The notes under the pieces: generated by a model
Seen by the model: only the letters and a program-made list of their open reading frames with translations
Database searches by the model: none
What the model was told of the DNA's origin: nothing
Position numbers and translations under genes: made by a program
Source: an uncultured Candidatus Saccharibacteria bacterium
GTDB taxonomy: Bacteria; Patescibacteriota; Minisyncoccia; CAIUEV01
DNA: 40,776 nt
Assembly (NCBI GenBank): GCA_964602125.1
Contig: CAZRPR010000001.1
Coordinates: 21,890 to 62,665 of the forward strand
Direction: 5' to 3'
Shown here: piece after piece, positions 1 through 40,776 of the stretch
How the letters are laid out: each line of letters starts with the position of its first letter
How positions within the stretch are numbered: the first letter of the stretch is position 1

Positions 1-55
1 CCTTGTCCCTTGTCCCTTGTCCCTTGTCCCTTGTCCCTTGTCCCTTGTCCCTTGT
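1..55. repeat. Heptanucleotide tandem array (CCCTTGT)n, cut by window edge
   Basis: Read directly: ccttgt followed by 7 perfect cccttgt units. The array ends 6 nt before the typA stop codon (62-64, minus strand). The same unit recurs at 19029-19097 and 38676-38710. Confidence 0.95.
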
Positions 56-61
56 TCCTCT

Positions 62-1840
62 CTACCTCTTCGCTCTCTTCCTATCAATCTCCTTTAAACC
101 TTGTTTACGCAGACGGACGCTCAGGGGCGTAATTTCCATATATTCATCTTCCGCCATAATCTCCAAACCTCGCTCCACCGTCACTTCCATTGGCGGAATC
201 AACGCAATGGCATCATCTGAACCGGAAGCCCGCATATTCGTCAGTTGTTTGCCCTTAATCGGATTAACAGTCATGTCATCTCCCTTAGAAGTGTTTCCAA
301 TGACCATACCTTCATAAACTTCCGTACCGGGACTGATATAAAGTACCCCTCGATCTTGCAAATTATATAGAGAAAAACCGAGTGCCTTACCGGGAATCAT
401 AGAAATCATCGAGCCCACCACCCGCTTCTTAATCTCGCCCACAAACGGCCGATAGCCAATCACCCTTGAGCACAGTGTCCCTTCTCCTTTAGTATCGACA
501 ATAAATTCGTTGCGAAAACCCAAAAGCCCGCGAGTCGGCACTTCAAAAATAATGCGCGTTTCCTTGCCTCTTTTCTCCATCTCCGTCATCAGCCCCTTTC
601 TACGGCTCATCTTCTCAATCACCGTCCCCGTCAACTCCTCCGGCACATCAATCGTCGCCTCCTCAAAAGGTTCCATTTTCACCCCGTCTACCTCTCGAAT
701 AATCACTTTAGGCTGAGAAACTTGCAGTTCATAACCTTCTCGTCGCATATTTTCAATCAAAACAGCCACGTGCAGTTCTCCGCGACCAAAAACTTTAAAG
801 GGGTCTGAGTCCAGTTCGATCTTAAGACCCACATTAACTTCTAATTCCTTGGCCAATCTTTCTCTTAATTGCTTTCCTGTCACAAATTTACCTTCTCGAC
901 CGGCAAAGGGCGAATTATTCACCAAAAGATTAAGCGAAATAGTCGGTTCGTCCACTTTAATAGCTGGTAGGGCTTCTTGGTCTGCTCTTTCACAAAGCGT
1001 ATCTCCAATGTCAATATTAGGAAAACCCGCCACCATCACAATATCTCCGGCAAAAGCCTCCGCCGCTTCCTCTCTCTCCAGCCCCTTAAAGGTGAAAAGT
1101 TTGGTAATCCTGCTAGTTTCTATTTTACCGTCAGTCTTTTTAAGCGTCAGCGTTGAACCTTGTTTAATCGTACCTTCATGAATTCTACCGACGGCCAAAC
1201 GACCCAAAAAATTGTCATAACCTAAATTGAAAGGTTGAAACCTAAGTGCCGCTTCTTTATTCGCCGGGGCCGGCTTAACTTTAAGCAAAACCGTATCCAG
1301 CAGAGGCGAAAGATCTTTCGTTTCATCGGCCAAACTAATTTTAGCTATACCGGCCTTACCGTTAGCATAAATAGTCGTAAAATCAAGTTGTTCGTCCGTA
1401 GCTCCCAAATCAAAAAATAGTTCAAAAACTTTTTCCTGTGCCATTTCCGGCTCCGCGCCCGTCTTGTCAATTTTATTGATAATCACTATAGGATGAAGGC
1501 CTAATTCCAATGATTTCTTCAGCACAAAACGTGTTTGAGGCATCGGTCCCTCTTTTGCATCTACTACCAAAAGCACACTGTCAATGGAACGTAAAACTCG
1601 CTCCACTTCAGAACCGAAATCGGCGTGACCGGGAGTATCTACTATATTAATTTTAGTACCTCGATAAAAGATAGAAGCGTTTTTGGAATAAATAGTAATG
1701 CCTCTTTCTTTCTCCAAGTTATCTGAGTCCATCGAAACACTTTCATCGCTAACCATCCCCGTTTGCCGCATAATAGCGTCAGTTAGGGTAGTCTTGCCGT
1801 GGTCAACGTGAGCGATAATAGCAATATTTCTGGTTTCCAT
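62..1840 (-). CDS. typA: Translational GTPase TypA/BipA
   Basis: 592-aa ORF. N-terminal G domain motifs AHVDHGKTTL, DTPGHADF and NKID, with full-length EF-G-like architecture typical of TypA/BipA. Confidence 0.95.
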   Translation of the reverse strand: METRNIAIIAHVDHGKTTLTDAIMRQTGMVSDESVSMDSDNLEKERGITIYSKNASIFYRGTKINIVDTPGHADFGSEVERVLRSIDSVLLVVDAKEGPMPQTRFVLKKSLELGLHPIVIINKIDKTGAEPEMAQEKVFELFFDLGATDEQLDFTTIYANGKAGIAKISLADETKDLSPLLDTVLLKVKPAPANKEAALRFQPFNLGYDNFLGRLAVGRIHEGTIKQGSTLTLKKTDGKIETSRITKLFTFKGLEREEAAEAFAGDIVMVAGFPNIDIGDTLCERADQEALPAIKVDEPTISLNLLVNNSPFAGREGKFVTGKQLRERLAKELEVNVGLKIELDSDPFKVFGRGELHVAVLIENMRREGYELQVSQPKVIIREVDGVKMEPFEEATIDVPEELTGTVIEKMSRRKGLMTEMEKRGKETRIIFEVPTRGLLGFRNEFIVDTKGEGTLCSRVIGYRPFVGEIKKRVVGSMISMIPGKALGFSLYNLQDRGVLYISPGTEVYEGMVIGNTSKGDDMTVNPIKGKQLTNMRASGSDDAIALIPPMEVTVERGLEIMAEDEYMEITPLSVRLRKQGLKEIDRKRAKR

Positions 1841-2022
1841 AATTTAGTCTTAATAAGCCAATAAAACCTGCTTTGGGGCAGGCGATAATCTTAAACAGAT
1901 TTACTTCTTTCTTTGTAGCATATAAAAGTGAAAGAGGCAACATTTGTTTTCTTCAAAAAATCCTTTTATAATTTTTTAGTCAAACAGCTTTTTAAATAAA
2001 AATAAATTATAAACTAAATCAA

Positions 2023-3057
2023 ATGTTACAAAATCGAAAGAAAGCTCTATTTGTCTCCATGACAGCTCTTTTTCTGCTAACCGCTTTTTCGGTGGAAGCT
2101 AAAAACGGCAAACCAACAGTAAGTGTTAAAACCCAAACCGCCACTTCCATTTCTCTAGGCATTACTCAAAAAAAATTAAAGAATAAAAAAACTCATGTTC
2201 GAGTTCTCCAAAAGGGAGGGGATGATAATTACACTAAATTATTACTCCACAATAACGGCGCTAATGGTTCTAATACTCTCAATAACGAGTGTAAGACCCC
2301 TTTGGCCGGTCGTACAATTGCCAACAATAATGTTGTAATTTCTACCGATCAATTTAAGTTCGGTACTGCCAGCGCCCTATTTAATGGGGTTAGTAGCTAC
2401 TTGGCCCTAAACGATCATGCCGATTGGAATTTTGGAGGTGGCATTTGGACCGTAGACGCTTGGGTTAGAGTGAACAGTCTCGCCGGAGAAAGAACGGTTT
2501 TTTCTCAAAAAACCGATGCTCTGAACAACATTCGCGGTTTCGTTAAAACTGACGGCAGCCTCTCTCTAACTATTGAAAATAATGGCGCCACCACTTCACT
2601 CACCTCGGCCACTGGTAAAATTACCGCTAACAACTGGCATCACATCGCTTTTGTGGAAAATGGCAACGATTATTTCTTATTTGTAGACGGCAGCAAGCTA
2701 ACTTCCTTGGTCAGCTCCGTTCGACCGGCCGACTACACCGGCTTACTCTCTATCGGCTACACCGATATCCTAGACGAAACCGCTCCTTTCTCCGGCTATA
2801 TGGATGAATTCAGATTGAGCAATGGCGTTGCTCGTTGGACCGACAGTTTCACTTTGGCTACCAAAGCTTTCGGTTACGAGGAAACTTTAAACACTATCTC
2901 TAAGACGTTAAATTCCAGTGGAAAAGGTACGGTTACGCTTTCGAATTTATTGCCCAACATGGAATACTCTTTTTCCACCAAAATAAAGAAAAGGACAGAA
3001 AACAGCAAAAAATACTCTTCCTACTCAGGAGCCAGGACCGGAAGAACTTCTAACTAG
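2023..3057 (+). CDS. Secreted LamG / concanavalin-A-like lectin domain protein
   Basis: 344 aa with an N-terminal hydrophobic signal-like segment. LamG-type pattern: FGTASALFNG.SSYL, W.VDAWV, WHHIAFV, LFVDG and GYMDEFRLS, as in the Laminin_G_3 family. Confidence 0.7.
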   Translation: MLQNRKKALFVSMTALFLLTAFSVEAKNGKPTVSVKTQTATSISLGITQKKLKNKKTHVRVLQKGGDDNYTKLLLHNNGANGSNTLNNECKTPLAGRTIANNNVVISTDQFKFGTASALFNGVSSYLALNDHADWNFGGGIWTVDAWVRVNSLAGERTVFSQKTDALNNIRGFVKTDGSLSLTIENNGATTSLTSATGKITANNWHHIAFVENGNDYFLFVDGSKLTSLVSSVRPADYTGLLSIGYTDILDETAPFSGYMDEFRLSNGVARWTDSFTLATKAFGYEETLNTISKTLNSSGKGTVTLSNLLPNMEYSFSTKIKKRTENSKKYSSYSGARTGRTSN

Positions 3058-3085
3058 TAATAGATTTATCTCGAGATAGAATCTT

Positions 3086-4273
3086 ATGAAGAAAAAATCA
3101 ACTTCAAAGTCTAAAGACAAAAAACCAAAGAAGAAAATATCCCAAGCCAAAAAATTGGATAGGGAAGTGCTAACTAAAAAAAGAGGGGAACTAGATAAAA
3201 ATGAACTTAGCAAAGCGATTAGGAAAAAAAATACTCGAAAGAAAAAGTCTGGAAAAAAAATTAAAGAGCAACCCCAAATTATAGAAGAAAAAAACCCGCA
3301 AAAAATATCTTGGATGGGAGGGTTACTTTTTTTCTTAATTTTTATTTCTCTAAGCTTAATTTTTTTTCTCGGTAGCAGTTTTATTGATAGACCGAATATT
3401 GCGCCCACTGCTCAAAAGGGGGATTTGGCAGACCCAGAAAGTATCAACAAAGAGAAGTCTCTGCTCGAAATTCCTACGGCCAAAATCATTCCGCCCGAGA
3501 TTGACTCTTCCTCCTGGAAAGAATACAAAAGCGATTGGTACGGTTTTGGTCTGAACTATCCGCCCAATTGGAAACCGCCTGTCACCTCAAATCCTGTTTA
3601 CCATAAACCCGATAACCAGAACGATAATCGGGCTGCCGTCAAAGATCCTTGGGAAAAACGCTTTTTCTTCGCTAAACCCGAGGAGGAGAATAATGGATAT
3701 CTTGGCTTCGACGTTTTTGTATACAACGTTAAGACCATCAAGGAATTAAAAAACACGACAGAGTTTCCTCAAGTCCAGGCCGCCTTTATTGAAAATCAAC
3801 TTTCCTGCAACTATAATATAGAAGACCATTTGATTGAAAGTGATCTTCTCGAAGCGGAGGAAATTTACGTACCGTTGATGGATTCCTGTCTAAAAAATAC
3901 TTTTTTCTTTTCTGTTACTCGAGAGGAGTATATTTATAATATTGTGCCTCGAATAAAAGATGATTACATACCTCAAAAAGATATCAAGGAGGAAGTGGTG
4001 GCTCAGCTGCCTGATTTTTTTGGTGTCGCTCCCAGCTTTACACTGATCAAGATTAATCAAGTCAAACCCAAACCGAAAATTACCGCCCCTATGCCCGTCT
4101 CTTTTGCGGTGGTCAATGGTCGTTTGGTCTGTAACAAAAAAAATGACAAACCGGGAAAAAGTGACAAAACGAAGCACAGGCACCTAGATCTGGAGTGCTG
4201 TCTCGATCCGGACGAGTACCCAAACCCTCATTGCACCTACGATCCCGGGAAGTACGGCAAATATTTGAAATAA
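3086..4273 (+). CDS. Hypothetical membrane-anchored protein with Lys-rich N-terminus and Cys/His-rich C-terminal tail
   Basis: 395-aa ORF. About 75 aa of K-rich low complexity, one TM segment (GGLLFFLIFISLSLIFFLG), then an extracytoplasmic domain ending HRHLDLECCLDPDEYPNPHC. No family recognised. Confidence 0.55.
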   Translation: MKKKSTSKSKDKKPKKKISQAKKLDREVLTKKRGELDKNELSKAIRKKNTRKKKSGKKIKEQPQIIEEKNPQKISWMGGLLFFLIFISLSLIFFLGSSFIDRPNIAPTAQKGDLADPESINKEKSLLEIPTAKIIPPEIDSSSWKEYKSDWYGFGLNYPPNWKPPVTSNPVYHKPDNQNDNRAAVKDPWEKRFFFAKPEEENNGYLGFDVFVYNVKTIKELKNTTEFPQVQAAFIENQLSCNYNIEDHLIESDLLEAEEIYVPLMDSCLKNTFFFSVTREEYIYNIVPRIKDDYIPQKDIKEEVVAQLPDFFGVAPSFTLIKINQVKPKPKITAPMPVSFAVVNGRLVCNKKNDKPGKSDKTKHRHLDLECCLDPDEYPNPHCTYDPGKYGKYLK

Positions 4274-4399
4274 AGCTTGCATATTATCTTAAAACGTGAT
4301 AGTCTCGAGAGCGTTGTAAAAATTGTTACTTTGATACGAAGTAAAAAGTATATCAAACTGATTTAGGTTTTTATTATTATTCTCTTTTATTCTCACTTT

Positions 4400-4460
4400 C
4401 CTAAGCCGGTTTTATACTCACCTCGCGAAACCGCAGGCTTTAGGGATTTTTTAATTTTTT
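4400..4460 (+). terminator. Intrinsic-terminator-like hairpin plus T-run, serving as terminator of the 3086-4273 gene or as leader attenuator of the helicase gene
   Basis: cctaagccggttt..aaaccgcaggctttagg forms a two-tier stem (cctaa-gcc/ggc-tttagg, cggttt/aaaccg). It is followed by gattttttaatttttt. Confidence 0.55.
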
Positions 4461-4514
4461 GAAAAACCCCGCATTCATTGGGACAATTTTTTAATTAATT
4501 TTAAAAAATCTCAA

Positions 4515-5750
4515 ATGTACAACAATCGATCAAATCGACCATCCTCCTTTAGTGGAAGAGGTGGTAGGGGAGGGAACAACTCCGGCCGAAGCTTCGGTCA
4601 ATTCAGACCTAAATTTTGGGGGAACCGCAGAGGATCTTCCCAGGGAAAAAGCATTGACGTTTCCCGCTTTATTTCTAAGGCCGCTCCTGGGCAAAGAGAG
4701 GAAGTTTATGTTCCCGCTAATCGCTTTGTTGATTTCGACATTGACAATCGACTGAAGCAAAACATTCTTCAAAAGGGATATACTGATCCTACCCCAATTC
4801 AAGATCAGGTCATTCCTCACATTCTTAACGGCAAGGACTTAGTCGGCTTAGCTGACACCGGCACGGGTAAAACGGCCGCCGTTCTTATTCCTTTGATTGA
4901 CAAAGTGTTGCGTAACCGCAATGACAAAGTTTTGATTATGACCCCGACTCGAGAGTTGGCGTTGCAAATCGAAAGTGAGTTTATCGCTTTTTCAAAGGGG
5001 TTGGGACTTTGGTCAGTAGCCTGTTTTGGTGGATCCAGTTTGGGTCGCCAAATTTCTTTGCTCCGACGCAATCATCACTTCGTTATCGGTACTCCGGGAC
5101 GATTGAAGGACTTAATTGAACGTCGAGTACTTGATCTTTCCGGCTTTAATAACGTCGTTTTAGATGAAGTAGATCGTATGTTTGACATCGGTTTCGTGAA
5201 AGAAATTAAACATTTAATGAGCTTTCTACCGAAAGAGAGACAATCGCTCTTTTTCTCCGCCACCATGTCTCGAAACGTTGAGACCTTGATCGGAGAAGCG
5301 GCTAGAAACCCCATCACTGTTTCCGTCAAAAGAACCACTAATGTTTCCAATATTGAGCAGGATATCATTCGTATTAATCGCTTCCAGGACAAAACGGAAG
5401 TGCTGTGTGAAATGTTAGCCAAAGATGAATTTAAAAAAGTGTTAATTTTCGGTCGTACCAAGATGGGAGTAGACAGACTTTCTCGTACCCTTTACCAAAA
5501 GGGACTTCGCACCGAATCTATTCACGGTGATAAGAATCAACGGGGAAGAGAGAAGGCGCTGAATCTTTTTAAGACTGACCGCATCAATATTCTCGTAGCC
5601 ACGGACGTAGCCGCTCGAGGATTGGATATTCCTGACGTTTCTCACGTCATCAATTTCGATGTACCTCAAACTTACGACGACTACATCCACCGAATCGGTA
5701 GAACCGGCCGCGCCAACAAGAAAGGCCAGGCTTTAACCTTTGTGGAATAG
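4515..5750 (+). CDS. DEAD-box ATP-dependent RNA helicase (DEVD variant) with N-terminal RGG/SR-rich tail
   Basis: Q-motif (TPIQ), ADTGTGKT, PTRELA, DEVD, SAT and HRIGRTGR. The first 45 aa or so are an Arg/Gly/Ser-rich low-complexity region. Confidence 0.92.
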   Translation: MYNNRSNRPSSFSGRGGRGGNNSGRSFGQFRPKFWGNRRGSSQGKSIDVSRFISKAAPGQREEVYVPANRFVDFDIDNRLKQNILQKGYTDPTPIQDQVIPHILNGKDLVGLADTGTGKTAAVLIPLIDKVLRNRNDKVLIMTPTRELALQIESEFIAFSKGLGLWSVACFGGSSLGRQISLLRRNHHFVIGTPGRLKDLIERRVLDLSGFNNVVLDEVDRMFDIGFVKEIKHLMSFLPKERQSLFFSATMSRNVETLIGEAARNPITVSVKRTTNVSNIEQDIIRINRFQDKTEVLCEMLAKDEFKKVLIFGRTKMGVDRLSRTLYQKGLRTESIHGDKNQRGREKALNLFKTDRINILVATDVAARGLDIPDVSHVINFDVPQTYDDYIHRIGRTGRANKKGQALTFVE

Positions 5751-5791
5751 GGACCGCCTGATCTTAGATGATAGAATCAAGATGGAGGAGC

Positions 5792-5925
5792 AATTCCCCT
5801 CTTGAGAGGGGTGCCCGAACGGTAGTGAGGGCGGGGTGTGTCAACAGTGATTATAGTAATTATTTGTTTCACACACCCCGACTTCGTCGCTTCGCTCCTC
5901 AGCCACCCCTCTCAAGAGGGGAATT
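5792..5925. mobile_element. ORF-less inverted-repeat (MITE-like) element of the Box1/Box2 arm family
   Basis: The left arm 5792-5841 reads aattcccctcttgagaggggtg..cggggtgtgt. The right arm 5871-5925 reads acacaccccg..ccacccctctcaagaggggaatt. The terminal 22 nt and inner 10 nt are perfectly complementary, and the spacer is 29 nt. Same boxes as the arms framing the DUF559 gene at 13573-14066. Confidence 0.75.
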
Positions 5926-5938
5926 TTGGTATTAAAAA

Positions 5939-5976
5939 AGACCTCGAACTTAATTGTTCGGGGTCTTTTGTTTTTT
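5939..5976. terminator. Bidirectional intrinsic terminator between the convergent helicase and DUF4189 genes
   Basis: An 11-bp stem agacctcgaac/gttcggggtct (one G-U) with loop ttaatt. There is a T-run tttgtttttt on the plus strand and ttttttaat on the minus strand. Confidence 0.75.
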
Positions 5977-5983
5977 ATAGGAA

Positions 5984-6400
5984 TTATCTGTAGTGATTTC
6001 GTCGATGATGACGATTGCCTGAGCAGGCCCAACAAATCAATCGACAGTTGGATCCTCGGTTTTGACACTCCGCTAAAGCTCGTTTTTTAGCATCATCCAT
6101 GTTATTAAACCCATGAGAATAACCGGTAGCTCCACTCTCTGCCCTCGCTAAAGCTCCGCAAGAGTCCCTAAACCACGCTTTCCAAACACAATCCGATTCA
6201 CCACAGTTGGCTTTTGCGGCAGCAATGGCACCATCAGCAGAACCGTGCCCCTGCGAGTAACCACATCTACCCGTTGAGGAAGAATAGGCAATAGCTCCGT
6301 ACTCTGCTTTTGATTGGCTCACCCCAAGAATGAAAATTACTGTCATTAAGATGGCCAGCATCAACAAGTGAAGTTTTTTCATCTTTGCTACTCCCATCAT
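5984..6400 (-). CDS. Secreted DUF4189-like Cys-rich protein
   Basis: 138 aa with a signal peptide. Two repeats of the pattern YGA.A.S..TG..G.S.G......A...A...C....C, characteristic of DUF4189. A GGGAG RBS lies 7 nt upstream. Confidence 0.65.
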   Translation of the reverse strand: MMGVAKMKKLHLLMLAILMTVIFILGVSQSKAEYGAIAYSSSTGRCGYSQGHGSADGAIAAAKANCGESDCVWKAWFRDSCGALARAESGATGYSHGFNNMDDAKKRALAECQNRGSNCRLICWACSGNRHHRRNHYR

Positions 6401-6484
6401 CTACTTACTCCCTTTTAAAAGAACATTATGGGTCAAAAGACCTGTTTGACTGTTCTACAGGAGAAAAAGAGGAGAGTCAAGAAG

Positions 6485-6526
6485 GGAAGTTGAAAGTTAA
6501 AAGTTAAAAGTTGAAAGTTAAAAGTT
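6485..6526. repeat. Heptanucleotide array (RAAAGTT)6
   Basis: ggaagtt gaaagtt aaaagtt aaaagtt gaaagtt aaaagtt, read directly. Confidence 0.9.
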
Positions 6527-6550
6527 TTCGGAAGATTTTCAATTTCTAAT

Positions 6551-6597
6551 TTTGCATTTTTAACTTTTAATTTTGAATTTTTAACTTTGCATTTTTT
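6551..6597. repeat. Heptad-periodic T-rich array (TTTNNAN), opposite polarity to 6485-6526
   Basis: tttgcat ttttaac ttttaat tttgaat ttttaac tttgcat tttttca. It contains AACTTTT units complementary to the upstream AAAAGTT array and runs into the stop codon (6597-6599) of the YabE-like gene. Confidence 0.8.
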
Positions 6598-7589
6598 CAC
6601 TCTTCTCCCGTATAACTAAACCCCTTATTCAACACTTCCTCCACCTTCACTCGCGTGGTGCCTTGCCCCAGCGGTGCCAACTTTGAGAAGGCCTCTTTGC
6701 TTAAATCGATCAATTTACCTGTTCCCGCCTGCGGTCCATAACCTTCAACGCGCACAAAGGCTTGTCTGCCGTTATCACGATTGGTTACTCGTAGCCAAGT
6801 CCCGGCCGGAAAATCTCTGGAACTGCAACTTGTTGGGTCCGTACCGTACCAACTGGCAATGCCTGAGTCTGACTTACCTACATTAATCTTCGTACCGAGA
6901 CTGATTTTTTCCGTTATCGCCTCCTTGACGGTTTTGGAGCTGATTTTAACCTTAGAAACGATTTCACCATTTTCATAACTGATCTTATACACCGTCTCCT
7001 TTTCTCCCTTCTCTCCCTTTTGACTTACTTGCTTAATTCCCCAATCAACTTTAGGGTCTTTGGCTGTAATAGTCTTAAAATCAATCGCTTCTTTTTCTGT
7101 CACTTCTTCATGTTTAATACGAGTAATGGTTATTTTTAATCCATCTCTAAGACTTTCGGTTTTACTCGGTTTTACTTCATCTAGGTGACTCAGATGAATT
7201 TCGTTTTCCAAAATCGCGTCCAACACCGTTGGCAGAAAAGATTGGTTTTTGATAGTTTTTCCGTCCACCGCAATTTCCACACTGGCCGGTCGATCAATCA
7301 CAATTTTCGTACCAGGAAAGATTGGGGTTTTCCGATCGGGATATATTCTGTCCACTTGATTAATCGCGATTTTCTTCTCAGCCAAAAATTCCTCGACCGT
7401 TATCTTATCACTCATTACATACCTTGAAAGTCCGTCCTCATCAATTTCTATTGGCTTGGGAAAATCAAAAACCAACTTTCTTTCTCGTGGAAAAAAAGAA
7501 TATTTTTGATTAAAAAGCCAACCGAAAAAAATCGCTTCACTAAGCAAAACCAAGCTGGCCAAAATTTTTGTAATTTTCATGATTTCCAA
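6597..7589 (-). CDS. YabE-like cell-wall protein: DUF348 + G5 + RlpA-like double-psi beta-barrel (3D) domain
   Basis: 330 aa with an N-terminal TM/signal. DUF348-like segment (ITVEEFL..INQVDRIYP..GTKIVIDR). G5-like segment (EKEAIDFKTITAKDP..QKGEKGEKETVYKISYENGE). C-terminal GIASWYG...RVTNRDNGRQAFVRVEGYGP..IDLSKEAF, typical of the RlpA/3D fold. Confidence 0.75.
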   Translation of the reverse strand: MEIMKITKILASLVLLSEAIFFGWLFNQKYSFFPRERKLVFDFPKPIEIDEDGLSRYVMSDKITVEEFLAEKKIAINQVDRIYPDRKTPIFPGTKIVIDRPASVEIAVDGKTIKNQSFLPTVLDAILENEIHLSHLDEVKPSKTESLRDGLKITITRIKHEEVTEKEAIDFKTITAKDPKVDWGIKQVSQKGEKGEKETVYKISYENGEIVSKVKISSKTVKEAITEKISLGTKINVGKSDSGIASWYGTDPTSCSSRDFPAGTWLRVTNRDNGRQAFVRVEGYGPQAGTGKLIDLSKEAFSKLAPLGQGTTRVKVEEVLNKGFSYTGEE

Positions 7590-7643
7590 ATTAGTCGAGT
7601 TATTCTACCATAACTTAAACAAAACAAAAACAGAAGCAACAAG

Positions 7644-7671
7644 TTGACAGAATTTTATTTATTCTTATAAT
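7644..7671 (+). promoter_or_regulatory. Sigma-70-type promoter of the toxin-antitoxin operon
   Basis: TTGACA (7644-7649), 16-nt spacer, TATAAT (7666-7671). Located 25 nt upstream of the antitoxin ATG. Confidence 0.75.
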
Positions 7672-7694
7672 TTAAGAAATTCTTAATTTAAGAA
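7672..7694 (+). promoter_or_regulatory. Candidate operator with three TTAAGAA half-sites (palindrome plus one direct repeat)
   Basis: ttaagaa-a-ttcttaa (7672-7686) is a 15-nt palindrome, followed by a third ttaagaa at 7688-7694. It lies between the -10 box and the start codon of the AbrB-type antitoxin. Confidence 0.55.
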
Positions 7695-7695
7695 A

Positions 7696-7965
7696 ATGTT
7701 AAATCAAAAATTGCAAGAAGAGGAAAGTGAATTGGTAAAAATAAGAAGAAATTACCAAATTACAATCCCTCAAATTTTTAGAAAAGATGGCAATCTATCC
7801 TTAGGTGACTATATCGAAATTAAAGCTAAGAAAAACTGTTTCATTCTCAGACCGGTAAAAATAGTTTATTCGGAAGACGTTGCAGACGACGATATTCGAA
7901 GCGGTAGATTAATTGGACCTTTTAAAGACGCTAAGGAAACCATAAAAGCTTTAAAGACCAAATAA
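7696..7965 (+). CDS. AbrB/SpoVT (MazE-like) family antitoxin
   Basis: 89 aa. Swapped-hairpin motif VKIRRNYQITIPQIFRKDGNLSLGDYIEIK...ILRPV. Its stop codon directly abuts the toxin start. Confidence 0.75.
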   Translation: MLNQKLQEEESELVKIRRNYQITIPQIFRKDGNLSLGDYIEIKAKKNCFILRPVKIVYSEDVADDDIRSGRLIGPFKDAKETIKALKTK

Positions 7966-8226
7966 GTGAAAATTTATTTTACCAAAAGCTTCTCTCGAGA
8001 CTATAAAAAATTGAGTAAAGAATTGCAAAAAATTCTTGATAGGAAAATTGGGGTTTTAGTTGAAAATTGGATGCATCCGGGTTTAAGAATCAAAAAAATG
8101 CAAGGATATCAGAATGTTTGGGAGGGAAGGATTACTAGAGGATATCGCTTTACTTTTGAATGGCAGGAAGAGAATCTGATTCTGAGGAGAACCGGTAAAC
8201 ATGATATTTTAGACAAACCGATTTAA
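7966..8226 (+). CDS. RelE/ParE-superfamily toxin
   Basis: 86 aa with a GTG start immediately after the antitoxin TAA. Pattern KIYFTKSF.RDYKKL...L...I......N..HPGL..KK..G....WE.RI...YR..F......I.L...G.HD. Confidence 0.75.
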   Translation: MKIYFTKSFSRDYKKLSKELQKILDRKIGVLVENWMHPGLRIKKMQGYQNVWEGRITRGYRFTFEWQEENLILRRTGKHDILDKPI

Positions 8227-8302
8227 TCTTCAAAATATCACGAAATAATTTCAAAAAATAAAAAATTTGGCTATACTTCTAAGAATGAATAATGGCCAAT
8301 AA

Positions 8303-11300
8303 ATGAAAATAAAAACCCTACTGCTCTCAATCAAATATATCGCTTTTCACCCCATTCGGTCATGGCGGGTTTTTACGCCGAAAACGAAAAGAAGAATCAA
8401 AAAACTAGCATTTGTATTTTTAATAGTGGCCTTGTCTGTGCCGGGCTATTTGTGGTACGAAAAGAAATACGGAAATATTGAAGAGGCGGAGGCCGGCTGG
8501 TGGAACGATGCGTGGATGTATAGAAAATCGATTACGGTAAGCAATTCCTCAGGAAGTGCTCTGACTGATTTTCAAGTGAAGATTTTGGATAATAAAGATT
8601 TGTCGGCCGACATTACGGCAGGGAAGATTCAAACCGATTTGGACGACTTGAGGTTTACGGACATTAGCGGCACAGTTTTGTCTTACTGGATTGAAGATGC
8701 GACCACGACCAGCGTGGATGTTTGGGTAAAAATACCCAGCGTCCCAACGACCGGTGCGACCGCCTATTTTTACTACGGCAACACCCAAGCGACGAGTGAG
8801 CAGAACGGGAACAAGGTTTTTGAGTTTTTTGATGATTTCTCGGGAGATTTAAGCAAATGGACAAATGCGTGTTCAGCCACGATAACTTCAGGATACCTAA
8901 GTATCCCGAATAATAGTAGTTGTGATGCTGTCCCAATGTATGCAAATAACCTAAACTATTCTGATACCACTGGTTACATTTTCGAGTTGAAAGGAAAATT
9001 TTCTTCTGGAGGCAACGGAAGATTACAATTATATCAAAGAAGAAGAAACGCCAATGGATATATGTCCAGATTCTGGATTACGGGTACTTCAACGACTTAT
9101 TATCAAGAATACACAGGAAGTTATGGAGCGAATAATAATGTCGGAAGCAACAATATGTCAGCAGATACCTGGTATACGCTTAAAGTTCAAGTCAATGGAA
9201 GCAATAACACCTATTACGTCAACAATACATCAGTTGGCTCTTATGCAGCATCGGCAAGTCTTTCTCCTTTTTCTGATTTTACAGTTGGCTTGGGAGAATA
9301 TCTAACGGCAGTGCAATATGACGACGTTCGTGTTCGCAAATACGCCTCCACTGACCCCTCCGCCGGCACACCCGCCACCGAAGAAAAAGGGGGTGGACCG
9401 GTTGCATACTGGTCTTTTGATGAAGGCAGGGACACGACGGCTTATGATGCGAGTTCGAATCGTGTTAGTGGCACACTCTATAGTATGTCATCAACGTCTG
9501 ATCCCAATTCTGGCTGGCAAAATGAAGATAAGTGTATTAGTGGAAAGTGCTTGGGTTTTGATGGAACGAATGATGATGTGGAGTTTGGATTAAATAAAAT
9601 AGGCCCTTTGATTGATGGAGCCAGTTCTTCCACAGTCAGTATGTGGGTTAAATACTCATCTCTGGCTGGAGCTGCCAACAAGTACGGCAATGTTATTTAT
9701 GCCAGCAGACAGGCGAGTGCTAATAGTAATATTTGGCTGAATCTAAGAAGTGATGGAGGGAGTGAAGGGAAGCTTTTATTGGGTGGAAGAAGCAAAAGCA
9801 CTGATAGTTTTCAGGAAGTAACAAGCAGTACAGCTCTTAATCCGAATGTTTGGTATCATGTCGTTGGAATTTTGAATTATGCTTCAAATACAGCGACTAT
9901 TTATATAAATGGAGCTCAGTCTGTCAGCTCCGGTGTGTCTTTTGGTTCCACAACTTATGTGCACAGTGCTCCAGGTTCTACGTATGACTCAATAGGATCT
10001 AATGCCGGGGGAATTGTTTTCAAAGGGTATATCGACGAACCAAAGATCTACCCCTACGCTCGCACCGCAGCCCAAATTGCCAAAGACTACAACGCCGGAT
10101 TGGCTGGTATGGGTAAATCTAATGAAGGAACCAGTGCCTCAATTGGTGGCAAATCGAACAAATGGATGACGGACGGTTTGGTGGGCCATTGGAAAATGGA
10201 CGAGGCCAGTTGGAACGGAACGAGTGGAGAAGTGAAAGACGCGAGCGGGAATGCGAATAATGGGACTGGATCTGGGGGAGTTACAACAGGAGCAGGTAAA
10301 TTCGGGAATGGAGGGAATTTTGATGGGAGTGATGATTACGTGAATGCTGGTAACGGATCAAATTTGAATATTACCAATGCAATGACAATTGGAACATGGG
10401 TTAAATTTAATGGTTTAAGCAGCAACTCAGCTATAGTTTCAAAATTCGATTTGAGTGCCGGATCACCCTATAATGGATATGCATTAATAATCGGAGGTGC
10501 GGCATCTAACAGAATAGGATTAAATTTAAATGTAAATGGAGCTTATTCTGGTACTTGGGGAAATACCGTGCTAACTACAGGAGTTTGGTATTATCTTGTG
10601 GCTACATTCACAAATGGTTCGGTGAAGCTTTATGTTAATGGCGTGGATGATGGTTGCAATGGTACGGGTACTGGTTGCTCACCCACTGGTTCGATCTCTA
10701 CTAATACCTTAAATCTAAACATAGGTGAAAATCCAAATGGGGGAAATAAAATAAACGGTTCCATCGACGAAACCCGTATTTACAACCGTGCCCTTTCGCC
10801 CAAAGAAGTGGCCGATCTTTATAATTACGCGCCCGGACCAGTCGGTTATTGGAACATGGACGACGCGACAGGGACGACAACCAAAGATTTGAGCGGGAAT
10901 GGGAATAACGGGACATTGGGTGATTCTTCTTATAGACCCAATTGGTCTCAAGGAAAATATGGAGGCGGTTTGAGTTTCGACGGAACAGACGATTATGTTA
11001 ATGTTGGAGATCCTTCTAGTGGAATTTTAGATATGGGAAATAATGATTTTACGCTTGAAACTTGGTTTAATACAAACAACACTTCCAATCTCCACCAATA
11101 TTTTATGGCCAAAGGACATCTTGATGGCTATTGCGATCAGGCTGCAAATGCAGGATATGGATTTCGCATTAGTTATGGATATTTGAATTTTAAACTTAAT
11201 CCAGGGGCTGTCTCATGCGGAAGTGTTTCGGGAACAACATTAATAAGCTCCTTGCCTACAGGTTGGCACCATGGGGCAGTGGTGGTCAACCGTAGTGGAA

Positions 11301-13567
11301 ATGCCTTGATTTATTTGGATGGAAAATTAGATGGATCAGCTAGTATGTCAACTAATCTGGGTAATAGTCTCAACAATTCAAATAATCTTCGTTTAGGCAA
11401 TTATTATGCCGGTAATTATCTACCTATGAGTGGACTTCTCGATGAAATGAAAATCTACAACTACGCGCGGACGCAAAAGCAAATCGTGGAAGACATGAAC
11501 GGCGGTCATCCGGCGGGTGGCTCGCCGGTCGGTTCGCAAGTCGGCTATTGGAAGTTTGATGAAGGGCAGGGAACGACAGCCAACAATTCAGGTAATGGCG
11601 GATCAACGCTGAACGGGACAATTAATGGCGCGACATGGACGAACGATGGGAAATTTGGAAAGGCGCTTAGTTTTGACGGAAGTAATGATTATGCCAATAC
11701 CTCTTCCCGTATCATTGACAGCACAAATAGTTTTTCAGTTAGTGGCTGGGTAAAATTTAGTAGTCTGTCAAGTAATTACAGTGTCCCCCTCTGGAATGGA
11801 GTCGATAGTACTACGGGTGGATTTGGCCTAGGCTATAGAAAACCAAACTCTAGAGTTATCTATGCGGGCTGGGGTTCTTCTGCCGGAGAAGTGGCTGGAC
11901 CAATAAGTACGGATAACACATGGTACTATTTATCTTCAGTATATGACGGTAGTAAACATAAATTTTATGTTAACGGTGTCTTACAAGGTTCTGTGAATTT
12001 TTCCACTTCAAATTTTGCTAGCGGAACAACCACTTTTGGAAACTTATCTTCCGGTAATGGATATTGGTTTAATGGCCTTATCGACGAAGTAAAAGTCTAT
12101 AATTACGCACTCACCGATTCCGACATTCAACTCGACTACAACCAAGGAAAATCGATGATTCTGGGAAGCAAGGGGACGGAAAGTGATGGGAAGACACCGT
12201 CGAATTCCGCCAGTCGTGCCTACTGCCCTCCGGGAAACGTGGAAGGGAATTGTGCCCCGGGACTAAGCCCCGCCCCGGTAGGTGAATGGAAATTGGATGA
12301 CGGCACCGGCACCACTGTCACTGACACTTCCGGCAACGCCAACACCGGCACCCTCACCAACGGCCCAACATGGGCGCAGGGAAAAGCGGGAAAGGCGGTG
12401 AAATTTGATGGAACGGATGATTTGATCCAATTTTCAACATCAAATTTTCTTACGAACGCAGGTTCGATTTCAGCTTGGGTTAAAAATGATGTTTGGGGAG
12501 CCAGTAATACTGACACTGTCATAGACTTGTATGATAGCACTAATCCTGGTGTCAAAAGAGATGTTTTTACAATAAAATATTGGTCCAGCAACTCAAAACT
12601 AACTGCGATGATGCTTGATTCTAGCAGTAATTGGTATAGTGCTGGAGCGACTGTTACTTACACCCCTAATCTTTGGTATCATGTTGAAATTGTCAGAAGT
12701 GGAACGTCTCTTAAAATATATATTAATGGAGCCGAAGCCGGCTCAGCAACAGTTAGCTCCAATAATTTTTACAATTTTGATAGAATTCGAATAGGACAAT
12801 CAGCAACCAGCAGTGAAGCTTGGCAAGGCCTCATCGACGACGTAAAGATTTTTTCTTACGCCCGCACCCCTGCCCAAATTGCTTGGGATTACAACCAAGG
12901 AAAACCAGTAGGGTGGTGGAAGATGGATGAAGGGCAGGGCGCAACCGTTTACGATCATTCCGGCAACGCCAACAACGGAACGATGACCAACATGGATCCC
13001 GCCACCGATTGGGTGGCCGGCAAGAACAACAGCGCCTTGGATTTTGATGGGAGTAATGATTATGTGAGTGTGGCAGATAATAATCTTTGGAATTTTGGGA
13101 CAAATGATTTTTCCATAAATCTTTGGGCCAAGTGGACGAGCTTAGCTAATATTGAAAGTATATTGGGCCAGTCAACTAGTGGTGGAAATGTGACAAAGTG
13201 GAATTTAGTAAAAAGTATGAATACTAGTTTTGGATATGATAATTCTTTACTAACATTTCATGTTTATAATGGAGGTAATTATTTTGCTTCTTGGAATTGG
13301 ACGGCGAGCACAAACACTTGGTATAATGTGGCAATCGTAAGATCAGGAAACAATTGGAATTTGTATGTTAATGGTATTCAGACTGGCGGAACGCAAACGC
13401 AATCTGCCTCAGTTCCTAACATTGCTACAGACTTGAGAATAGGTAGCGACGGAGAAGCCTGGAATTTTTTAAATGGTCAAATCGACGACGTCCGCATCTA
13501 TAATTACGCGTTGTCAGCGGAACAGGTGAAACAGGTAATGAACGAAGGTGCGGTGAGGTTCAAATAG
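8303..13567 (+). CDS. Giant surface protein: N-terminal TM, DUF2341 domain, one ConA-like module and six LamG (Laminin_G_3) repeats
   Basis: 1754 aa. DUF2341 signature WWNDAWMYRKSITV..LTDFQV..DLRFTD..LSYWIED..VWVKIPS..YFYYGN. Six modules each open with VG.W..DEG.GTT..D.SGN.N.GT and close with IDE.(K/R)IYNYA......I..DYN. Confidence 0.9.
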   Translation: MKIKTLLLSIKYIAFHPIRSWRVFTPKTKRRIKKLAFVFLIVALSVPGYLWYEKKYGNIEEAEAGWWNDAWMYRKSITVSNSSGSALTDFQVKILDNKDLSADITAGKIQTDLDDLRFTDISGTVLSYWIEDATTTSVDVWVKIPSVPTTGATAYFYYGNTQATSEQNGNKVFEFFDDFSGDLSKWTNACSATITSGYLSIPNNSSCDAVPMYANNLNYSDTTGYIFELKGKFSSGGNGRLQLYQRRRNANGYMSRFWITGTSTTYYQEYTGSYGANNNVGSNNMSADTWYTLKVQVNGSNNTYYVNNTSVGSYAASASLSPFSDFTVGLGEYLTAVQYDDVRVRKYASTDPSAGTPATEEKGGGPVAYWSFDEGRDTTAYDASSNRVSGTLYSMSSTSDPNSGWQNEDKCISGKCLGFDGTNDDVEFGLNKIGPLIDGASSSTVSMWVKYSSLAGAANKYGNVIYASRQASANSNIWLNLRSDGGSEGKLLLGGRSKSTDSFQEVTSSTALNPNVWYHVVGILNYASNTATIYINGAQSVSSGVSFGSTTYVHSAPGSTYDSIGSNAGGIVFKGYIDEPKIYPYARTAAQIAKDYNAGLAGMGKSNEGTSASIGGKSNKWMTDGLVGHWKMDEASWNGTSGEVKDASGNANNGTGSGGVTTGAGKFGNGGNFDGSDDYVNAGNGSNLNITNAMTIGTWVKFNGLSSNSAIVSKFDLSAGSPYNGYALIIGGAASNRIGLNLNVNGAYSGTWGNTVLTTGVWYYLVATFTNGSVKLYVNGVDDGCNGTGTGCSPTGSISTNTLNLNIGENPNGGNKINGSIDETRIYNRALSPKEVADLYNYAPGPVGYWNMDDATGTTTKDLSGNGNNGTLGDSSYRPNWSQGKYGGGLSFDGTDDYVNVGDPSSGILDMGNNDFTLETWFNTNNTSNLHQYFMAKGHLDGYCDQAANAGYGFRISYGYLNFKLNPGAVSCGSVSGTTLISSLPTGWHHGAVVVNRSGNALIYLDGKLDGSASMSTNLGNSLNNSNNLRLGNYYAGNYLPMSGLLDEMKIYNYARTQKQIVEDMNGGHPAGGSPVGSQVGYWKFDEGQGTTANNSGNGGSTLNGTINGATWTNDGKFGKALSFDGSNDYANTSSRIIDSTNSFSVSGWVKFSSLSSNYSVPLWNGVDSTTGGFGLGYRKPNSRVIYAGWGSSAGEVAGPISTDNTWYYLSSVYDGSKHKFYVNGVLQGSVNFSTSNFASGTTTFGNLSSGNGYWFNGLIDEVKVYNYALTDSDIQLDYNQGKSMILGSKGTESDGKTPSNSASRAYCPPGNVEGNCAPGLSPAPVGEWKLDDGTGTTVTDTSGNANTGTLTNGPTWAQGKAGKAVKFDGTDDLIQFSTSNFLTNAGSISAWVKNDVWGASNTDTVIDLYDSTNPGVKRDVFTIKYWSSNSKLTAMMLDSSSNWYSAGATVTYTPNLWYHVEIVRSGTSLKIYINGAEAGSATVSSNNFYNFDRIRIGQSATSSEAWQGLIDDVKIFSYARTPAQIAWDYNQGKPVGWWKMDEGQGATVYDHSGNANNGTMTNMDPATDWVAGKNNSALDFDGSNDYVSVADNNLWNFGTNDFSINLWAKWTSLANIESILGQSTSGGNVTKWNLVKSMNTSFGYDNSLLTFHVYNGGNYFASWNWTASTNTWYNVAIVRSGNNWNLYVNGIQTGGTQTQSASVPNIATDLRIGSDGEAWNFLNGQIDDVRIYNYALSAEQVKQVMNEGAVRFK

Positions 13568-13623
13568 AAGCTAATCCCCTCTTGAGAGGGGTGGATTCGA
13601 GCGAAGCGAGAAGACGGGGTGTG

Positions 13624-13986
13624 TTATCTATTTAGAATCCAAGTTCTTATTGTTTCTATTACTCCAAACATATTTTTTCTAATTTCACCTTCTGAAAATC
13701 TAAGAAAATTTATTCCTAAAGATTCAATTTCTTTTTGTCTTTCTATATCTTTCTTGTTCTTTTCTTCTTCAAAATCATGAGTTACTCCATCAATTTCTAT
13801 AGCTAATTTTAACTCCTTGGAATAAAAATCAACGATATATTTTTTGATTGGTTTTTGTCTAATAAATCTATAGTTCTCAAGTTTTTTTCCTTTTAGTTCT
13901 TTCCATAGCAAAACTTCAGACAAGGTACTTTCCTTTCTTAGTTTCCTAGCTAGTTTTTTTAAGTTTTGATTGTAGAGAATCTTCAT
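13624..13986 (-). CDS. DUF559 / Vsr-like PD-(D/E)XK endonuclease-domain protein
   Basis: 120 aa. LRKESTLSEVLLWKELKGKKL..YRFIRQKPI..YIVDFY....LAIEIDG..H.........D..R...L...G...LRF is the typical DUF559 pattern. Confidence 0.85.
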   Translation of the reverse strand: MKILYNQNLKKLARKLRKESTLSEVLLWKELKGKKLENYRFIRQKPIKKYIVDFYSKELKLAIEIDGVTHDFEEEKNKKDIERQKEIESLGINFLRFSEGEIRKNMFGVIETIRTWILNR

Positions 13987-14027
13987 TATTATTTTTTAAA
14001 GATTAAAACACACCCCGTCTTGCCTTC

Positions 14028-14047
14028 CCTGCCTACCGGCAGGCAGG
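14028..14047. repeat. 20-nt palindrome copy (cctgcctaccggcaggcagg) nested in the right arm
   Basis: Read directly. It is extended by flanking cttgcc..ggcaag to a hairpin of about 38 nt and occupies the variable cassette between Box2 and Box1. Confidence 0.9.
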
Positions 14048-14186
14048 CGGCAAGCCACCCCTCTCGAGAGGGGATTAAAACATGCCTTGATAAATTTCTC
14101 TTAAAATCTAAATTAAAATAAAAATAGAAAAATATTTTTTAATTGTTTTTGAGAATCAAATTGATGTCTTATAATTAAAAAATGAC

Positions 14187-14255
14187 ACACACCCCGTCTT
14201 GCCTTCCCTGCCTACCGGCAGGCAGGCGGCAAGCCACCCCTCTCAAGAGGGGATT
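14187..14255. repeat. Solo second right arm (Box2-palindrome-Box1), tandem to the DUF559 element
   Basis: acacaccccgtcttgccttccctgcctaccggcaggcaggcggcaagccacccctctcaagaggggatt is nearly identical to 14008-14066 (tcaa versus tcga in the Box1 core). The two arms are separated by 120 nt of AT-rich sequence. Confidence 0.85.
14207..14226. repeat. 20-nt palindrome copy nested in the solo arm
   Basis: cctgcctaccggcaggcagg, read directly. Confidence 0.9.
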
Positions 14256-14299
14256 GACCATAATTCTCAATTTTCAATCCCTAATTTATAATTTTTGTC

Positions 14300-14725
14300 A
14301 TGTCTTACGAACAAAAGCATCCCGCCTTCAATCTTGAAATGAATCCTGAGTTGGATTTACTGAAAATCCGAGTCAGGGAAATCATCGATTTCACAGAAAA
14401 AAACATTGAGACCGATAGTAGCAACCAAGACCTTGCAAATCTTTTTGAGAGAGAGGAGGAGTGGAGAAACAACTTGATTGAGATAAAAAATCTGCTGGAA
14501 AACTCCACGGTCAAGCAAAACATGGTCGACAGTAGCGATTATTCTGATATCGTGGGCAATTTCTACGGTTTTGTCTTTCTCTATTTGCAGACCCTCGCCT
14601 CCGGCAAAAAGCTTGAAAACCGAGATGACTTATTAGAGAAAATCAAGACTAAAACAGGCAATTTCCTAATCTACCTTGAAGGATTAAAAGAAGTTGGAGA
14701 AAAAGAGGAACCTCTCGCCGCTTAA
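14300..14725 (+). CDS. Hypothetical acidic protein
   Basis: 141-aa ORF with no overlapping long ORF of better quality. No family recognised. Confidence 0.5.
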   Translation: MSYEQKHPAFNLEMNPELDLLKIRVREIIDFTEKNIETDSSNQDLANLFEREEEWRNNLIEIKNLLENSTVKQNMVDSSDYSDIVGNFYGFVFLYLQTLASGKKLENRDDLLEKIKTKTGNFLIYLEGLKEVGEKEEPLAA

Positions 14726-14770
14726 AAATAAAAAACGCTAACCTTGAAATTCAAAGTTAGCGTTGTTTGG
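14726..14770. terminator. Bidirectional terminator between the convergent genes 14300-14725 and 14782-15348
   Basis: Hairpin aacgctaaccttgaa/ttcaaagttagcgtt (14734-14764, one bulge). The minus-strand reading is followed by ttttttatttt and the plus-strand reading by gtttgg. Confidence 0.7.
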
Positions 14771-14781
14771 CTGTTCTATCT

Positions 14782-15348
14782 TCACCCCTGATCTTTTCTT
14801 TCGGAAAGAAGTTTTTGTTCTTTTGGGTCTTCCAAAGAAAGTCTCTTGGGAAAAATCGGCCCACGTTCTGAGTCTTTCTTTACGTAAAGATCTTCCGCTA
14901 AGTCTACCGTCACCAGATTCAGAAAGACTAAGGAAAAAAAACCGATGAAAAGAGTGGCCAAAAACGCTTTAGGAAAACCGATTTCCCCTATAGCGAAAAT
15001 CAACGATCCTACAGTACCAACGAGACCGATAGCCACACTGAATTCCAATATTTCCATCGATTCTCGATTAAAGAGATTCATCATCTGAAAGTCTCGATAG
15101 AAAATCTCGTCCTGATCAAAGCTCAAGCTTTTAATCAGGTGCTTGACTCTCCTGAAAGTCAATCCGACAGAAAAAAAGATCGGCATCAAAATTCCTGAAA
15201 CGAAAGCAATCGACTTACCGCCAAAAACTTTCATTAATACAGTTGAAAGCAAGAAAGCGATAATCGCCAGGAAAGCTCCCGGCAAAATCACTGCAAGCGC
15301 TTCCAGAAAAACATAAGATTTTTTTCCCATTTCTTCTCCTTTTCCCAT
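14782..15348 (-). CDS. Hypothetical multi-pass membrane protein
   Basis: 188 aa with at least four hydrophobic helices. No family recognised. Confidence 0.6.
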   Translation of the reverse strand: MGKGEEMGKKSYVFLEALAVILPGAFLAIIAFLLSTVLMKVFGGKSIAFVSGILMPIFFSVGLTFRRVKHLIKSLSFDQDEIFYRDFQMMNLFNRESMEILEFSVAIGLVGTVGSLIFAIGEIGFPKAFLATLFIGFFSLVFLNLVTVDLAEDLYVKKDSERGPIFPKRLSLEDPKEQKLLSERKDQG

Positions 15349-15413
15349 ATTTCAAGGTGCTTTAATCTGCCCGAGTTCTATAGGAAAACAAAGAAAAAGT
15401 CAAGCCTTCTACG

Positions 15414-15520
15414 GAAATTAGGAATTAAGGGAATTATAAATTTTAAATTATGGATTATGAATTTTTTCTATTAAGGAGAGGTTCTATAATCTACAATCTA
15501 TAATTTCCGTAATTTCTAAA
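15414..15520. repeat. Composite AT-rich heptad arrays (GAAATTA GGAATTA ... ATGGATT ATGAATT; ATCTACA ATCTATA ...)
   Basis: Read directly. It shares the 14-mer gaaattaggaatta with 36475-36488 and the 14-mer aaattatggattat (15445-15458) with 18957-18970. Confidence 0.75.
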
Positions 15521-15525
15521 CAACA

Positions 15526-15552
15526 GAGACGCACCGTAAAACAATGCGTCTC
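15526..15552 (-). terminator. Hairpin downstream of the acidic-protein gene
   Basis: An 8-bp stem gagacgca/tgcgtctc. The minus-strand reading is followed by tgttgttt (weak U-run). Confidence 0.45.
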
Positions 15553-15580
15553 CATTAAAAATCCCGATAATAAAATTTGA

Positions 15581-15934
15581 CTATTCTCCCGATGTGTCTC
15601 CACTGTCTACGGTGGTTTCAGTCTCGGAAACAATTTCTTCCGTGTGAACACCTTCCTCCGGAGAGGTTATGGCAGGTTCCTCAGTTACCACTTCGCTAGT
15701 AACTTCCGCTACTGGCTCTTCGTCAAAGCTAGTAATTTTTTCCTTTTCCTCCGTCGAAAGATCCTTGGTGGCCGGCTCAACGCCTTCCAAACCGCCGACG
15801 TTCATCTCGTCAACCGATTTGATTTCCGCCTCAACGGGTGTTACTGCCGGTGTTTCTCCTCCTTCGGTAGAAATGGGCTCCAGATTTTCATCTTTCTTGC
15901 CAAACAATTTGGCAAAGATTTTTTCGAATACCAT
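15581..15934 (-). CDS. Hypothetical acidic, E/T/V-rich disordered protein
   Basis: 117 aa. The two plus-strand ORFs over the same low-complexity DNA look like mirror artefacts. The downstream hairpin on the minus strand supports this orientation. Confidence 0.45.
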   Translation of the reverse strand: MVFEKIFAKLFGKKDENLEPISTEGGETPAVTPVEAEIKSVDEMNVGGLEGVEPATKDLSTEEKEKITSFDEEPVAEVTSEVVTEEPAITSPEEGVHTEEIVSETETTVDSGDTSGE

Positions 15935-16113
15935 GTTTTTTGATTATTTAATTAAAGTGTTAAAATAGAAGAGTGAAATTTTAAATACTTGTTCTATTTA
16001 TAATTACCTAAAGTTTTCGTTTTGGTAAAATAATAGTAAACTGAAAAAACTTTAGACACCACTTTAAAAATATTTTCATTTAAAATAACTAAAAAATTAA
16101 ACAGCAATTTTTT

Positions 16114-18150
16114 ATGCCAAAAATTAAAGAAATCCGTAAAAGAAACGGAAAGATTGTTCCCTTTAAAAAAGATAAGATAACCAAGGCTATCCTCAAAGCA
16201 GGCGGTGCCACTAAGGAATTCGGCTACAACATAGCGGAAGCTCTTACAAATATTGTCGTTTCTCAGCTAGAAGAAAAAGCGGAAAACGGCATCCCCGAAG
16301 TGGAAATGATCCAAAATATCATCGAGAAAGTGATCTTCTCCGCCGGCTTCGAAAAAACCTCCCGAGCGTATATCGTCTACCGAGAGCAGCACAAAGAGAT
16401 GCGCCAATTTAAAAATCTTTTCAAGTTGGAGGGGTTGGTCGATGATTACTTGTCGGAAGATGACTGGCGAGTCAAGGAAAACTCAAACATGGGGTACTCC
16501 CTGCAGGGACTGAACAACTACATCTCCGCTGCCGTCACCTCTCGCTACTGGCTGAACAAGATTTACCCCAAAGAAATCCGCATGGCCCACAAGAAAGGGG
16601 AGTTGCATATTCACGATTTGGGCATTCTCGCTCCTTACTGTTGCGGCTGGGATTTGAAAGACCTTCTGCTGTCGGGCATTCAGGGAGCGGGAGGCAAGTC
16701 TGAAAGCAAACCAGCTAAACATTTGCGAACCGCTTTGGGCCAAATAGTCAATTTCTTCTATTCTTTACAGGGTGAATCGGCGGGGGCGCAAGCTTTTTCC
16801 AGTTTTGACACCTATTTAGCCCCCTTCATTCGTTACGATAACCTCGACTACGAACAAGTTAAGCAGGCTTTGCAAGAGTTTATCTTCAACATGAACGTCC
16901 CGACCAGAGTGGGTTTCCAGACGCCTTTCACTAATATTACCCTGGATCTTAACCCTTCCGGTTTGATGGCGGAGGAAAATGTGATTGTCGGAGGACAGAT
17001 TCAAAAGGAGAAATATAAGGATTTTCAGCCGGAGATGGACATTTTCAATCGAGCTTTCGCTGAGGTGATGCTGGAGGGAGATGCTAAGGGTCGCGTTTTT
17101 ACTTTCCCGATACCAACTTACAATTTAACCAAAGATTTCAATTGGGAAAATCCTGTTTTGAAGCCCATCTTCGAGATGACGGCCAAGTACGGCATTCCCT
17201 ATTTCTCTAACTTCATTAATTCCGATATGAGTCCGGACGATGCCCGCTCTATGTGTTGTCGACTGCGATTAGATAATCGAGAACTCCGTAAGAGGGGAGG
17301 GGGGCTTTTTGGCGCCAACCCGCTGACGGGAAGCATCGGAGTGGTAACCATCAATTTGCCTCGCATAGGTCATGAGGCCAAAAACAAAAAAGAGTTTTTG
17401 GAAAAATTGAGCCAATTGATAGAAATCGCAAAAAGCAGTTTGGAAATTAAACGCAAATTTTTGGAAAAATCAACAGACCGAGATTTGTATCCTTATTCTC
17501 GCTTCTATTTGAGAGATGTAAAGAGTCGTAACGATAATTATTGGAAGAATCATTTCAATACCATTGGTATTATTGGCATGAATGAGGCCTTGCTCAATCT
17601 TTTAGGGAAAAATATTGCCAGCCCCGAAGGAAGGACGTTCGCCTTGGAAGTGATGGATTTTGTCAGGGATAAATTACGCAAGTACCAAGAAGAAACAGGA
17701 GAGCTCTACAACTTGGAGGCAACTCCGGCGGAAGGTGTCACGTATCGCTTCGCCAAGAAAGACAAGGAACTTTTCCCTGAGATTATCGTCGCCAACGAAG
17801 CCAATGTCAAGGAGGCAGAAGCTCATCCCTACTACACCAATTCCACTCATTTGCCCGTTAACTACACGGCCGACATGTTCGAAGCTTTGGCTCTGCAGGA
17901 CGATTTGCAAAGTCGCTACACGGGAGGCACTGTTTTTCACGGCTTTTTGGGAGAGAAAATGCCCGATCCAGAATCGGTTAAACAGTTGGTAAGAAAAATC
18001 GCCGAAAAATTCACCTTGCCCTATTTCACCATTACACCGACCTTTAGCGTCTGCCCGAAGCATGGCTACTTGGCGGGGGAACATGAATTTTGCCCAAAAT
18101 GCGATCTTGAGTTAGAATTAAAAAAGAAGCAGGAAAAATCTAAAAGTTAA
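16114..18150 (+). CDS. nrdD: Class III anaerobic ribonucleoside-triphosphate reductase NrdD, core without glycyl-radical domain
   Basis: 678 aa. N-terminal ATP-cone (IRKRNGKIVPFKKDKI), ELHIHDLG, the finger-loop MCCRLRLD..RKRGGGLFGANPLTGSIGVVTINLPR, and a C-terminal Zn-ribbon remnant CPKH..CPKC. The ORF stops before the RVxGY glycyl-radical motif. Confidence 0.92.
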   Translation: MPKIKEIRKRNGKIVPFKKDKITKAILKAGGATKEFGYNIAEALTNIVVSQLEEKAENGIPEVEMIQNIIEKVIFSAGFEKTSRAYIVYREQHKEMRQFKNLFKLEGLVDDYLSEDDWRVKENSNMGYSLQGLNNYISAAVTSRYWLNKIYPKEIRMAHKKGELHIHDLGILAPYCCGWDLKDLLLSGIQGAGGKSESKPAKHLRTALGQIVNFFYSLQGESAGAQAFSSFDTYLAPFIRYDNLDYEQVKQALQEFIFNMNVPTRVGFQTPFTNITLDLNPSGLMAEENVIVGGQIQKEKYKDFQPEMDIFNRAFAEVMLEGDAKGRVFTFPIPTYNLTKDFNWENPVLKPIFEMTAKYGIPYFSNFINSDMSPDDARSMCCRLRLDNRELRKRGGGLFGANPLTGSIGVVTINLPRIGHEAKNKKEFLEKLSQLIEIAKSSLEIKRKFLEKSTDRDLYPYSRFYLRDVKSRNDNYWKNHFNTIGIIGMNEALLNLLGKNIASPEGRTFALEVMDFVRDKLRKYQEETGELYNLEATPAEGVTYRFAKKDKELFPEIIVANEANVKEAEAHPYYTNSTHLPVNYTADMFEALALQDDLQSRYTGGTVFHGFLGEKMPDPESVKQLVRKIAEKFTLPYFTITPTFSVCPKHGYLAGEHEFCPKCDLELELKKKQEKSKS

Positions 18151-18177
18151 AATATCTAAAAAATTAAAATCAAAACT

Positions 18178-18348
18178 ATGGAAAAAAATCAAAATGGAGA
18201 CGTCGAAAACATTGAAGAAAGACAGCATTGTGAAGTTTACTCAAGAGTCGTCGGCTATTTGCGACCTGTGAAACAATGGAACAAAGGTAAACAGGAAGAA
18301 TTCGGCGAGCGAAAAACGTACGAAGTAGATCAAGGCTGTTGCTCCTAA
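18178..18348 (+). CDS. Stand-alone 56-aa glycyl-radical domain (detached NrdD C-terminus)
   Basis: Not in the ORF track because it is under 60 aa. My translation is MEKNQNGDVENIEERQHCEVYSRVVGYLRPVKQWNKGKQEEFGERKTYEVDQGCCS. It contains the canonical NrdD motif RVVGYLRPV..WNKGK.EE...R. It is in the same frame as nrdD, 27 nt downstream, separated by two TAA codons (18148-18150 and 18157-18159). Confidence 0.8.
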   Translation: MEKNQNGDVENIEERQHCEVYSRVVGYLRPVKQWNKGKQEEFGERKTYEVDQGCCS

Positions 18349-18362
18349 GATTGTGCGACACT

Positions 18363-18387
18363 AAGGGCACCCACCAGGGGTGCCCTT
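18363..18387 (+). terminator. GC-rich hairpin after the nrdD mini-ORF
   Basis: A 10-bp stem aagggcaccc/gggtgccctt with loop accag. There is no strong U-run directly after it. Confidence 0.5.
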
Positions 18388-18446
18388 ACGATTATAAAAT
18401 AAAAAAATAACCCGTAACCGAAAGCCTATAAAAAACCTAATAAAAT

Positions 18447-18956
18447 ATGACGAAAATTTTCGATGATGTTTGGAAAATTATTGTTTACTCTTTAATTTCT
18501 CTTACCATCGTCATTAATTTGCTTCATTATTTAGAAAACAATGACTGGTGGAGAATTGAAGAAACCAAAGGCTTGGAAAAAATGCCCAATCGCTCTTTGG
18601 TTTTTTATTTTGTCAAAGATGAGAGCAATGACGATAGGGAAGAGCCCAGAGCCGAAATTTTTGTTAAAAATGTTTCTCAGGAGGAACTGAGCGGCTTTCG
18701 AGGTTTTTTTCAAAAAATATTTCCCGGCCAATACTTTTTTTTACGCATTAAATACCGAGACGAAACCGCCTACAGTCCGATTTTTTTCATGCAAGACAGA
18801 GAAATAAAACGTATTTATTTTAAATTCGATCAAAAAGAAATATCCCTTAAATTTACCGGTGCCAGTTCTAGAAAGTTAAGAACTGAACCGGAATTAAAAC
18901 TGACCCCAATCAACCAAATGATTAGCAAATTCGGTAAAAATATTTTTAGAAATTAG
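18447..18956 (+). CDS. Hypothetical protein with N-terminal TM helix
   Basis: 169-aa ORF with no recognised family. Its stop codon lies inside an AT-rich heptad array. Confidence 0.5.
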   Translation: MTKIFDDVWKIIVYSLISLTIVINLLHYLENNDWWRIEETKGLEKMPNRSLVFYFVKDESNDDREEPRAEIFVKNVSQEELSGFRGFFQKIFPGQYFFLRIKYRDETAYSPIFFMQDREIKRIYFKFDQKEISLKFTGASSRKLRTEPELKLTPINQMISKFGKNIFRN

Positions 18957-18993
18957 AAATTATGGATTATAAATTTTTCTACTAAATGAATCT

Positions 18994-19028
18994 CAACTTT
19001 GAACTTTTAACTTTTAACTTTTAACTTT
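18994..19028. repeat. Heptanucleotide array (NAACTTT)5
   Basis: caacttt gaacttt taacttt taacttt taacttt, read directly. Confidence 0.9.
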
Positions 19029-19097
19029 CCCCTTGTCCCTTGTTCCTTGTTCCTTGTCCCCTGTTCCTTGTTCCTTGTTCCTTGTTCCTTGTTCCTT
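19029..19097. repeat. Heptanucleotide array (YCCTTGT), about 9 units
   Basis: ccccttgt cccttgt tccttgt tccttgt cccctgt tccttgt x5. It ends 4 nt before the leuS stop codon (19102-19104). Confidence 0.9.
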
Positions 19098-19101
19098 TCC
19101 C

Positions 19102-22044
19102 CTACACTACCAGATTAACAATCTTTCCTGGTACATAAATCCATTTACGGACTATCTTACCGGCCAAATGTTTTTTAATCGAATCCAAAGCCAAAACTAT
19201 TTTTCGAACTTCCTCCTCACCCAGATTGGGGGGCAGAAGAACCACTTCTCTTTTTTTGCCATTAATCTGGATAGCCACTTCCTTAGTTTCCACTTTAAGC
19301 ATCTTCGGGTCAGCCACCGGCCAGTCTTCAAGAAAAATACTGTTTTTGCCTCCCAACCCCGCCCAGATTTCTTCCGCCACGTGCGGAGTAAAAGGCGCTA
19401 ACATTCTTAAAAATATTTCAAAGTCCTTACGACCGATTTTTTCCGTTTTGTTCTTCCATAAATTAACCAAAATCATCATCTGACTAATGGCCGTATTGAA
19501 AAACAAATTTTCAATATCCACCGTCACTTTAGCTAAAGTAAAGTGTAGCTTCTTTTTCGCCTCCATATAATTTTTATCTTTTTCGAGCAATTCTTCTTCC
19601 TTGTCGTTTCTAACCACTTTTTCTTGTAAGAACCAGACTTTTTCCAAAAAACGCCTTACTCCGGCAATTCCTTGTGTGTCCCACGGTTTCATATCTTCCA
19701 ACGGCCCCATAAACATTTCATAAAGCCGCAAGCTATCCGCTCCCCATTCCTTGACGATATCGTCCGGACCGATAACATTGCCCTTGCTCTTTGACATTTT
19801 ATTATGATCGGGCCCCAAAATGATACCTTGATTACGTAATTTTAAAAACGGTTCCGAAAAATCAATATGTCCGGCGTCTTGCAGCGCCTTGGTAAAAAAA
19901 CGAGAATAGAGCAGATGTAGCACCGCATGTTCCGCCCCGCCTACGTAAAGATCTACAGGCAGAAAGCGACGCAACGCCTCCTGGGTGGCAAATTCCTTGT
20001 CATTTCGAGGATCGGCGTAACGATAATAATACCAGCTGGAACAAACAAAAGTGTCCATCGTATCCACTTCTCTCTCTGCCTCCTCTCCGCAAAGCGGACA
20101 GCGGGTTTTTCGAAAAGAATCTAGTTTTTTCAAAGGCGATTCGCCTGTCGGTGTGAATTCAACTTTTGGAGGCAACTTGACGGGCAGGTCTTTCTCCGGC
20201 ACAGGCACTATTCCGCATTTGGGACAGTAAATTATGGGGATTGGTGCCCCCCAATATCTTTGTCTTGAAATCAGCCAGTCCCGTAAACGGTAATTGACTC
20301 GAGGCTCCCCAATCTGCTTTTGCCCCAACCAATCGATTATTTTTTCCTTCGCCCGCGAAACCCCCATCCCGTCAAGAAAGGCTGAATTAATCATCACCCC
20401 CTCTTTACCGGCGCAACAAATTCTTTCTCTTAGTTTAGTAATAGGCAAAGTCCAAGCCACAAAATCAGGCATAAAGATTTTATTTTTGAATATCTTGAGT
20501 AGCATTTTGTGCCGCGGATCAAAGCCTTGTCTTTTCGACAATTTCTTCATCACCCTTTCCAACCGGCCCCTGATTTCCTCTCTCGATTTCGAAGAATCAT
20601 CCTTGATAACTCTGTCTTTAAAAACAAAAACCAGATACTTTTCCCTAGCAACCTCAGCCCAAAAATCTTTCTTAAGATATTTTTTTAACGTTTTGGTGTA
20701 GGCATTAAAATCTTTCTCTCCCGAAATTTCAATAGTTAAACCGTAAGGCTTTTCCCCTTTGGAAAGAAAAAATTCTTCCGTCAGATATTTTTCGGCCAGT
20801 AATGCCTGCAATTCCTTCGGTTTATTCACAAAGGAAAGATCAACAAAAGAAACTATTTTTTCTTCAAGCGAAACCACTCTTTTCACTTCTAATCCGTGTT
20901 TTAAGGCAAATTCAAAATCTCTTTCATCGTGAGCAGGCACGCCCATAATCGCCCCCGAACCGTAATCTCCCATAATATAATCGGCCGAGTAAATGGGCAT
21001 CGGCTTTTCCGTCGCCGGATTAACCGCAATCAGGCCTTCAATTAGCACCCCGGTTTTATCTTTATTTAATTCCGTTCTTTGCATTTCATTTTTTTTCTCC
21101 GCACTCAGTTGATACGCTTTAATTCTTGATTTATTCAGAGCAAATTCTCCAATCTCTTTAATCGTCTGACCGTCCGGAGCCACCACCAAAAAAGTGGAAC
21201 CGAAAAGAGTGTCTGGTCGGGTAGTGAAAACTTTAACGGAGGCCACTTGGGGTAAGCCCCTTAGGTAGTTGGCTGTCTCGAAAGTTTTTCCTTGATTCTC
21301 CTTTAAATATTTTTTATCTTTACGGTTGACTTGTTTAATTTGAAAGAAGACTTCCGCTCCATCGCTACGGCCAATCCAATTCTTTTGAGTTTCTTTTATG
21401 CTTTTTGGCCAATCTAAATTTTCCAAATCATTCAGTAATTTTTCGGCGTAAGCGGTCGTCTTGAAAAACCATTGATCTAATTCTTTCTGCACCACTTCCG
21501 TTTCACAACGCTCACATTTACCGCCAACCACTTGCTCATTAGCAATGGTGGTCTGGCACTTAGGACACCAATTAACCTTAGCTTTCTTTTTGTACGCCAA
21601 ACCCCTTTTGTAAAGAAAAAGGAAAAACCATTGGGTCCATCGATAATAGTCTTCCTTAGAAGTGTCAATTTCTCTTTCCCAATCGTAGCTTAGTCCAAGC
21701 GATTTTATCTGTTCTCGATAGCGAGCAATATTTTTAGCCGTAGTCTTGGCCGGATGAATCCCACTTTTTAAAGCAAAGTTTTCTGCCGGTAATCCAAAAG
21801 CGTCCCAACCCATCGGATAGAGAACGTTAAAGCCTTGCATTCTTTTGAAACGACTCAGGATGTCCGTAGCTGTGTACGATTCAACGTGACCGACATGTAA
21901 ACCCTCACCGGAAGGGTAGGGGAACATTGAGAGACAGTAGTATTTTTTCTTTTTACTTTTAATTTCACTGCGGCTGAGAGCCGGATTTTTACTCCATTTT
22001 TTTTGCCATTTGGACTCGATCTTGCTAGGATTGTAAATATTCAT
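19102..22044 (-). CDS. leuS: Leucyl-tRNA synthetase with lineage-specific insertions
   Basis: 980 aa. HIGH-type motif PYPSGEGLHVGH, CP1 editing motifs TTRPDT and GVPAHDERDFEFA, KMSKS (NKMSKSKGN), and Zn-binding CPKC/CERC. Confidence 0.95.
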   Translation of the reverse strand: MNIYNPSKIESKWQKKWSKNPALSRSEIKSKKKKYYCLSMFPYPSGEGLHVGHVESYTATDILSRFKRMQGFNVLYPMGWDAFGLPAENFALKSGIHPAKTTAKNIARYREQIKSLGLSYDWEREIDTSKEDYYRWTQWFFLFLYKRGLAYKKKAKVNWCPKCQTTIANEQVVGGKCERCETEVVQKELDQWFFKTTAYAEKLLNDLENLDWPKSIKETQKNWIGRSDGAEVFFQIKQVNRKDKKYLKENQGKTFETANYLRGLPQVASVKVFTTRPDTLFGSTFLVVAPDGQTIKEIGEFALNKSRIKAYQLSAEKKNEMQRTELNKDKTGVLIEGLIAVNPATEKPMPIYSADYIMGDYGSGAIMGVPAHDERDFEFALKHGLEVKRVVSLEEKIVSFVDLSFVNKPKELQALLAEKYLTEEFFLSKGEKPYGLTIEISGEKDFNAYTKTLKKYLKKDFWAEVAREKYLVFVFKDRVIKDDSSKSREEIRGRLERVMKKLSKRQGFDPRHKMLLKIFKNKIFMPDFVAWTLPITKLRERICCAGKEGVMINSAFLDGMGVSRAKEKIIDWLGQKQIGEPRVNYRLRDWLISRQRYWGAPIPIIYCPKCGIVPVPEKDLPVKLPPKVEFTPTGESPLKKLDSFRKTRCPLCGEEAEREVDTMDTFVCSSWYYYRYADPRNDKEFATQEALRRFLPVDLYVGGAEHAVLHLLYSRFFTKALQDAGHIDFSEPFLKLRNQGIILGPDHNKMSKSKGNVIGPDDIVKEWGADSLRLYEMFMGPLEDMKPWDTQGIAGVRRFLEKVWFLQEKVVRNDKEEELLEKDKNYMEAKKKLHFTLAKVTVDIENLFFNTAISQMMILVNLWKNKTEKIGRKDFEIFLRMLAPFTPHVAEEIWAGLGGKNSIFLEDWPVADPKMLKVETKEVAIQINGKKREVVLLPPNLGEEEVRKIVLALDSIKKHLAGKIVRKWIYVPGKIVNLVV

Positions 22045-22113
22045 TGAGTTTTAAAAAGATTAGTTTCAATCAATATTTAGCACCAAGATTAATGTTTGTA
22101 AAATTTCCTCTTT

Positions 22114-22148
22114 CTACTTTGAACTTTGAACTTTTAACTTTTAACTTC
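22114..22148. repeat. Heptanucleotide array (NAACTTY)5 overlapping the 3' end of the second nrdD-like gene
   Basis: ctacttt gaacttt gaacttt taacttt taacttc. The last four codons (E V K S) and the TAA stop (22134-22136) of the minus-strand ORF are encoded by the array. Confidence 0.9.
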
Positions 22149-24131
22149 CCCCTGGAGTGCTCCTCGCTTCATAAACCCGCAGTCATTGCAGTAAGTAAAT
22201 TCAGGCGAAAAGGCGATTTGAGCCACCTCAGTCTGACGAAAGCTCTTCTTGACCAATTCAGCAATCCCCTTGGCGGGTGGTCTGGATTCGCCCAACCAAA
22301 TGTGAGTCAGCGCTCCGGCATCGATCAAGGGGTGGAAATAACCTTCCATTTTGATTCTTTCTAGCGGATCAAAGGGGGCCCCGATATTAATTTGAGTTGA
22401 GTTTGTATAATACACTTCGCCTTTTTCTAAGTTACCTTTTACCACACTTCTAGCAGCCTTTTCATACCAATTTAAATCTAATTTAGAGAATCGATAAGCT
22501 GTTGTCTCTGCCGGAGTTTGCTCTAAAACCAGTTTCAAGCCATATCTCTCCGAAAGTCTTTCGCAAATCAATTTCAGCTCCGCCGTCACTTTCAAGCCGA
22601 ATTTTAAAGCCCTCCTTGATTCATGTAATTCCTCACCCAAATGATACTGAACCATTTCGTTAAGCCCCACGATGCCAATCAAATTGGTCACTCGATGCAT
22701 TCTTAAGTAGGGATGGTCGTCATCCGGCTTCTTAATGGAAAGCAAACCCAAGGGACCATCAATGCCCTTGGCCAAGAGATGCTCAATAAAAATTCGCTTT
22801 TCTCGGTGAGCTTTCACCACCAAACTCATTAAGGCTCTGATTTTGGTAAAAAGCACATCATCATTGCCTCCCGCCTTATACGCCAGACGAGGCAAGTTGA
22901 TAGAAATATTTTGCAAAGCGGAATAGCGCATGCGCCAAGGTTTTTTGGCATCTTCAATATCACTTTTCTCCAGCTTGAAAGACAGTCGACAACACTCAGA
23001 AATTTTAGCTTCATTGCGACGATCAAAGACGAAATAGGTGTTACCTTTCTCGGAGGCTACCTGCGAAATAAACTCCAAAAATTCTTCATGTCCAGGAGTG
23101 TTAAAAAATTCTTCCGTAATATGAACTAGAGGTTTAGGGAAGAAAAAGGGCCGGCCGGAACCATCTCCCTTGAGATAAACTTCAAACAAAGCCCTAGCAA
23201 ACGCTTGCGACTCTGTAATATAATCTTTGTAAGTTTTCCCCGTATAAATTCCTCCCGGACCAATAGCGGGCACATCTTGAAAATGCTTCGGCACCTCCCA
23301 ATAAAGATTAATATCAGAAAAAATCGCCTGACCCCCTCGAGCCACCGCCTGCTGAGAAAATTCATAAATCAACACTTCCGCTAATTGTTTAATATCCCCC
23401 TCGCTTCGTCCCACCAGATAAGGAGCTAAGAAAAGATTGACTGCGTCCCAACCGATAGCTCCCGAGAAATGACATTGCAAGGCGGCGGAAAGTTTTATCA
23501 GATGAGCAATTAGCACTTCGGCATGTTTAGCCGGTTTGGCTTGGGAAAGGGAAGAAGTTAAATCTAAACCGTATTTCTTGATATATTCCAGGGATTGACC
23601 GGAACAGTAAGGCCGATCGATCATGCCCAAATCGTGAAGATGAATATCTCCCCTGGCGTGAGCCTCACTCACTTCCTCGGAAAAAACTCGGAGCAGAGCA
23701 TATTCTTTTTTAATTCCCTCCGCCAAGGTCAGATTGGTCGCCTCGGGACCGTGAGGCACATTGGCGTTATCTTTGTTGGTTTCGTTTTCAATTATTTGTT
23801 CCACGTCATAAATAGGAAAACCTAGTCGACTATATCGCTTATGAGCTTCTTCCAAACCTCTTTCCAGTAGTTTACCTAACACCAACTCTCGAACTAATCG
23901 AGAAGTAATATATTTTATCTTGCCTTCAAAAATTTGATCTTCCACTTCTCGGGTAATTTCCATGGCTAATCGGCGACTAATGCCAGACTCTTTAATCAGA
24001 CTTTCGGCAATTCTTTCCGCCTCCCATTTTTCCACTTCATCCCCGCTAGTTCTCACAAATAAAGCTTTATCCGTCACGTCGGTTTTTAAGTCCAGTTTCA
24101 GAGAAGACTGTTTTTGTTCCATTTCAGACAA
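22134..24131 (-). CDS. Second class III RNR (NrdD-like) paralogue, truncated in the Zn-ribbon with no glycyl-radical domain (possible pseudogene)
   Basis: 665 aa. ATP-cone-like N-terminus, DIHLHDLG and finger-loop ECCRLSF..ISINLPRLA. It ends YCNDCGFMKRGALQGEVKS, which is only the first CxxC of the ribbon. There is no RVxGY motif in any frame before leuS, 90 nt downstream. Confidence 0.8.
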   Translation of the reverse strand: MSEMEQKQSSLKLDLKTDVTDKALFVRTSGDEVEKWEAERIAESLIKESGISRRLAMEITREVEDQIFEGKIKYITSRLVRELVLGKLLERGLEEAHKRYSRLGFPIYDVEQIIENETNKDNANVPHGPEATNLTLAEGIKKEYALLRVFSEEVSEAHARGDIHLHDLGMIDRPYCSGQSLEYIKKYGLDLTSSLSQAKPAKHAEVLIAHLIKLSAALQCHFSGAIGWDAVNLFLAPYLVGRSEGDIKQLAEVLIYEFSQQAVARGGQAIFSDINLYWEVPKHFQDVPAIGPGGIYTGKTYKDYITESQAFARALFEVYLKGDGSGRPFFFPKPLVHITEEFFNTPGHEEFLEFISQVASEKGNTYFVFDRRNEAKISECCRLSFKLEKSDIEDAKKPWRMRYSALQNISINLPRLAYKAGGNDDVLFTKIRALMSLVVKAHREKRIFIEHLLAKGIDGPLGLLSIKKPDDDHPYLRMHRVTNLIGIVGLNEMVQYHLGEELHESRRALKFGLKVTAELKLICERLSERYGLKLVLEQTPAETTAYRFSKLDLNWYEKAARSVVKGNLEKGEVYYTNSTQINIGAPFDPLERIKMEGYFHPLIDAGALTHIWLGESRPPAKGIAELVKKSFRQTEVAQIAFSPEFTYCNDCGFMKRGALQGEVKS

Positions 24132-24202
24132 TAAAGAGTTATAAAAAAACCAGTTTTACTGGAATCTCCTTATATAGAAAAATATCACTTTTTTAAAAAA
24201 AT

Positions 24203-24610
24203 TCAAAAACTCTTGCTATCCAGAAATCCCTGTAAAATTATTCTGGCCGCTTCTGCGTCGTCCGCTTTTCTAGTTCCAATATTTCGATGGGCTTCGCTGC
24301 TGCTCAATCGCTCGTCATAAGAAAAAATCTTTTTATCCGAAAATTCTTTTTTCAGTTTTTGAATAAATTCCTGAGTTTTCTCCGTTCTAATAGAATAAGA
24401 GCCGTCCATGCTAATGGGCAAACCGACAATAATACTTTCGATTCTGTATTCTTCAATAATTTTTCTTAAATCTAAAAAAAAATCTTTCCCGTTGGGAACG
24501 ATTTTTAATCCGACAGCCAAGATGCCCTCGGGAGCAAAAGCCAATCCAATCTTGCTTTCACCGTAATCCAGACCTAAAAAATTCATATTTTTGTTCACAA
24601 TACTTGACAA
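24203..24610 (-). CDS. ruvX: YqgF/RuvX-family putative Holliday junction resolvase / pre-16S rRNA nuclease
   Basis: 135 aa. LGLDYGESKIGLAF..., IVGLPISMDGS and ERLSS..A are typical YqgF motifs. Confidence 0.85.
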   Translation of the reverse strand: MSSIVNKNMNFLGLDYGESKIGLAFAPEGILAVGLKIVPNGKDFFLDLRKIIEEYRIESIIVGLPISMDGSYSIRTEKTQEFIQKLKKEFSDKKIFSYDERLSSSEAHRNIGTRKADDAEAARIILQGFLDSKSF

Positions 24611-24661
24611 ATTTTAAATAAATGTTTTAATTCTCTGTTCTTTCAAACATTCGAATTAAAG

Positions 24662-24864
24662 AAACCCGCACGTCGGGATATAAGAATCTGTAGATAATGA
24701 GGTAATGCCTCTGTTTAAAAAACGTTACCTCGGGAGAGTTCCTAGAAAAAGGATATTTTGGTGCCGCTGGAATAATCCTCGGGAACCCTTCCCTCCCATC
24801 CAAAAGAGAGGGGAAGATTGTCTACAGCTTCATATACCCTGAACAGGCGGGTTTTTTGTTTTTT
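24662..24864 (+). ncRNA. Candidate structured ncRNA of unknown class (strand tentative)
   Basis: Relatively GC-rich island between two minus-strand genes. The 5' aaacccgc (24662-24669) pairs with the 3' gcgggttt (24847-24854). ctgtagataat (24688-24698) pairs with attgtctacag (24817-24827). Internal hairpins lie at 24699-24731, about 24738-24786 and 24788-24816. The closing helix is followed by ttttttgtttttt. Confidence 0.4.
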
Positions 24865-24932
24865 AAAAAATCTCAGTGTAATTACTTTTTTAAGATGATT
24901 TACTTTTTTAATTTTAGCAAACAATAAAAATT

Positions 24933-25808
24933 TTATTTTTTACCTGCCAACCCCTTAAGAATTTTTACCAACGCCCAGCCAGCTGTTAACAGAGAAGCTT
25001 TCGCGTAAGCACCATAAAAATTTTGTCCTGCTTTAAACCAAAAACGACCTAACCCGTTCCGCCAATATCTCAATCTTTTCAATTCGGGCAGTAGGGCAGT
25101 GCTATTTCCGTGCATATGCACCGCCGAAATATCCGCTAAAAAATAACTTCTGCCCCCCTCTTTAGCTAATCGGTAATTCAAATCCGCATCGTTAAAATAC
25201 AAAAAATAATGTTCGTGATCATCGAAACCTTTAAGTTCTTTCAGCTTGTCTGCTCTAAACAGTAGACAGCTGGCCATTGGCTGATCCACCTCACCACTCT
25301 TCGATGGAGAATAGAAAAAACGGTATTTTTTTCCTCCGGTTAAAAAGTCCGCCAGTAAAAAAAGAAAATTTCTCGGAAAAGGTCGACAAGAATACTGTTC
25401 TTTGCCATTTTCATATTTTAATTGAGGTGCTACGCAAGCATATTCTCTGTTGTTCTCTAAAAAAATTATCATTTCCAAAATCGCTTCCGTTGAGATAAAG
25501 ACATCTTGATTCAGAAGAAGTGTGAACTCACCACGACTTTTTTCCAATAAAAAATTGTTTGCCTTAGCAAAACCGGTGTTTTTCCCCTCACCAAAAAATT
25601 TCACTTTAGGAAAAATTTCCTTAATTTCCTGCAATTTTTCCTCTTTGAATCCATTGTTAAAAGCTAGAACTTCCCATTCATCCTGAAACAATTCGCCCGC
25701 TTCAGAGAACAAGGTTTCGAGGCATTTCTCGAAAATCCTCTCTCCAAAAAAAACAGGAATCAAAATAGACAACTTCTTTGGCTTCTTCATTCTTAATTTT
25801 AAGGCCAA
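24933..25808 (-). CDS. Family 2 glycosyltransferase
   Basis: 291 aa. LSILIPVF.., NNG.., NTGFAKANN and LLLNQDV are typical GT2 motifs (DxD-type). Confidence 0.8.
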   Translation of the reverse strand: MALKLRMKKPKKLSILIPVFFGERIFEKCLETLFSEAGELFQDEWEVLAFNNGFKEEKLQEIKEIFPKVKFFGEGKNTGFAKANNFLLEKSRGEFTLLLNQDVFISTEAILEMIIFLENNREYACVAPQLKYENGKEQYSCRPFPRNFLFLLADFLTGGKKYRFFYSPSKSGEVDQPMASCLLFRADKLKELKGFDDHEHYFLYFNDADLNYRLAKEGGRSYFLADISAVHMHGNSTALLPELKRLRYWRNGLGRFWFKAGQNFYGAYAKASLLTAGWALVKILKGLAGKK

Positions 25809-26101
25809 TTAAAGGGGTTTTTGCCTTCCGCATCAATAATTACCCCGTTTTTTAATTTTTCTCTCTCCGCCGTTCTTCTGGTTAATTCTTCCTTAATTTT
25901 TTTCTCCTTTTCCGGACTTAGATTTTCTTTATTAATCTCATTTTTAGGAATTTCTACACTGAAAAAAGAGCTTGATTCAAGGAAATAGGTTAATAAATAG
26001 CCGGCCCCCGATAAAAATATAATAAAAACCAAAATTGCCACCAACAAAGTTGTCCGCGGAAGCCAAGCTCTTACCATTTTTAGATTACAGTTGGTAGCCA
26101 T
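25799..26101 (-). CDS. Small hypothetical membrane protein (start uncertain)
   Basis: 100-aa ORF with one TM helix and a charged coiled tail. It overlaps the GT2 start by 10 nt. An alternative start is the internal MVRAW. Confidence 0.45.
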   Translation of the reverse strand: MATNCNLKMVRAWLPRTTLLVAILVFIIFLSGAGYLLTYFLESSSFFSVEIPKNEINKENLSPEKEKKIKEELTRRTAEREKLKNGVIIDAEGKNPFNWP

Positions 26102-26115
26102 AATTTGAGATTGCC

Positions 26116-26724
26116 TTAAAGACTATTACTAATTAAAATTATCGCCTTCATCTCCTCTCCCGCCTCCATCCCCGCTTCACCTGCTATCAAATCGGCCGGC
26201 GTCAGTTGCTTTGCCTTACTCAAATTAAGAGTGGCCAAGGCAATAGTTCGATTCGAATTTTCCACGTAGCGAATAAATTTCAAGATATTAAAAAAATTGC
26301 CTGAAACCTCCAAGCGAAGCCAAACCTCCTCATTTTTTTTGTCTTCCGTCTTTGGTTCAAGATTTTTTACTCCCACTTTTTTGACTTGAGGTTTTTCTCC
26401 CACTCCCGTTTTCAGCTCCACTCCGGTGTAAGAAGCTCCTTCTTCCAACTCTTTGATTAAATCTAAGGTAAGTCCACTATTCATCAAAGTTTTTTCAAAA
26501 AGCTCCTTCGTCTGTTTTATTTCCTCCAGGCTCTCCTTGATCTTCTCGAAAGATTCGAGTTGCTTTAAGGTTTCTTCATTATAAGTTTTCTTGTCTTCCA
26601 AGGCTATTTTTTCTTGTTTAATGCGTTGGAACAAATACCACGTGCCAAAAGAGGCCACCACCACAAAGGGGATCACCCACAAACAGAACACTCTCAACAG
26701 ACCGTAAACATTTTTCTTTTGCAT
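26116..26724 (-). CDS. PilO-like type IV pilus assembly protein
   Basis: 202 aa. N-terminal TM, coiled-coil, and C-terminal WLRLEVSGNFFNILKFIRYVENSNR.IALATLNL resembling the PilO core. Confidence 0.45.
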   Translation of the reverse strand: MQKKNVYGLLRVFCLWVIPFVVVASFGTWYLFQRIKQEKIALEDKKTYNEETLKQLESFEKIKESLEEIKQTKELFEKTLMNSGLTLDLIKELEEGASYTGVELKTGVGEKPQVKKVGVKNLEPKTEDKKNEEVWLRLEVSGNFFNILKFIRYVENSNRTIALATLNLSKAKQLTPADLIAGEAGMEAGEEMKAIILISNSL

Positions 26725-26784
26725 TTTTGTTATTTTTTCTTCTTGTTTTTTTACAATATCAGATTTTTTTGTTTTGTGGGATTA
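26724..26784. repeat. 61-bp perfect direct repeat, copy 1
   Basis: tttttgttattttttcttcttgtttttttacaatatcagatttttttgttttgtgggatta is identical to 28878-28938. It abuts the PilO-like start codon and contains the stop codon of the upstream gene. Confidence 0.95.
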
Positions 26785-28833
26785 AGCAAGGATTTTCATG
26801 ATAACGTTTTCCCATTTCAATTCATTATTACTAAAATTGTAATCCGCATCTCTTTTAGTAAGTAGTTTAAAATTTTTCTCAACGTCAAAAATCATCAACT
26901 CCATCTTGTTTTCTTCTTCTTTTCTTATAAGCAAAGCTATTTTTTTTGAATCTGGAGACCATAATAATTTGGTTTGGGAAATCGTCTCGTGATATTTAGC
27001 CGGATATTCTCTTTGGATAGAGAAAACCGTTTCTCCACTCCTATTTCCCACAGTAATACCATAATGATTGGAATAATTATACGCCGCAACCAACCGTCCG
27101 CTCGGAGACCATTCATAGCCAACTCCGTACTGTAATCGGCTAGTTGTTTTTCCACTCTCCGTATCAATTAAATAAGCGACCTCGCACTCAGTTCCACAAC
27201 CTGAATAAACTACGGCTTCTTTTTCATCAAGCCAGTTCCAATCAGAGGTGTGGTAATCGCCTGTATATATTTTTTTACGAATACTTTTCATAGTATCCAC
27301 AACTAATAATTCTGTTTTATCTTTATAAAATTCGTTTTCTTTTTGAGATTCCGAAGCAAAATATCCTATTCGGATATTCTTTGGAGAAATTTTCAAATGA
27401 CTTTTTTCCGTCTTATTGTCATCTAAAATAATTTCGTTGTCTTTCTCTTTTTTAATCAATTTATTATTTTTAATAAAGAACTCTATTCTTCTATCCGCTT
27501 CTACTATTTCCGCCGTTAAGGATGAAGATTGATTTATGGCAGAGAAAACAACAATAAAAAAAGTAGTTCCCAAACCCAAACAAATTGCTACGAAAAATAA
27601 AAATGTTATTTTTGAAAATCCTTCGTTACCCTTTCTTTTGAGCTCATAAAAAAGAGTATTCCCAATTTTTATTTTTAATTCAGCCTCAGGAGTTTTAGTC
27701 CAATAAGGAAAATCTATATAATCAGAAAAATAATGGTTAGCTCCATTTGTCGGATCCCTCAATCTATCATTGACTATCTTTCCTGCTATTTCATAGCACT
27801 GACGCCAAGAGGCTTCTTGGCTAGCATCTTCAAGCGGATTTTCAACAAAAATCCGATTTTTATCTTCTTTCTTAAAAGCATCAAATTGTTTATCCTGTAA
27901 AATTACTTCGTGATAGTTATTAGGCCACCCAATGCCATCGGTCACTCTATTTTTAATAACCCACCCAATAGCAGTTTTTCCTTTAGCTGAGAGGCTCCTG
28001 CCTTCTCCAAAAATGGCCCTTGCCAGAATCATTTGGTCGCTGTCGTCCTTGAAGTCTCCGGTCCATAGCGGATTATCCTCAGTAGGTGTTCTTAGGGTCT
28101 CCTCTGTTTCGCCTATTTTAATTCTAACTCGGGACAAATGGGGTGTTTTATCAGCCCATAGCTCTATGTAATGCAACTCTTGTGAAAGATTAAGATCTTC
28201 AGCAAACTCTTTCTCTTGTCCTTCAAGAATTTTTCCACACCAATACCAATTTCTGTACCACCATGTTTCTTTATTCTTAACTATTTTTCCATCTATAATA
28301 AGTTTTATGTCCTCCCCATCTCTTGCTTTTTTATCCGCAGAAGCTATGATTTCTAATCTTTTTAGGGAGATGTTAGCCAAAACAATTGCCATCCATGGTC
28401 TGCGATCCCCGTCTTGAGGAGGATTATTTATGTTTGTAGAATAAGAAAATTCCTTTTTTTCAGTTTGAGATATTTTAATATATTCCAAACGAGGGCTCTG
28501 GTCAGCAAAAAATTTCAGAAAGTGCTCGCCTTTTTCAAGATTAATTAATATCAAATTGGTTTTAGAAAGTCCCTTCAGCTCACCTCCATTCCAAGAGGCT
28601 TCTCCATTATACAACTTCTCTTTTCCATCTAATCTGGAAAAACTAATATTATCAACCTTGACCCAGAGATCATCGTCTTGAGAAAAAAATCTTCCCCCAA
28701 CAAAGTTCTGCCACCAACTTCGAGCATTGGCGACTATTTCTATGGAGTACAGCCCATCTTCATTAACCTCAAAACGATAATCAAATTCGTTGTCAACTTC
28801 GATGTCGAGTTGTTCTTCTTTGATAGTTTTCAA
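26782..28833 (-). CDS. Multidomain protein: N-terminal beta-sandwich-like region, SleB/CwlJ-type cell-wall hydrolase domain, TM helix, C-terminal TolB-like beta-propeller
   Basis: 683 aa. Hydrolase_2-like ILARAIFGEGRS....KTAIGWVIKNRV...WPN.YHEVI....QFDAF......NGANHYFS. TM segment ITFLFFVAICLGLGTTFFIVVFSAI. C-terminal WSP(S/D)G/WSPDSKKIALL propeller-type repeats. Confidence 0.6.
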   Translation of the reverse strand: MKTIKEEQLDIEVDNEFDYRFEVNEDGLYSIEIVANARSWWQNFVGGRFFSQDDDLWVKVDNISFSRLDGKEKLYNGEASWNGGELKGLSKTNLILINLEKGEHFLKFFADQSPRLEYIKISQTEKKEFSYSTNINNPPQDGDRRPWMAIVLANISLKRLEIIASADKKARDGEDIKLIIDGKIVKNKETWWYRNWYWCGKILEGQEKEFAEDLNLSQELHYIELWADKTPHLSRVRIKIGETEETLRTPTEDNPLWTGDFKDDSDQMILARAIFGEGRSLSAKGKTAIGWVIKNRVTDGIGWPNNYHEVILQDKQFDAFKKEDKNRIFVENPLEDASQEASWRQCYEIAGKIVNDRLRDPTNGANHYFSDYIDFPYWTKTPEAELKIKIGNTLFYELKRKGNEGFSKITFLFFVAICLGLGTTFFIVVFSAINQSSSLTAEIVEADRRIEFFIKNNKLIKKEKDNEIILDDNKTEKSHLKISPKNIRIGYFASESQKENEFYKDKTELLVVDTMKSIRKKIYTGDYHTSDWNWLDEKEAVVYSGCGTECEVAYLIDTESGKTTSRLQYGVGYEWSPSGRLVAAYNYSNHYGITVGNRSGETVFSIQREYPAKYHETISQTKLLWSPDSKKIALLIRKEEENKMELMIFDVEKNFKLLTKRDADYNFSNNELKWENVIMKILA

Positions 28834-28877
28834 GGGTATATATTAATTTCAAATTATTTTTTCAACTATCCCAGATT

Positions 28878-28938
28878 TTTTTGTTATTTTTTCTTCTTGT
28901 TTTTTTACAATATCAGATTTTTTTGTTTTGTGGGATTA
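28878..28938. repeat. 61-bp perfect direct repeat, copy 2
   Basis: Identical to 26724-26784. It lies 44 nt upstream of the start codon of the 26782-28833 gene (minus strand). Confidence 0.95.
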
Positions 28939-28995
28939 TTTTTTTAGGCGACAATAGGAACGTCAATCAAAAAAATAATTTTTAGTCGAAACTAA

Positions 28996-29700
28996 ATGCC
29001 AAAATTAATCATCGACATAGAAACGATAGGGGAGAACTTCGATTCCCTTGACGAAACAACCAAAAAGGCTTTGACCCGCTGGGTAAAAAAAGAGAATTTG
29101 CCGGAAAAAGATTATCAATCTGCCCTCGAGGAGATAAAAAACGGACTAGGTCTTTCACCTCTAACGGGGCAAATTTGTGCCATCGGTGTGCTGGATTGCG
29201 ACCAAAACAAAGGAGTGGTTTATTTTCAAGCCCCGGGAGAAAATTTGCCGGAATTTGAAGAAGGTAAATTTAAATTTAAACCGACGGATGAAAAAACCAT
29301 GCTGGAAAATTTCTGGGAGGGAGCCAAAAATTACGACACCTTTATCACTTTTAACGGTCGGGGTTTTGATGTTCCTTTTATTGTGGCTCGTTCCGCCGTT
29401 CATAATGTAAAAATCTCCAAAGATTTAATGAGTAATCGCTACCTCAACGGTCAGCGAGGGCCAGCCCACATTGATTTGCTTGACCAACTAAGCTTCTACG
29501 GTGCCGTTCGTAGGAGCAGCCTCCATCTTTGGTGTCGAGCCCTGGGGATCGAAAGCCCCAAGCAAGAAGGAGTGAACGGCGACGACGTAGGCCGACTATT
29601 CACCGAGAAAAAATTTATCGATATTGCCAAATACAACACCCGCGACCTCATCGCCACCCAGAAACTGTACGAAAAATGGCGAGACTTTATGGTCTGCTAA
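28996..29700 (+). CDS. RNase H-fold predicted 3'-5' exonuclease (PolB-exonuclease-like)
   Basis: 234 aa. ExoI-like IIDIET, ITFNG..FDVPF and the C-terminal YNTRDL motif, as in the COG3298-type predicted exonucleases. Confidence 0.6.
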   Translation: MPKLIIDIETIGENFDSLDETTKKALTRWVKKENLPEKDYQSALEEIKNGLGLSPLTGQICAIGVLDCDQNKGVVYFQAPGENLPEFEEGKFKFKPTDEKTMLENFWEGAKNYDTFITFNGRGFDVPFIVARSAVHNVKISKDLMSNRYLNGQRGPAHIDLLDQLSFYGAVRRSSLHLWCRALGIESPKQEGVNGDDVGRLFTEKKFIDIAKYNTRDLIATQKLYEKWRDFMVC

Positions 29701-29709
29701 AAAATAAAA

Positions 29710-29742
29710 AAGACCTCAAGTGAATTGTTCACTCAAGGTCTT
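29710..29742. terminator. Bidirectional terminator
   Basis: aagacctcaagtgaa-ttg-ttcactcaaggtctt (13 of 15 bp). It is followed by atgttttt on the plus strand and tttttatttt on the minus strand, between convergent genes. Confidence 0.65.
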
Positions 29743-29755
29743 ATGTTTTTGAATT

Positions 29756-30028
29756 TTATAGTGCCCTAGACACCCAGAGGACCATTAGTCCTAGCCAGAG
29801 AATAGCTCCTGCAACTGAAAAAAAATTTCTGCCAAAAACCAGGCTTTGAAAAATATATAGTCCGGCATTGACAATAGTCACGAGACACAAAAGCAGTTGG
29901 AAAGCCTTAATTTTTTCGAACTGCGGAGATAGAGTTGCCATTACAATCAAGGTGAAACCTAGAGAAACACCGAGAAAAATTGTTAAATTCAGCTTCTGCT
30001 CTCTATTTAATCCGGTTTCTTGAGTCAT
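29756..30028 (-). CDS. Small hypothetical membrane protein (3 TM)
   Basis: I used the internal ATG at 30028, which has a GGAG RBS 9 nt upstream. The longer tracked ORF (to 30154) would overlap the AAA gene by 100 nt. Confidence 0.5.
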   Translation of the reverse strand: MTQETGLNREQKLNLTIFLGVSLGFTLIVMATLSPQFEKIKAFQLLLCLVTIVNAGLYIFQSLVFGRNFFSVAGAILWLGLMVLWVSRAL

Positions 30029-30053
30029 AATGATTTTTCTCCTATTCCCCAGC

Positions 30054-31535
30054 TTAGCTAAAGCCGATAGTCTGTTTGGCTTTGCGTAAACTTTCGTATT
30101 CATTGATTTCTGAGAGGATATCTTTGGTTGAGACAAGGGTGGGATTTTCTCCATTACCGGTTTGACGAACTTTTTCCTCCAAGGTTCGACGAATAATTTC
30201 GGCTAGATCTGCTCCACTCATTCCTTTGGTCAAATTCACTATTGCCGGAACATCAATGCTGTTAAACAAACATCGCTTAGCTATCTTTTCCGCTTTGGCA
30301 AAATGAATTTTTAAGATATGCTCTCGACCTTCTTCATCAGGCAAAGGCACTTCCACTAACCGGTCAATGCGCCCGGGACGTTTTATAGCCGGATCAACCG
30401 CTTCCAATCGATTAGTTGAGGCAATAACGATTATGTTCTCCGCCGATTCCATGCCATCAAGATTTTGGAGTAGGGTGCTGACAACACGCTGGGTCGCTTC
30501 ATGGGAAGAGTCTCTTTGAGAGGCAATGGCGTCAATTTCATCAAAAAAGATAATACTCGGTCCACTTTTCTTAGCTAGATCGAAAACCGCTTGCATCTTT
30601 TTTTCCGATTCGCCGTACCACTTGGAAGTCATCTCCGAAAGTTTAATGTTGTAAAAATTCGCCTTCGCTTCGGTGGCCAGAGCTTTAGCCATTAAGGTTT
30701 TCCCCGTACCGGGAGGACCGAACAGTAAAACTCCCTTGGGCGGTTTAGTGCCCCATTCTCGATAAAGACCGGGGTTTTTCAGAGCAAAGGAAATGCCTTG
30801 GATTTCTTTTTTGCCCTTTTTTTGCCCTCCGATGTCTTTAAAGGAAATGCCGTAGTTCTCTCTTTCGATCACATTTTTAGGCTCTTCTCTTTTTGCTTCC
30901 CTTAAGATCACTTCCGGAAAAGATTCTCCAGATCTGAAATTTGCCATATCGGGCCTTATGCACAGTTTCATTGTCGGTGGTGCTCTATTATACTTTTCAT
31001 AAACACCGATTAAAACCGTTTCAATGATGTCGGCAAATCTATTCATATCCTTCTTGAAAGCTTCCTTATTGGAAATGACTTTGGGTGGAGTGGAAATAAA
31101 ATTAAATTCTTCCGTCTGAGGACCGACCGTAATCTCTATGGCCCCAATCGGATGATTCGTCGCGTGAATAACAAATTCCCAGCCTCCATTTCGATCGAGA
31201 ATAAAAATAGTTTTATCCACGATGGAAAGGCTGAAGCGTTCAGTAAGCCTCTCTTTGGGAATGGGAAGAATAACATTTTCGAGATCAAAAGGGGATTTAC
31301 TTCTGTTCTGTGGTAAAATAACGGCTCTCAATTTATATCTTGAGCCATCGCCACTGCCTTGAATAAAAATTTCTTTAGCCGGAAAACTGAGCGGGGCTCG
31401 TGTCAAACTATGATCTTTTCGGTAAACACCGCCCTCCATGCCGCGAAATTTTGGATTTGGTCGAGAAAATTGCCTGAAAAGTTTTTCCACTTCTTTAACT
31501 ACAACTCTGAATCCTTCCAGTCCATGCTTTTTCAT
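30054..31535 (-). CDS. AAA-family ATPase (classic CDC48/FtsH-like single AAA module, no protease domain) with an unknown 250-aa N-domain
   Basis: Walker A GPPGTGKT, Walker B IIFFDEID, the second region of homology ASTNR..VDPA..RPGR.D, and a C-terminal GMSGADL lid. Confidence 0.85.
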   Translation of the reverse strand: MKKHGLEGFRVVVKEVEKLFRQFSRPNPKFRGMEGGVYRKDHSLTRAPLSFPAKEIFIQGSGDGSRYKLRAVILPQNRSKSPFDLENVILPIPKERLTERFSLSIVDKTIFILDRNGGWEFVIHATNHPIGAIEITVGPQTEEFNFISTPPKVISNKEAFKKDMNRFADIIETVLIGVYEKYNRAPPTMKLCIRPDMANFRSGESFPEVILREAKREEPKNVIERENYGISFKDIGGQKKGKKEIQGISFALKNPGLYREWGTKPPKGVLLFGPPGTGKTLMAKALATEAKANFYNIKLSEMTSKWYGESEKKMQAVFDLAKKSGPSIIFFDEIDAIASQRDSSHEATQRVVSTLLQNLDGMESAENIIVIASTNRLEAVDPAIKRPGRIDRLVEVPLPDEEGREHILKIHFAKAEKIAKRCLFNSIDVPAIVNLTKGMSGADLAEIIRRTLEEKVRQTGNGENPTLVSTKDILSEINEYESLRKAKQTIGFS

Positions 31536-31643
31536 CGGAAAACCTCCTACCGAACGGTTAGCTATATGTTTTTGTTAAAGAGCTTTTTCCTTTTTTAGGT
31601 GGTAATTAATTATTAATACAAGAATAACGTTGTCAAAAAAAAT

Positions 31644-31731
31644 TGGCGGAGAGGCAGGGATTTGAACCCTGGGTACCTTGCGGTACACCGGTTTTCGAAA
31701 CCGGCGCCTTAAACCACTCAGCCACCTCTCC
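31644..31731 (-). tRNA. tRNA-Ser (anticodon CGA), CCA encoded
   Basis: Hand-folded: GGAGAGG-TG-D arm-G-CCGGT-TTCGAAA-ACCGG, long variable arm TGTACCGCAAGGTACC, then CAGGG-TTCAAAT-CCCTG-CCTCTCC-G-CCA. 88 nt. Confidence 0.9.
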
Positions 31732-31736
31732 AAAAT

Positions 31737-31819
31737 TGGTGGGTGATGCAGGAATCGAACCTGCGACCTTACGAATGTGAATCGTACGCTCCCTGCCTGC
31801 CGGCAGGCAGGTAACCAAC
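31737..31819 (-). pseudogene. 5'-truncated tRNA-Val(CAC)-like fragment with the 20-nt palindrome in its D-loop
   Basis: The minus-strand reading is GTTGGTTA + CCTGCCTGCCGGCAGGCAGG + GAGC-G-TACGA-TTCACAT-TCGTA-AGGTC-GCAGG-TTCGATT-CCTGC-ATCACCC-A-CCA. The 5' acceptor strand and 5' D-stem strand are absent. It abuts the CCA of the intact tRNA-Val with no spacer. Confidence 0.8.
31792..31811. repeat. 20-nt perfect palindrome CCTGCCTGCCGGCAGGCAGG
   Basis: Read directly. This is the only perfect copy. It sits between D-loop GGTTA and the 3' D-stem GAGC of the Val-like fragment. Confidence 0.95.
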
Positions 31820-31896
31820 TGGTGGACTTGAGAGGGCTCGAACCTCTGACCTCGGCGATGTGAACGCCGCGCTCTAACCAACTGAGCTACAAGTCC
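31820..31896 (-). tRNA. tRNA-Val (anticodon CAC), CCA encoded
   Basis: GGACTTG-TA-GCTC-AGTTGGTTA-GAGC-G-CGGCG-TTCACAT-CGCCG-AGGTC-AGAGG-TTCGAGC-CCTCT-CAAGTCC-A-CCA. 77 nt. Confidence 0.92.
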
Positions 31897-31912
31897 GATT
31901 ATTTTTTTTGAG

Positions 31913-31986
31913 TCGGAACGGCAGGATTCGAACCTGCGGTCTCAGGACCCCCAGCCCTGCGCATTAACCAACTATGCTACGCTCCG
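31913..31986 (-). tRNA. tRNA-Pro (anticodon GGG)
   Basis: CGGAGCG-TA-GCAT-AGTTGGTTA-ATGC-G-CAGGG-CTGGGGG-TCCTG-AGACC-GCAGG-TTCGAAT-CCTGC-CGTTCCG-A. 74 nt, no CCA. Confidence 0.88.
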
Positions 31987-31999
31987 AATTTTATTCCTG

Positions 32000-32072
32000 A
32001 GCCGTTAGCCGGACTTGAACCGGCGACCTACTCCTTACCATGGAGTTGCTCTACCAACTGAGCTACAACGGC
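32000..32072 (-). tRNA. tRNA-Thr (anticodon GGT)
   Basis: GCCGTTG-TA-GCTC-AGTTGGTA-GAGC-A-ACTCC-ATGGTAA-GGAGT-AGGTC-GCCGG-TTCAAGT-CCGGC-TAACGGC-T. 73 nt, no CCA. Confidence 0.9.
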
Positions 32073-32193
32073 AAATAAACTTATGCCAAATCCTAGCTTA
32101 TATTTTTCTCTTTCGCAAAAAAAATAATCTCGTTTAAACTTTTTTGTTTATAAATAAAAAAGGTCCGGGAGCTTATGAGACCAGAATATTGGC

Positions 32194-32221
32194 TTGACAA
32201 AACTGTTCTTGCCCCTAGAAT
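32194..32221 (+). promoter_or_regulatory. Sigma-70-type promoter for the 32284-32751 gene
   Basis: TTGACA (32194-32199), 16-nt spacer, TAGAAT (32216-32221). An AGGAGG RBS lies 9 nt before the ATG. Confidence 0.7.
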
Positions 32222-32283
32222 AAAGAGTCGACGAAAAATTCGATAATGTTCTTTAACCAACAAAGACAAGGAGGTCTTGTTCA

Positions 32284-32751
32284 ATGAAAATAAACAGAGT
32301 TATTTTTTTAGGGTTTTTTCTTTTTTTCCTTCTGTGCTCACTGTGCTTTGCAGAGGGCGAAGAAGCTGCTTCTCCAACCATAAAAACAGGGGAAGCGGGA
32401 ACCGGCATAGTCCCCCTCCTGCTGATAGACTATTCCAGAGAAGATCTTCTTAAGAAATTGCCTTTTGAAATTTTGATGGAGACGCAGATCTTGGCAACCT
32501 TTGAAAAACATGGTCGGGTTTGTCTTTACAGCTCAGCTCCATCAATCAAAACTATTTTCATGAACACTTTGAAGAGAAGCGAGAGCGATCCTCAAAAAAA
32601 GGAGCAGCTCTCCTTCGAAGATTTTCTTATTTTAAGAGTGCAAGGCATCGCCAATGACAAAAATGTCAATGACATGCACTGGTATTTTTTATTTGTCAGA
32701 AAATCTTTTCTAACTGATAAAAATATTAGCTTTGACAAAGAATCAAAATGA
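32284..32751 (+). CDS. Hypothetical secreted protein
   Basis: 155 aa with a signal peptide (FFLFFLLCSLCFA), a strong RBS and a downstream terminator. Confidence 0.6.
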   Translation: MKINRVIFLGFFLFFLLCSLCFAEGEEAASPTIKTGEAGTGIVPLLLIDYSREDLLKKLPFEILMETQILATFEKHGRVCLYSSAPSIKTIFMNTLKRSESDPQKKEQLSFEDFLILRVQGIANDKNVNDMHWYFLFVRKSFLTDKNISFDKESK

Positions 32752-32764
32752 ATCCTCCCCCAAA

Positions 32765-32800
32765 AGACCCTCGAATAATCGACGGTCTTTTTTCTTTTTT
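32765..32800 (+). terminator. Intrinsic terminator
   Basis: Hairpin agacc-c-tcga-ataa-tcga-c-ggtct followed by ttttttctttttt. Confidence 0.8.
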
Positions 32801-32844
32801 CGATTAGTTTTGCTAAACTGAAACAAAATATTTAAACAAAAAAA

Positions 32845-33153
32845 ATGAACAAAAAAATCGCAGTTATCATTGCTCTTCTCGCCATCGGTCTTTTGATTGT
32901 TCTTTTCTACTTAAAACAAAGTAGCCCCAAGACCGAAAGGGAAGTGCCGACCGTTAAACCGCCGGTCGCCGAAGAACAATTGTCTGCTCCAACTAGAAAT
33001 AAACCCGAAACGCCCAATCCTGCCGAAATCAAAAATCCGGAAAATATGGTTGGTAATGACCGTGACGAACACGGCTGTATCGGCTCCGCCGGCTACTCTT
33101 GGTGCGAAGCAAAAGGGAAGTGCCTCCGCCCATGGGAAGAGAAATGCGAATAG
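32845..33153 (+). CDS. Small membrane-anchored/secreted protein with Pro-rich linker and C-terminal 4-Cys module
   Basis: 102 aa with an N-terminal TM. C-terminus DEHGCIGSAGYSWCEAKGKCLRPWEEKC. Family not identified. Confidence 0.55.
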   Translation: MNKKIAVIIALLAIGLLIVLFYLKQSSPKTEREVPTVKPPVAEEQLSAPTRNKPETPNPAEIKNPENMVGNDRDEHGCIGSAGYSWCEAKGKCLRPWEEKCE

Positions 33154-33179
33154 AATCTAGCTAATTTTCCAAGATCTAT

Positions 33180-33221
33180 CCATAATTTATAATTCTCAAT
33201 CTATAATCTCCAATCTCTACA
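33180..33221. repeat. Heptad array (YYNYAAT)6
   Basis: ccataat ttataat tctcaat ctataat ctccaat ctctaca. The stop codon of the alkylation-repair gene (33217-33219) lies in the last unit. Confidence 0.8.
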
Positions 33222-33936
33222 TTTTTCCTCTCAAATACCTCTTCCTCTTCTCCTCCGAAAAACGTTCGATGGCGTAGCGGAGCATGGTGCGGGGCATTTG
33301 GCGGTAATATTTTTTGAGAAATTTTTCTTCCTCCCCTTCGCTAATTCGCTTGCCCACTTCTCGAAGCATCCAACCGACCGCTTTGTGAATTAGATCATGC
33401 TCATCTTTTAAAAGTGTTTTAGCAATGGCGAAAATGTCCTTGCTCTCTCCTTGCCGGATAAACTCAAAAGTGGCCAACACCGCAATGCGTCTCTCCCAAA
33501 GATTGTGCGACACTGCTAATTTATATAGCACTTTTCTTTCCAAAGCCTTTTTGCCACTCAAGTATTTACCGACAATATTCGGTGCGGAAAGATCAACCAA
33601 ATCCCAGTTATTAATTCGCTTGGCGTTTTTTAGATAAAATTTAAAAATTTCTTTTTGTCTTTTTTCATCGGCTTTCTCAAATTGAGCAATAAGCACGAAC
33701 AGGGAGCACAGTCGATACTCATGAATTTCACTTTGCAAAAGTGTTTCTAAATCTTGGAACGTCAAACTGAAGTACTTCTTCGCCACTTGGCGCTGGATGG
33801 GGACTTTAACCCCTAAAAAAATATCGCCTTCACCGTACTGACCTTTGCCAGTCTTAAAAAACCCTTGCAAAACTTGGGCTTGTTTCTTGTCAGCTAGTGT
33901 GCATAGCTCTTTTTTTAATTTTAAAATATTTTCCAT
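33217..33936 (-). CDS. DNA alkylation repair protein (AlkD/AlkC-like HEAT-repeat glycosylase family)
   Basis: 239 aa. FFKTGKGQYGEGD.FLGV..P, NNWDLVD, LWERRIA and HDLI.KAVGWMLRE are typical of the DNA_alkylation family. Confidence 0.8.
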   Translation of the reverse strand: MENILKLKKELCTLADKKQAQVLQGFFKTGKGQYGEGDIFLGVKVPIQRQVAKKYFSLTFQDLETLLQSEIHEYRLCSLFVLIAQFEKADEKRQKEIFKFYLKNAKRINNWDLVDLSAPNIVGKYLSGKKALERKVLYKLAVSHNLWERRIAVLATFEFIRQGESKDIFAIAKTLLKDEHDLIHKAVGWMLREVGKRISEGEEEKFLKKYYRQMPRTMLRYAIERFSEEKRKRYLRGKM

Positions 33937-33941
33937 CTTTG

Positions 33942-34015
33942 TCGGGGTACTGGGACTCGAACCCAGAACCTCCTGCTCCCAAAGCAGGCGCCCTAACCAA
34001 TTAGGCCATACCCCG
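33942..34015 (-). tRNA. tRNA-Pro (anticodon TGG)
   Basis: CGGGGTA-TG-GCCT-AATTGGTTA-GGGC-G-CCTGC-TTTGGGA-GCAGG-AGGTT-CTGGG-TTCGAGT-CCCAG-TACCCCG-A. 74 nt, no CCA. Confidence 0.9.
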
Positions 34016-34039
34016 TTTACGAAATTTTAAAGATTGGTT

Positions 34040-34104
34040 TCCTGCTCCCAAAGCAGGCGCCCCCTGCCTACCGGCAGGCAGGTAACCAATTAGGCCATAC
34101 CCCG
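34040..34104 (-). pseudogene. 3'-truncated duplicate of tRNA-Pro(TGG) with the 20-nt palindrome in its D-loop
   Basis: The minus-strand reading is CGGGGTATGGCCTAATTGGTTA + CCTGCCTGCCGGTAGGCAGG + GGGCGCCTGCTTTGGGAGCAGGA. The 22 + 23 nt are identical to the intact gene 24 nt downstream. The T-arm and 3' acceptor strand are absent. Confidence 0.85.
34063..34082. repeat. 20-nt palindrome copy
   Basis: cctgcctaccggcaggcagg on the plus strand, between D-loop GGTTA and the 3' D-stem GGGC of the Pro fragment. Confidence 0.95.
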
Positions 34105-34132
34105 TCAACCGTTTTTAACACAGTAAAAACGA

Positions 34133-34162
34133 TTAGACAATCTTTGCTTTGTTTGCTATAAT
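34133..34162 (+). promoter_or_regulatory. Candidate promoter of the oxidative-stress cluster
   Basis: TTAGAC (34133-34138), 18-nt spacer, TATAAT (34157-34162). Located 30 nt upstream of the dfx ATG. Confidence 0.5.
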
Positions 34163-34191
34163 TTAAACAGAATAATCCTTAAAATAAAACT

Positions 34192-34569
34192 ATGACTGAG
34201 AATAAACAAGTTTATAAATGTGAACTTTGCGGAAACATCGTCGAAGTGCTACACACGGGACAAGGAGAGCTGGTCTGCTGTGGCAAACCGATGGTCCTCC
34301 AAGTCGAAAAAAGAGAAGAGGAAGGTTTCAATGAAAAGCATCAACCTGTCATTGAGCAGACCGAGACCGGATCAAAAGTCAAGTTAGGATCTATTCCTCA
34401 CCCCATGGAAGAAGCCCACTACATTGAATGGGTGGAAATAGAGACTGCCGACGGTAAGTTTTGCCGAAAAAATCTAGTGGCTGGAGAAACACCCGAAGTC
34501 GATTTCATGGCGAAAGATGTTGTTTCTGCCAGAGCCTACTGTAATGTCCACGGTCTTTGGAAAAAATAA
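34192..34569 (+). CDS. dfx: Desulfoferrodoxin (2Fe superoxide reductase)
   Basis: 125 aa. N-terminal desulforedoxin CxxC..CC ([17 protein letters not shown]) plus a neelaredoxin domain (KH.PVIE, HPM...HYIEW and the C-terminal C..HG.W). Confidence 0.92.
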
Positions 34570-34586
34570 TTTTTTAATCCCTTAAC

Positions 34587-34835
34587 ATGAAAAAAAGTAT
34601 TTTAATCATTGCCGTTGGCAAACGTCGAGATGTGGCCGTAGAAATTCAAAAAATCTTAACGGCCGGTGGCTGTTGCATTAAAACCAGACTGGGCATACAC
34701 GATGGAGTAGGTGATCAGTGCTCCGAAGAAGGCTTAATCATTTTGGAGTTGGTAGGCGAGAGCAAAGACAAAAAAGCTTTAGCTAAAAAATTAGACGCCC
34801 TCTACGCGGTTCGCACCAAGCTGGTGGAAATGTAG
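34587..34835 (+). CDS. TM1266-like small ACT-fold protein (family annotated as putative iron-only hydrogenase system regulator)
   Basis: 82 aa. Pattern ILIIAV..R..A..EI.KIL......I..RLG......EGLIILEL.G......L.KKL..L..V..K.V recalled from the TM1266 family. Assignment from memory only. Confidence 0.45.
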   Translation: MKKSILIIAVGKRRDVAVEIQKILTAGGCCIKTRLGIHDGVGDQCSEEGLIILELVGESKDKKALAKKLDALYAVRTKLVEM

Positions 34836-34851
34836 GGTTTAAAATAAAATT

Positions 34852-35586
34852 ATGCCAAAAGAAAAGTTAGAAAGAAAACTTAACTTGAAATCATCTGCCA
34901 TGAGCAGCAAAGTGGCTTATCTTGTTATTTTTCTTTCCCTGTTAATATCTCTATTAGCTATTCAGTATTATTTTAGTTTAATAAATTCGGAAGAAAAATT
35001 ATTATTCTCTAGATTTCCCATTCTTATAGGCCACAGAGCTGAGACTCTCTTGGAAAAAGGAGAAAAAGTGGAAAAAGTTGAAGGCATGAGTGATTCTTTT
35101 GTTTTATCATACCCTCAAGGAAAAAAAGTAAATGTATACAAGGAAGAAATTCCAAAAGAAAAAATTATTAACGATGGACAGCTCGAAATAAAAACAGATA
35201 AAGAATCTTATTTAAAAGGAGAGCAAGTACATTTCGAGATAAAAGCAAAACCTGAGCTATTCGATGTCGACAATAATTGTTATGTAACCGTTGAGCGTTT
35301 CAAAAAATTCATTAAAGGAACTTGGTTTGTTCTTGTAGAACAAAATCACCGCTGTTGTGGGCTTTGTCAACTACAATCTATGGGTGAGGGAAAAAATATC
35401 TCAGATTTTTTTAAAAATTCTTATTCAATAACTAAAAATTGGGAACAGCTTGTAGTTCAATGTAACGATTCCTCTGGGGTAGCAGAAGAAATAAAAGTCG
35501 AACCGGGTAGATACGCTAAATTCATGGAAATTGATTGTTCTAATGATAAAAGATATTATTACTACAAAGAGTTTTCTATACAATAA
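34852..35586 (+). CDS. Hypothetical membrane-anchored protein
   Basis: 244 aa with one TM near the N-terminus and a Cys-containing C-terminal domain. No family recognised. Confidence 0.5.
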   Translation: MPKEKLERKLNLKSSAMSSKVAYLVIFLSLLISLLAIQYYFSLINSEEKLLFSRFPILIGHRAETLLEKGEKVEKVEGMSDSFVLSYPQGKKVNVYKEEIPKEKIINDGQLEIKTDKESYLKGEQVHFEIKAKPELFDVDNNCYVTVERFKKFIKGTWFVLVEQNHRCCGLCQLQSMGEGKNISDFFKNSYSITKNWEQLVVQCNDSSGVAEEIKVEPGRYAKFMEIDCSNDKRYYYYKEFSIQ

Positions 35587-35604
35587 TCACTAACTTAAAA
35601 ATCT

Positions 35605-36177
35605 ATGTCTATCAAAAACACTCAGACTGAAAAAAACTTGTTGACCGCCTTTGCCGGTGAGTCGCAGGCCCGTAATCGCTACACTTACTTTGCTGGCGCG
35701 GCCAAAAAGGAAGGCTACGAGCAAATTTCCGCTGTTTTCGTCGAAACTGCCGACAATGAAAAGGAGCACGCCAAGAGAATCTTTAAGTTTCTCGAAGGTG
35801 GAGAAGTGGAAATTCAAGCTTCTTTCCCGGCAGGTGTTATCGGAGATACCGCTTCCAACTTGAAAGCTTCCGCCGATGGAGAGCACCACGAGCATGAAAT
35901 TATGTACCCAGAATTTGCCGCCAAAGCCGAGGAGGAGGGACTCCCACAAATTGCCCAGGTCTTTAAAAGCATCGCCGAAGCGGAGGTCGGTCATGAAGAA
36001 AGATTTCTTGGACTGCTTAAAAACATAGAAGAAGGAAAAGTCTTCAAAAAAGAGGCTCCCGCCACTTGGAGATGTCGCAACTGCGGATATACTCATGAGG
36101 GAACTGAAGCTCCCAATGAATGTCCCGCCTGCGCCCACCCGCAAGCTTATTTTGAAATGATTTGTAAAAACTGGTAA
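35605..36177 (+). CDS. rbr: Rubrerythrin
   Basis: 190 aa. Ferritin-like diiron motifs (GESQARNRY, EKEHA, E..H.....) plus the C-terminal rubredoxin WRCRNCGY..CPACAHP. Confidence 0.93.
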   Translation: MSIKNTQTEKNLLTAFAGESQARNRYTYFAGAAKKEGYEQISAVFVETADNEKEHAKRIFKFLEGGEVEIQASFPAGVIGDTASNLKASADGEHHEHEIMYPEFAAKAEEEGLPQIAQVFKSIAEAEVGHEERFLGLLKNIEEGKVFKKEAPATWRCRNCGYTHEGTEAPNECPACAHPQAYFEMICKNW

Positions 36178-36251
36178 AATTTACCGGCATCGATTGGGCT
36201 TTATAAATAATTTTTTAGTCTAAAAGATGATTAGGAAGGGAGGTGATAAAA

Positions 36252-36470
36252 ATGGAAGAAGATAAAAAAAATAAAACCGATTGGCCAGGATGGATTACTT
36301 TTGTTTTGGTTATTATTGGAGGTTTGAATTGGGGCTTGATTGGCTTGGTTAATCTCGACCTAGTAGCCACCCTTTTCGGTGAAGGCGCTTTACTTTCCAG
36401 AATTGTTTATTCGCTAGTCGGTCTCTCTGCAATTTATTTATTGCTATTACCCCCAAAGATCGGCAAGTAG
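36252..36470 (+). CDS. DUF378 small membrane protein
   Basis: ATG at 36252 with a GGGAGG RBS 8 nt upstream. Pattern ..GGLNWGLIGL...DLVA.LFG......R.VY.LVGLSA.Y. Confidence 0.75.
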   Translation: MEEDKKNKTDWPGWITFVLVIIGGLNWGLIGLVNLDLVATLFGEGALLSRIVYSLVGLSAIYLLLLPPKIGK

Positions 36471-36474
36471 CAAA

Positions 36475-36561
36475 GAAATTAGGAATTATAAATTATAAAT
36501 TATAGACTTGCCTGACGGTTTACCTCCCGTTAGGGATGGTAGCCAGGTTATAGATTATGGA
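36475..36561. repeat. Composite: AT-rich heptads (GAAATTA GGAATTA TAAATTA TAAATTA) flanking a GC-rich imperfect hairpin
   Basis: Heptads read directly. The centre 36511-36547, cctgacggtttacctcccgttagggatggtagccagg, folds as CCTG..TACC-TCCC-gtta-GGGA-GGTA..CAGG. This is the same layout as the palindrome-in-array at 38676-38796. Confidence 0.6.
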
Positions 36562-36598
36562 CGATTTAAAAACCGTCTAGATTTTTGATTGTTTATTT

Positions 36599-37153
36599 AT
36601 GGCTGAAGAAGTAGTTTCTCTTAAAGGCAGGCAGTTTGTCTGCAAAATCAGAAAAAACCGTTTGGCTAAAAGCCTTCGGCTGAGTGTCTCCGCCCGAAAC
36701 GATATTCGAGTAACTATTCCTTACTATTCAAGTTTTAAAGCTGCCAAAGCTTTTCTCCAAAAAAATATCGCATGGCTGGAAGATCAAATTAAGGAAGACT
36801 TGCCTAATTCAGAAGAAAGAAATTTAGAATATAAAAAATTTAAAAAAAACGCTTTAAAAATAATTACTGAAAGAGTGCTAGAAATCAATAAATTCTATCA
36901 ATTACCCTTCAAGAAAATTTCTATTCGCAATCAAACCTCTCGCTGGGGAAGCTGTTCCTCGAACGGTACCCTGAGTTTTAATTACAAGATCGCTCTCCTC
37001 CCTAGAAAATATACTGATTACGTTATTGCCCATGAACTTTGTCACCTAAGAGAAATGAATCATTCAGAAAGATTCTGGAATTTAGTAGCTGAAAAAGTTC
37101 CTGATTACAAAGCGATAAGAAAAGAAATAAAAAAAATTGCCCAAATTCAATAA
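36599..37153 (+). CDS. YgjP/DUF45-like M48-family zinc metallohydrolase
   Basis: 184 aa. C-terminal SRWGSCS...G.L.FN..L...P....DYVI.HELCHL.E.NHS..FW (HExxH). Confidence 0.75.
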   Translation: MAEEVVSLKGRQFVCKIRKNRLAKSLRLSVSARNDIRVTIPYYSSFKAAKAFLQKNIAWLEDQIKEDLPNSEERNLEYKKFKKNALKIITERVLEINKFYQLPFKKISIRNQTSRWGSCSSNGTLSFNYKIALLPRKYTDYVIAHELCHLREMNHSERFWNLVAEKVPDYKAIRKEIKKIAQIQ

Positions 37154-37244
37154 AAAGACTGAATTTCTCTTGACAAATCGTTTATTTACTATAGTCTCTG
37201 CACTATTCAAGCTCTTTAAATAAACTAGATTGAGGAGGGTTATA

Positions 37245-37718
37245 ATGGCGAGAAAAAGAATCGTTGACAACGGAAAGATTATCTTCATGAACAAACTTCA
37301 AAACGAACCGCCCCTAGGGTTTGAGACTTGTTTGGAAAAGAGCACCAGCTGTGCTCTAAGTGTTGAAAAGGACGAAAAAGGATTTCTAAGACTAACCTTG
37401 ACCTTTAAGGATAGTGTGAAAAATTTCAATTTTGTCGTCCCCATGGAAAGCGAAGGGAAAGAAAATTTTTCTTTCGAATACGGGATAGTTAGGTTTCCCT
37501 CCGGTGAAGGTTTGTACATCGGAGCAAGCGCAAAGAATGGTTTGGCTGAGAAGATTCGAAAGCACACTAAGGTAGCTTTCGATTACAAGGCCGTACAGGG
37601 AGAGGTTTGGATAAGGCTAAAATCCAAACATAGCGGAACGAACCTAGCTACCGCTCGCGTTTCCCTCAAAGATCTTTATAAAGTTATCAAGATAAAGAAT
37701 TGGGAGGAAGACAGATGA
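37245..37718 (+). CDS. Hypothetical protein
   Basis: ATG at 37245 with a GAGGAGGG RBS. 157 aa, no family recognised. Confidence 0.55.
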   Translation: MARKRIVDNGKIIFMNKLQNEPPLGFETCLEKSTSCALSVEKDEKGFLRLTLTFKDSVKNFNFVVPMESEGKENFSFEYGIVRFPSGEGLYIGASAKNGLAEKIRKHTKVAFDYKAVQGEVWIRLKSKHSGTNLATARVSLKDLYKVIKIKNWEEDR

Positions 37719-37936
37719 GCCAAAAAGAAATTAGCCCCTTTGATATAGATGAATATCTACTCGAAGAGGATCGGAAAGAGGAAAGTGCCGATTGGGAATG
37801 GCTTCTGTTCAAAATAGAAAATCACCTTCCAGAAGAAGACGATGAGCAGGCACGAGAAAAGTGGGAAAGATTACTCGAAAGAGAGAGGGTCTGGGGCGCT
37901 TCTATTTTGCCTGATTTCGATTTTTTCAATCAATAA
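37715..37936 (+). CDS. Small acidic hypothetical protein, translationally coupled (ATGA overlap)
   Basis: ATG at 37715 with a GGGAGG RBS 7 nt upstream. It overlaps the stop codon of the preceding ORF and a strong terminator follows. Confidence 0.55.
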   Translation: MSQKEISPFDIDEYLLEEDRKEESADWEWLLFKIENHLPEEDDEQAREKWERLLERERVWGASILPDFDFFNQ

Positions 37937-37948
37937 ATGATTAATTCA

Positions 37949-37982
37949 AGCGGAAAAACACATTGTTTTTCCGCTTTTTTTT
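37949..37982 (+). terminator. Intrinsic terminator
   Basis: A perfect 11-12 bp stem agcggaaaaaca/tgtttttccgct with loop cat, followed by tttttttt. Confidence 0.9.
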
Positions 37983-38066
37983 GACAAAAAAATTTTTAAA
38001 CCGCCTAATCAGAACAGTTTTTGTTCTTCAGCTCTTTAAAGTACCCATTACAAGGAGGGGTCTAAA

Positions 38067-38609
38067 ATGGGAAATATTATTTTTTTGAAGGAAAAGAGGA
38101 ACGAGAAGGAAAACCGAGTCAGAAGTTTAACGGAATTTTTGGAGGAATTTTCCAAAGAAAAGAAAAAGGCAATTTTCACTCAATTTAAAAACAAGGAAAC
38201 CTTCACCATCTCTGAATTTAAAAAATTCCTAGAAGTGAGAATTTCTGACAAGATTATTGAGCAGAAAAGACTGGAAAGAGAAACTTTTCTTTGTTCCAAT
38301 TACGTCGCCAGCCTGCTAGCCAGCATGCTACATCCCGAAAAGATTGAAACTTGGTCGGGAGTGGAACACTTGATTGAATACGAGAAGAAAAAGGACAGTG
38401 AAACCCTCAAGAAAGGAGCTGATGTTTGTTTTTTCTTTTACACTTTCTTTCTCGATCAAAATATCCCTCAGCTAAAGCTAAGCGAGGATATCGGTATTCG
38501 ACTTTATTTTCTACTTCATCGAGTTACCGGTCAAACCATCGCCTTAAGTATGGGAAAAAATTTTCCTTTCATGGGAAAAATCGCTCATTATTCCCTGAAA
38601 AATTTCTAA
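38067..38609 (+). CDS. Hypothetical protein
   Basis: 180 aa with an AAGGAGGGG RBS and a downstream terminator. No family recognised. Confidence 0.55.
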   Translation: MGNIIFLKEKRNEKENRVRSLTEFLEEFSKEKKKAIFTQFKNKETFTISEFKKFLEVRISDKIIEQKRLERETFLCSNYVASLLASMLHPEKIETWSGVEHLIEYEKKKDSETLKKGADVCFFFYTFFLDQNIPQLKLSEDIGIRLYFLLHRVTGQTIALSMGKNFPFMGKIAHYSLKNF

Positions 38610-38617
38610 TCACCTAA

Positions 38618-38648
38618 AAGTTCGGATCAATTCCGGACTTTTTTCTTT
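38618..38648 (+). terminator. Intrinsic terminator
   Basis: Stem aagttcgga/tccggactt (one G-U) with loop tcaat, followed by ttttttctttt. Confidence 0.75.
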
Positions 38649-38675
38649 TAAATTTCTGTGAGACCATCCAATTAG

Positions 38676-38796
38676 CCCCTTTTCCTTGTCCCTTGTACCT
38701 TGTTCCTCCAATAATTTATAACCTGCCTACCGGCAGGCAGGCTTTCCCCTTGTTCCTCCATAATTTATAATCTCTAATTTATAATTTCTAATCTCC
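38676..38796. repeat. Composite heptad arrays (NCCTTGT then TAATTTA/TAATCTC types) interrupted by the 20-nt palindrome
   Basis: tccttgt cccttgt accttgt tcctcca ataattt ataa | palindrome | ctttcc ccttgt tcctcca taattta taatctc taattta taatttc taatctc. Confidence 0.85.
38722..38741. repeat. 20-nt palindrome copy
   Basis: cctgcctaccggcaggcagg. It is flanked by a 23/24-nt direct duplication ccttgttcctcca(a)taatttataa (38698-38721 and 38748-38770). Confidence 0.95.
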
Positions 38797-38803
38797 GTAT
38801 CCC

Positions 38804-40762
38804 ATGTTTCAAGTTTTTTCCGATTTCAAGCCGGCCGGCGATCAGCCTCAAGCCATAGCCAGCTTGACCAAAGGAATCAAAAAAAATTTAGATTTTCAAA
38901 CATTACTCGGTGTTACCGGATCGGGTAAGACTTTTACAGTGGCCAAATTAATTGAAGAAGTACAAAAACCAACACTGGTCATTGCCCACAATAAAACTTT
39001 AGCCGCTCAGCTAACTCAAGAATTTCGCACTTTTTTTCCCAAAAACGCCGTTGAATATTTTGTTTCCTATTATGACTACTACCAACCGGAGGCGTATATG
39101 CCCGGAACCGACACTTACATTGAAAAAGAGGCTCAAATCAATGAAGAGATAGACCGACTAAGACACTCCGCCACTTCCTCCTTACTCTCTCGAAGAGACG
39201 TAATCGTCGTCGCCTCTGTCTCCTGCATTTACGGTTTAGGTTCTCCGGAATTTTATGAAAATATTTCTTTAAGATTTGAAAAGGGAGATACTATTAACCG
39301 AGAAGAGGTTATCAAAAAATTAATCGACAATCATTTCGATCGTTCTGATTTACTCAGTCGAGGAAAATTTCGAGTTCGGGGAGAAAATTTTGAGATCGTT
39401 CCCACGGGCAGGGAAGTGGTCATTCGCATCAAAGCTAAAAACGGTATTATTACAGACATTTCCGAATACGATCTTTTTTCCCGTGAAGAGTTAGGTTCTC
39501 TAGATAAAGCACTCATCTATCCAGCTAAACATTTTGTCGTACCGGAACCAGTAGTAACCGAGGCGTTGAAAGAAATAGAGCAAGAAATGAAGGAACAAGT
39601 TAAGTTTTTTAAAAGCCATAAAAAACTGCTGGAAGCGGAAAGAATTCGACGAAGAACCCTTCAAGATTTAGAGATGATAAAAGAAATTGGCTATTGTAAC
39701 GGCATTGAAAATTATTCTCGCTATCTATCCGGCCGCCAAAAAGGTGAAGCCCCTTACACCTTAATTGATTACTTTCCTAAAGATTTTTTGATGGTTATTG
39801 ACGAATCACACGTCACTGTACCGCAAATTGGTGGTATGTATGAAGGTGATCGGTCACGCAAAAAAACTTTAATCGAAAATGGTTTTCGTCTGCCCAGCGC
39901 TTTGGACAATCGCCCCCTGCATTTTACTGAGTTTGAGGAAAAAATTAATCAGTTGGTTTTTACTTCCGCCACCCCCGGCAAATACGAAAAGCAAAAAACT
40001 CAAAAAATAGTTGAACAAATTATTCGACCGACCGGATTGGTTGATCCAGAAATAACAGTCAAGAAGGCGGAGGGGCAAATTAAAGATGTAGTCGAAGAAA
40101 TTGAATCAAACATCCTCAAAAAAGAACGTGTTTTGGTTACCACTCTCACCAAAAAAATGGCGGAGGATCTTTCCGCTTTTCTGCGAGAGAAAAAAATCAA
40201 GTCCAGTTACATTCATTCCGACGTTGATACTTTAGAAAGAATCAATATTTTAAATAAACTTCGCAAGGGGGAATTTGATGTTTTAATCGGCGTAAATTTA
40301 CTTCGAGAAGGTCTCGACTTACCGGAAGTTTCTCTGGTGGCCATTCTCGACGCTGATAAAGAAGGATTTTTACGCAATGAAACTTCCTTGATCCAAACCA
40401 TTGGTCGAGCGGCTCGTAATGTCTCCGGTCGAGTCATTCTTTACGCCGACCGAATCACCGGTTCGATGGAGCGCGCCATCCACGAAACTTCACGCCGCCG
40501 AAAGAAGCAAATCGCCTACAACCTAAAAAACAATATCACTCCGCAAACCATTCAAAAACAAATTAAATCCATTACTGACGGCGGTAGTATTTTAAGTAAG
40601 AATAGGGACTTTACTCGCTTGGCCAGCCTTGAAAACATTGAAAGCTACATCAAGCAACGCGAGACGGAAATGAAGGAAGCGGCTCGTAATTTGGAATTCG
40701 AAAAGGCGGCCTTCATCCGCGACGAAATCGGTGAATTGCACAAGTTAAGACACAAAGATTGA
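38804..40762 (+). CDS. uvrB: Excinuclease ABC subunit B
   Basis: 652 aa. GDQP.AI, GVTGSGKT, the DESH box (IDESHVT), helicase motifs V/VI (GRAARN) and the C-terminal UVR domain (EFEKAAFIRDEI). Confidence 0.95.
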   Translation: MFQVFSDFKPAGDQPQAIASLTKGIKKNLDFQTLLGVTGSGKTFTVAKLIEEVQKPTLVIAHNKTLAAQLTQEFRTFFPKNAVEYFVSYYDYYQPEAYMPGTDTYIEKEAQINEEIDRLRHSATSSLLSRRDVIVVASVSCIYGLGSPEFYENISLRFEKGDTINREEVIKKLIDNHFDRSDLLSRGKFRVRGENFEIVPTGREVVIRIKAKNGIITDISEYDLFSREELGSLDKALIYPAKHFVVPEPVVTEALKEIEQEMKEQVKFFKSHKKLLEAERIRRRTLQDLEMIKEIGYCNGIENYSRYLSGRQKGEAPYTLIDYFPKDFLMVIDESHVTVPQIGGMYEGDRSRKKTLIENGFRLPSALDNRPLHFTEFEEKINQLVFTSATPGKYEKQKTQKIVEQIIRPTGLVDPEITVKKAEGQIKDVVEEIESNILKKERVLVTTLTKKMAEDLSAFLREKKIKSSYIHSDVDTLERINILNKLRKGEFDVLIGVNLLREGLDLPEVSLVAILDADKEGFLRNETSLIQTIGRAARNVSGRVILYADRITGSMERAIHETSRRRKKQIAYNLKNNITPQTIQKQIKSITDGGSILSKNRDFTRLASLENIESYIKQRETEMKEAARNLEFEKAAFIRDEIGELHKLRHKD

Positions 40763-40776
40763 TTTATAAAACCAAA

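Follow-up and report, generated by a model that had tools for sequence, protein, structure and literature searches.

A DUF559 nuclease gene framed by inverted triplex-type repeat modules: a candidate enzyme for the BoxC/triplex-motif repeats

A nuclease gene between inverted arms

In the window (the whole 40,776-nt stretch of an uncultured Candidatus Saccharibacteria contig, CAZRPR010000001.1, analysed here), a gene for a 120-aa DUF559 (Vsr-like PD-(D/E)XK) nuclease occupies 13624-13986 on the minus strand, between two inverted arms at 13573-13624 and 14008-14076. The left arm, a forward module on the plus strand, comprises Box1 (AATCCCCTCTTGAGAGGGGTGG), whose hairpin CCCCTC-TTGA-GAGGGG lies at 13576-13591, a linker hairpin region with a GCGAAGC core (hp2, 13592-13612), and Box2, a putative G/T third strand (GACGGGGTGTGT, 13613-13624), which abuts the stop codon of the gene and shares base 13624 with it. 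The right arm, an inverted module on the minus strand, starts at 14008, upstream of the ATG (13984-13986) and 21 nt from it, with the complement of Box2 at 14008-14019, a 38-nt linker that forms a long hp2 hairpin, and Box1 at 14055-14076. A first-pass annotation of this DNA had described a DUF559 gene framed by inverted arms, and the features it listed are present in the sequence apart from the limit of the right arm, which it had placed at 14066 (59 nt), a position that cuts through the Box1 hairpin; the true end is 14076, giving 69 nt. Its view of Box1 as a palindromic hairpin was borne out by DNA folding, which gives a 6-bp stem and a 4-nt loop.

Two further sets of arms that it had reported were also found. 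A solo arm on the minus strand (14187-14255), 179 nt away from the right arm, is a direct duplicate of it (94% identity over 81 nt, with the 38-nt linker and its hp2 identical in both), and identical-strain contigs found via a neighboring gene (L214-L216) begin inside this solo arm. A convergent pair without an open reading frame consists of a plus-strand arm at 5792-5841 and a minus-strand arm at 5871-5925, separated by a 29-nt spacer; the hp2 of the latter resembles that of the arm at 13573, and the spacer does not resemble the gene unit (264/300 shuffles match it as well). Box1 and Box2 each occur five times in the window, against 0.02 expected from shuffles and with none of 100 shuffles reaching five, so a chance origin of the arms is excluded.

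The DUF559 protein

The predicted protein matches Pfam DUF559 (PF04480) over residues 8-115 of 120 (E=1.8e-29, 102.3 bits against a 20.6-bit cut-off), and its only profile matches are to DUF559, MTES_1575 and PvuRts1I-like nucleases, with no transposase domain among them. Aligned with 31 homologs, it has every residue invariant among them, including D53, E64, D66, R83, Q84 and E88. A Foldseek search with its AF2 model (pLDDT 91) ranked similarity in the order DUF559 crystal structure (3HRL, E 1.8e-6), homing endonuclease I-Bth0305I (3R3P, E 8.7e-4) and Vsr (1VSR, E 0.05), and the modeled fold is that expected of a restriction-endonuclease-like alpha/beta core with conserved acidic residues. 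Many homologs carry C-terminal tails of the type 'HTP..PLSRG' that are read-through of the arm.

DUF559 is a very large family, with 17,867 clusters at 50% identity, for which, to our knowledge, no function or role has been established. It includes YcjD of E. coli and NGO0050 of N. gonorrhoeae (PDB 3HRL), which share Pfam family and fold with the window protein, although YcjD is only distantly related to the window clade (the window protein scores 61 bits against an equivalog cut-off of 218). An exact-protein look-up returned no matching record for the window protein or for P0001. A PADLOC search for membership of a defense system gave weak nuclease-domain matches only, and a search for plasmid or phage vehicles gave one distant plasmid match and no phage match.

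The arms belong to the intrastrand-triplex repeat class

Each module runs from a pyrimidine-purine hairpin (Box1) through a variable second hairpin (hp2) to a G/T-rich Box2, and Box2 is the purine arm of Box1 reversed, with A replaced by T, a rule that holds across sequence variants A to D and that corresponds to the predicted design of an antiparallel intrastrand DNA triplex. All five arms in the window have the three blocks in order (CCCCTCT/AGAGGGG, then GGGGTGT). Stem and Box2 covary, in a sample drawn from just three or four repeat lineages: CCCCTCT occurs with GGGGTGT 58 times (with other boxes 9, 0 and 2 times), CCCCTCC with GGGGTGG 37 times (0, 0 and 2) and CCCCCTT with GGGGGTT 35 times (1, 0 and 3). 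The contingency table is diagonal, and a plain G/A mirror version of Box2 is seen only once or twice. The covarying pairs are those that G.G-C and T.A-T antiparallel triplets would specify. hp2 varies in sequence and retains its structure, with 124 of 127 distinct linkers folding better than their shuffles and with loops that are mostly GAA or GCA.

Catalogues of BoxC, PIT and triplex-motif (TM) repeats go back three decades, and thousands of copies are known from enterobacteria and cyanobacteria. These intrastrand-triplex repeats (Bergler 1992; Hoyne and Maher 2000, 2002; Holder et al. 2015, PMC4666352) likewise present on one strand a pyrimidine arm, a loop, a purine arm, a second loop and a G-rich third strand that obeys G.G-C and T(A).A-T triplets. 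They resemble the window modules also in their high copy number, in being intergenic, in either orientation and often in inverted pairs of two subtypes, and in having highly conserved stems, variable loops and associated local indels. For the E. coli relative of this architecture, CD and NMR showed that single-stranded DNA folds into a triplex, and in vivo footprinting detected no stable triplexes in duplex DNA (PMC4666352). Given the mirror design that relates Box1 to Box2, we place the arms in the BoxC/PIT/TM class; they are not a new type of repeat. The first-pass annotation recognized the hairpins of the arms and missed the mirror relation that defines the class.

Within that class the sequence family differs. 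The window stem (CCCCTCT/GGGGTGTGT, 7 triplets) is unlike that of TM_ECO (CCCTCNCCC/GGGNGAGGG) in both sequence and length, and the TM_ECO pattern CCCTCNCCC-N3-6-GGGNGAGGG-N3-GGGNGAGGG does not occur in the arms; by their sequence, the window modules are a different family of the same class. The second 'loop' of the window arms is 18-38 nt long and forms a hairpin of its own, against 1-6 nt in the ITxF definition and 3 nt in TM_ECO, while relatives with linkers of 3-5 nt (ATTTA, TTA, CAA) satisfy the short-loop definition. A finder restricted to loops of 1-6 nt would miss the window copies because a linker of 18-38 nt replaces the 3-nt loop. No Rfam family was detected on the arms at gathering or E-value thresholds. 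The modules also occur in frame inside genes, unlike published BoxC/PIT/TM repeats, and they enclose a DUF559 gene, whereas publications on BoxC/PIT/TM give no associated gene and no mobility function. Holder et al. state that they never found mobility activities near triplex-motif repeats (PMC4666352), and in the literature that we searched no gene has been reported in association with them.

Recurrence of the framed gene

The arrangement is more than a local accident, as the first-pass annotation had proposed: DUF559 genes framed by Box1 and Box2 recur in unrelated contexts, including a Logan contig (L001), Verrucomicrobiota (L022), Bacteroidota (L024 and L117) and a deltaproteobacterial MAG (L057), and members of the window's own DUF559 clade are mostly framed by variant modules. 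At least two module signatures lie within 220 nt of 76 of 91 DUF559 genes (~84%), a tally scored across all loci, with 80 metagenome loci picked by protein similarity, and module density is 3.05/kb near the gene versus 0.22/kb elsewhere. Strictly detected convergent pairs have interiors of 0-99 nt (19 pairs) or 350-499 nt (45 pairs), and none of 100-349 nt; DUF559 is enclosed in 44 of the 45 larger ones, and no other cargo recurs. The only genes other than DUF559 between convergent arms are a NUDIX gene (L127) and a 160-aa open reading frame (L141, judged DinB-like by eye), each a single case in a wider interval; both were rejected as cargo since they have the look of ordinary genes that happen to lie between arms unrelated to each other.

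There are many more modules than copies of the gene. In an arm-centered scan, the exact window-type arm was found at at least 120 genome loci in more than 15 phylum-level groups, and 10 of 156 arms located by DNA pattern (~6%) lay within 150 nt of a DUF559 gene, far above chance. Modules are found solo, in inverted pairs and in arrays, with single arms, divergent pairs and arrays as common as convergent pairs; they lie between genes and also in frame within them, including T9SS sorting domains, an NRPS and a DNA methylase. The tally of framed and unframed genes suggested by the first-pass annotation reads differently from its two ends, with DUF559 genes mostly framed and ~94% of pattern-found arms lacking a gene. 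Arms distributed independently of DUF559 had been named there as grounds for abandoning the unit, and in a trivial sense this is what is seen; the unit is not refuted by it, because REP/RAYT logic predicts such an excess of gene-distant arms.

Gene and modules appear to have a shared history. Protein identity tracks module variant (60.1% versus 54.2%, 0/2000 permutations), and in 64 of 73 cases the nearest protein neighbor has the same module type, which suggests from the sequences that the gene and its flanking modules were inherited together through long co-descent.

Turnover of modules and traces of the gene

In close relatives, whose BipA is 91-92% identical, ~54 kb of DNA that is syntenic or lies next to syntenic stretches contains no modules; in the 902-kb relative the comparison ends before the gene unit's own site, as the 3' end of the giant LamG gene lies beyond the 10-kb flank. 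The first-pass annotation had suggested that syntenic loci be searched for empty sites and target duplications. An empty orthologous site was found for the ORF-less pair of the window (5792-5925) in two relatives, L223 and L224. Target-site duplications were not found: 35 of 45 framed units have none, and the remainder have matches of 1-4 nt at chance level. Elsewhere, a 105-nt cluster of three modules is present in L189 and absent from the orthologous L193, and L061 has an extra module beside an existing one when compared with L064; modules thus appear or disappear at orthologous or paralogous sites. A 59-nt indel between L148 and L140 was rejected as a module, being a different hairpin.

Some gene-less forms retain parts of the gene unit. 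The ORF-less pair of L022 keeps the last 18 nt of the gene-unit interior (17/18 identical; 0/300 shuffles) and L169 keeps the 5' 100 nt of the DUF559 gene, so at least some gene-less forms are deletion products and not virgin targets. Some DUF559 gene copies are truncated and decaying. No DUF559 remnants were detected beside solo arms at HMM sensitivity. Recent copying of the gene was not caught, two copies in one locus being only 76% identical, and no single site was recovered in both a gene-bearing and a gene-less allele. The 'autonomous' mobility proposed by the first-pass annotation is unproven, given the lack of target-site duplications, of recent duplicate gene copies and of an evident joining activity in a 120-aa nuclease.

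E. coli ycjD and BoxC

The DUF559 gene ycjD of E. coli K-12 is followed ~180 nt downstream by a TM_ECO copy, which adjoins fabI/envM, and according to Holder et al. (PMC4666352) it was in the fabI/envM sequencing paper (Bergler 1992) that BoxC was first found. ycjD is absent from ~38% of complete E. coli genomes, and BoxC copies persist in strains without it. Genomes with ycjD have about three extra BoxC-like places versus about one in those without, a difference that is suggestive only, as the count is crude, requires a 28-nt exact word and is confounded by phylogroup. The alternative to ycjD at the sapF-fabI locus is the 8-kb eefRABCD operon (PMC12817139) and not an empty site.

Proposed mechanism and its alternatives

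The nearest analogy in anatomy is the REPtron, as the first-pass annotation had noted: a small nuclease gene sits between inverted repeats that are short and structured and that greatly exceed it in number across the genome, as single copies, inverted doublets and BIME-like alternating arrays, with no target-site duplication. Some REP copies lie inside genes (PMC3733652), as do some of the modules. The components differ. RAYT is an HUH Y1 enzyme (IS200/IS605-like), whereas the window enzyme has the PD-(D/E)XK/Vsr fold; REP repeats are simple hairpins with a GTAG or CGTC tag, whereas the arms start with (A/G)(A/T/G)T-CCCC, carry neither tag and are built as a triplex module; and REPs are lineage-specific, whereas the window-type repeat is near-identical across phyla. 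Cleavage of the repeat has been shown for RAYT and is our proposal for DUF559. Rickettsia palindromic elements (RPEs) are likewise short palindromic repeats in frame in functional protein-coding genes, but are 100-150 bp long, confined to one lineage, without triplex design and with no known associated nuclease gene. No paper linking DUF559 to a repeat family was found in the literature searched, in keeping with the earlier impression that a unit centered on DUF559 had not been described.

Positions 13573-14076 of the window are one copy of a widespread composite (a DUF559 gene inside two inverted triplex-type modules). On balance we favor, as the best explanation of the whole, a partnership of the REP/RAYT kind that relies on another nuclease and another DNA structure, and we infer both mobility and cleavage of the arms by the nuclease. 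We hypothesize that DUF559 is a module-specific nuclease that recognizes either the folded hairpin/triplex on the single-stranded G-rich strand or the duplex sequence of the module, and that it nicks or cuts next to the module. If the break were then repaired, or replication restarted, on the template of another locus that bears modules, those modules would be copied, and so would the nuclease gene when the donor is a convergent pair with the gene inside. Such a scheme leaves insertion into naive sites unaccounted for, because no strand-joining activity is evident in a 120-aa nuclease. A broader version, which we advance tentatively and with less than even confidence, is that the enzymes missing so far for the BoxC/PIT/triplex-motif repeats are the DUF559 proteins of the window clade and, by extension, YcjD; they would read a folded hairpin-triplex in single-stranded DNA, with cuts that would create, copy and erase repeats across phyla, in-frame copies included.

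It is unlikely, though the most credible of the alternatives, that DUF559 is instead a free-standing homing endonuclease gene that parasitizes pre-existing palindromic module pairs, cutting an ORF-less convergent pair and being copied into its center via arm homology while the modules spread separately. The second-best structural match is the catalytic domain of I-Bth0305I (E 8.7e-4, TM 0.61/0.74), itself a selfish nuclease gene at a defined sequence with flanking homology, and there are weak PADLOC and PHROG homing-endonuclease matches; the Box2 ends of a convergent pair always bracket the gene exactly, short-spacer ORF-less pairs exist as potential targets, and homing predicts no target-site duplication. 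I-Bth0305I differs in having an extra DNA-binding region and in residing in a group I intron that interrupts a conserved gene, whereas the window gene, 120 aa and free-standing between repeats, is in neither intron nor intein. Against homing, the gene-less forms of L022 and L169 are deletion products, so that at least one of the ORF-less pairs is a derivative of the gene unit, protein lineages track module variants as long co-descent would have it, no recent within-genome gene copies are seen, and the spread of the modules themselves is left unexplained. Rather less probable again is host maintenance, with DUF559 a structure-specific nuclease for hairpin/triplex obstacles in replication or repair and the flanking modules either regulating or insulating its expression or simply gathering near one another. 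The protein has the repair nuclease Vsr among its relatives, polymerases stall in vitro at triplex motifs, which also mark unstable loci (PMC4666352), new modules insert beside old ones (L061 versus L064), and the 21 nt between arm and ATG have no room for a promoter of the gene's own, so the arm must belong to its transcript or control region. Yet gene and modules are jointly absent from syntenic close relatives, their distribution among phyla is patchy while the 27 specified bases stay the same, gene copies decay, and the E. coli gene is dispensable; joint absence, patchiness, decay and dispensability characterize a selfish or accessory element, not a housekeeping one.

Less probable still is a MITE-like element with the arms as its terminal inverted repeats, mobilized by an unlinked transposase and carrying DUF559 as a mere passenger. 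The arms are indeed inverted repeats, ORF-less pairs resemble MITEs and most arms have no nuclease gene nearby, but a passenger would vary, and DUF559 fills 44 of the 45 mid-sized convergent intervals; target-site duplications are absent, convergent pairs are no commoner than single arms, divergent pairs or arrays, and no transposase recurs in the fetched loci or is found near the E. coli copies (Holder et al., PMC4666352). We give least credence of all to arms that act as RNA (terminators, mRNA-stabilizing stems or an RNase III site formed by arm pairing) with no DNA-level role, or that are chance GC-rich hairpins. Paired arms would form a long transcript stem (-77.8 kcal/mol, z -7.9 for the ORF-less pair), but chance is excluded by the shuffles, there is neither a T-run terminator nor an Rfam family, and modules are found in either orientation and also within coding regions. 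PIT elements had no promoter or terminator activity in E. coli (PMC4666352). An RNA role is also disfavored because the rule relating Box1 to Box2 is a mirror, not Watson-Crick, relation; it corresponds to purine-motif triplets, which, as Holder et al. cite Semerad and Maher (1994), are reported not to form with RNA strands (PMC4666352).

Implications

In practical terms, modules break assemblies, as in contigs L214-L216, and add spurious tails of the 'HTP..PLSRG' type and inserts to predicted proteins. For the repeats, the DUF559 nuclease described here is a first candidate enzyme of the BoxC/triplex-motif class, and the link gives repeats and protein family each a testable function. If the broader version is true, this would be a second, independently evolved partnership of the REP/RAYT type and would bring a second enzyme class to that paradigm. 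The nuclease would then also be the first enzyme known to have an intramolecular DNA triplex for its specific substrate, and the link would supply a natural protein that may read the DNA triple helix.

The gene unit and its arms

The 120-aa DUF559 open reading frame (13624-13986, minus strand; Pfam DUF559 match, E=1.8e-29) is framed by inverted arms, as the first-pass annotation had proposed. The left arm (13573-13624) shares base 13624 with the DUF559 stop codon, and its inverted copy on the right (14008-14076) lies 21 nt from the ATG, confirming both the overlap and the gap first reported; the unit had been ended at 14066, 10 nt too early, as the Box1 hairpin of the right arm reaches 14076 and the arm measures 69 nt. 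The further arms described as lacking an ORF are both present: a convergent pair (Box2 ends inward) at 5792-5925, and a solo arm at 14187-14255 that is a direct duplicate of the right arm (94% identity). Together with the framing arms these make five copies each of Box1 and Box2 in the 40.8-kb window, where 0.02 are expected. Aligned, the five arms share two invariant blocks, T-CCCCTCT-NN-AGAGGGG-TG and C-GGGGTGTGT, joined by a linker of variable length and sequence. In predicted folds of the single-stranded DNA a 6-bp hairpin forms from the first block and, in four of the five arms, a second hairpin (hp2) from the linker, the exception being the arm at 13573, whose minimum-energy fold pairs otherwise and is no better than its own shuffles; Box2 is unpaired in most predicted folds.

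The encoded protein (confident AF2 model, pLDDT 91) is closest among solved structures to 3HRL (DUF559 of N. gonorrhoeae), next to the catalytic domain of the homing endonuclease I-Bth0305I, and after that to PvuRts1I and Vsr, and all acidic residues invariant across 31 homologues are intact in it.

The unit begins 5 nt past the stop codon of a gene for a 1754-aa LamG-repeat protein (8303-13567). Its counterpart in a relative (L223, 1-3234) has 1693 aa, and at this position the L218 lineage has a predicted 193-aa protein on the opposite strand, so the neighbourhood of the unit is itself variable. Three short-read contigs from this strain (L214-L216, positions 1-30; window 14237-14255), independent of one another, start inside the solo arm, which indicates that arms are repeated enough there to break de Bruijn assemblies.

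Association of DUF559 genes with modules

Homologues of the window DUF559 span many phyla (54-99% identity among the best 120 listed), and many bear C-terminal tails like HTPNPSQEG or HTPSSP..PPLSRGD, which are the abutting arm translated by read-through. At 80 metagenome loci picked by protein similarity alone, hairpin-plus-G-box modules of several sequence variants lie beside nearly every DUF559 gene. Under strict criteria (a perfect 6-7-bp stem and a perfectly matched G-box), 19 convergent pairs have interiors of 0-99 nt, none 100-349 nt and 45 350-499 nt, and 44 of these 45 enclose DUF559. With relaxed typing, 76 of 91 DUF559 genes have at least two module signatures within 220 nt, and module density is 3.05/kb around the gene versus 0.22/kb elsewhere in the same loci. 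The association of this DUF559 clade with inverted modules of triplex design is tight, cross-phylum and essentially exclusive. Protein similarity follows the flanking module variant (60.1% for the same type versus 54.2% for different types; 0/2000 permutations), and the nearest-neighbour protein has the same module type in 64 of 73 cases, so that gene and arms descend together.

Some members of the family depart from this layout. P0244 (377 aa), P0297 (520 aa) and P0248 (1214 aa) contain two or three DUF559 stretches, or DUF559 within a much longer protein, and may represent true multidomain nucleases or tandem units fused by read-through. In the P0008 lineage (L002-L011; 65% identical protein) only degenerate hairpins adjoin the gene, TCTCCCTTAATAAAGGGAG upstream and CCACCCCCTTTCATAAGGGGGAT within a C-terminal extension; found at one fixed locus on 16 contigs from different samples, it looks like an old, immobilised copy. 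The cultured Bacteroidota isolate Adhaeribacter soli (GCA_008727925.1; L226, 1330-1500), a possible experimental host, has a DUF559 gene with a forward type-B module 13 nt upstream of its ATG, a reverse one after the preceding gene and none downstream.

An exact-pattern scan for the arms themselves, with one genome per species, returned at least 120 loci. Listed matches fall in Verrucomicrobiota, Bacteroidota, Ignavibacteria, Bacillota (Pelosinus), Aminicenantes, Zixibacteria, Glassbacteria, Nitrospinota, Gemmatimonadota, Patescibacteria, Planctomycetota, Binatia, DPANN archaea and others; mis-binning does not explain this spread, because flanking DNA varies from AT-rich to strongly GC-rich and several matches lie on megabase contigs or complete chromosomes. 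Only 10 of 156 arms among the listed matches have a DUF559 ORF within 150 nt. Arms occur solo, in tandem, and in convergent or divergent pairs, the last with Box1s 21-32 nt apart and common in Opitutaceae. Mid-sized convergent interiors in this survey hold DUF559 (L022, L024, L057, L117), with the sole exception of a NUDIX gene in a 722-nt interval.

Linkers of 25-30 nt are conserved among the divergent pairs of Opitutaceae (e.g. L029, 1588-1617 and 3771-3800). At L135 a composite unit, [reverse module with hp2]-ATTCAAAATATT-[forward module with short linker], is directly repeated (2100-2250 and 2580-2720) with a DUF559 gene between the copies, a BIME-like array of alternating modules in which the head-to-head linker is fixed. 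Window-type arms also lie on two IMG/VR contigs classed as viral (L012, 2164-2206; L013, 2934-2977), in the examined stretches of which no DUF559 gene was detected.

A mirror rule between Box1 and Box2

In all variants the 5'->3' sequence of Box2 is that of the hairpin's purine arm taken 3'->5', with A swapped for T: CCCCTCT/AGAGGGG goes with GGGGTGT, CCCCTCC/GGAGGGG with GGGGTGG, CCCCCTT/AAGGGGG with GGGGGTT and CCCCCCT with GGGGGGT. In the contingency table of stem against Box2, drawn from the protein-centred loci and so made without selection on a DNA pattern, nearly all counts fall on the diagonal (58, 37 and 35, versus 0-9 in the other cells), a covariation that represents three or four repeat lineages and not many independent events; the plain G/A mirror version of Box2 occurs just once or twice at these loci. 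Neither Watson-Crick pairing nor a protein that binds duplex DNA would give such a mirror relation any meaning. Judged from sequence, it is exactly what a foldback triplex of the antiparallel purine motif calls for, built from G.G-C and T.A-T triplets, its strand ordered as pyrimidine strand, loop, purine strand, loop and G/T third strand. In window-type arms hp2 stands in for the second loop: 124 of 127 distinct linkers fold better than their shuffles (mean -8.25 versus -3.11 kcal/mol), with stems of 3-13 bp, unrelated in sequence, and mostly GAA or GCA loops, the triloops of unusually stable DNA mini-hairpins.

Gain, loss and decay

Modules are in large excess, are gained and lost, and also lie in frame inside genes. 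The window comes from a Patescibacteria genome, its BipA having its best named matches in Moranbacteria and other Patescibacteria (74-78% identity). Three relatives with 91-92% identical BipA share its gene order, and no modules were found in ~54 kb of them. In these relatives a conserved terminator lies 18 nt beyond the stop codon of the DEAD-box helicase gene; in the window this terminator is separated from the stop by 41 nt, the ORF-less pair (134 nt) and a further 5 nt. An empty site of the kind first sought was thereby found for the ORF-less pair.

In L189 an N6/N4 DNA methylase ORF (667 aa, 483-2486) contains in-frame module clusters near 590-720, 1724-1833 and 2250-2400. The middle cluster spans 105 nt (35 codons) and comprises three modules belonging to two variants; the orthologous L193 (165-300) lacks it. 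In Aminicenantes, NRPS genes contain in-frame modules in reverse orientation (..FEIE-QHTPPFGHPSQEG-I..; L061, L064, and L091 at 987-1023), and L061 (1326-1423) has, compared with its paralogue L064 (2141-2177), an extra module of another variant directly beside the common one. Ten T9SS sorting domains of Ignavibacteria (L131 1945-1981 and 3253-3295; L017 1440-1476; L043 101-137; L069 1267-1303; L081 7625-7667; L096 898-934 and 2615-2651; L123 36-72; L133 3701-3743; Pfam Por_Secre_tail confirmed for L131) hold a window-type module in frame at the same loop, giving ..KFSI-PLLRGVAEGRGV-LLKVYN.. and the general pattern ..PFNP.T.I.F.I-PL(L/S)RGV..GRGV-..L.IYD... Orientation is constant and hp2 differs among copies; the loop may be a site that insertion favours, or a single ancient insertion may have multiplied along with the paralogous domain.

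The gene itself decays: in L169 the first 100 nt of DUF559 survive, joined to the gene that follows, the copy in L106 is frameshifted, and the ORF-less pair of L022 still holds the final 18 nt from the interior of the unit beside it. Two DUF559 copies in one locus are just 76% identical, and the clade is essentially missing from plasmid and phage collections. The target-site duplications suggested for unit boundaries were looked for at gene units and not found. A 59-nt insertion downstream of a DUF559 unit (L148 2905-2963, relative to L140 2908) is a different hairpin, GCGTAACCGTCATGGTTGCGC, and was rejected as a triplex module.

Relation to BoxC and ycjD

The arm architecture is already published under the names BoxC, PIT elements (potential intrastrand triplex) and triplex motifs (TM_ECO). 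Across 262 proteobacterial genomes, Holder et al. (PMC4666352) counted TM_ECO 3610 times; they also found cyanobacteria rich in G/C-rich motifs, and obtained a stable triplex from the isolated strand by CD and NMR but saw none with duplex DNA or when footprinting was done in vivo. The same authors described two subtypes in inverted pairs and higher local variability, and state that no transposase, integrase or other mobility function ever turned up close to the motifs; DUF559 is absent from their text. Window-type arms share this architecture but have the hairpin hp2 as second loop, and a triplex finder allowing loops of 1-6 nt (PMC4666352) would therefore miss them.

The E. coli DUF559 gene, ycjD, adjoins fabI (envM), and BoxC was first found in the fabI/envM sequencing paper (Bergler 1992, per PMC4666352). 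The ycjD stop codon is overlapped by a degenerate hairpin, a canonical TM_ECO (CCCTCGCCCC-TCTG-GGGAGAGGG-TTA-GGGTGAGGGG) lies ~180 nt downstream, and between them is a second copy of the ycjD 3' end. About 62% of 5426 complete E. coli genomes have ycjD; in those without it the sapF-fabI interval holds the eefRABCD operon (see also PMC12817139). BoxC-like matches number ~3 in ycjD-positive and ~1 in ycjD-negative genomes, a crude count confounded by phylogroup that agrees with the published contrast of 55989 (29 motifs) and IHE3034 (1 motif; PMC4666352). In K-12 the segment that alternates with the 8-kb efflux operon (L217, NC_000913.3 1351150-1351830; L221, L222) is ~650 bp long, comprises ycjD, BoxC/TM_ECO and the duplicated 3' end, and has its homology breakpoint on the K-12 side ~40 nt from the BoxC copy.

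A possible partnership of nuclease and module

Repeat class and protein family are each already known. The open-access PMC/bioRxiv literature naming DUF559 or ycjD yielded no link of either to any repeat, and in open-access PMC/bioRxiv we found no structured-loop variant, cross-phylum arm identity or in-frame insertions, nor any DUF559-centred unit, in keeping with the novelty first suggested for it.

We propose that DUF559, a putative nuclease, would cut at the module in its folded or duplex form, and that break repair or replication restart would copy modules; where the source is a gene-bearing pair, the nuclease gene would be copied too. The chief alternative, a homing endonuclease gene that uses module pairs as landing sites, also fits the absence of target-site duplications and the structural resemblance to I-Bth0305I. 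ORF-less pairs that arose by deletion, and the joint descent of protein and module variant, tip the balance weakly the other way, and we favour a partnership of nuclease and module only to that degree. Roles of DUF559 in host repair or as a passenger gene, or of the arms at the RNA level, are less likely. The REP/RAYT parallel suggested at first fits the layout of a nuclease gene between inverted copies of a module dispersed in excess, and not the enzyme fold or the DNA structure. The logic proposed here is that of the REPtron (PMC3733652) with another enzyme fold and another DNA structure; the DUF559 unit would accordingly be REPtron-like in its working, yet not a REPtron.

Follow-up and report, generated by a model that had tools for sequence, protein, structure and literature searches.

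Tandem repeats with a period of seven bases have been described repeatedly in bacteria. An excess of heptanucleotides among the long simple sequence repeats (SSRs) of prokaryotes, for which slippage was proposed, was reported by Mrazek, Guo and Shah in 2007, as related in two later papers (PMC4679880, PMC4692102). Individual intergenic heptamers have been characterised as GGGAATC in Xanthomonas and GGGGAYT in Nostoc/Anabaena (Rehm et al., 2015, PMC4692102), where the three tandem heptanucleotides of Calothrix PCC 7601 are also cited, and as the TAACTGA repeats of Beggiatoaceae (MacGregor, 2015, PMC4679880). A further system is the intervening sequence (IVS) of 23S rRNA with an S23p/PF05635 ORF, found in Coxiella, Leptospira, Salmonella and Xanthomonas (Warrier et al., 2016, PMC4990558); PF05635 has also been reported within rRNA insertions of CPR bacteria (PMC11270868). 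The Coxiella IVS has a 28-bp terminal stem, is excised by RNase III and bears tandem GACAGAT repeats, variable among strains, immediately before the S23p ATG; one strain carries a deletion within the ORF, and the IVS has been termed a selfish element (PMC4990558).

The locus under study, positions 18945–19097 of the window (the whole 40,776-nt stretch analysed, from an uncultured Candidatus Saccharibacteria bacterium), is one of about 150 array-bearing loci in its genome, and the 7-base arrays belong to this already described kind: STRR, the Xanthomonas GGGAATC pairs and the heptameric long SSRs. A first, sequence-only reading had listed nine loci in the window with a strict 7-nt period, and all nine are confirmed, with a lag-7 self-identity of 0.46–1.0 as against 0.19–0.49 at lags 5, 6, 8 and 9, and with recovery of each by TRF. 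Over the whole genome, TRF finds 247 period-7 arrays and about 70 each at periods 6 and 8, while there are 71 strict self-match tracts of period 7 and 0–5 of each other period from 3 to 15 in the 910 kb; local shuffles of the genome contain no strict period-7 tract. The assembly is 0.91 Mb and 87% complete (relatives' genomes are 0.5–1.2 Mb). Arrays make up 0.75% of the genome and 5.7% of its intergenic DNA, with 171 of 224 (76%) lying in the intergenic share of only about 10%, and their dominant units are AAATTAT, AAAAGTT, AAATTAG and AGATTAT. With tandems at so many dispersed non-coding loci, the STRR-like, genome-wide heptamer system first proposed is real. That it should be "unexpected" in a CPR-type genome is not borne out, heptamer over-representation in prokaryotes having been published, according to the two papers that relate the 2007 work. 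A literature search on heptamer repeats in Patescibacteria found no paper describing them.

The start of the focal array is identical in three independent Logan assemblies, so the array sequence is not an assembly artefact; each of these assemblies breaks within the array, and the contigs are therefore uninformative on its length. The organism is present in runs SRR12261223-5. The array at the beginning of the window resumes beyond the 100-N scaffold gap that bounds it. The features of the window are collected in the table. All of its array loci sit between protein-coding or tRNA genes, none in rRNA helices, and an Rfam scan of the window returned tRNAs only, with no known RNA family at the arrays. 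The gene names given at first agree with Pfam (TypA/BipA, G5-DUF348-DPBB for the YabE-like gene, LeuS, NrdD, and DNA_alkylation for the alkylation-repair gene).

Table. Heptamer arrays and associated features of the window (positions count from the first base of the window).
Feature	Position	Strand	Description
Focal module 1	18948..18975	+	Four AT-rich units AGAAATT AGAAATT ATGGATT ATAAATT; T family, purine-rich on +
Focal non-periodic core	18976..18994	-	Minus-strand reading GAGATTCATTTAGTAGAAA
Focal module 2	18995..19029	+	Five AACTTTN units; K family, pyrimidine-rich on +; AAAAGTT on leuS sense strand
Focal module 3	19030..19097	+	About 9.6 YCCTTGT units; G family; RACAAGG on leuS sense strand
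CCTTGTC x8.4	1..59	+	2 nt from typA/bipA stop (gene 62-1840, minus)
Complete K-family hairpin element	6487..6596		(AAAGTTN)n arm and (AATTTTN/AACTTTN)n arm, the latter bearing GCAT markers, around loop TTTTCGGAAGATTTTC; edge adjoins stop of YabE-like gene (6597-7589, minus)
Pyrimidine-rich AT array	14261..14295	+	TAATTCT CAATTTT CAATCCC TAATTTA TAATTTT; directly upstream of ATG at 14300; holds promoter-like match TTCTCA-17-TATAAT
Complete T-family hairpin	15414..15520		Conserved core GAATTTTTTCTATTAAGGAGAGGTTCT
(AAAGTTN)x4.6	22116..22147	-	nrdD sense strand; NrdD gene 22134-24131
ATAATYT/CAATCTN units	33180..33221	+	Abut and overlap stop of DNA alkylation-repair gene (33217-33936, minus)
(GAAATTA GGAATTA TAAATTA ...) array	36475..36561	+	Broken by GC-rich palindromic insert, resumes as TTATAGATTATGG
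Pyrimidine-rich composite	38676..38796	+	CCTTGTN units, then ATAATTT/CTAATTT units; 20-nt palindrome CCTGCCTACCGGCAGGCAGG (38722-38741) nested within; stops 7 nt short of ATG at 38804

The focal 153 bases are a non-coding, chimeric and unpaired composite of three heptamer arrays, filling the spacer where a 169-aa ORF (18447–18956) and leuS converge. From left to right the composite reads (AGAAATT)2 ATGGATT ATAAATT, a 19-nt non-periodic core, (AACTTTN)5 and (YCCTTGT)~9.6. At one end, the TAG stop of the ORF (18954–18956) straddles units 1 and 2 of the first module, so that the array supplies both this stop and the two codons before it; at the other, 4 nt separate the third module from the leuS stop (19102–19104, minus strand). 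The motif TAGTAGAAAAAT in the core occurs seven times in the genome, and the copies inspected sit in spacers that hold arrays (C20:12045 and C4:11597 are examples). There is neither a partner arm nor an ORF within the composite. RNA folding gave no structure on either strand (z of +0.5 and +0.7), nor did the focal spacer contain anything resembling a terminator (a G+C-rich stem with a U tract), which leaves the 3′-end function suggested for this locus without support. The focal copy is most likely inert.

Elsewhere in the genome the arrays are mostly inverted pairs. In the basic unit a purine-rich array is followed, after a short loop without periodicity, by the complementary pyrimidine-rich array, and among neighbours of opposite orientation the order runs from purine-rich to pyrimidine-rich in 35 cases and the reverse in one. 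Paired loci fold into long, weak A–U stems (−12.8 to −18.6 kcal/mol, z of −1.1 to −2.9), the best fold in the window being that of the T-family hairpin at 15414 (−18.6 kcal/mol, z −2.9). Neither the inverted-pair architecture nor its polarity had been noticed in the sequence-only reading.

The elements have been copied between loci, because distant loci share loops that are not periodic. One loop is common to seven K-family elements, including that at 6487, and three to five of these also have an identical order of unit variants, such common orders extending over more than 30 nt; further non-periodic cores recur at distant loci of the genome, CTCCTTA[AG]TAGAAAAA six times and ATCTTCYGAAAAC five times. 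Copying had first been argued from two 14-mers shared between loci. Their coordinates are right, and they have 9 and 5 copies genome-wide, but each is just two adjacent units and hence weak evidence; it is the loops and the unit-variant orders that carry the claim. A recurring order of unit families had been described as well, and by eye CAAGG-type units do lie outside AAAGTT-type units at about six loci; a strict count gives 2 against 2, and a fixed order is rejected. No transposase or nuclease was seen to accompany the elements, and neither a target-site duplication nor a transposase was noticed in the spacers inspected.

One hairpin loop, overlooked at first, contains a gene: at C22:10957-11307 lies a PF05635 ("23S rRNA intervening-sequence protein") gene, flanked by (AAATTAT/AGATTAT)n and (ATAATCT/CTAATTT)n arrays of the genome's commonest unit family, with both its ATG and its TAA within array units. 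The encoded protein has 115 aa and is a homologue of PDB 2RLD. The related genomes show the same layout: in 25 of them, about 20 of 30 PF05635 loci are framed by inverted arrays of 7-, 8- or 9-mers with genome-specific units, and it is also found at loci labelled Cytophagaceae, Thermodesulfovibrionales and Bifidobacteriaceae. The K and G families of the focal locus have no PF05635-bearing copy in the 87%-complete assembly, and for them a link to the IVS would hold by analogy only.

The search of related genomes that had been suggested also yielded AAAAGTT arrays in 10 of 40 relatives; PF05635 is present in 10 of these 10 and in 14 of the 30 others. In random 20-kb samples (≈0.5 Mb on each side), eight strict period-7 tracts fell in PF05635-positive genomes and none in PF05635-negative ones, although only 4 of 20 PF05635-positive genomes carried them and related genomes are not independent, so that the genome-level association of PF05635 with heptamer load is weak and no more than suggestive. 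The relatives have a modest period-7 excess made of many different units. The unit families differ from genome to genome, and at orthologous sites they are for the most part not preserved: AAATTAT x3 has 83 matches here and none in four relatives, and the ATGAAAC unit is confined to one genome (G005). The same-genus genome G001, whose C-terminal regions of NrdD and LeuS are 91% and 68% identical to those here, has an alignable degenerate array at the nrdD site, and this retention could reflect constraint. An AAAGTT unit shared across phyla, with at least 120 stretches in many of them, was considered as the mark of a common element and rejected as evidence by a permuted-unit control: viral contigs hold 79 stretches of (AAAGTTN)4 and, at similar frequency, 69, 77 and 51 of three permuted units of the same composition. 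A genome-specific 34-mer from a K-family arm had no exact match in metagenome contigs.

How close is this to the described systems? The Xanthomonas and Nostoc heptamers share strict 7-nt tandem units, a largely intergenic position (≈90% there, 76% here), a preference for convergent over divergent spacers (16% vs. 7–8% there, 21% vs. 8.5% here), closeness to or overlap with stop codons, and differences in length and sequence between relatives; in Xanthomonas there are also convergent inverted pairs, 70–75 per genome, with at least 35 here. By contrast, the units here are AT-rich and unable to form G-quadruplexes (neither GGGAATC nor GGGGATT occurs), a single genome of ≈1 Mb hosts several unrelated unit families, and these are combined with one another in composites; no link to S23p/PF05635 is drawn for the Xanthomonas and Nostoc repeats (PMC4692102). 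In the Beggiatoaceae repeats and the long SSRs, period 7 is again the commonest, the distribution is patchy across phyla and intergenic, and slippage is the proposed generator, but TAACTGA is a single unit, mostly direct and just upstream of starts, in contrast with the many units, inverted pairs and 3′-end bias seen here.

Cyanobacterial STRR are, like the present arrays, tandem heptanucleotides dispersed over many non-coding loci without a settled function, though apparently in a different host phylum. The STRR units that Mazel et al. described in 1990 reportedly read CCCCAGT, TTGGTCA and CAACAGT. No two-unit tandem of these three sequences occurs in the genome on either strand. Heterocyst-forming cyanobacteria have multi-megabase genomes, far larger than the 0.91 Mb here.

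With the IVS, the elements share the hairpin with terminal inverted repeats (at the paired loci, not at the focal one), the optional PF05635 gene in the loop (one cassette here), tandem heptamers directly upstream of the ATG, whose copy number varies between strains in Coxiella, and partial loss of the ORF in some copies. Unlike the IVS, they lie between protein-coding genes and not in helix 25 or 45 of rRNA, the majority of copies are gene-less, the arms are much longer arrays, and the focal locus has neither partner arm nor gene; the genome does have an rnc gene for the RNase III that excises the IVS. REP/BIME, REPIN and MITE sequences are also short intergenic repeats that form hairpins, have been copied around a genome and are concentrated at 3′ ends and in convergent spacers, and the many-locus copies with a common non-repetitive internal sequence known from MITEs and REPINs are found here too. 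Their arms, however, are unique sequence and not tandem arrays, and REPINs have the RAYT transposase as a known partner; in the spacers inspected here no transposase of any kind was seen. Intrinsic terminators differ in their G+C-rich stems, the paired arrays giving A–U stems only.

On balance we believe that the arrays are probably tolerated, IVS-like selfish repeats that were copied and then reshaped by 7-base slippage, their stop codons being a passive by-product. Entire elements would first be copied into fresh spacers, gene-less copies presumably deriving from cassettes; their arms would then lengthen, shorten and diverge through replication slippage in 7-base steps, and recombination among arrays of different loci would give rise to half-elements and to chimeras like the focal one. 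Copies would survive mainly at gene 3′ ends, the least harmful place, where they may be neutral. Once transcribed, paired copies would form A–U duplexes of 25–40 bp, the kind cut by RNase III in the IVS.

The relation of the arrays to stop codons can be understood from their period. Since 3 does not divide 7 and TAA or TAG occurs in the AT-rich units, a reading frame entering an array is closed within 21 bases, and an array over a gene end therefore adds a short tail and a new stop. Genome-wide, 31 stop codons and five start codons lie inside arrays, so the early claim that arrays supply stop codons is correct, for 31 genes. The accompanying list of genes is correct in part: the stops of the 18447–18956 ORF and of NrdD lie inside units (the nrdD array provides the final codons and the TAA, within an AAAGTTA unit), while those of leuS and typA are merely abutted. 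Array-encoded C-terminal tails, not recognised at first, are found on at least 14 proteins (e.g., EIIDYRL*, FRNYRN* and PVKS*).

An unlikely alternative is that the arrays are functional 3′-end RNA elements, acting as bidirectional terminators, 3′ stabilisers or RNase III sites separating transcripts, in place of classical terminators. The suspected enrichment at convergent and 3′ gene ends is indeed present, in the convergent spacers as given above and in a nearest gene boundary that is a 3′ end in 78 cases and a 5′ end in 36, and the 35:1 polarity matches the A-tract/stem/U-tract layout of bidirectional terminators, although it is also expected from a single hairpin ancestor. Terminator-like motifs occur in 3 of 62 spacers with arrays and in 29 of 202 without (p = 0.046, by a crude perfect-stem finder), a weak negative association that hints at functional replacement; leuS has ordinary terminators and no arrays downstream in the same-genus genomes G001 and G002, and arrays only here. 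The encoded RNase III and the nrdD array kept in G001 would also fit. Set against this, the focal locus is unstructured and without a terminator-like site, the stems are weak and A–U-rich, the units are genome-specific and mostly unconserved at orthologous sites, and arrays also occur ahead of start codons, between divergent genes and, in frame, within long ORFs. Nor are unpaired arrays at 3′ ends biased in orientation to the genes (24 purine-rich, 26 pyrimidine-rich). A rule by which mRNA would always bear the purine-rich strand was likewise rejected, the bias being confined to paired arrays.

Quite improbable, in our view, is that the arrays are binding sites for a reader that moves in 7-base steps, either a pentameric PF05635 protein or a single-strand binder, with a part in organising DNA or RNA or in controlling translation, which arrays beside start codons would then repress or tune, as proposed for the Beggiatoaceae TAACTGA repeats. 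The location of PF05635 genes within arrays, their presence in every relative with AAAAGTT arrays, the restriction of strict tracts to PF05635-positive genomes in the random samples, the 31 pyrimidine-rich arrays within 40 nt of a start and the binding of heptamer repeats by CspB, one protein per unit (PMC4679880), are consistent with it. The unit sequence, however, varies freely within and between genomes, a variation that a protein recognising one specific sequence would not withstand; the relatives are not independent samples and few of the PF05635-positive ones carry tracts; and in Coxiella the S23p ORF probably yields no protein in vivo (PMC4990558). A cold-shock protein as the reader is rejected, as no cold-shock-domain gene was found in the genome. 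Purely local slippage, in which each array arose independently from a chance two-unit seed in a 7-base register favoured by replication slippage, as Mrazek et al. (2007) proposed, with no copying and no element, is very improbable: arbitrary-unit arrays are common, as in the viral contigs, relatives show a modest excess with many units and none of the published units is present here, but as the sole process slippage is largely refuted by the non-periodic loops and cores in five to seven distant loci and the shared unit-variant orders, and by itself it would make neither the inverted arms nor their framing of PF05635 genes in many genomes.

The arrays also have practical consequences. About 4% of its genes end inside an array, and the arrays create spurious ORFs and append tails to real proteins, which matters for the annotation of CPR genomes; they also disrupt assembly from short reads, and at either end of the window the scaffold gap falls at an array. 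More widely, no long simple repeat is commoner in prokaryotes than the heptanucleotide array, and neither an origin nor a function for it has gained acceptance since STRR were described. A gene-bearing cassette, complete gene-less hairpins and broken chimeras lie side by side in one compact, heavily loaded genome, and the proposed link between IVS, PF05635 and heptamers is therefore directly testable. It is possible, if still doubtful, that array hairpins and PF05635 genes form one mobile-element family, in which the cassettes would be autonomous, the hundreds of gene-less hairpins, half-arrays and STRR-like repeats of other phyla would be derivatives, and the 7-base period would be the measure of a pentameric four-helix-bundle protein or of the copying mechanism that it serves. 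If that were true, a class of repeats unexplained since 1990 would be accounted for, and PF05635 would gain a function.

The nine heptamer loci picked out by the sequence-only reading do have a period of 7 (self-identity 0.46-1.0 at lag 7, 0.19-0.49 at lags 5, 6, 8, and 9), and the period dominates the whole assembly (910 kb, 63 contigs, 39% G+C). TRF returned 247 arrays of period 7 and about 70 for each of periods 6 and 8; a strict self-match scan picked up 71 tracts of period 7, 0-5 for each of the other periods within 3-15, and none once the sequence was locally shuffled. The arrays account for 0.75% of the assembled sequence and for 5.7% of spacer DNA, 171 of the 224 non-trivial ones lying within the ~10% of the genome outside ORF calls (crude longest-ORF calls). 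Contig or gap edges fall within arrays in 12 of 244 cases, including both sides of the gap bounding the window and the ends of contigs C8, C10, C16, C41, and C42, so that the array lengths in the assembly are lower bounds. The array at the window start goes on across this gap and is crossed by a spurious 114-aa ORF.

The prevailing arrangement in the 83 array-bearing spacers inspected, overlooked by that reading, is the inverted pair: a purine-rich arm, (AAATTAT/AGATTAT/AAATTAG)n or (AAAAGTT)n, a short loop, and the complementary pyrimidine-rich arm, (ATAATTT/ATAATCT/CTAATTT)n or (AACTTTT)n. Where two adjacent arrays are oppositely oriented, the purine-rich arm leads in 35 cases and the pyrimidine-rich arm in one, and paired loci give long, weak A-U hairpins by computation. 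GC-rich palindromes are nested in arrays in the window and genome-wide; the core of one, CCTGCCTACCGGCAGGCAGG and its variants, is found at about 12 sites in the source genome, and others are GGGGCGGACC.GTGTGTCCGCCC, CTGGGCGTAGCC, and CCCCTCTTGAGAGGGG.

The plus strand of the focal locus (window 18945-19097) runs AGAAATT AGAAATT ATGGATT ATAAATT, a 19-nt non-periodic TTTCTACTAAATGAATCTC, five AACTTTN units, and about 9.6 YCCTTGT units, ending 4 nt from the leuS stop. On the leuS sense strand this is (RACAAGG)n (AAAAGTT)n, the core, and (ATAATYY)2; the locus is thus a chimera of a purine-rich arm from the RACAAGG (G) and AAAAGTT (K) families and a core and pyrimidine-rich arm of the AT-rich T family, a join also present on contig C20. 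The array sequence is genuine: its start is identical in three independent Logan assemblies, all of which break within the array. The locus folds on neither strand (z +0.7 and +0.5), a search of it found no terminator-like site, and it matches no Rfam family.

The suspected enrichment at gene 3' ends is borne out. Arrays occupy 21% of convergent, ~10% of tandem, and 8.5% of divergent spacers, the last being the longest class yet the least often array-bearing, and these gene-position statistics match those published for the Xanthomonas GGGAATC repeats (PMC4692102). Within 40 nt of an array, the closest gene end is a 3' end in 78 cases and a 5' end in 36; among 738 complete ORFs, the stop codon lies inside an array in 31 and the start codon in five, and at least 14 proteins have array-encoded C-terminal tails (e.g., ...EIIDYRL*, ...EIINFKL*, ...FRNYRN*, ...PVKS*). 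For the window, where Pfam confirmed the gene identities, the claim that arrays supply stop codons is right for the 169-aa ORF (last two codons and TAG) and for NrdD (last codons, with TAA within an AAAGTTA unit), but leuS and typA have their own stops, which arrays only adjoin.

That the arrays are functional 3'-end elements, acting in termination or processing, is the second-ranked explanation, and we regard it as unlikely. The bias toward 3' ends and convergent spacers is consistent with it, as are the polarity of the paired arrays and a weak tendency for array spacers to lack classical terminator motifs (3/62 vs 29/202, p = 0.046, with a crude finder); a strict finder places such motifs in 32 of 264 spacers (50-450 nt, containing a gene 3' end), so they are rare. 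However, the focal locus is unstructured, the A-U stems are weak, unpaired arrays have no orientation bias, conservation at orthologous sites is poor, and some arrays precede start codons, occupy divergent spacers, or run in frame through long ORFs. Ranked third, and more doubtful again, is binding of a protein by the arrays; no cold-shock-domain protein was detected in the 87%-complete assembly.

In-frame arrays are read through inside long ORFs (549-2414 aa), where they give recurring peptides, e.g., NFQFSI(F/S)N(F/S)QTISND and LR(E/D)KIQEQG.R.KEQEETGS, across different proteins; the proteins apparently tolerate insertion of these same repeat elements. Heptamer arrays directly adjoin tRNA genes at several sites. 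A ~190-nt unit (AAAAACCTCACCA.TAGTGAGAT..TTTTATTGGCTCGGGGACATGGA...) on contig C2 lies beside a T-family array and a tRNA-like 3' end; its ~2.5 tandem copies resemble truncated tRNA genes that have been duplicated. In ATAATCT/ATAATTT arrays the TATAAT -10 consensus recurs at 7-nt intervals. Judging from such units, arrays beside starts could be portable -10 boxes, or could drive leaderless transcripts.

Positions of arrays and associated features in the window (C1:21890-62665) and on contigs (C) of the source assembly, G000
Feature	Position	Detail
CCTTGTC array	window 1-59	continues beyond 100-N gap, at G000:C1:21735-21789
Paired locus	window 6478-6600	-12.8 kcal/mol
Promoter-like match in pyrimidine-rich array	window 14264-14292	TTCTCA-17-TATAAT; match ends 8 nt before ATG 14300
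Paired locus	window 15410-15525	-18.6 kcal/mol, z -2.9
NrdD tail	window 22045-22185	same-genus G001: L229
Nested palindrome	window 36510-36548	
Nested palindrome	window 38722-38741	
Chimeric join	C20:12045	
ORF with in-frame arrays	C14:11725-15609	arrays 12298-12327, 15447-15476
ORF with in-frame arrays	C14:16264-17910	
ORF with in-frame arrays	C20:3-7244	
ORF with in-frame arrays	C33:4953-5519	
ORF with in-frame arrays	C34:3-560	
Array-flanked tRNA gene	C2:34886-35148	arrays both sides
Array-flanked tRNA gene	C11:19764-19956	
Array-flanked tRNA gene	C24:429-712	
Array-flanked tRNA gene	C27:1836-2017	
Array-flanked tRNA gene	C9:16419-16513	
~190-nt tandem unit	C2:41463-42164	
Second PF05635 gene	C58:1-383	locus L002, contig end

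Copying between loci had been argued from shared junction 14-mers, which are real (nine and five occurrences genome-wide) but of little weight, since each is merely two neighbouring units. Copying is instead upheld by shared non-periodic cores and loops and by a shared order of unit variants: the core CTCCTTA[AG]TAGAAAAA is found at six loci, the loop ATCTTCYGAAAAC at five, and seven K-family hairpins can be aligned via their loop, with the unit-variant order AAAGTTAAAAATGCAAAATTAAAAATTAAAAGTT identical in three to five of them. Shared loops and an identical variant order are beyond the reach of independent slippage, which makes pure local slippage the last-ranked and a very improbable explanation. 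The recurring family order is a tendency and not fixed. Beyond this genome, (AAAGTTN)4 forms at least 120 stretches in genomes of many phyla and occurs in 79 viral contigs, but three units made by permuting its bases occur in 69, 77, and 51 viral contigs; this rules the sharing out as evidence for one spread element and shows that heptamer arrays of AT-rich words are common.

Unit families are genome-specific (counted with a 3-unit pattern, up to 2 mismatches). AAATTAT, with 83 matches in the source genome, has none in four relatives, one of the same genus; AAAAGTT has 63, against 52 in the relative G005 and 7 and 1 in the same-genus G002 and G001; ATGAAAC and CACATAT have none, the former being found only in G005 and the latter only in one G014 cassette. 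Downstream of leuS, ordinary terminators are present in both same-genus genomes, and a different heptamer hairpin, built of ATGACGA units, in G005. Not all arrays are young: the one following nrdD has a degenerate counterpart, alignable with it, at the corresponding position in G001, and that array supplies the NrdD stop there too. The two genomes can also be aligned over the nrdD-leuS spacer and the promoter-like stretch within it. NrdD is conserved to CGF(I/M)KRGAL; beyond this point, six related genomes each end the protein with a short tail of their own. Random samples of relatives were likewise richest in tracts of period 7. Tract density per 100 kb is 7.8 in the source genome, 1.5 in relatives with a gene of PF05635 (S23p, the 23S rRNA intervening-sequence, IVS, protein family), and zero in those without (8 tracts in 539 kb and 0 in 504 kb sampled); with tracts in just 4 of the 20 PF05635-positive genomes, this association is suggestive only.

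The source genome has two PF05635 genes. One, on contig C22, encodes a match to PDB 2RLD and exactly fills the space from an (AAATTAT/AGATTAT)n arm to an (ATAATCT/CTAATTT)n arm, both of the most abundant family in the genome; the final unit of one arm holds its ATG, and its TAA falls in the initial units of the opposite arm. The second gene has a 9-mer array, (CTTTATTAA)n, beside it. PF05635 genes occur in 25 of 41 related genomes, and among 30 such loci retrieved, ~20 are framed by inverted arrays with genome-specific units. Arms usually, but not always, have a period of 7: the genes of G002 (L145) and G007 (L146) have 9-mer arms, CATAAAGTT / CTTTATGAA, and the G020 and G021 cassettes 8-mer arms. 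With a profile built from the relatives' proteins, heptamer-framed PF05635 ORFs were also found in loci labelled Cytophagaceae, with arms (AAAGTTG)6 and (CAACTTT)n, Thermodesulfovibrionales, and Bifidobacteriaceae. The layout is that of the classical Coxiella IVS, which has a 28-bp terminal stem, an S23p ORF (deleted in part in one strain), and, directly 5' of the ATG, two to three strain-variable tandem GACAGAT repeats, at the first of which RNase III cuts (PMC4990558). RNase III is encoded in the source genome. PF05635 genes are also reported from CPR rRNA insertions, and are there termed functionally uncharacterised (PMC11270868).

None of the published heptamer units compared (among them those of the cyanobacterial STRR) is present in the source genome, and the literature searched held no description of heptamer arrays in Patescibacteria. 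The kind is already known, from heptameric long SSRs, STRR, the convergent pairs near stop codons in Xanthomonas and Nostoc, and IVS with heptameric repeats. Weighing the evidence for and against a function, we place first the explanation that the arrays are IVS-like selfish repeats which the genome tolerates and slippage has reshaped, and we consider it probable.

Follow-up and report, generated by a model that had tools for sequence, protein, structure and literature searches.

SegB of phages T4 and T6 is a free-standing GIY-YIG nuclease of phage tRNA clusters; its gene adjoins tRNA genes, and the enzyme cuts tRNA-containing DNA. It is a phage gene product with a DNA-binding part, much larger than the protein reported below, and we know of no conserved palindrome associated with it. 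Elements of the integrase type have a gene for a tyrosine integrase, and it is typically the 3′ part of the tRNA that they duplicate. Such an element enters a tRNA gene, carries or creates a partial duplicate and leaves one intact gene; the elements are many kb in size (approximately 9–23 kb in the examples described) and have a repeat at both ends (PMC9897764). Group I introns with homing endonuclease genes also occur in tRNA genes as selfish, nuclease-bearing inserts that leave tRNA function intact, in their case through RNA splicing. Eukaryotic Slx1 is a structure-specific nuclease. Prokaryotic Slx1-like proteins were described as the minimal stand-alone form by Dunin-Horkawicz et al. (PMC1564403), and no report on the function, mobility or tRNA linkage of bacterial Slx1-like/UPF0213 proteins was found in the searchable literature. 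GC-rich hairpin repeats that lie in AT-rich DNA, can be nested and occur as gene-less copies are known as REP/BIME sequences with RAYT, Rickettsia palindromic elements, and mitochondrial GC clusters. REP families are generally known to be lineage-specific and carry GTAG or CGTC tags (PMC3733652).

None of these systems combines a nuclease reduced to its catalytic domain, regular duplication of the 5′ part of the target tRNA and a 20-mer common to several phyla. This combination characterizes a cassette that is apparently undescribed; no account of it or of its palindrome was found in the searchable literature, which omits most subscription journals. The locus analyzed here, in a 40,776-nt stretch of DNA (the window), is probably a gene-less derivative of this cassette, which we interpret as a selfish element colonizing tRNA genes.

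The original prediction described a 5′ fragment of tRNA-Pro with a palindrome in its D-loop, 24 nt from the intact gene, and the fragment is real. Read 5′ to 3′ on the minus strand of the window, the order of the parts is A–P–B–X–intact tRNA-Pro(UGG), where A and B are copied from the tRNA gene, P is the palindrome and X is a spacer. L291 and L321 below denote two related genomes. The organism is placed in the Patescibacteria solely by the names of its homologues.

34016–34104, minus strand: inserted block A+P+B+X, 89 nt, as measured against the empty site of L321; present in the window and in L291.
34083–34104, minus strand: A, tRNA-Pro nt 1–22 (5′ acceptor strand, 5′ strand of the D-stem, and D-loop), CGGGGTATGGCCTAATTGGTTA; 22/22 nt identical to 34015–33994 and identical in L291.
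34063–34082, minus strand: P, exact 20-nt palindrome in its T variant, CCTGCCTGCCGGTAGGCAGG in the sense of the tRNA.
34040–34062, minus strand: B, tRNA-Pro nt 23–45 (3′ strand of the D-stem and the entire anticodon arm), GGGCGCCTGCTTTGGGAGCAGGA; 23/23 nt identical to the gene.
34016–34039, minus strand: X, 24-nt spacer AACCAATCTTTAAAATTTCGTAAA; 21/24 nt identical in L291; contains the −10-like hexamer TAAAAT.
33941–34015, minus strand: intact tRNA-Pro(UGG), called by ARAGORN and by Rfam (RF00005, 70.6 bits); identical in L291 and L321.

The identity between the fragment and the neighboring gene (45/45 nt) is far beyond chance. P is inserted between D-loop A21 and D-stem G22 of the fragment. 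The variable loop, the T-arm and the 3′ acceptor strand are all missing, and neither tRNA tool (ARAGORN, Rfam tRNA model) called the fragment. B ends at the foot of the anticodon stem, as it does in three related cassettes (L046, L095, and L113). The first nucleotides of X (AACCAAT) are the reverse complement of the D-loop sequence ATTGGTT; we treated this complementarity as chance, since it spans only 7 nt and is degraded in L291.

Compared with integrase-type islands, it is the 5′ part of the tRNA that is duplicated here, the spare copy carries a palindrome, and no integrase gene lies inside the block. An integrase att site was rejected on the grounds of the 5′ duplication and of the 24-nt distance between the copies, which leaves no room for an integrase gene. 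A tRNA intron, either group I or bulge-helix-bulge, was rejected because the P-bearing Pro copy is incomplete, with neither T-arm nor 3′ acceptor strand; in the window, tRNA was the only Rfam family to reach its gathering score. Where group I introns rely on splicing, the cassette has no ribozyme, its P-bearing copy is truncated, and rescue is by DNA duplication. A split or permuted tRNA was likewise rejected, as a complete tRNA-Pro(UGG) lies 24 nt away and L321 lives with a single gene. Finally, a transposon or MITE with a fixed target-site duplication does not describe the data: 7-nt flanking repeats are rare (7 of approximately 320 copies of P), and the duplicated tRNA stretch measures 22–45 nt or more.

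We compared the tRNA-Pro locus with those of other assemblies and of related genomes, as the original prediction had suggested. The arrangement was identical in an independent Logan assembly (L001), and a contig of a second Logan assembly was broken exactly at GGTTA|P. The same block occupies the syntenic site of L291, a genome from another study (A+P+B, 65/65 nt identical; X, 21/24; tRNA identical), the coding DNA of which is 70–79% identical to that of the window (AlkD and Dfx proteins, 70% and 75%). In L321 (Dfx 81% identical), the conserved upstream region is followed by a single tRNA-Pro and no block, i.e., by an empty site. Thus, the relatives include both tRNA plus fragment and intact tRNA only, and a three-way alignment of the window, L291 and L321 contains a clean 89-column gap in L321 that equals A+P+B+X. 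The DNA preceding the fragment shares homology with the sequence 5′ of the lone tRNA-Pro in L321; X has no homology to this ancestral flank. In L291, the bases immediately preceding the fragment can be aligned with those 5′ of the L321 tRNA; X is therefore not the old flank and arrived with the insertion. The window gene order was not found at the loci of four further AlkD homologues (P0004, P0007, P0013, and P0016).

Local misassembly, which the original prediction had named, together with the absence of further such pairs genome-wide, as grounds for abandoning the claim, did not materialize. A chimeric join or a collapsed repeat would agree with the one Logan contig that ends exactly at the palindrome, but the independent assembly is identical in sequence and the syntenic site of L291, a genome from another study, contains the block as well; for practical purposes an artefact is refuted, its probability being negligible.

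The same comparison dates the block. It had been called a recent exact duplicate of the neighboring gene; exact it is (45/45 nt), recent it is not, as L291 contains it too. The duplicate is old and has been kept identical, given its presence in a relative with coding DNA only 70–79% identical. Entry before the split of the window genome and L291 is the simplest history, because the two also share a second insertion of P, in a tRNA-Val paralogue. Between these genomes, the spacers among the neighboring tRNA genes and the last approximately 20 nt before the fragment are scrambled, whereas the fragment is 65/65 nt identical although coding DNA differs by 21–30%. Such identity is odd for a dead relic, and gene conversion, selection or later transfer is needed to explain it.

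The second tRNA case in the window concerns tRNA-Val(CAC), of which the lineage has two tandem paralogues, Val1 and Val2.

31737–31819, minus strand: Val2 remnant with 8 nt of the D-loop, P (31792–31811, C variant) and the complete remainder of the tRNA through CCA.
31820–31896, minus strand: intact tRNA-Val(CAC), paralogue Val1, called by ARAGORN and Rfam.

In L291, Val1 is intact, and Val2 is full length with P in its D-loop and a decayed 5′ end. The window has an intact Val1 and a P-bearing Val2 without its first approximately 14 nt. In L321, the roles are reversed: Val1 is a 5′ fragment that carries P at the same GGTTA|GAGC site and ends in the anticodon loop, and Val2 is intact. P therefore struck the same D-loop position independently, in Val2 of the window and L291 and in Val1 of L321. 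The P-bearing paralogue thus differs by lineage and one working gene is always left; with a second tRNA-Val paralogue present, these lineages tolerate a plain insertion of P or a truncated copy.

The recurrence of the tRNA-Pro layout was assessed by two scans, the locus counts of which are samples. The genome scan (one genome per species) searched for exact P only, unselected for tRNA context. The metagenome scan searched for a D-loop plus P pattern in one orientation, with the downstream content left free, and yielded at least 120 loci. In the genome scan, the layout A–P–B′–spacer–intact tRNA was found at L005 (Leu), L008 (Leu), L046 (Val), L027, L054, and L095, and it was also found at one viral locus, L164. 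Among the metagenome matches listed, approximately 50 distinct loci had a 5′ tRNA fragment with P in its D-arm upstream of an intact tRNA of matching sequence, i.e., the duplicated pieces match the local tRNA. The layout spans many tRNA types (at least 16 tRNA species) and several phyla, and bears out the association of the palindrome with partial duplication at the locus, one gene remaining functional.

The duplicated stretch in the metagenome loci usually starts a few nt from the tRNA +1 and ends at nt 22–45. Of the metagenome matches listed, 58 rows had the fragment upstream of the intact gene and six had it downstream. The distance from P to the tRNA was bimodal, with a short class (approximately 16–120 nt after P) and a long class (approximately 240–310 nt). 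Two loci contained two copies of P within one fragment (L095, L281), and tandem arrays were present at four (L289, L270, L278, and L170). One locus (L113) had the same layout without a palindrome, and at two loci that had undergone two rounds (L215, L225) the older fragment carried a different palindrome, which makes P and the duplication separable. The latter two loci hint that the type of palindrome follows the clade of the nuclease.

Spacers of the long class encode a protein of 75–85 aa that consists of the GIY-YIG catalytic domain only (Pfam PF01541, E approximately 1e-14 to 1e-16). A profile search detected this gene in 42/120 of the metagenome loci listed, with P 14–61 nt upstream on the same strand, and matches to the profile also adjoined P in four genome loci and one viral locus. 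The nuclease stop codon lay no more than 10 nt from the tRNA +1 in 37/46 cases (mode 0), some redundant samples included. All four loci reached via the protein alone, each at a tRNA-Leu, had a fragment with P or a variant of P, then the nuclease gene, then the intact tRNA. Two variants of P at these loci have positions 5 and 12 changed together, and in our reading they keep the hairpin CCTGNC-TGCC-GNCAGG. The nearest solved chains to the cassette protein were UPF0213 EF2693 (1YWL), BH0048 (1ZG2), and SLX1 (6SEH), all weak matches. In the sense of the tRNA, the full cassette therefore reads as follows: a copy of the target tRNA from approximately +1 to nt 22–55, the D-arm of which is interrupted by P; a leader of approximately 10–60 nt; a GIY-YIG gene of 75–85 aa (catalytic domain only, Slx1/UPF0213-like); and its stop codon adjoining the +1 of the intact tRNA copy. 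With the nuclease gene, the insert measures approximately 300–350 nt, compared with 89 nt in the window.

The GIY-YIG gene flanked by the duplication in full copies, and the distribution of P across phyla, were both absent from the original prediction.

As in the case of SegB, a GIY-YIG gene here abuts the tRNA +1 and tandem arrays occur, but the product is a catalytic domain of 75–85 aa alone, encoded mostly in cellular genomes. This domain-only architecture is shared with the minimal Slx1-like/UPF0213 proteins of bacteria, and structure-specific cutting by the cassette nuclease would be an analogy with eukaryotic Slx1.

In the 40.8-kb window, no GIY-YIG gene was found even by the most permissive profile search (E up to 50), and no remnant of a nuclease gene was detectable in X. 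X may nevertheless be a residue of the cassette interior. The spacer of L183 reads MFTVYAI-stop and that of L194 reads MF fused to FLKKL, and these readings match the two ends of the L312 nuclease. Gene-less short spacers can, then, at least sometimes arise by internal deletion of the nuclease gene, judging by these translated spacers. As a candidate homing cassette, the window block has no nuclease gene inside and is present or absent with exact boundaries in relatives.

The exact palindrome P occurs in five copies in the window, against zero expected in shuffles. Apart from the two copies in the tRNA-Pro and tRNA-Val loci, these are:

14028–14047, minus strand: P within a composite repeat of approximately 66 nt, nested in another hairpin's loop; a DUF559 nuclease gene (13624–13986, minus strand) follows 41 nt downstream.
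14207–14226, minus strand: P in a second copy of the same composite repeat.
38722–38741, minus strand: P upstream of uvrB, between imperfect 23-nt direct repeats (TTATAAATTATGGAGGAACAAGG and TTATAAATTATTGGAGGAACAAGG).

An empty site could not be defined for the copy at 38722, as the region is longer than that of L321 and the intergenic DNA is too diverged to align. Beyond the window, exact P was found in at least 120 genome loci and in 47 stretches of viral contigs. The phyla among the matches listed were Patescibacteria, Bacteroidota (including cultured isolates), Omnitrophota, Planctomycetota, Proteobacteria, Nitrospirota, and Chloroflexota. P differs from REP sequences in that the same 20-mer occurs across phyla and in viral contigs and in that the gene linked to it encodes a GIY-YIG protein, not a Y1 transposase; a RAYT gene may nevertheless lie in the genome beyond the window.

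The flanks of P copies are mutually unrelated. P was found within P, at the center CCG|G (L022, L028, L061, and L067), in the loop of a terminator (L112), in the loops of other palindromes and in tRNA D-arms. Copies with one to three mismatches exist, as expected of a family that inserts and then decays. Among the matches listed, 10/124 copies lay within 200 nt of a tRNA gene, where approximately 2% would be expected (an estimate from the tRNA density of the same loci), and well over 80% of the copies from the genome scan were far from any tRNA or nuclease gene; P thus has a life of its own. Exact 7-nt repeats flanked 7 of approximately 320 copies, compared with 0.05% of control positions. Direct and inverted flank repeats were enriched approximately 5- to 10-fold relative to random positions, with controls that were mostly coding DNA, and most copies had none.

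We favor the interpretation of the window block as a gene-less derivative of the tRNA-colonizing cassette, which we consider probable. Its place in the family is based on the layout, on the end of the fragment at the foot of the anticodon stem and on the filled/empty polymorphism; with no GIY-YIG gene in the window, yet one in related full cassettes, the window copy could at most be a derivative. By the mechanism we infer, the nuclease would break the tRNA gene or its hairpins, and repair would copy the cassette in, with homology provided on the left by the partial tRNA copy and on the right by the intact tRNA. Flanked by tRNA sequence on both sides, the cassette could enter any genome with that tRNA and restore the gene. 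Renewed cutting of the intact copy would produce tandem arrays, and the observed arrays are an indirect hint of such cutting and copying. In the spare copy, P might remove the target or structure of the nuclease; it might break up the direct repeat and so slow cassette loss; or it might act as a recognition site. In the lineage of the window, the block would have entered before the split from L291 and now has only 24 nt (X) in the place of the nuclease gene of full cassettes; the old promoter would face a dead fragment, and the anticodon loop of the fragment together with X may supply a new tRNA promoter.

Several observations sit uneasily with the cassette interpretation. X has no detectable nuclease remnant and the window no GIY-YIG gene; the 65/65 identity of the fragment across 21–30% coding divergence would be odd for a dead relic; most copies of P are solitary, far from tRNA and nuclease genes; and the layout also occurs without a palindrome (L113) or with other palindromes (L215, L225). 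Further difficulties are that a host with the nuclease would have to spare its own uninterrupted tRNA gene, and that entry into a new tRNA type would require a matching 5′ part.

The solitary copies raise the question of whether P moves by itself. In one account, P is a tiny mobile hairpin moved in trans into hairpin loops, with the tRNA D-loop as a hot spot, an unrelated duplication and a secondary link to the nuclease; in an essential single-copy tRNA gene, only insertions landing in a spare copy would survive. Solo copies with unrelated flanks in many phyla are as this account predicts, and so are P within P, in the terminator loop and in the loops of other palindromes, the two copies in single fragments of L095 and L281, the excess of 7-nt flanking repeats over controls, and the plain insertion in the full-length Val2 of L291, together with the striking of either redundant Val paralogue according to lineage. 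Nevertheless, the empty Pro site of L321 is a single gene, with no earlier tandem duplicate seen; P lies regularly 14–61 nt upstream of the nuclease gene, in 42/120 listed and 4/4 protein-chosen loci; the fragment precedes the intact gene in nearly every case (58 rows versus 6); and most copies of P have no target duplication. We regard this account as unlikely. A related and somewhat less doubtful proposal, which we put forward tentatively, makes P the cognate DNA hairpin, moved in trans, of an unrecognized class of mobile elements that depend on minimal Slx1-like GIY-YIG nucleases. Such a nuclease would cut extruded loops (D-, anticodon- and T-loops of tRNAs, terminator loops, and P itself), and P alone, at 20 nt, would be a non-autonomous element and the smallest mobile DNA known, common to bacterial phyla and viruses. 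Ordinary slippage, in contrast, would require no dedicated element: a tandem duplication would have arisen, its upstream copy decayed, and a resident repeat would have been inserted by chance. The lineage does have two tandem Val(CAC) paralogues, but X does not repeat the upstream flank, and the polar arrangement, complete with this palindrome and a nuclease gene, is found again at other tRNA types and in other phyla, so that slippage, already disfavored, is very improbable.

Whatever its origin, the block could now be a working leader of tRNA-Pro, as a promoter or a structured decoy, and be under selection as such. Two candidate promoters bear on this.

34024–34051, minus strand: promoter-like TTGGGA-16 nt-TAAAAT, with the −35 hexamer in the anticodon loop of the fragment and the −10 hexamer in X; 9/12 consensus positions, a consensus match only.
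34112–34140, minus strand: TTGTCT-17 nt-TAAAAA in the upstream region, conserved in the window, L291 and L321; 8/12 positions, below the scan threshold.

According to the consensus scan, the first of these would start transcription approximately at the tRNA +1; the second we read as the ancestral tRNA-Pro promoter, now located before the fragment. A leader role agrees with this aim at the tRNA +1 and with the pattern of change between the window and L291 (zero changes per 65 nt in the fragment and three per 24 in X, all three outside both hexamers), in contrast to the scrambled spacers of the neighboring tRNA genes and the scrambled last approximately 20 nt before the fragment. However, L321 expresses the same tRNA without the block, the promoter matches at 9/12 positions only and in AT-rich DNA, and by eye the spacers of other short cassettes (L008, 6 nt; L046, 29 nt) have no such motif. 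In a co-transcript of the fragment and the tRNA, moreover, the fragment is predicted to pair with the 3′ acceptor strand of the tRNA. As the explanation of the block, a selected leader is quite improbable; a secondary promoter role adopted by B and X would fit the data, insofar as a consensus match can indicate.

If the reading of the block as a cassette derivative is correct, the very common tiny genes annotated as "GIY-YIG nuclease family" in phyla such as Bacteroidota and Patescibacteria would be selfish elements, and tRNA genes would be a safe landing site common to all genomes. The tRNA would be kept alive by duplication, and not by splicing as with introns or by att sites as with integrases. 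Many of the 5′ tRNA fragments and contig breaks beside tRNA genes in metagenome assemblies would thereby be explained, and annotators should then read such fragments as scars of elements and not as pseudogenes of recent duplications. The system would also allow one to ask how an endonuclease targets an essential invariant gene without killing the host. The 20-nt P is conserved far better than the adjoining protein, and this would point to a recognition step.

Two further searches concerned the neighbors of P. DUF559 was dropped as a general partner, as a profile search found it at one other P locus only, 4 kb from P. All-versus-all clustering of ORFs of at least 90 aa around P revealed no P-linked family in cellular loci; this cut-off missed the nuclease genes, the proteins of which are approximately 80 aa long. 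In all T-variant copies with a defined neighbor (the Pro locus of the window, the Pro and Val2 loci of L291, L027, and L095), the T was on the sense strand of the tRNA or nuclease gene, where it allows a G-U pair.

Exact 7-nt direct repeats directly abutted the 20-nt palindrome P on both sides in seven of the approximately 320 copies among the matches listed, compared to 0.05% of control positions. The copies carrying such repeats were found at the following loci from the P scans:

L068, L107, L145, L219, L236/L274, and L251: P flanked by exact 7-nt repeats, e.g., TTCGTCA[P]TTCGTCA

Several of these copies sit in short tandem-repeat DNA, which is a possible source of the flanking repeats besides insertion. 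Longer, imperfect repeats were detected around one of the P copies in the window:

38722-38741 (region 38640-38800), minus strand: P copy with imperfect 23-nt direct repeats on either side, TTATAAATTATGGAGGAACAAGG and TTATAAATTATTGGAGGAACAAGG

This copy is also flanked by short repeats of the ACAAGG type, and similar GGACAAG repeats adjoin P in L092. Compared to its version in the related genome L321, the stretch 38640-38800 is longer, and the two could not be aligned.

Elsewhere in the window, P forms part of a larger repeated unit located next to a nuclease gene of another type:

13990-14260, minus strand: composite repeat of approximately 66 nt, two copies 179 nt apart, with the pattern AATCCCCTCTYGAGAGGGGTGGCTTGCCG[P]GAAGGCAAGACGGGGTGTGT
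13624-13986, minus strand: DUF559 (Vsr-like) nuclease gene, with its start codon 41 nt downstream of the proximal copy of the composite repeat

Within the composite repeat, P lies inside the loop of a second hairpin (CTTGCC/GGCAAG), and this P-bearing hairpin is adjoined by a third one, CCCCTCT.GAGAGGGG. The 41-nt distance to the DUF559 gene matches the spacing between P and the GIY-YIG nuclease genes of the full cassettes. Among the matches listed in a profile search, linkage of a DUF559 gene to P was not found in other P loci. The region upstream of the DUF559 gene has a short sequence in common with the spacer that separates the P-interrupted tRNA-Pro fragment from the intact tRNA-Pro(UGG) gene:

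34025-34035 and 13994-14004, minus strand: 11-mer AATCTTTAAAA

In the spacer, the 11-mer is located 27 nt past P and 9 nt ahead of the tRNA +1 position; upstream of the DUF559 gene, it is located 23 nt past P and 7 nt ahead of the ATG. It could represent a -10-like module common to both sites or a chance match given the AT-rich DNA.

Palindromes were also observed in tRNA loops in several other loci. In L278 (1-420), a fragment from the 3' part of a tRNA carries P in its T-loop (GGTTC|GAATCC), inside a tandem array of P and the nuclease gene. In L218 (~6100-6240), a tRNA-like pseudo-copy adjoining a GIY-YIG gene carries non-P palindromes in its D-loop and T-loop. These positions indicate that each of the three tRNA loops can be a target. 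The remnant of the P-bearing tRNA-Val(CAC) paralogue in the window (31737-31791) differs from its counterpart in the related genome L291 (4460-4514) by five substitutions in approximately 55 nt. Two of the five compensate for each other in the anticodon stem, where an A-T pair in the window corresponds to a G-C pair in L291, suggesting that the 3' part of this paralogue may still fold as an RNA under selection.

At two loci with two rounds of insertion, L215 (~340-500) and L225 (~5000-5160), the D-arm of the older tRNA fragment holds a non-P palindrome, TCCGCCATCCGCCAACTGGTCGGAGGCGGAGG in one and CCTGCCCGCATTGC...GCAGGCGGG in the other. The nuclease accompanying the non-P palindrome carries AREKQLK, and P-linked nucleases carry REKYLKSGxGKE at the same place; palindrome type may track nuclease clade. 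A second GC-rich palindrome, CCGCCAGCTGGCGG, adjoins P in one gammaproteobacterial and one Saccharibacteria MAG (L016, ~3330-3350, and L024, ~165-185), and P may therefore be one among several palindromes common to different phyla. In an IMG/VR viral contig (L167, 3915-4123), a one-mismatch version of P, CCTGCCTGCCGGTAGGCATG, is repeated in tandem every 21 nt to form an array of 10 or more units, and more copies are located on the same contig outside the array.

Follow-up and report, generated by a model that had tools for sequence, protein, structure and literature searches.

The interval immediately upstream of uvrB raises the question of whether a 20-nt palindrome and the long direct duplication that encloses it (38698-38770) were produced by one and the same event. 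The original prediction placed five copies of this palindrome in the window (the whole 40.8-kb stretch of DNA that was analysed), assigned them to the arms of a repeat called Box, to two tRNA fragments and to a heptamer array, and proposed that the 20-mer is an independent insertion or recombination module associated with duplicated or rearranged flanks. The five copies, their contexts and the layout at 38698-38770 were all present in the sequence as described. The palindrome, here called PAL, is the 20-mer CCTGCCT(A/G)CCGGCAGGCAGG, and 100 shuffles of the window gave an expectation of 0 copies, compared to the 5 observed. Copies starting at 14028, 14207, 34063 and 38722 carry A at position 8, all of them reading A on the plus strand, and the copy at 31792 is the only perfect palindrome among the five. 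Computed as DNA, the PAL hairpin has a ΔG of -6 to -8 kcal/mol. A search of the window against Rfam 15 at the gathering score returned five tRNAs only, and PAL matched no family. The surrounding genes are housekeeping genes (encoding BipA, a DEAD helicase, two NrdD proteins, LeuRS, RuvX, UvrB and rubrerythrin), and the window contained no transposase or recombinase gene. This gene set is of a kind common in small anaerobic Patescibacteria-type genomes.

The contexts of the other four copies are as follows (a caret marks the insertion point). Box is an 81-nt direct repeat (13996-14076 and 14175-14255) with one PAL in each copy, followed by a second palindrome, CCCCTCTCGAGAGGGG. In both copies of Box, a PAL-like hairpin, CTTGCC TTC^C GGCAAG, holds PAL in its loop (14028-14047 in copy 1 and 14207-14226 in copy 2, both plus strand). 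The two PALs are 179 nt apart, and that of copy 2 falls in the divergent promoter region between a DUF559 ORF and the ORF at 14300-14725. The perfect palindrome (31792-31811) interrupts the D-loop (GGTTA^GAGC) of a tRNA-Val(CAC) pseudogene (31732-31819, minus strand) that lacks its first ~14 nt and is located between an intact tRNA-Val (31820-31896) and tRNA-Ser (31644-31731). The remaining copy (34063-34082, plus strand) splits a duplicated 5′ half of tRNA-Pro(TGG), comprising nt 1 to ~45 (34039-34106, minus strand), in the D-loop (GGTTA^GGGC), where the tRNA-sense strand reads the G.T form; between this partial copy and the intact tRNA-Pro (33941-34015) are 23 nt of spacer (34016-34038).

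At the uvrB-upstream site, the A-variant CCTGCCTACCGGCAGGCAGG (38722-38741, plus strand) lies 62 nt upstream of the uvrB start codon, preceded by A and followed by C. A left repeat of 24 nt, ccttgttcctccaataatttataa (38698-38721, plus strand), ends exactly at PAL; directly after PAL comes a segment (38742-38770, plus strand) consisting of ctttcc (38742-38747) and the right repeat, ccttgttcctccataatttataa (38748-38770). The two repeats are identical at 23 of 24 positions, the difference being one extra A. PAL and the duplication are both embedded in heptamer arrays, CCTTGTM and then TAATYTM (38684-38795, plus strand), with 3.4 units of CCTTGTA at 38684-38707 and TAATCTC/TAATTTA units at 38761-38795, and the right repeat leads on into TAATYTM units and the start codon of uvrB. 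By eye, the homology is longer (~38677-38721 versus 38742-38770), the blocks differing by two heptamer units: the longer left block from ~38677 would read CTTTTCC, three CCTTGTM units, CCTCCAA and TAATTTATAA. On that by-eye reading, both longer blocks abut PAL, one on each side. The similarity of the left and right flanks at 38722 is the strongest among 128 PAL copies (Smith-Waterman score, 41; among random positions, 0.2% reach a score of 32 or more). An independent run assembly (L121) reproduced the locus exactly, and two further assemblies break off at the final bases of PAL. A search of metagenomes for an empty or unduplicated allele of the uvrB-upstream site gave 0 matches.

Whether such a duplication is a regular product of PAL insertion was assessed at ~40 independent PAL sites for which the uninterrupted junction is also present within 600 nt, be it in a duplicate of a tRNA, a unit of an array or a composite repeat. 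The offset was 0 at nearly all of these sites; that is, exactly 20 bp had been added, with no target duplication and no loss, and four of the ~40 sites deviated by -4 to +2. Both tRNA sites in the window follow this pattern, having gained exactly 20 nt with nothing duplicated or lost: without PAL, the 34063 junction agrees with the intact tRNA-Pro over 46 nt and the 31792 junction with the intact tRNA-Val over 15 nt of the D-arm. In the duplicated tRNA halves of the window, PAL lies inside one copy and not at the junction between copies. PAL is also found inside PAL, always at C9^C10 (L020, L026, L059, L065 and probably L110), and in the nests that can be oriented (L020 and L065), the inner and outer copies have the same orientation. 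The proposal that the 20-mer is an independent insertion module is supported by unrelated flanks, clean 20-bp insertions, nesting and the filled and empty TrpRS alleles described below, whereas the idea that its insertion brings about long duplications or rearranged flanks is not supported, given the offset of 0 in nearly all ~40 PAL-free junction comparisons.

PAL copies are nevertheless found near local repeats more often than expected. Smith-Waterman flank scores of at least 20 were obtained for 13.3% of PAL copies but only 2.6% of random positions, the enrichment being ~5-fold at this threshold and ~12-fold at scores of at least 24, and an exact word of at least 10 nt common to both flanks was seen for 4.7% of PAL copies versus 1.0% of non-ORF controls. 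A layout in which PAL separates two copies of the same sequence (X-PAL-X) characterizes only ~5% of copies, including 38722 in the window, L006 and L109. These copies lie in tandem arrays whose neighboring unit junctions are PAL free (e.g., L006 and L096), and more usually PAL occupies just one copy of a preexisting repeat. The link between PAL and local repeats is best explained by survival in redundant DNA and not by the chemistry of insertion. Period-7 arrays lie within 100 nt of 13% of non-ORF PAL copies, compared to 5% of non-ORF controls; before the restriction to non-ORF positions the figures were 15% and 1.6%, so that the link to heptamer arrays arises mostly because PAL and arrays are both intergenic.

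Seen against this background, the duplication at 38698-38770 most plausibly arose when a block of the heptamer array was duplicated in tandem and does not represent an insertion footprint. For the site itself, the preferred reading is an array block, [CCTTGTY]n-CCTCCA(A)-TAATTTA..., present twice, with PAL inserted where the two copies meet (A^C), which agrees with the flank rule described below. After PAL, the right block at 38722 has TAA ahead of CTTTCCCCTTGT at its start; the same 15 nt are also found near 19021, where two heptamer arrays meet and PAL is absent. From this look-alike junction and from the other sites, we infer that the duplication came first and PAL second; an intact downstream block would then remain beside uvrB. 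For the window itself the outcome is modest: an ordinary duplication of a repeat block, and no new kind of target duplication.

The sequence immediately around PAL is constrained at two positions. With each copy read on the strand that gives CCTGCCTACCGG, the base before PAL in 48 genome copies was C in 29, A in 14, G in 5 and T in 0, and the base after it was C in 31, T in 15, A in 1 and G in 1; the same rule was repeated in 14 oriented viral copies. Taken jointly (n = 63), the combinations were C..C (26), A..C (17), C..T (9) and A..T (4). The bias is confined to positions -1 and +1, with no 4- to 5-nt motif and no tetranucleotide tag. Alignment of the flanks of many copies had been suggested as a way to find recurrent duplication lengths and a target consensus; no target duplication of any length emerged from the ~40 junction comparisons, and the flank preference is C or A before PAL and C or T after it. 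The preferences on the two sides are not complementary, as they would be if a symmetric double-strand process were responsible, and the event therefore appears to distinguish the two strands.

Other candidate features of target choice were not supported. After removal of PAL, 21.4% of 182 junctions were predicted to fall within a hairpin loop closed by at least 4 bp of stem, compared to 20.9% of 1,294 random positions, so hairpin-loop targeting was rejected as a general rule. Since insertion points are not enriched in loops, the evidence for a single-strand or hairpin mechanism is confined to the asymmetric flanks and the lack of target duplication. Individual cases of loop insertion are striking nonetheless and include PAL's own loop, tRNA D-loops and the Box hairpin. 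A replication-strand bias was rejected as well (GC skew was positive for the A-variant strand in 24 of 48 loci), as was a bias of intergenic PAL copies with respect to the direction of transcription (7 of 16). For copies inside genes or tRNA fragments, it is mostly the sense strand that carries the G.T form, in small numbers.

PAL was found in at least 120 genome contigs in a scan of one genome per species, and these contigs are labelled as belonging to at least 10 phyla. The hosts include Patescibacteria (many classes), Bacteroidota, Omnitrophota, Planctomycetota, Nitrospirota and Chloroflexi, together with Ignavibacteria, Bdellovibrionota, Thermodesulfobacteriota and others. Most of the PAL-bearing genomes outside the Bacteroidota are metagenome bins; the Bacteroidota hosts include the cultured genera Winogradskyella, Flagellimonas, Olivibacter, Longitalea and Flavivirga. 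Viral contigs contributed 48 PAL-bearing stretches, some with several copies. The flanks are unrelated from copy to copy. By our own estimate, which assumes equal base frequencies, ~2 matches would be expected by chance in 596 Gb. Two forms recur, the perfect palindrome and the variant with A at position 8, in which one strand has an A.C mismatch and the other a G.T pair; the two are rarely present in one locus and so behave as genome-specific subfamilies. One-mismatch variants are few: 10 other than 8A/13T, plus one 8A/13T, compared to 122 perfect copies in 112 loci.

The window was also compared with the sole relative lineage on record, in which fast-evolving ORFs have ~50 to 55% protein identity to those of the window. 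The relative (L124 and L302) is syntenic with the window over 31.7 kb, and the only PAL copies common to both are the two linked to tRNAs. The 12.4 kb of the relative that is syntenic with positions 2 to 20 kb of the window contained neither PAL nor the CCCCTCT..AGAGGGG hairpin. PAL and the tRNA-Pro fragment are identical at 66 of 66 positions in the two lineages, versus 20 of 23 in the spacer. The orthologue of the 31792 copy in L124 is an A-variant, and the relative retains a degenerate 5′ end of the tRNA-Val pseudogene and a 36-nt spacer that is deleted in the window.

PAL is also found in frame within protein genes, where it always reads LPAGRQ; the proteins include FtsK, TrpRS, a histidine kinase and membrane glycosyltransferase-like proteins. 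Of 120 close homologues of a Daviesbacteria TrpRS, 8 have GLPAGRQ at one position. These eight occupy at least 7 places on a neighbor-joining tree, and each has an empty nearest neighbor except for one sister pair. At the DNA level, empty alleles read GAA GTT and filled alleles read GAA GG[C CTG CCT GCC GGY AGG CAG G]TT. The filled alleles thus hold PAL plus one extra G, a rare 21-nt version and the sole one that preserves the frame. PAL is identical at 18 to 20 of 20 positions between alleles whose flanks are ~75% identical, and the TrpRS copies are thus young relative to the genes that carry them. The filled alleles have no common flanking haplotype, and homing-type co-conversion was rejected, as filled-filled pairs were no closer than filled-empty pairs over 60 nt on each side. 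Either PAL was gained repeatedly at one permissive codon or it was lost precisely many times. All of the insertions lie at the identical nucleotide with the same extra G, which is awkward for many independent insertions.

The tRNA-Pro fragment of the window resembles a recurrent arrangement. Scanning metagenomes for PAL a few bases past TCAG yielded many insertions in tRNA D-arms, at GG(T)TA^GAGC or TAGA^GC. Almost all of these copies lie in a 5′ tRNA fragment (nt 1 to ~28 to 65), and an intact tRNA, usually the cognate one, follows downstream in the same orientation. In a short class, to which the tRNA-Pro of the window belongs, the gap between fragment and intact tRNA is 8 to 80 nt. In a long class, the intact tRNA starts 243 to 288 nt after PAL, and the gap is taken up by an ORF of 75 to 87 aa that comprises only a GIY-YIG catalytic domain (PF01541; E, 1e-13 to 1e-19). 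This order, with a 5′ tRNA fragment containing PAL, then a GIY-YIG ORF and then an intact tRNA, was observed in at least 15 loci and with many tRNA types; full cassettes include L052, L204, L234, L236, L289 and L292. Tandem cassettes are present in L289 and L240, and the L112 cassette is PAL free. PAL or a close variant was also present in fragments that had not been selected for PAL (L118, L297 and the third unit of L240). In scans based on PAL only, a GIY-YIG ORF lay within 100 nt of 5 of ~175 PAL copies, the density of such ORFs being 0.5 to 0.7 per 100 kb. The window contains no GIY-YIG ORF, and its tRNA-Pro half-copy is followed by only the 23-nt spacer; this half-copy (34039-34106) appears to match the anatomy left by stand-alone GIY-YIG/tRNA cassettes, minus the ORF. 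On the simplest reading, the cassettes make dead tRNA fragments, in which PAL, not tolerable in a live gene, survives.

Free-standing GIY-YIG homing endonuclease genes resemble these cassettes in that both consist of a small ORF beside a conserved gene and a partial duplicate of it. The cassette ORFs differ in being predicted to encode the catalytic domain only (75 to 87 aa), with no DNA-binding domain, and the target here is a bacterial tRNA gene with a duplicated 5′ part; cleavage or homing by these cassettes is putative.

No gene was found to accompany PAL generally. When 1,775 ORFs from 120 PAL loci (8 kb each) were clustered all against all, no family was present in more than 8 loci, and none of the 120 loci had a linked RAYT or TnpA gene. 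The ORF for a DUF559/Vsr-like endonuclease that adjoins Box copy 1 was considered and rejected, as it was near PAL in only one other locus.

Taken together, these results make it likely that PAL is a 20-bp noncoding mobile palindrome that inserts as an exact unit and that the duplication at 38698-38770 is not its footprint. Insertion would be strand specific and would proceed without a staggered double-strand cut, so that a nick or a single-stranded DNA transaction carried out in trans would fit better than a DDE transposase. The putative enzyme would be encoded elsewhere and would itself have spread horizontally. In compact genomes, PAL would persist only where it is harmless, such as in dead or partial tRNA copies, tandem arrays, the loops of repeat elements and protein loops. 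Beyond the terms exact, strand asymmetric and trans acting, any description of the mechanism is inferential. More tentatively, PAL could be the cargo-less substrate of a one-strand insertion activity that makes no target duplication and that is now active in at least 10 phyla and in phages; the 75- to 87-aa GIY-YIG nucleases would be candidates for this activity. A closer tie to these proteins seems unlikely. According to this proposal, PAL belongs to the stand-alone GIY-YIG/tRNA cassettes and the small GIY-YIG proteins are its trans-acting factor generally: the nuclease would cut a tRNA gene, the cassette would integrate and the 5′ part of the tRNA would be duplicated, with PAL arising from break repair or being selected for destroying the nuclease site in the leftover fragment. 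The recurrent architecture in at least 15 loci, the occurrence of PAL or its variant in fragments chosen without regard to it (L118, L297 and L240), the 5 of ~175 copies close to such rare ORFs and the cassette anatomy of the tRNA-Pro half-copy in the window are all consistent with this. However, most PAL copies are far from any GIY-YIG ORF or tRNA, the window has five PAL copies and zero GIY-YIG ORFs, and L112 is a cassette without PAL. Moreover, survival in dead tRNA fragments accounts for the association without a functional tie, and a constant 20-nt sequence cannot come from a nuclease alone.

The remaining explanations are considerably less probable. That PAL is a recombination or insertion site which generates long flank duplications of variable length, for example, as the 7-6-7 core of a tyrosine recombinase or through wide staggered cuts, is very unlikely. 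By inspection, its 7-bp arms and 6-bp center do resemble a minimal recombinase core, flank similarity at scores of at least 20 is elevated, X-PAL-X cases exist (38722, L006 and L109), and partial duplicates are present in all three non-Box contexts of the window. Against this, the known targets have contiguous flanks with nothing duplicated or lost, which already contradicts the proposal; X-PAL-X accounts for only ~5% of copies, in arrays whose other junctions are PAL free (L006 and L096); PAL in the tRNA halves is inside one copy and not between copies; and no recombinase is linked. We give slightly less credence still to PAL being a selected cis element (a protein-binding site or a regulatory or terminator hairpin) whose spread mirrors a conserved host factor and not mobility. 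Such a role would suit the extreme cross-phylum conservation, the scarcity of decayed copies beside perfect ones, the near-perfect PAL in TrpRS alleles with diverged synonymous sites and the contrast between PAL with its tRNA-Pro fragment (66 of 66) and the adjoining spacer (20 of 23) in the relative. It does not suit the presence of PAL in pseudogenes, coding sequences and other PALs, with no fixed position or orientation relative to genes; in addition, PAL has no Rfam match, no terminator-type T-tract follows the hairpin, and close relatives differ in PAL copy number. Finally, there is scarcely any chance that nothing mobile is involved and that heptamer slippage with chance or decayed repeats, or recurrent slippage plus fold-back synthesis, produced the pattern. 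The 38722 copy is indeed embedded in heptamer arrays, its duplication is itself read as an array-level event, and the palindrome can be written as (TGCC)2(GGCA)2, but such processes would have to yield five copies where none is expected by chance, identical and exact 20-mer boundaries at hundreds of unrelated sites, the same two subfamilies again and again and one TrpRS codon that is either filled or empty.

As a mobile palindrome, PAL is among the smallest and most widely spread pieces of mobile DNA known to us. A clean, self-nesting 20-bp sequence that is identical to the letter across phyla and viruses implies either a shared enzyme or an unaccounted horizontal route for very short DNA, and neither alternative is explained by known transposases. 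The exact 20-mer offers a concrete handle for finding the activity by phylogenetic profiling. PAL also accounts for contig breaks (such as the two assemblies that end at PAL) and pseudo-tRNA fragments in compact genomes and for spurious 7-residue “LPAGRQ” insertions in essential proteins, and it leads to another selfish system that has been little described, that of GIY-YIG genes restricted to the catalytic domain and lodged in duplicated tRNA genes. If the tentative one-strand reading were true, no smaller mobile element that spreads horizontally would be known. Essential genes such as TrpRS would be struck by PAL time and again at one permissive codon, and PAL would be one member of a larger, as yet undescribed group of mini-palindromes that cross phyla, among them the neighboring CCCTCTCC...GGAGAGGG modules.

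In the literature searched, neither the PAL 20-mer nor its 12-mers gave a match, and PAL may be described elsewhere; searches at the level of concepts returned only REP, SDR and mitochondrial analogues. The closest described relatives of PAL are the small dispersed repeats (SDRs) of Nostocaceae cyanobacteria, of which SDR4-6 were reportedly described by Elhai et al. in 2008 (in Genome Res 18:1484). These are said to be 21 to 27 nt long, hairpin forming and noncoding and to occur nested and inside tandem heptamer arrays or small elements. We know of no enzyme for SDRs, and their sequences are, to our knowledge, unrelated to PAL. PAL is like them in being shorter than 30 nt, in being nested in itself and in other repeats, in lying in heptamer arrays and in inserting precisely. 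SDR5 enters between the third and fourth nt of the HIP1 palindrome, GCGATCGC, and SDRs are reported only in Nostocaceae (PMC5861425, PMC4390886, PMC3116915). SDR5 in HIP1 and PAL at C9^C10 of itself are both cases of off-center insertion into a palindromic target. PAL differs in being 20 nt long and a perfect palindrome or one transition away from it, in its presence in at least 10 phyla and viral contigs, the hosts found not being cyanobacteria, and in its additional occurrence in frame within essential genes and in tRNA fragments.

REP and REPIN elements, which have an unpaired GTAG or CGTC tag at the end of the palindrome (PMC3733652), are mobilized by RAYTs, Y1 transposases like those of IS200/IS605 (PMC3733652, PMC3116915). 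Like REPs, PAL is a GC-rich palindrome in the 20- to 40-bp class that is dispersed, multicopy and sometimes inside genes, and both would move as single-strand hairpins that leave the target unduplicated. However, PAL has no unpaired GTAG or CGTC end tag, the GTAG of the variant being inside the stem-loop, and it was rejected as a tagged REP on this ground. It also lacks the inverted-dimer organization typical of REPINs, and REP families are specific to a species or genus, whereas PAL is identical across phyla. The “peel and paste” insertion of IS200/IS605 elements is similar in its absence of target duplication, its strand-asymmetric junctions and its centering on a hairpin. An IS200/IS605 element has two distinct ends, both required, and goes in on the 3′ side of a conserved tetra- or pentanucleotide. 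PAL, unlike these elements, is a single 20-nt hairpin that has only the -1/+1 preference and in which no lagging-strand bias (by GC skew) was detected.

Other selfish palindromes are more distant. Rickettsia palindromic elements (RPEs), reportedly described by Ogata et al. in 2000, are ~100 to 150 bp long and restricted to Rickettsia, and the GC clusters of yeast mitochondria are organellar elements of 30 to 50 bp that duplicate a TAG target. All three are selfish palindromic inserts in AT-rich compact genomes that survive in frame in protein genes and also in RNA genes. PAL differs from both in its 20-bp length, its absence of target duplication and its pan-bacterial distribution. PAL as a derivative of a MITE or DDE element was rejected, no target duplication having been seen at ~40 sites, and PAL as the core or att site of a tyrosine recombinase was rejected on the grounds that both flanks are contiguous target and no recombinase is linked. 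The two 10-nt halves of PAL can be read as abutted inverted repeats.

Besides PAL, the 20-bp palindromic and probably mobile unit, the window carries another short, GC-rich palindromic sequence in five copies, CCCCTCT(C/T)(G/A)AGAGGGG (5796-5811, 5906-5921, 13576-13591, 14058-14073, and 14237-14252). In both Box copies (the 81-nt direct repeats), PAL is enclosed by a ACACACCCCG...AGCCACCCCTCTCAAGAGGGGA frame; the frame at 5870-5925 holds another inner module in its place. Neither the second palindrome nor the frames were found in L302, the syntenic relative of the window. A composite of CCCTCTCC-loop-GGAGAGGG, PAL, and G.TGGGGGTGAGG was found in a viral contig and again in unrelated metagenomes (L151:950-1010; L152:300-370 and 4480-4550; L269; L295; L098:1250-1320), and in one case it lies in frame within a histidine-kinase ORF (SLSFGEGQ-GLPAGRQ). 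The recurrence of this composite suggests a wider group of cross-phylum mini-palindromes that cluster together.

The end of another viral contig, L171 (3916-4142), consists of at least 10 tandem 21-nt CCATGCCTACCGGCAGGCAGG units, each a PAL variant plus C; the array may be genuine, or the assembly may have looped where the contig terminates. Further PAL variants overlap start codons in the same contig (MPTGRQ...). Two independent run assemblies of the PAL site upstream of uvrB, L122 and L123, both end at the last bases of PAL (window 38740-38741), and these breaks make PAL a practical source of contig fragmentation. At the codon of Daviesbacteria TrpRS that PAL fills in some alleles, two other alleles carry a different insertion of 6 to 7 residues, P-SASSGQV or P-STSSGQV (L181:800-870, protein P0054; also P0060). 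This insertion represents either a separate element or the decayed remnant of an insertion.

Elsewhere, tRNA genes are associated with a repeated mini-cassette layout, in which a 5' tRNA fragment is followed by an ORF of 75 to 87 aa, consisting of the GIY-YIG catalytic domain alone, and then by the intact cognate tRNA. It is present at L052:2100-2480 and L204:3950-4330 and at further loci (L234, L236, L289, L292, L193, L203, L214, L190, L025, L093, L237, and L168), with tandem mini-cassettes in L289 and L240. The arrangement, of which we found no description in the literature searched, resembles that of a selfish nuclease gene whose insertion at tRNA genes leaves their 5' part duplicated. In the window, the intact tRNA-Pro has a promoter-like match on the minus strand (34024-34051), defined by consensus match only (9/12), with its -35 element (TTGGGA) in the anticodon region of the duplicated tRNA-Pro fragment and its -10 element (TAAAAT) within the 23-nt spacer.

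The window also contains a gene block (7696-13986) comprising a MazE-like ORF, an 86-aa ORF, a 1754-aa ORF with internal repeats of ~650 to 750 nt, and a DUF559/Vsr-like endonuclease ORF, whose start codon lies 10 nt from the start of Box copy 1. This block is missing in L302, where a single unrelated 193-aa ORF takes its place. A perfect 61-nt direct repeat (26724-26784 and 28878-28938) lies on both sides of a 683-aa cell-wall-hydrolase ORF (26782-28833). Tandemly repeated heptamers of several kinds, among them CCTTGTC, AACTTTT, and TAATTTA, fill many intergenic regions (1-59, 6487-6596, 15432-15504, 18995-19097, 22116-22147, 36476-36504, and 38684-38795), and in other phyla, too, the tandem repeats of loci that carry PAL most often have a period of 7 (210 arrays).
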